A stretch of DNA of 11,202 bases, from assembly GCA_022560555.1 (NCBI GenBank), contig JADFSZ010000041.1:1-11202 (forward strand). Reading direction: 5' to 3'. The notes beneath the pieces are model-generated. The model had not been told where the DNA came from. It did no database searches and saw nothing but the letters and a program-made list of their open reading frames with translations. This stretch comes from PVC group bacterium. GTDB taxonomy: Bacteria; GCA-001730085; JADFSZ01. This document shows positions 1-11,202 of the stretch, piece after piece. Numbering within the stretch: the first letter of the stretch is position 1; each line of letters starts with the position of its first letter. Position numbers and translations under genes: made by a program.

Positions 1-10
1 TTTTCTTTGC

Positions 11-138
11 GCTTTAACCGTTCACCGTTCACTGTTTACTGTTTACTGTTTTTAACCGTTTACCATTCACTGCTCACCGTTTACCGTTCACTGTTTACTG
101 TTTTTAACCGTTTACCGTTCACTGTTTACTGTTTACCG
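11..138. repeat. Tandem heptanucleotide array with unit TTYACYG: 14 units in blocks of 4, 6 and 4, separated by 10-nt TTTTTAACCG-type punctuation units at 11-20, 49-58 and 101-110
   Basis: Read directly from the sequence: ttcaccg ttcactg tttactg tttactg / tttttaaccg / tttacca ttcactg ctcaccg tttaccg ttcactg tttactg / tttttaaccg / tttaccg ttcactg tttactg tttaccg. The array ends 2 nt before the stop codon (141-143) of the minus-strand Wzz-like gene. Confidence 0.9.
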
Positions 139-140
139 CC

Positions 141-1706
141 TTAATGCGTTACCATCATAATAACCGGTATTGATAAAATCAAAATCACAACAAATGACGC
201 GAATGTCCAAATGTACTTTCGCCGATTACCCCGCTTTTCATGATAAAGATCCGCCTCGGTCTTGATTGCGGCAATCGATCCAAGAATGGGAATCTTTAAA
301 TGTTCGTTGGCATCCGTATACGATCTGAATGAATGATCCGAATATTCCGCGAGAATGATCAGTGCCCCCGACAAAAAGATTCCCATCGCGAGCCCAAGGA
401 GTCCGATCTTAACGCGATTGGGCTTAAAGGGGAATTGCGGAACACGCGGGGGTTCGATCCGATTGAACCGGATTCCCTGCTCGGCCAATTCAATCTGCTG
501 GCTCAATATCTTACTTTCAAGCTGCTTTTTCATGCTTTCATATGTAGTGAGACTGATTCTGTAGTTTCTTTCGTGATTGAAAAATTCCTGTTCAATTTCC
601 GGCATTTCCTGAATACGGCTCTGATAGCCATCAACCAGCCTTTTAATCTGATCACCGCGTGTTCTCATATTAGATAAATTCTGTTCTATCTCCTGTTTGT
701 TCAATTTGAGAGCCTGATAGATGGGATTGTTCTCTGATGTTTCATTGCTTGTGAGAAGGATCTCCTCTTTATCCAATTGCGTATAAATCGTTTCAATCGC
801 GCGCTTTGTCTCAATCACTTCGGGGTGTTTTTCCGTATACAGAAGAAGGAGATTGTTAAGATAGAGTCCCAGCTCATGCTTTTTAAGTTTAAGGTCCGCG
901 ATGACAGGATTGAGCGATTTGGTTGTTTCAGAAATCACAACCGGCTCTTCGCCCGAAAGCTGTCTGGTAATCATATCCAGTTCGCTTTCATCCTGCTCGA
1001 TCAGCATTTGAACCTGCATATAGGCCGATTGCGATTCAGAAAGTTTACTTATCATCGTTCCGCCCTGACCCGGAAGGTTTAGGAGATTTTCTTCTTTAAA
1101 TCTCCTCAGCTTCCTCTCAGCAAGCTCGAGTTCATCGCCTGAATCCCGAAGGCGCTTCTGCAAAAACCCGATGGTGGACTGATACATGGACTTTTGTTTT
1201 TCTAGGCTCATTTCAATATATCTTGTCGAAAGCTGATCCACGACTTTGTATACTTTATGCCGGTCTTCTCCCTCATACGTGATACGAATAACATCCATCC
1301 CCCGAACGGACGTTAAAATATTTGCACGAACACCTTCGATAATGTTTTCCTGCGCCGCGGCACTTTTTCCGGCTGAACGCAGCATATCGATATCGGGATG
1401 ATTGAGAACCACTGTCAGATTCGCATAGCTCAAGAGTTCTTCGCGGAATGTTTTGAGCAAGTCCTGAACAAATTTTCGTGATTTGTCCGCGGACCCGCGG
1501 TCCAGCGGGTTTAAGTCCTGAGACTTTTGCTCGATTTTGATAATCGTTGTTGCCCTGTACTTCTTGGGCATAAAAAAGCTTCCGATCATCGAAATGAGAA
1601 ACACGCTCAAAATGGGGATTACAATGAGATCCTTTCTTTTAAAAATGATCCTTACATAATCCTTGAGTGTGACCTTGTCTCTAAATTCATCAATAAAAGT
1701 GCTCAT
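141..1706 (-). CDS. Polysaccharide chain-length determinant / co-polymerase (Wzz/GumC family, PEP-CTERM-locus-like type) with no C-terminal tyrosine-kinase domain
   Basis: 521-aa ORF with an ATG start. The N-terminus (DYVRIIFKRKDLIVIPILSVFLISMIGSFFMPKKYRATT) is typical of a Wzz domain with its first TM helix. A long heptad-rich (coiled-coil-like) central region follows, then a second TM helix (IGLLGLAMGIFLSGALIILAEY) and an extra C-terminal hydrophobic helix. Its start lies 3 nt after the stop of the upstream export gene. Assigned from motif recognition, not a search. Confidence 0.85.
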   Translation of the reverse strand: MSTFIDEFRDKVTLKDYVRIIFKRKDLIVIPILSVFLISMIGSFFMPKKYRATTIIKIEQKSQDLNPLDRGSADKSRKFVQDLLKTFREELLSYANLTVVLNHPDIDMLRSAGKSAAAQENIIEGVRANILTSVRGMDVIRITYEGEDRHKVYKVVDQLSTRYIEMSLEKQKSMYQSTIGFLQKRLRDSGDELELAERKLRRFKEENLLNLPGQGGTMISKLSESQSAYMQVQMLIEQDESELDMITRQLSGEEPVVISETTKSLNPVIADLKLKKHELGLYLNNLLLLYTEKHPEVIETKRAIETIYTQLDKEEILLTSNETSENNPIYQALKLNKQEIEQNLSNMRTRGDQIKRLVDGYQSRIQEMPEIEQEFFNHERNYRISLTTYESMKKQLESKILSQQIELAEQGIRFNRIEPPRVPQFPFKPNRVKIGLLGLAMGIFLSGALIILAEYSDHSFRSYTDANEHLKIPILGSIAAIKTEADLYHEKRGNRRKYIWTFASFVVILILSIPVIMMVTH

Positions 1707-1709
1707 TAA

Positions 1710-2603
1710 TTACCTGCCTCTTCCCAAGCCTCCGGCCCCGCCCTTAAAGAGCTTCACGCCGTTAAATGACTTGATGACGTCTGTGATAGACTCAGCTGAT
1801 TGTCCCGGAGCCAGTATTTGTCCGAGATACTTGTTGAATGTTTTGGATATTGTCATAGGAACATAAACAACATCGTTTGGCTGTAGATAAAAATCGTATT
1901 TGAGATTTCCGCTAAAGAGAAGTTTGTTCACGTTGACGTGCTTGATATAGGGTTTAACGTCCGAAGGACGGATAATCGTGGCTCTCCAACTCGCGGCATC
2001 ATCCGTCAACAATCCGGCATCAACAAGCGCGTCTCTTAAGCTGATAATATTACCTTTCATTGGAATGCGGCCGGGAAACAAAACTTCGCCGAGCACATAG
2101 ATATACTTACTCCGATAAGCCGTAATCGCAACCGTCATCTCCACATCAATGATGTATTCTTTAAGCGCTTTTTCCAGGACAACAGCTATTTCTTGTTTCG
2201 TCATATCGATCACGCGAATTTCCCCTAAGAGAGGAATAAAAACAGCCCCCTCGGGAGAAACAACATACTCTCCGCTTAAGTCCTCATGCATGCGGACATG
2301 GAGTGAGATCACATCATCAACACCCAAGGTATACGGAATGGCTCCGGGCTCGAGCGCAATGCGTACGCCATTTTTATCTTTTGGAAAAGGGTTTTTGTCT
2401 GTAAAAAAATCCACGGCTAGTGCTTTTTCATGTCGTTTTCTCTTTACGACTTTAACTTCTTCAAATTCGCCGTCATTTGAAGACGCTGATGCAAACTGCA
2501 CTCCGCCGGAACCTTTTCTCAAGTCCCGTGCATACGCCGTCTGAGGAATGACAAACAGAGCGATAAGCAGACAAACACCTAAAATTTTCCAATTCTTCAT
2601 CAT
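1710..2603 (-). CDS. Polysaccharide export protein (Wza-like; Poly_export plus SLBB domains), secreted
   Basis: The ORF is open to 2660, but I place the start at the ATGATG at 2603. A GGAG lies 4-7 nt upstream, and this start gives a clean signal peptide (MMKNWKILGVCLLIALFVIPQTAYA/RD). Poly_export-like core: YTLGVDDVISLHV...GEYVVSPEGAVFIPLLGEIRVIDMTKQEI. SLBB-like segment: YVLGEVLFPGRIPMKGNIISLRDALVDAGLL. The protein ends in a Gly-rich tail, GGAGGLGRGR. Confidence 0.85.
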   Translation of the reverse strand: MMKNWKILGVCLLIALFVIPQTAYARDLRKGSGGVQFASASSNDGEFEEVKVVKRKRHEKALAVDFFTDKNPFPKDKNGVRIALEPGAIPYTLGVDDVISLHVRMHEDLSGEYVVSPEGAVFIPLLGEIRVIDMTKQEIAVVLEKALKEYIIDVEMTVAITAYRSKYIYVLGEVLFPGRIPMKGNIISLRDALVDAGLLTDDAASWRATIIRPSDVKPYIKHVNVNKLLFSGNLKYDFYLQPNDVVYVPMTISKTFNKYLGQILAPGQSAESITDVIKSFNGVKLFKGGAGGLGRGR

Positions 2604-2665
2604 AATCTCCTTCGATTTTTTGGATGGTAAATTTGACATAAGTTTACCAGCCAAAAGCAATTAAG

Positions 2666-2878
2666 TCAATTCGTCTCTCGAAGCACCTCAAAGTATTGTT
2701 GAATGGTTTTCGCGTCATCCGGCAAATACACGCGCCATCCGCGCCAGTCTCTTTTGGCTTTTTGGATCTTGCCTCTTTGTTCCCACCGCATGATGGTTCT
2801 GGGCGTGATACCAATCCGATCCGCAAGTTCTGTAATCGTTATTTTCAGCTTCTTATTATTCTTTCTTCTATTTGCCAT
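2666..2878 (-). CDS. Small MerR-superfamily (MerR_1 / excisionase HTH_17-like) DNA-binding protein of 70 aa, with no effector or dimerisation domain
   Basis: ITITELADRIGITPRTIMRWEQRGKIQKAKRDWRGWRVYLPDDAKTI matches the MerR-type winged-HTH pattern (helix-turn-helix, then R-x-W/Y ... G-x-R-x-Y ... D). It is the first gene of the export operon and has an ATG start at 2878 with a weak AGGT upstream. Confidence 0.75.
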   Translation of the reverse strand: MANRRKNNKKLKITITELADRIGITPRTIMRWEQRGKIQKAKRDWRGWRVYLPDDAKTIQQYFEVLRETN

Positions 2879-2930
2879 TTCAAGCTACCTGAAAGTTCCG
2901 GATTTTCGATATTGTCAAAGCGCTTTCGAT

Positions 2931-3000
2931 TGTCATAGTCTGTCATAGCCTGTCATAGACTGTCATGGTTTGTCATAGCTTTTCAAGGAGTGTCATAGAC
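2931..3000. repeat. Phased 10-bp tandem array TGTCATAGNN: 7 register positions, with 5 exact TGTCATAG cores, 1 TGTCATGG and 1 degenerate unit
   Basis: Units start exactly at 2931, 2941, 2951, 2961, 2971, 2981 (degenerate: tttcaaggag) and 2991. A related TGTCAAAG lies at 2913-2920, and the longer motif TTTCGAT(A)TTGTCA occurs twice (2903-2918 and 2924-2936). The array lies 53-122 nt upstream of the HTH start codon. Confidence 0.9.
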
Positions 3001-3001
3001 A

Positions 3002-3017
3002 TGCATGTTTTGTGCCA
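3002..3017 (-). promoter_or_regulatory. Candidate sigma-54 (-24/-12) promoter for the HTH/Wza/Wzz operon
   Basis: The minus strand reads TGGCAC-aaaac-aTGCA. The GG and GC dinucleotides are separated by exactly 10 nt, as in the TGGCAC-N5-TTGCW consensus. The predicted transcription start is near 2991, at the edge of the decamer array. No second good match was seen in the window. Confidence 0.45.
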
Positions 3018-3059
3018 TCGAAAGAGACTGCCTTTTAAGTCTTTTACTTTCAAATACTT

Positions 3060-3071
3060 AAATTGCAATTT
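3060..3071. promoter_or_regulatory. Perfect 12-bp palindrome AAATTGCAATTT, about 70-80 bp upstream of the predicted sigma-54 start; a possible protein-binding site
   Basis: The self-complementary 12-mer was read directly. Its position suits an enhancer or architectural-protein site, but no protein can be assigned. Confidence 0.3.
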
Positions 3072-3136
3072 GATGTTTTAAAAAGCCGGAAGGGGAAGTT
3101 GTGAATACGAAACAAGAAATCCCGTATTTTCTGTAA

Positions 3137-3157
3137 AACTATATTTTACATATAGTT
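3137..3157. promoter_or_regulatory. Inverted repeat AACTATAT-N5-ATATAGTT (8-bp arms), about 145-165 bp upstream of the predicted sigma-54 start and 32 nt past the truA stop
   Basis: The arms are exact reverse complements. No U-run follows on either strand, so it is not a convincing intrinsic terminator. It is a candidate upstream activator site. Confidence 0.3.
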
Positions 3158-3188
3158 ACATCATGTTGATTTATACGAACAAAAACAG

Positions 3189-3929
3189 TCATTTATAGTA
3201 GACCTTTTCGAGGCACAAGCCGGACGCCGGGACGGTATAACCGGCCAAATTCCGGTCACCGCTCTTGAGAACAGTCTCAATCGTGTCCAATGTAAGCTTG
3301 CCCCTGGAAAGCTCAATCAGGGTCCCCGTGAGAATACGAACCATGTTATGAAGAAATCCATCCGCTTCAAAAGTAAAAATCACATCATCACCGGCCTTCT
3401 TGATCGAAAGCCGATGAATGTTTCTCACAGAGTTTTCTTTAAGAGAGCTGATCTTGGAAAACGCGGAAAAATCGTTTTTCCCCTTAAGAATTTTAGCCCC
3501 CTTTTTCATGAGGGGAACATCCAGAGCAAAAGGATAAAAATACACAAAACGCTTTCTCATGGGACAACGGTAGCTGCGGTTGAATATGGTATACGTATAT
3601 CGCTTCTTCTTAGCTGCGTATTGGGCGTGAAATTCCAAAGGGGCTTTTTCGACTTTGGTGATCACAATATCTTTTGGCAAAATAGAATTGAGGGCCTTTT
3701 TGAGACTCTCCGTTGAAATACTTGATTTTGCCACCTTAAAATGCGCAACCTGACCGCGCGCGTGAACACCCGAATCGGTCCGGCCGGCTCCGCGGATCTT
3801 GACTATGTGCCCAAATATTTTATGGAGTTTTTTTTCAATAAGCTCCTGAATGGTTAATGCATTTTTCTGCTTTTGCCATCCGGCATAATTGGTGCCGTCA
3901 TATTCAATTGTGAGTTTGAAATTTTTCAT
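3189..3929 (-). CDS. truA: tRNA pseudouridine(38-40) synthase TruA
   Basis: 246 aa. Canonical N-terminus MKNFKLTIEYDGTNYAGWQKQ and catalytic motif RGAGRTDSGVHARGQVAHF (Asp in RTDxGVHA). The length and the remainder of the protein (FHNMVRILTGTL) are typical of TruA. Confidence 0.95.
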   Translation of the reverse strand: MKNFKLTIEYDGTNYAGWQKQKNALTIQELIEKKLHKIFGHIVKIRGAGRTDSGVHARGQVAHFKVAKSSISTESLKKALNSILPKDIVITKVEKAPLEFHAQYAAKKKRYTYTIFNRSYRCPMRKRFVYFYPFALDVPLMKKGAKILKGKNDFSAFSKISSLKENSVRNIHRLSIKKAGDDVIFTFEADGFLHNMVRILTGTLIELSRGKLTLDTIETVLKSGDRNLAGYTVPASGLCLEKVYYK

Positions 3930-3935
3930 GAGACT

Positions 3936-3963
3936 CTGTAAACAGTGATCTGTAAACTGTATA
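3936..3963. repeat. Four heptads of the TTYACYG family in inverted orientation (CTGTAAA CAGTGAT CTGTAAA CTGTATA), inside the truA leader
   Basis: The reverse complement reads TATACAG TTTACAG ATCACTG TTTACAG. The block starts 7 nt upstream of the truA start codon (3929). Confidence 0.8.
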
Positions 3964-4013
3964 AAAAACCTTTAATGCCCTTACTTTTTCCTCAATATGT
4001 CGCCATTGACCCA

Positions 4014-4041
4014 TTCACCGTTCACCGTTTACCGTTTACAG
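4014..4041. repeat. Four direct heptads (TTCACCG TTCACCG TTTACCG TTTACAG) overlapping the stop codon of the hydrolase gene
   Basis: Same unit family as 11-138. This block is inverted relative to the 3936-3963 block, with about 50 nt between them. Confidence 0.85.
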
Positions 4042-5010
4042 TGTTTGTCTGAACCACTCATCCACGACAGGAATAAACTCATCCGGATAATCAATCAAAA
4101 GCTGATGCTTGGCTCCGGGCATAACATAAAATTTCTTTTTTTCCATCGAAAGATAATCATAGAAATTTTTGCAGAATTTAGGAGAAATGATATTGTCCTT
4201 TTCCCCCACGGCTATCATGACGGGCGTCGTCATATTAGGGATTTTATTTTTTGGTTTATACTTAAATATTGTTCGATAGGATTTAAGGGAATACTTCCAG
4301 ACAACTCTAGGATCATCTTGCCGTCTTTTGAGGCTGTCCGCTTTGTAAAGTTCTTTCCAATTAACCGAGTTTCTGAGATTAATGAACATGTCCGGAAGAA
4401 ATCCGATGATGGGTCCGATGATGGGGATTTTTAAAATTCTTTGTTTCGTCATCGGGGCCGTTCTCGTGCTGTCAAATACATTATGACAAACAACACTCTT
4501 GATGCGGGTGTCTTCCAGTGCCGCGATAAACGCGACCTCCCCGCCCTGGCTTGTTCCTAAAATTCCGATCGGACCTGAGTAGCTCCTCTCGATCATGCTC
4601 ATCGTCATCGAAATGATTTCTAGAAACTCGGACATCGTAAAAACACCCCGGGGACCTTCGGAACGGCCGTGCCCGATAAAATCAATCGCGAAAACATTGT
4701 ATCCTAACCCGGAAAGTTTCCATTCAAAATACCGGTAAAGCCACCCATAAGACCCTGTCCCGGGAATAATCATGATATTGGGAGCGTTTTGGCTATGGAT
4801 ATAGGTATCAATATGAATTTTGAAAGGTTTTCTCTTCCGGTAGTACGTGAGAAAAACCGACTCTCTTTTAGCCTCAATCTGATCATGCTGAGCTTCTTCA
4901 CGGGAGGGCTTGATTGGCTGAGCCACGAGAGAAAACGAATAAAAGAAAAGAACCAATCCGATAACGAGGAAGGTAAGAATTGCTATTTTAAAAATAACGG
5001 TCATTGACAT
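4036..5010 (-). CDS. Membrane-anchored alpha/beta-fold hydrolase (lysophospholipase / monoacylglycerol-lipase-like, Hydrolase_4 type)
   Basis: 324 aa with an N-terminal TM helix (IFKIAILTFLVIGLVLFFYSF). Oxyanion/HG region IDFIGHGRSEG, nucleophile elbow GTSQGG (G-x-S-x-G), and a late GAKHQLL providing the likely catalytic His. Confidence 0.8.
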   Translation of the reverse strand: MSMTVIFKIAILTFLVIGLVLFFYSFSLVAQPIKPSREEAQHDQIEAKRESVFLTYYRKRKPFKIHIDTYIHSQNAPNIMIIPGTGSYGWLYRYFEWKLSGLGYNVFAIDFIGHGRSEGPRGVFTMSEFLEIISMTMSMIERSYSGPIGILGTSQGGEVAFIAALEDTRIKSVVCHNVFDSTRTAPMTKQRILKIPIIGPIIGFLPDMFINLRNSVNWKELYKADSLKRRQDDPRVVWKYSLKSYRTIFKYKPKNKIPNMTTPVMIAVGEKDNIISPKFCKNFYDYLSMEKKKFYVMPGAKHQLLIDYPDEFIPVVDEWFRQTL

Positions 5011-5039
5011 ACGCTATACCTATCCATTTAATCATGTTG

Positions 5040-5792
5040 TTATTCGCCCAGCTCTTTTTGACGGACGGTCTGATTGATGTTGCACACATCAGGGTGATCA
5101 TCTAAAAACCGGACAATCTGTTGGACTGATATCTCAATCGAATCATCAAAATGTGCATAAAGAGCACGCACAACGTCTAAATCCTCCTTAGTATCAACAC
5201 AAATACGGTAGTGCGGACGATTCAATGGAGGTTCGGCCACTATCTCATGCAGCTTGAACTGTTTAGGATGTTCGTAAATATAGGGTGTGACATGTTCTTT
5301 TTCGTATTGTTGTGTAGTATTTTGATGCGCCTTTTTGAGAGCGTTAAACGAAAAAATTTCTGTATCCAATCCCCTAGGATAACTTCGCGTCACATGGTTG
5401 CTCATATAATCATATTTTCCGGATTCAAATAGATTGATAAGGTTATCAACAATCTCCGGTGCGATCAAAGGACAGTCACCCGTAATCCGAATAATAGGAT
5501 TGGCGGCTACCTGTTTGGCCGCACAGTAATACCGGTCCAAAACATTTTCAAGGCTTCCTCGAAACACATCAATACCATGCTTGGCAGCCACATCCGCTAA
5601 CGCTGCGTCTTCTTGACCTTCCGGAATCGCCAAGACTATCCCCTTGAGTTTTACGGAGAGAGACAAGCGCCGGATAACCTTCTCAATAAGTATATCCGCT
5701 CCGATAGAACACATGATCTTATCCGGTAGACGATTCGAACTACGTCTCGCTTGTATAATGGCAATGGGATTCATTGAAAAGTCGATACTCAT
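5040..5792 (-). CDS. Cytidylyltransferase-family protein (SpsF / acylneuraminate cytidylyltransferase-like, CTP_transf_3)
   Basis: 250 aa. IAIIQARRSSNRLPDKIM is the family's N-terminal nucleotide-binding signature, followed by RITGDCPLI. The start could alternatively be the ATG at 5774 (MNPIAIIQAR). No clear SD precedes either start. Confidence 0.8.
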   Translation of the reverse strand: MSIDFSMNPIAIIQARRSSNRLPDKIMCSIGADILIEKVIRRLSLSVKLKGIVLAIPEGQEDAALADVAAKHGIDVFRGSLENVLDRYYCAAKQVAANPIIRITGDCPLIAPEIVDNLINLFESGKYDYMSNHVTRSYPRGLDTEIFSFNALKKAHQNTTQQYEKEHVTPYIYEHPKQFKLHEIVAEPPLNRPHYRICVDTKEDLDVVRALYAHFDDSIEISVQQIVRFLDDHPDVCNINQTVRQKELGE

Positions 5793-5895
5793 GAGTTTAA
5801 TTAAAATACAATCAAGCGATTATAATAGATGCCATACCCCATGTCCACAGAATATATAATGCGCTGTAATTTATTATGTTATGAAGATAACCCCC

Positions 5896-5908
5896 GGGGC
5901 TCAGCCCC
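5896..5908. other. Short GC-rich hairpin GGGGC-TCA-GCCCC (overlapping a CCCCGGGG palindrome) in an otherwise AT-rich divergent intergenic region
   Basis: Read directly. It sits about 65 nt upstream of the ATG at 5972. Its function is unknown. Confidence 0.4.
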
Positions 5909-5971
5909 CTTCGATGATTTTAGCCTTGATTAATTACAATCCCAAATTATACTGATAAGCTTAATACGCTT

Positions 5972-6853
5972 ATGGACATACTTATCACAGGCTCAACAGG
6001 GATGCTCGGGCAAGCCCTGATGAAGGAATCGCAACAAAGACACTTTCAGACAACTGGATTAGCGTCTAAAAACACGGATCTTAATATTGATATTACGGAC
6101 ACGGACATCCTTGTTAAAAAGCTCAAGGATATACGGCCCCAAGTGATCATTAACGCGGCGGCGATCGTCAGCCACAAACGCTGTGAAGAAAATCCGGAGC
6201 AAGCCACCAATACAAACGCTAAAGCCGTAAGTGTACTCGCAGAGATTGCCAAAGATATTGGGTGCTATTTTATACAAATTTCTACGGACCATTTTTTTAC
6301 CAATGATAAAGACCGCAAACACGATGAAGATCACCCGGTAACACTTCTTAATGAATATGCCCGTACGAAATACGAAGGAGAAAAGTTCGCATTAGAAAAT
6401 CCACAGGCTCTCGTTGTACGAACCAATATCGTTGGTTTTCGTAATTTCACCCCGCAGCAGCCTTCTTTTATCGAATGGATTATTATGAACAGAAAAAATC
6501 GTCAGCCTATAACACTTTTTGATGATTATTTTACCTCAAGTATCGATATTACGACATTCGTGTGTATTTTATTTGATCTCTTCAAGCAACGTCCCCATGG
6601 ACGGCTTAATATCGCGTCCCAACAAGTTTCAAGCAAAAAGGAATTTATCGAAGAGCTATGTCACGAATTTCAATTTGACTTGGATGGTGCCATCACAGGC
6701 AGTGTCAAGACACTACAGACCCCTATGCGCGCGGAAAGCTTGGGTCTTGATGTTAGTCAAGCAGAATCACTTTTGGGTTGCTCACTGCCTGATCGCCATC
6801 AAGTGATTGCCAATCTTCAAATAGAATATAAGGCACTTGGTTATGAACTATGA
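5972..6853 (+). CDS. NAD(P)-dependent sugar-nucleotide reductase, RmlD (dTDP-4-dehydrorhamnose reductase)-like SDR
   Basis: 293 aa. MDILITGSTGMLGQAL is the Rossmann GxxGxxG motif. IINAAAIVSHKRCEENPEQATNTNAKA and ISTDHFF match the RmlD substrate-binding-domain pattern, and YARTKYEGE provides the YxxxK motif. Confidence 0.85.
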   Translation: MDILITGSTGMLGQALMKESQQRHFQTTGLASKNTDLNIDITDTDILVKKLKDIRPQVIINAAAIVSHKRCEENPEQATNTNAKAVSVLAEIAKDIGCYFIQISTDHFFTNDKDRKHDEDHPVTLLNEYARTKYEGEKFALENPQALVVRTNIVGFRNFTPQQPSFIEWIIMNRKNRQPITLFDDYFTSSIDITTFVCILFDLFKQRPHGRLNIASQQVSSKKEFIEELCHEFQFDLDGAITGSVKTLQTPMRAESLGLDVSQAESLLGCSLPDRHQVIANLQIEYKALGYEL

Positions 6854-7922
6854 CACAAAATTCAGTATCGGAGAACACACTATCGCGTTAGATGCCCCCA
6901 GCTATTTTGTGGCAGATATCGCAGCTAATCATGATGGAAACCTTTCGCGAGCTAAAGATTTGATATGCCTCGCCAAAGAATCCGGAGCCAATGCGGTGAA
7001 ATTTCAGCATTTTCTTGCCGACAAAATTGTGAGTGATTACGGATTTAAACATTTAGGCCAAAAAATGAGCCACCAAAGCAAATGGAAAAAAAATGTTTAC
7101 GAAACTTACAAAGAATATGAATGTGATCGCACATGGACCGAAACCTTGGTCAAAACCGCCAAGGAAGCACATATCGACTTTTTATCGACACCTTATGACG
7201 ATGAAGCGGTCCGGATGCTCGAGCCCCATGTGTCAGCTTACAAAATCGGATCCGGTGATATTACCTGGACTGACTTTATAGCCAAAATCGCCAAACTGGG
7301 CAAGCCAGTGCTTCTGGCTACCGGCGCATCCTCGATGCAGGATGTCAAGCGAGCCGTCGAAACCATCTTGGCTAACAATCGCAAAATCTGTTTGATGCAG
7401 TGCAACACTAACTATACCGGATGTGGAGAGAATCTAAAATATATTAATCTCAATGTGCTTAAAACCTATGCCTATCAATATCCGGGCATGCTCCTTGGAC
7501 TGTCTGACCATACTCCCGGATACACCACAGTTTTAGGTGCCATTAGCCTGGGAGCCCGTATTATTGAAAAACATTTTACGGACGATGCTGGCCGAAAAGG
7601 TCCGGATCACATTTTTTCAATGACGCCGAAAACTTGGCAGGAAATGATCAACCGCAGCCGTGAACTTGAAGAATCTCTCGGCAACGGCCAAAAGATTATT
7701 GAAACTAACGAAGAGGATACCGTCATTGTGCAACGCCGGTGTTTGCGGCTAATCCGCGATATGAAAGCAGGTGAGGTTATCACACACAAAGACCTCGTTT
7801 CTCTTCGTCCGGCTCCGGAAGATTCTGTGGCGCCTTATGAACTGACAAATGTCATTGGAAAAAAAATATCATCCCCTAAAACAGCAGGTGATGCCCTGTA
7901 TTGGAAAGACATCAATGATTAG
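6843..7922 (+). CDS. Nonulosonic (sialic/legionaminic/pseudaminic)-acid synthase family protein, NeuB/SpsE-like, with a C-terminal SAF domain
   Basis: FVADIAANHDGNLSRAKDLICLAKESGANAVKFQ, AYKIGSGDITW and LSDHT are NeuB-family motifs. The C-terminal segment RRCLRLIRDMKAGEVITHKDL looks like a SAF domain. The track start at 6837 is a TTG, so I prefer the ATG at 6843. This overlaps the upstream stop by 11 nt. Confidence 0.9.
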   Translation: MNYDTKFSIGEHTIALDAPSYFVADIAANHDGNLSRAKDLICLAKESGANAVKFQHFLADKIVSDYGFKHLGQKMSHQSKWKKNVYETYKEYECDRTWTETLVKTAKEAHIDFLSTPYDDEAVRMLEPHVSAYKIGSGDITWTDFIAKIAKLGKPVLLATGASSMQDVKRAVETILANNRKICLMQCNTNYTGCGENLKYINLNVLKTYAYQYPGMLLGLSDHTPGYTTVLGAISLGARIIEKHFTDDAGRKGPDHIFSMTPKTWQEMINRSRELEESLGNGQKIIETNEEDTVIVQRRCLRLIRDMKAGEVITHKDLVSLRPAPEDSVAPYELTNVIGKKISSPKTAGDALYWKDIND

Positions 7923-7935
7923 AAAGGATGCCAAA

Positions 7936-8466
7936 ATGCTTGAAGGTAAACACGTACGCTTGCGCGCTGTTGAGAAAAAAGATCTCAAACAGCTGCTGGC
8001 CTGGCGTAACAAACCGGAGTTTCGTAAACATTTTCGCGAACATCGCGTGCTTTCCATGACCGAACAACAAAAGTGGTATGATAATTTTGTTATTAAAGAT
8101 GACAAAACAATTATGTTCGCCATTGAGGAGAAACGCGCTAAAAAGTTGATTGGATGCTGTGGACTTTGCCATATTAATTGGATCCAGCACAATGCGGATC
8201 TTTCTATTTATATCGGCAAAAACAATCATTATATTGATCTAAAATATGCGCCGGATGCCGCACACACACTCATAGATTATGCGTTCAACGTCTTGAATTT
8301 TCACCGTATGTGGACTGAGATCTATAGCTTTGATCACCGTAAAAAGAAATTTCTCAAAAAACTCGGCTTTTCATTGGATGGAAAACACCGCGAAACATAC
8401 TGGCACCTCAACAAGTGGCATGATTCTTATTTTTATGGACTCTTACGCCGTGAGTTTAATAAATGA
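7936..8466 (+). CDS. GNAT-family N-acetyltransferase (RimJ/RimL / PseH-like, Acetyltransf_3 type)
   Basis: GKHVRLRAVEKKDLKQLLAWRN is a typical N-terminus for this family, and later GFSLDGKHRETYWHLNKWHDSYFYGLL fits too. I prefer the ATG at 7936, which has AAAGGA 7 nt upstream. The alternative ATG at 7915 overlaps the NeuB stop. The track start at 7849 lies inside the NeuB gene. Confidence 0.8.
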   Translation: MLEGKHVRLRAVEKKDLKQLLAWRNKPEFRKHFREHRVLSMTEQQKWYDNFVIKDDKTIMFAIEEKRAKKLIGCCGLCHINWIQHNADLSIYIGKNNHYIDLKYAPDAAHTLIDYAFNVLNFHRMWTEIYSFDHRKKKFLKKLGFSLDGKHRETYWHLNKWHDSYFYGLLRREFNK

Positions 8467-9581
8467 TTACGTGGAGCCGAAATACACCTTTTGAGGCTAC
8501 GGACACTCTGCAGGAGACATGGACGTACCATGAGGATGGTCATCAAAAATCTATTCCTGTTGAAATTTTCCTCGGAAAACCCATCGATATTGTTTCATTA
8601 AAAAAAGAAAATATAGAAGATTTTGCATCCAAGATTGATTCGATCAGCCAATCCCGTAAGAATCTGTATCAAGATACATCTCTCGAACATGTCATGGTTT
8701 GCCCTGTGTGTTCCTCATCAACCGATACGGCAACAAAGATTATTAAAATTTATGGAGCACAGTATTGCCGCTGCAACTATTGCACACATCACTTTGTTTT
8801 GGATCGATTGAGTCAAAAAGCGATTGAGGAATTTTATACTTCCAATCAAACATACCAAAGCACTTACGCTGATCCGGAAACACTCCAAAAGCGCCTGAAA
8901 GACATATCTCTTCCCAAAGCCCGCTGGACCATTGAACGTTTTGAGCATCTTGTCGGCCAAAAACCTAAAAAAATATTGGATGTCGGAACAGGCAGCGGTC
9001 ACTTTGTTCACGCGTGTCGCACATTAGGAATAGAAGCTGATGGATTGGAAATTAGCCAATCCGGCGTAAAATTTTGCAAAGATATTTTTGGAATCAAACT
9101 TATTCAAAAAGATTTTATCACAGAATGGGAGTCATTGGGTGACTACGACATCATCACATTTTGGGGTGTTATCGAGCATGTTCCTGGACCTGTAATAATG
9201 CTTAAAACCGCGGCTCAATTACTCGATAAAAAACCCTCCATGATCGTCACAGAAGTACCCCGTTGGGCCTGCTTTGGAACGGAAGTGCAAAAGCTGTTTC
9301 CCACATCCATTATCCGACACCTTGATCCTCTGGGTCATATTCAGATGTTTACAGATTCTTCGCTCGCGACCACATTTCTAAAGGGAGGGTTTGAACCTAA
9401 TGCCGCGTGGTATTTCGGAATGGATTATTATGAGCTCCTAGTACAAACAGCCCATCATCTTGGTGACAAGAATATTCTTGAGACAATGAAAAGTTATATC
9501 AATCCCATTCAAAATGCGCTTGATCATTCCCGCAGTGTTGACACCATCGTATTAGCCGGAACATCTACCCAAGCAGAATAA
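8463..9581 (+). CDS. Class I SAM-dependent methyltransferase with an N-terminal CxxC...CxxC zinc ribbon
   Basis: 372 aa. CPVCSSS...CRCNYCTHHF forms the Zn ribbon, ILDVGTGSGHF is SAM motif I, and DIITFWGVIEHV is motif II/III. ATGA start/stop overlap with the GNAT gene. Confidence 0.85.
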   Translation: MITWSRNTPFEATDTLQETWTYHEDGHQKSIPVEIFLGKPIDIVSLKKENIEDFASKIDSISQSRKNLYQDTSLEHVMVCPVCSSSTDTATKIIKIYGAQYCRCNYCTHHFVLDRLSQKAIEEFYTSNQTYQSTYADPETLQKRLKDISLPKARWTIERFEHLVGQKPKKILDVGTGSGHFVHACRTLGIEADGLEISQSGVKFCKDIFGIKLIQKDFITEWESLGDYDIITFWGVIEHVPGPVIMLKTAAQLLDKKPSMIVTEVPRWACFGTEVQKLFPTSIIRHLDPLGHIQMFTDSSLATTFLKGGFEPNAAWYFGMDYYELLVQTAHHLGDKNILETMKSYINPIQNALDHSRSVDTIVLAGTSTQAE

Positions 9582-9584
9582 ATA

Positions 9585-9902
9585 TTATTGAATTGATTTA
9601 AGGAGTTCTTCGGAAAATTTTGGAGGATTTTTAAGTACCCCGATTGAGGCATAGTCTCTGAGAAATTCACGGGATCGATCATTCAATTGGCTCACAATGT
9701 TATCCTGATTAGAATTGAGTTGTCGCATACAGTCTTTTAATGAATCCACATTATGTGCTAAAAGAACGGCTCCTTGAGATATAAAAAAATTTTCTCGCAT
9801 ATCATCGTAAAGGTCAATCACAATCACCGGTTTTTGTAATATCATTGCCTCTAAAACAGCTGTCGATTCATAGGTCACAATAAAATCTGAGGCAAGAATC
9901 AT
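9585..9902 (-). pseudogene. 5'-truncated remnant (C-terminal ~100 aa) of a GT-B-fold sugar transferase (PseG/SpsG-, TagF- or capsule-biosynthesis-like)
   Basis: ASDFIVTYESTAVLEAMILQKPVIVI matches the usual GT-B C-terminal-domain motif (sD-x-V-x-t-x-x-St-x-x-x-EAl-x-x-gkPvi). At least 200 N-terminal residues are missing. The frame stays open upstream to a stop at 10062-10064, but it passes through the 66-nt repeat and GC-rich sequence with no ATG/GTG/TTG above 9929. It is convergent with the methyltransferase gene, with a 3-nt gap. Confidence 0.55.
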
Positions 9903-9947
9903 AAAAAGTGAGAAGCCGCCACAAAACAAACAGGGTAAGTGACTTAA
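9882..9947 (+). repeat. Left copy of a 66-nt imperfect direct repeat; an orphan copy of the 3' end of the GIY-YIG gene
   Basis: Aligns without gaps to 11136-11201 (offset 1254 nt) at 59/66 identities. The plus frame reads KSEARIIKSEKPPQNKQGK-stop versus KSEARIIKSQKPPQNIKGK-stop in the intact gene. That frame is closed by a TAG at 9871-9873, so nothing of the gene remains upstream. Confidence 0.9.
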
Positions 9948-10090
9948 CGGATACTTATTGAAGGCAACATGGGAATAAAGGCGACCGGCAACGAGCGCCG
10001 AGAGTGACGCGGTTCTATTCGACCAGCCTGTACTTCTCGCACCGCTCGCGCAGGTCTCATGTCATCGTCGCACGATGATAAATGCCTTTA

Positions 10091-10294
10091 TCAGCCCATG
10101 ATGACGTGGCGGCGATAACGGTTGCGCGACTGCTTCATGGATTTCTCGTTGAATTCGCGGTCAAGCTTGAGAATGCGTTTGCGGCGCTTTCTCGCGCGCT
10201 TTGCCGAGATGTCTTCGAGCAGCAAAATCCAAAGCGGTATCAGAAAAATATTGTCGTGAGCCTGGCGGTTAAATGTTTCGGTCAGTAAGGCCAT
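10091..10294 (-). CDS. Hypothetical small basic protein (67 aa) with a hydrophobic core IFLIPLWILLL followed by a KRARKRRKR tail. The coding strand is unresolved.
   Basis: ATG at 10294 with AAGGAG (10301-10306) exactly 6 nt upstream, the same geometry as the GIY-YIG gene. However, a codon-aligned antisense ORF (10082-10288, +, 68 aa) has the higher first-position G content (about 38% against 18% by hand count), which favours the plus strand. Neither ORF has recognisable family motifs. Confidence 0.35.
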   Translation of the reverse strand: MALLTETFNRQAHDNIFLIPLWILLLEDISAKRARKRRKRILKLDREFNEKSMKQSRNRYRRHVIMG

Positions 10295-10558
10295 GATTTT
10301 CTCCTTGTCTTTTCAGACCCGGTCTATCCGGGCCTTTCTAAGCCTGAGAAATGCATGTCCCGTGGCGGCTGCATCCGTCCTATTAGACGGACCGTAACGT
10401 AGAGTAGGAGGCTTGCCCTTGCAGCCCGCAGGAGAGGGATGTGCCAGTTTTGAGGTTTGAAAGGCCTGATAGGCAGAATGAAAAGTTAGAGGAAAAATCT
10501 AACTTCTCTGCGATAATGACCGCTTGGCACAACGGATATATGCGTCTGAGGAGAAGAA

Positions 10559-10828
10559 ATGTTTTATCACATGAATCTTGCCGGCAAAGAATTACACAAA
10601 TTCGAGGATAATGAATTTGAAATAGTTGTTTATCGAGCAGAGGAAGATGGGCATTTGAGAGGGTATATTTCATCAGGCGGGTTTAGTGACCGCATAGCTG
10701 AAATATCCGGAGAAATAGCAAGTGATATGAAAACTGTGTCAGGAAATGACCCAGTGGCCGCGCTCATAGACAACATAAAGACTGAAATCAATGCTGGTAA
10801 GTTTCGTTTGCAAAGAAACACAAAATAA
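10559..10828 (+). CDS. Hypothetical protein, 89 aa, net acidic, no recognisable family
   Basis: ATG with GAGGAG 5 nt upstream. It sits immediately upstream of, and on the same strand as, the GIY-YIG gene (74-nt gap). The antisense ORFs across it look like shadows. Confidence 0.6.
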   Translation: MFYHMNLAGKELHKFEDNEFEIVVYRAEEDGHLRGYISSGGFSDRIAEISGEIASDMKTVSGNDPVAALIDNIKTEINAGKFRLQRNTK

Positions 10829-10902
10829 GGCACTTCAGCTCTGACACTTCGATCTGCTGTGTACCGGTTAATTGAAACATTAGAAGTCAAAAGGAGAGAA
10901 TT

Positions 10903-11196
10903 ATGGTCGGAAAAAAAAGTGGAAGTTTCGATAAAAAGGGAATCGAGGGTCTCGCAAAGGACAAACCCGTCGTATACAAGATCGAAGATAATAAAGGAAA
11001 AAATCTGTATACAGGCGTTGCTAAAAGAGGGCGAGTGGAGGCTCGGATAAAGGAACATTTACCAGGTGCGGCAGACCCTGTGCGGGGTGGTGCGAAAGTA
11101 AAAATACAGCAAAAGCCGAGTATTGATAAGGCCAAAAAATCTGAAGCTAGAATCATAAAGAGTCAGAAGCCACCACAAAACATAAAGGGTAAGTGA
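10903..11196 (+). CDS. GIY-YIG nuclease, catalytic domain only (97 aa), lysine-rich
   Basis: PVVYKIEDNKGKNLYTGVA carries GIY/YIG-type motifs, RVEARIKEH supplies the conserved Arg and His region, and KSEARIIKSQKPPQN matches the UvrC / homing-endonuclease-type E-x2-hI-x3-KP-x2-N motif. AAGGAG lies 6 nt upstream of the ATG. No DNA-binding extension is present. Confidence 0.8.
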   Translation: MVGKKSGSFDKKGIEGLAKDKPVVYKIEDNKGKNLYTGVAKRGRVEARIKEHLPGAADPVRGGAKVKIQQKPSIDKAKKSEARIIKSQKPPQNIKGK

Positions 11197-11201
11197 CTTA
11201 A
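11136..11201 (+). repeat. Right copy of the 66-nt direct repeat (last 19 codons, the stop codon and 5 nt beyond, of the GIY-YIG gene)
   Basis: See 9882-9947. The window ends 1 nt after this copy. Confidence 0.9.
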
Positions 11202-11202
11202 G

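Follow-up and report, generated by a model that had tools for sequence, protein, structure and literature searches.

The 66-nt direct repeats near the end of the DNA analyzed represent the 3' ends of a 97-aa GIY-YIG nuclease gene present in two copies, the right copy being whole and the left one a stump. They do not mark the termini of a new type of mobile element, and the locus has about an even chance of being a duplication and deletion scar in mobile DNA. The window, i.e. the whole stretch analyzed, is an entire MAG contig of 11,202 bp ('PVC group bacterium', IID04_03160-03170). The features of its right part are listed in Table 1, where L numbers denote related loci from other assemblies.

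Table 1. Features at the right end of the contig
Feature	Position	Strand	Remarks
GT-B-type glycosyltransferase-like C-terminal stump (IID04_03160)	9585..9902	-	annotated 105 aa
Left repeat	9882..9947	+	orphan GIY-YIG 3' end, codons 78-97, stop 9940-9942
PD-(D/E)XK-like stump	10015..10110	-	last 32 codons of a 129-aa gene; in-frame TGA 10057-10059
Orphan 67-aa ORF67 (IID04_03165)	10091..10294	-	strong RBS (AAGGAGAAAATCATG)
Long imperfect inverted repeat	10295..10499	.	arms 10295-10362 and 10436-10499
Non-coding block (E-block)	10457..10545	+	77% identity to L011 3-92
ORF89 (IID04_03170)	10559..10828	+	small conserved gene, cassette-like in relatives
Degenerate cassette 5' boundary	10878..10884	+	ATTAGAA, where relatives have the attC R' core GTTAGAA/GTTATAA
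GIY-YIG nuclease-domain gene (MCH7504622.1)	10903..11196	+	intact, 97 aa
Right repeat	11136..11201	+	3' end of the intact GIY-YIG gene; 65/66 to L076

A repeat search of the interval 9400-11202 recovered the same ungapped pair that the initial annotation had reported (59/66 identities, start-to-start spacing of 1254) as the only long repeat, the two further families found being 12-mers, a size expected by chance. The left copy is the orphan tail it had been taken for: about 30 family members of other genomes show similarity from 9881-9883 onward, and nothing of the gene is found upstream. This tail is identical to that of L075 (66/66), matches L011 at 61/66 positions, overlaps with its first 21 nt the glycosyltransferase stump on the opposite strand, and has after the stop codon CTTAA(C), similar to an attC R'' core. 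Four of the seven differences between the copies are synonymous in the GIY frame, indicating that the left copy was formerly part of a functional gene kept by purifying selection. The right copy is, as first described, the 3' end of an intact ORF matching PF01541, and its boundary just marks where the conserved gene ends, together with the attC R''-type core common to family members in unrelated contexts. The composition shift noticed earlier is marked, GC content rising from 0.37 in 9601-9900 to 0.52 in 9901-10200.

The right repeat stops 1 nt before the contig end, and the bracketing of the module by the 66-mers, on which the initial annotation relied, therefore cannot be shown. As element limits the 66-mers are not established, the contig end cutting off the right one and a truncation point forming the left boundary. 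A scan for tRNA and tmRNA genes gave no match, hence no tRNA-type integration site. IS or MITE hallmarks are missing, the module having neither an inverted repeat at its ends nor a transposase domain; its sole long inverted repeat is internal. Integrase or transposase domains were found in none of the window ORFs (those of at least 60 aa have other assignments or none), and searches of the module with Pfam, PADLOC, PHROGs and NCBIfam revealed no recombinase or replication protein. For an att core duplicated by a recombinase, the left host junction alone would be visible, the right copy being cut by the contig end.

The 97-aa protein matches Pfam PF01541 above the curated cutoff (E 1.3e-5). The domain covers residues 20-93 and no second Pfam domain is present, in line with the minimal nuclease devoid of a DNA-binding domain initially described. 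An AlphaFold model (pLDDT 83) has its best fold matches in the UvrC GIY-YIG domain (TM 0.66-0.73, rmsd 2.2 Å), and residues Y25, Y36, R44, R48, H52, E81 and N93 are invariant in 44 family sequences. The predicted fold, along with the conserved Tyr, Tyr, Arg, His, Glu and Asn residues, places the protein in the GIY-YIG superfamily. About 1000 homologues, 74-95% identical, were found across more than 10 phyla, over which the gene family is approximately 77% conserved. Relatives reside in integron cassettes flanked by attC sites and on a plasmid-like contig that encodes a relaxase; others immediately precede Type III restriction genes. The family circulates as an integron gene cassette, and has also become fixed in plasmid-like backbones and ahead of Type III restriction genes. 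Relatives of the gene were not detected in 2.9 million viral contigs, where 17-mer matches were at chance level, nor by blastn and tblastn in plasmid and phage collections (50,697 records in the phage set), and a literature search returned no paper on this 97-aa family or on the sample. Many relatives lie on very short contigs or at contig ends. None of more than 40 other loci has an orphan tail or a second gene copy within 6 kb.

At the left junction the orphan tail meets the remnant of a glycosyltransferase gene. The stump matches only the last 80-90 or so positions of the models, so about 255-265 N-terminal residues are missing, and the truncation noted in the initial annotation is borne out. 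Matches extend from model position 255, 262 or 269 to 343 of 365 in NCBIfam BFO_1060_trans (262-343, 27.4 bits) and from 254 or 260 to 344 of 427 in TIGR04396; weaker ones involve the C-terminal part of Pfam Glycos_transf_1 and residues 405-485 of 493, also the C-terminal part, of TarM. The position of the breakpoint is ambiguous within the 21 nt from 9882 to 9902, which on the minus strand encode MILASDF and also score as genuine glycosyltransferase. A simple deletion does not explain a sequence reading as both nuclease tail and glycosyltransferase.

A sister strain has a glycosyltransferase-like ORF about equally short, of 116 aa and beginning with M (P0210, MLIECAHTIKEMILASDF..., the ENA version, encoded on a 683-bp contig and found via cluster members), which points to an older, fixed truncation. 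In the sister population the sequence right of 9902 is different, and the region is thus polymorphic. An equally short gene in relatives had been named beforehand as one mark of an old rearrangement, with which the sister ORF agrees. The glycosyltransferase protein of the sister MAG (P0209) is partial, and is encoded by a 2152-bp contig, carrying MCH7591084.1 (IIB34_08640), that breaks about 100 nt before the junction. A homologue search with the stump returned the stump itself alone, and an empty site, sought in a scan of genome contigs via the neighbouring methyltransferase, yielded no relative.

The interior between the repeats is a patchwork, made up of a PD-(D/E)XK-like stump with a nonsense codon, a hairpin region rich in GC, and, as a second gene of cassette type, ORF89. 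In tblastn the stump aligns at 84%, with one internal stop, to residues 99-130 of the 129-aa ORF of L011, a weak match to PDDEXK_5 (E 0.035), and the DNA of the region is 87% identical to L011 557-785. The upstream part of this gene was lost at a junction near 10114/10115. L011 is a plasmid-like contig encoding a MobA relaxase and a T4SS coupling protein, and features the E-block, the GIY gene and the tail of the 129-aa gene in the same order as the window, at 77-87% identity. The E-block precedes the GIY-YIG gene in both, and each of the two sequences has stops in the reading frame of the other. A 20-mer common to the window and L011, scanned in metagenome contigs, found one unrelated 23-nt match.

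ORF67 lies in a GC-rich segment (10115-10456), forms a singleton cluster and has no Pfam, NCBIfam, PADLOC or PHROG match. In the inverted repeat to its right, 49 of 62 aligned positions are complementary (score 47; the highest of 300 shuffles was 32), and RNA folding gives z values of -5.5 on the plus and -4.8 on the minus strand. An Rfam search of the whole window returned a sub-threshold, chance snoRNA only, with no intron, riboswitch or known RNA for the hairpin. ORF89 has 31 homologues of the same length, 51-81% identical and falling in 25 representative clusters; PADLOC, PHROGs and NCBIfam were uninformative for both ORF89 and the L011 neighbours.

Evidence for a second copy of the segment comes from L075, a 764-bp contig of another assembly which includes ORF89, a full-length nuclease gene with a left-type tail, and downstream DNA. 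The 166 nt following the orphan tail in the window are 100% identical to the DNA after the full-length gene in L075, and the 556 nt upstream in L075 correspond to window 10538-11093, again at 100% identity. At all seven (7/7) differing repeat positions L075 is of the left type. This join means that the segment exists in at least two copies, either tandem, dispersed or circular. In L075 the same downstream DNA follows a full-length gene with the left-type tail, which closes the 1254-bp period on itself. The blast search of 76 loci gave no match to ORF67 and the GC-rich segment 10115-10456, and since these are found nowhere else, the period with these parts is not seen closing in another assembly. 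Alternatively, L075 may represent a second locus or a plasmid, or derive from another strain or a circular form. For the chromosomal proteins of the contig, relatives in other assemblies are just 90-99% identical, as against 100% DNA identity for the ORF89-GIY stretch; the module is more conserved than the host chromosome, as expected for mobile DNA.

The intact GIY-YIG allele is a mosaic. It has no mismatches to L075 in 10903-11093 and 11 in 11094-11201, four of which lie in the 42 nt upstream of the repeat, whereas it differs from L076, a contig from an unrelated study, at one position only in 11071-11201. The switch point falls between 11071 and 11094, and the last 110 nt or so of the right copy derive from a different allele, either by recombination or by an assembly switch.

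The second possibility leads to an unlikely, though appreciable, alternative, that the arrangement is an assembly artefact at the contig end. Several near-identical gene variants would coexist in the metagenome and the assembly would have walked into the tail of another allele over the last 110 nt or so, the real molecule being a gene with the left-type tail plus a looping path (collapsed repeat), or the contig joining parts of different molecules. The position of the right repeat next to the contig end and the perfect mosaic fit this explanation, as do the last base of the contig, a G at 11202 where L075, L076, L011 and the left copy have C, the many relatives found on very short contigs or at contig ends, and the break of the sister MAG contig shortly before the junction. 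Yet a chimera of glycosyltransferase and nuclease tail needs a common k-mer, and the sole common stretch is 21 nt long; the sister contig independently joins glycosyltransferase sequence to the same MILASDF codons, which argues for a real junction. Mosaics also result from ordinary homologous recombination among cassette alleles, and an error at the right end would leave the orphan tail, the gene stumps and the composition shift in place.

The closing period bears also on the reading proposed in the initial annotation, a discrete 1.25-kb mobile or circularising module that inserts via a site in the 3' end of its own nuclease gene, possibly aided by the GIY-YIG protein, with duplication of the 66 nt. 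This is very unlikely. The period closes in L075 as for a circle junction or a tandem unit, conservation between assemblies exceeds that of the host chromosome, and the insertion point coincides with the partial loss of a host gene. The differences of L075, however, are such that it is no simple repeat-by-repeat excision product of this locus; recombinase, replication protein and terminal inverted repeats are lacking, orphan tails and second copies are missing in the other loci, one repeat boundary falls on a truncation point and the other on a natural gene end, pseudogene debris lies inside, and the gene of the sister strain is about equally short. What holds of the mobile cassette is the foreign, mobile origin of the sequence to the right of 9882; the 66-mers are not supported as its limits, and recombinase, attC and terminal inverted repeat are all wanting. 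The suggestion of one unit of a tandem array gains support from L075, the tandem arrangement in one molecule being our deduction. Equally unlikely is a variant in which the 1254-bp period, with the stump, the hairpin with ORF67, ORF89 and the GIY-YIG gene, would form a unit that is real and complete in itself, a circle or amplifying array entering via a break or short homology in the 3' end of its own nuclease gene, and driven by a perhaps Ssn-like protein acting on 200-nt hairpin or attC-like DNA, and hence a mobile cassette free of recombinase.

Integron features were assessed with a covariance model of 9 base pairs, trained on 11 attC sites taken from related loci and used because a hand-written attC scanner performed no better than on shuffles. 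The model is crude: it detects attC sites it was not trained on in L022, L001, L027 and L044, but missed an obvious one in L058, and degenerate remnants could be overlooked. It found no match in 9882-11202, and the best match in the window (14 bits) lies inside a methyltransferase gene. Neither an integron integrase nor a cluster of two or more attC sites (CALIN) was found in the window. In relatives, attC sites adjoin the GIY-YIG gene in L001, L020, L021, L022, L027, L031, L044 and L058, L022 alone having six matches, and an attC precedes the ORF89 homologue in L050. TTATAAC or TTAAC directly follows the stop codon in 12 of 34 family loci, and GTTAnnn lies within 45 nt upstream of the ATG in as many (12/34); conservation of the DNA across the family begins at an R'-type core some 25 nt before the ATG and extends to an R''-type core immediately behind the stop codon. 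The degenerate 5' boundary of the window gene reads as a mutated remnant of a GTTRRRY core: L011 has GTTAGAA there, L058 and L060 GTTATAA, and L058, L060 and L061 are similar to the window from 10877-10880 onward. After each GIY stop codon of the window only the R''-like CTTAAC remains.

These traces recall a decayed integron cassette array, a CALIN-like remnant in which the cassettes of ORF89 and the GIY-YIG gene would lie side by side, their attC sites unrecognisably mutated, and the orphan tail would be what is left of another copy. Both genes are attC-flanked cassettes in relatives, and their orientation and small size fit. The 63 nt between them run from AAATAAG (ACATAAC in relatives) to ATTAGAA (GTTAGAA in relatives), the R'' and R' core positions, with a key base mutated in each. 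Against this the covariance model has no match in the module and no integrase resides in the window, the orphan tail is followed by a convergent gene stump instead of an attC, the same non-attC arrangement is found on the relaxase-bearing contig L011, and the junction of glycosyltransferase and tail is away from an R' core and so not an integrase product. On balance such an array is quite improbable.

In the duplication and deletion history favoured here, the starting segment would be plasmid- or cassette-derived, comprising the hairpin region, ORF89, the GIY-YIG gene and the convergent PD-(D/E)XK-like tail, and having lost its attC sites. The segment would then have come to exist in two or more copies, most simply by a tandem duplication of about 1254 bp whose novel joint would be 10114/10115. 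A later deletion or illegitimate recombination may have removed the 5' part of nuclease copy 1 together with about 800 bp from the 5' part of the glycosyltransferase gene, leaving the glycosyltransferase stump fused to the nuclease tail. The repeats would be by-products of the duplication rather than recombination sites, and the nuclease need not be the cause. We infer both the order of these events and the presence of the two segment copies in tandem in one molecule. The arrangement, deemed unassignable to any described class in the initial annotation, finds its explanation in integron-cassette or plasmid DNA that was duplicated and has decayed.

The locus itself is of little import, being a scar at the end of a MAG contig, and repeats touching contig ends need read-level checks. 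Worth keeping is the family of catalytic-domain-only GIY-YIG proteins of 97 aa moving as an integron cassette, repeatedly recruited to the first position of Type III restriction-modification operons as well as onto plasmids. If the protein were an Ssn-like nuclease of hairpin or single-stranded DNA, its connection to attC hairpins and restriction systems would become truly interesting.

Ssn proteins are single-domain GIY-YIG nucleases cutting ssDNA site-specifically (Chenal et al. 2025, PMC11893778), and a related motif flanks 71% of ssn genes (PMC11893778). The family analyzed here is like them in having a stand-alone GIY-YIG domain of about 94-97 aa without accessory domain (the Ssn limit being <150 aa), a wide spread over phyla, and genes often located between hairpin-forming DNA elements, attC sites in the relatives of the window gene. 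The Ssn-related motif (HGTCWY...RNCYNB, a regex of the published pattern) was found 0 times within 1 kb on either side of 33 family loci, against 0.4 in shuffles; the window has one match, at 9977-10009 on the minus strand, not conserved in L011. With GIY-YIG homing endonucleases (I-TevI, the T4-like phage Seg proteins) the family shares the catalytic domain, with conserved catalytic-type Tyr, Arg, His, Glu and Asn, and a horizontally mobile gene; sequence similarity of the 97-aa protein to I-TevI is marginal (E 0.59). Unlike homing endonucleases, the protein is only 97 aa long in total, without linker or DNA-binding domain, has no intron context (the Rfam search found no group I or II intron), and no target gene was seen with and without the insert. 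The homing proposed in the initial annotation is not sustained, since DNA-binding domain, viral relatives and intron or intein context are all missing.

A chromosomal integron has been reported to contain cassettes with GIY-YIG domains (PMC10609294). As in integron cassettes and CALINs, the GIY-YIG gene and ORF89 are small, promoterless-looking and on the same strand, and in arrays of L022, L001, L021, L027 and L058 attC sites delimit their close relatives. In contrast, the window has no recognisable attC, attI or intI, its core bases are mutated (ATTAGAA, AAATAAG, CTTAAC), the orphan-tail junction is away from a core site, and a convergent gene stump follows the tail, as on the plasmid-like contig. 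Compared with a segmental tandem duplication followed by a deletion scar, as in an island or plasmid remnant, the copies differ by 11%, which is high for a recent duplication in place, and is accounted for only if the tail of the right copy was allele-replaced or mis-assembled. The locus otherwise resembles such a scar, the direct repeats being homologous parts of two copies, with a novel joint at 10114/10115, truncated border genes and foreign composition.

The pair of 66-nt repeats reported in the initial annotation was recovered by a repeat search as described (59/66 identities, no gaps, 1254 nt spacing), and no other long repeat was found in the region. The right copy corresponds, as proposed, to the 3' end of an intact GIY-YIG gene, being made up by the final 20 codons, the stop, and 5 additional bases. 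The left copy is indeed an orphan tail, the gene being absent upstream; homology to about 30 homologous genes of other genomes begins at 9881-9883. Four of the seven mismatches that separate the two copies are synonymous when read in the nuclease frame, which makes the left copy the relic of a gene formerly under selection. A change in composition at the junction was also found, the GC content rising from 0.37 to 0.52. The window is an entire contig, 11,202 bp in length, and the right repeat ends one base before the contig end, so that bracketing of the module is not visible in the window.

Features of the contig and of the module at its right end
Feature	Position	Strand	Size	NCBI (PVC group bacterium MAG)
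Heptamer array ACCGTTT/ACCGTTC	17-138		16.6 copies	
Decamer array TGTCATAGTC	2931-2978 (within 2931-2998)		4.8 copies	
Heptamers ACCGTTT/ACCGTTC	4014-4039			
Putative glycosyltransferase stump	9585-9902	-		IID04_03160
Overlap reading MILASDF	9882-9902	-	21 nt	
Left repeat	9882-9947		66 nt	
Block matching DNA 3' of the L011 nuclease gene	9948-10114			
Match to Ssn-related motif pattern	9977-10009	-		
In-frame TGA	10057-10059			
ORF67	10091-10294	-	67 aa	IID04_03165
GC-rich stretch	10115-10456			
Hairpin	10295-10499		205 nt	
Block matching the start of L011	10457-10545			
ORF89	10559-10828	+		IID04_03170
GIY-YIG nuclease	10903-11196	+	97 aa	MCH7504622.1
Right repeat	11136-11201		66 nt	

The nuclease scores above the Pfam GIY-YIG threshold, and its predicted structure (pLDDT 83) superposes on the UvrC GIY-YIG domain with TM 0.66-0.73 and rmsd 2.2 A. 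About 1000 homologues, nearly all of 97 aa, are 74-95% identical to it. In species-representative genomes they reside in Nitrosomonadaceae, Acidobacteriota, Latescibacterota, Nitrospinota, Nitrospirales, Rhodothermales, Binatia, Thermodesulfobacteriota, Calditrichota, Acidimicrobiia and others; residues Y25, Y36, R44, R48, H52, E81 and N93 are invariant. Such conservation across phyla implies frequent horizontal transfer. No relatives were detected in 2.9 million viral contigs, nor in phage and plasmid record collections.

In locus L058, encoding an 89% identical protein, the nuclease gene, having attC on either side, forms a textbook integron cassette, and in L001, L020, L021, L022, L027, L031 and L044 it lies inside or beside attC arrays. 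A covariance model trained on 11 of these sites recovered additional, untrained ones, six in L022 alone. The sequence TTATAAC or TTAAC directly follows the nuclease stop in 12 of 34 loci, and a GTTAnnn core lies at most 45 nt upstream of the ATG in 12/34. The DNA conserved family-wide is thus a cassette without the variable attC interior. In a Methylomarinum contig (L016) the gene is flanked by attC-like sites (463-578 and 1056-1169) whose 18-nt terminal inverted repeats are perfect (GTGAAACGAAGCCCAACA ... TGTTGGGCTTCGTTTCAC), an attC type unlike the others seen.

In eight loci (L014, L019, L023, L024, L025, L028, L060, L061; gene at about 6001-6294, or 6001-6201 in L014) the nuclease gene precedes, by 20-40 nt, the gene of a Type III restriction Res subunit of ~1040 aa (ResIII plus endonuclease domain), often with N6/N4 methyltransferases coming next. 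At least six phyla show this arrangement; a cassette-type 5' leader (GTTATAAGTCAC...AAGGAG) can still be discerned there, and the gene may be accessory to these restriction systems. In L014 (Acidobacteriota) the nuclease frame closes after 66 codons, yet the tblastn match covers residues 1-97, and the gene may be a frameshifted pseudogene ahead of an intact Res gene.

Internally, the module is a patchwork. Its first block is 87% identical to DNA located 3' of the nuclease gene in L011, a plasmid-like contig carrying also a MobA relaxase and a T4SS coupling protein. The L011 counterpart consists of a 66-nt spacer and the 3' end of a convergently oriented ORF of 129 aa (weak PD-(D/E)XK match), of which the window keeps only the final 32 codons, interrupted by an in-frame TGA; similarity ends at ~10114. 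The GC-rich stretch has no match in the 76 loci compared, and holds ORF67, a singleton with a good ribosome-binding site for which no family assignment was found. The hairpin is a long imperfect inverted repeat (~65-nt arms, 49/62 positions complementary) exceeding all 300 shuffles, and on the two strands it folds with z-scores of -5.5 and -4.8; its minus strand ends at the ribosome-binding site and ATG of ORF67, and neither Rfam nor the attC model matches it. Together with the 45 nt that follow, the right arm forms a non-coding block with 77% identity to the initial 90 nt of L011, likewise upstream of the nuclease gene.

ORF89 represents a real small gene family (84-95 aa, 51-81% identity across phyla; window and L050-L057). 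Relatives are found behind attC and beside a SIR2-HerA defence pair in Olavius-symbiont contigs, and beside an IS and a Tn7-like element in Methylomonas. A related domain also occurs as 5-10 repeats within proteins of 800-1800 aa. The spacer between ORF89 and the nuclease gene features AAATAAG where relatives have the R'' core ACATAAC, and ATTAGAA where they have the R' core GTTAGAA; both look like dead core sites. No attC (covariance model), integrase, transposase or replication gene was found in the module.

The 764-bp contig L075 (ENA assembly ZHOU22-1_SAMN16252662) is 100% identical to window 10538-11093, a stretch that takes in ORF89, the spacer and two-thirds of the nuclease gene from its start. 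Beyond it, L075 departs from the right copy at 11094, 11106, 11116, 11134 and at 7/7 repeat positions, its tail being identical to the left copy (66/66) and followed, 3' of the stop, by 100 nt exactly matching window 9948-10047. A full-length gene with a left-type tail, followed by the same stump, hence exists. Starting at the tail and passing through stump, GC-rich region, ORF89 and gene, the path returns to the tail with a 1254-bp period. Since ORF89-nuclease DNA recurs at 100% identity in another assembly, while chromosomal proteins of the contig have only 90-99% identical relatives, this stretch behaves as mobile DNA. The suggestion of mobile DNA, and of one unit of an array, is to this extent supported, in contrast to homing and to a discrete element. 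An element using the 66-mer as attachment site is very unlikely, as the left-type differences of L075 extend past the repeat, ruling out a simple excision junction, the module has no recombinase, its interior contains pseudogene debris, and orphan tails occur in no other locus compared.

From 11071 to its end the right copy has a single mismatch to L076; this contig comes from an unrelated study, and its 5' part is only ~87% identical to the window gene. The intact gene (10903-11201) thus reads as an allelic mosaic, produced either by recombination among cassette alleles or by an assembly switch. A strain or paralog switch at the contig tip is plausible, if on the whole unlikely: the allele changes ~110 nt ahead of the contig end, the last base is odd, and the nuclease gene tends to sit at contig ends.

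The truncation of the glycosyltransferase gene was borne out. In glycosyltransferase models 365-427 positions long, the match of the minus-strand ORF is confined to the final ~80-90 positions, and in TarM to the C-terminal part; the ORF is a stump. The MILASDF overlap is antisense to the KSEARII motif conserved in every member of the nuclease family. Adding these residues raises the NCBIfam glycosyltransferase score of the stump from 18.6 to 27.4 bits; P0210, a 116-aa protein of a sister population (ENA, 683-bp contig), scores 32.1 bits with the same model. The overlap scores as genuine glycosyltransferase besides being nuclease tail. P0210 reads MLIECAHTIKE-MILASDF-IVTYES..., keeping MILASDF after residues different from those of the window. 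The junction may lie inside the overlap, but 21 nt are difficult to obtain by chance; alternatively, a 9881/9882 junction would be common to both strains, and a second rearrangement would have occurred at 9902/9903 in the sister strain. P0210 starts with M and is probably short too, favouring an old truncation common to both strains, with variable DNA to the right. The remainder of the contig is taken up by an ordinary cluster for surface polysaccharide and nonulosonic acid (Wzz, polysaccharide export protein, TruA, hydrolase, CMP-sugar cytidylyltransferase, RmlD-like reductase, NeuB, GNAT, methyltransferase). Heptamers at the contig start recur between the TruA and hydrolase genes; these and the decamer array may be protein-binding repeats.

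The reading we favour, with about an even chance of being correct, is that a cassette- or plasmid-derived segment is present in at least two copies, most simply as a tandem duplication with a novel joint at 10114/10115. A single deletion or illegitimate recombination would have trimmed the first copy and taken away the 5' part of the glycosyltransferase gene. The 66-mers would not be sites: the left edge would be the truncation point, and the right edge the natural gene end plus an R''-type core; family members found in unrelated contexts diverge at this point too. Such a duplication is compatible with a contribution of assembly. A decayed cassette array, a close variant of it, is improbable. 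The locus is one more case of a familiar situation, duplicated, decayed mobile DNA beside a truncated gene; the nuclease gene family and the hairpin deserve a further look.

By architecture and size the nuclease resembles the Ssn family of recently described stand-alone GIY-YIG proteins (PMC11893778), being likewise a stand-alone domain of about 95 aa. Around 33 loci of the nuclease family, however, the Ssn-related motif as published does not occur. A single match to the motif pattern (about 0.07 expected per window) falls in the spacer that separates the gene stump from the orphan tail, and is not conserved at the L011 equivalent. The protein was correctly described as lacking a DNA-binding domain, consisting of a single GIY-YIG domain; it differs in this from I-TevI and Seg homing endonucleases, as in having no phage or intron residence, and the homing assignment is abandoned. 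In comparison with integron cassettes, the nuclease gene works like, and in relatives is, a cassette gene; in the window itself neither attC nor integrase was detected.
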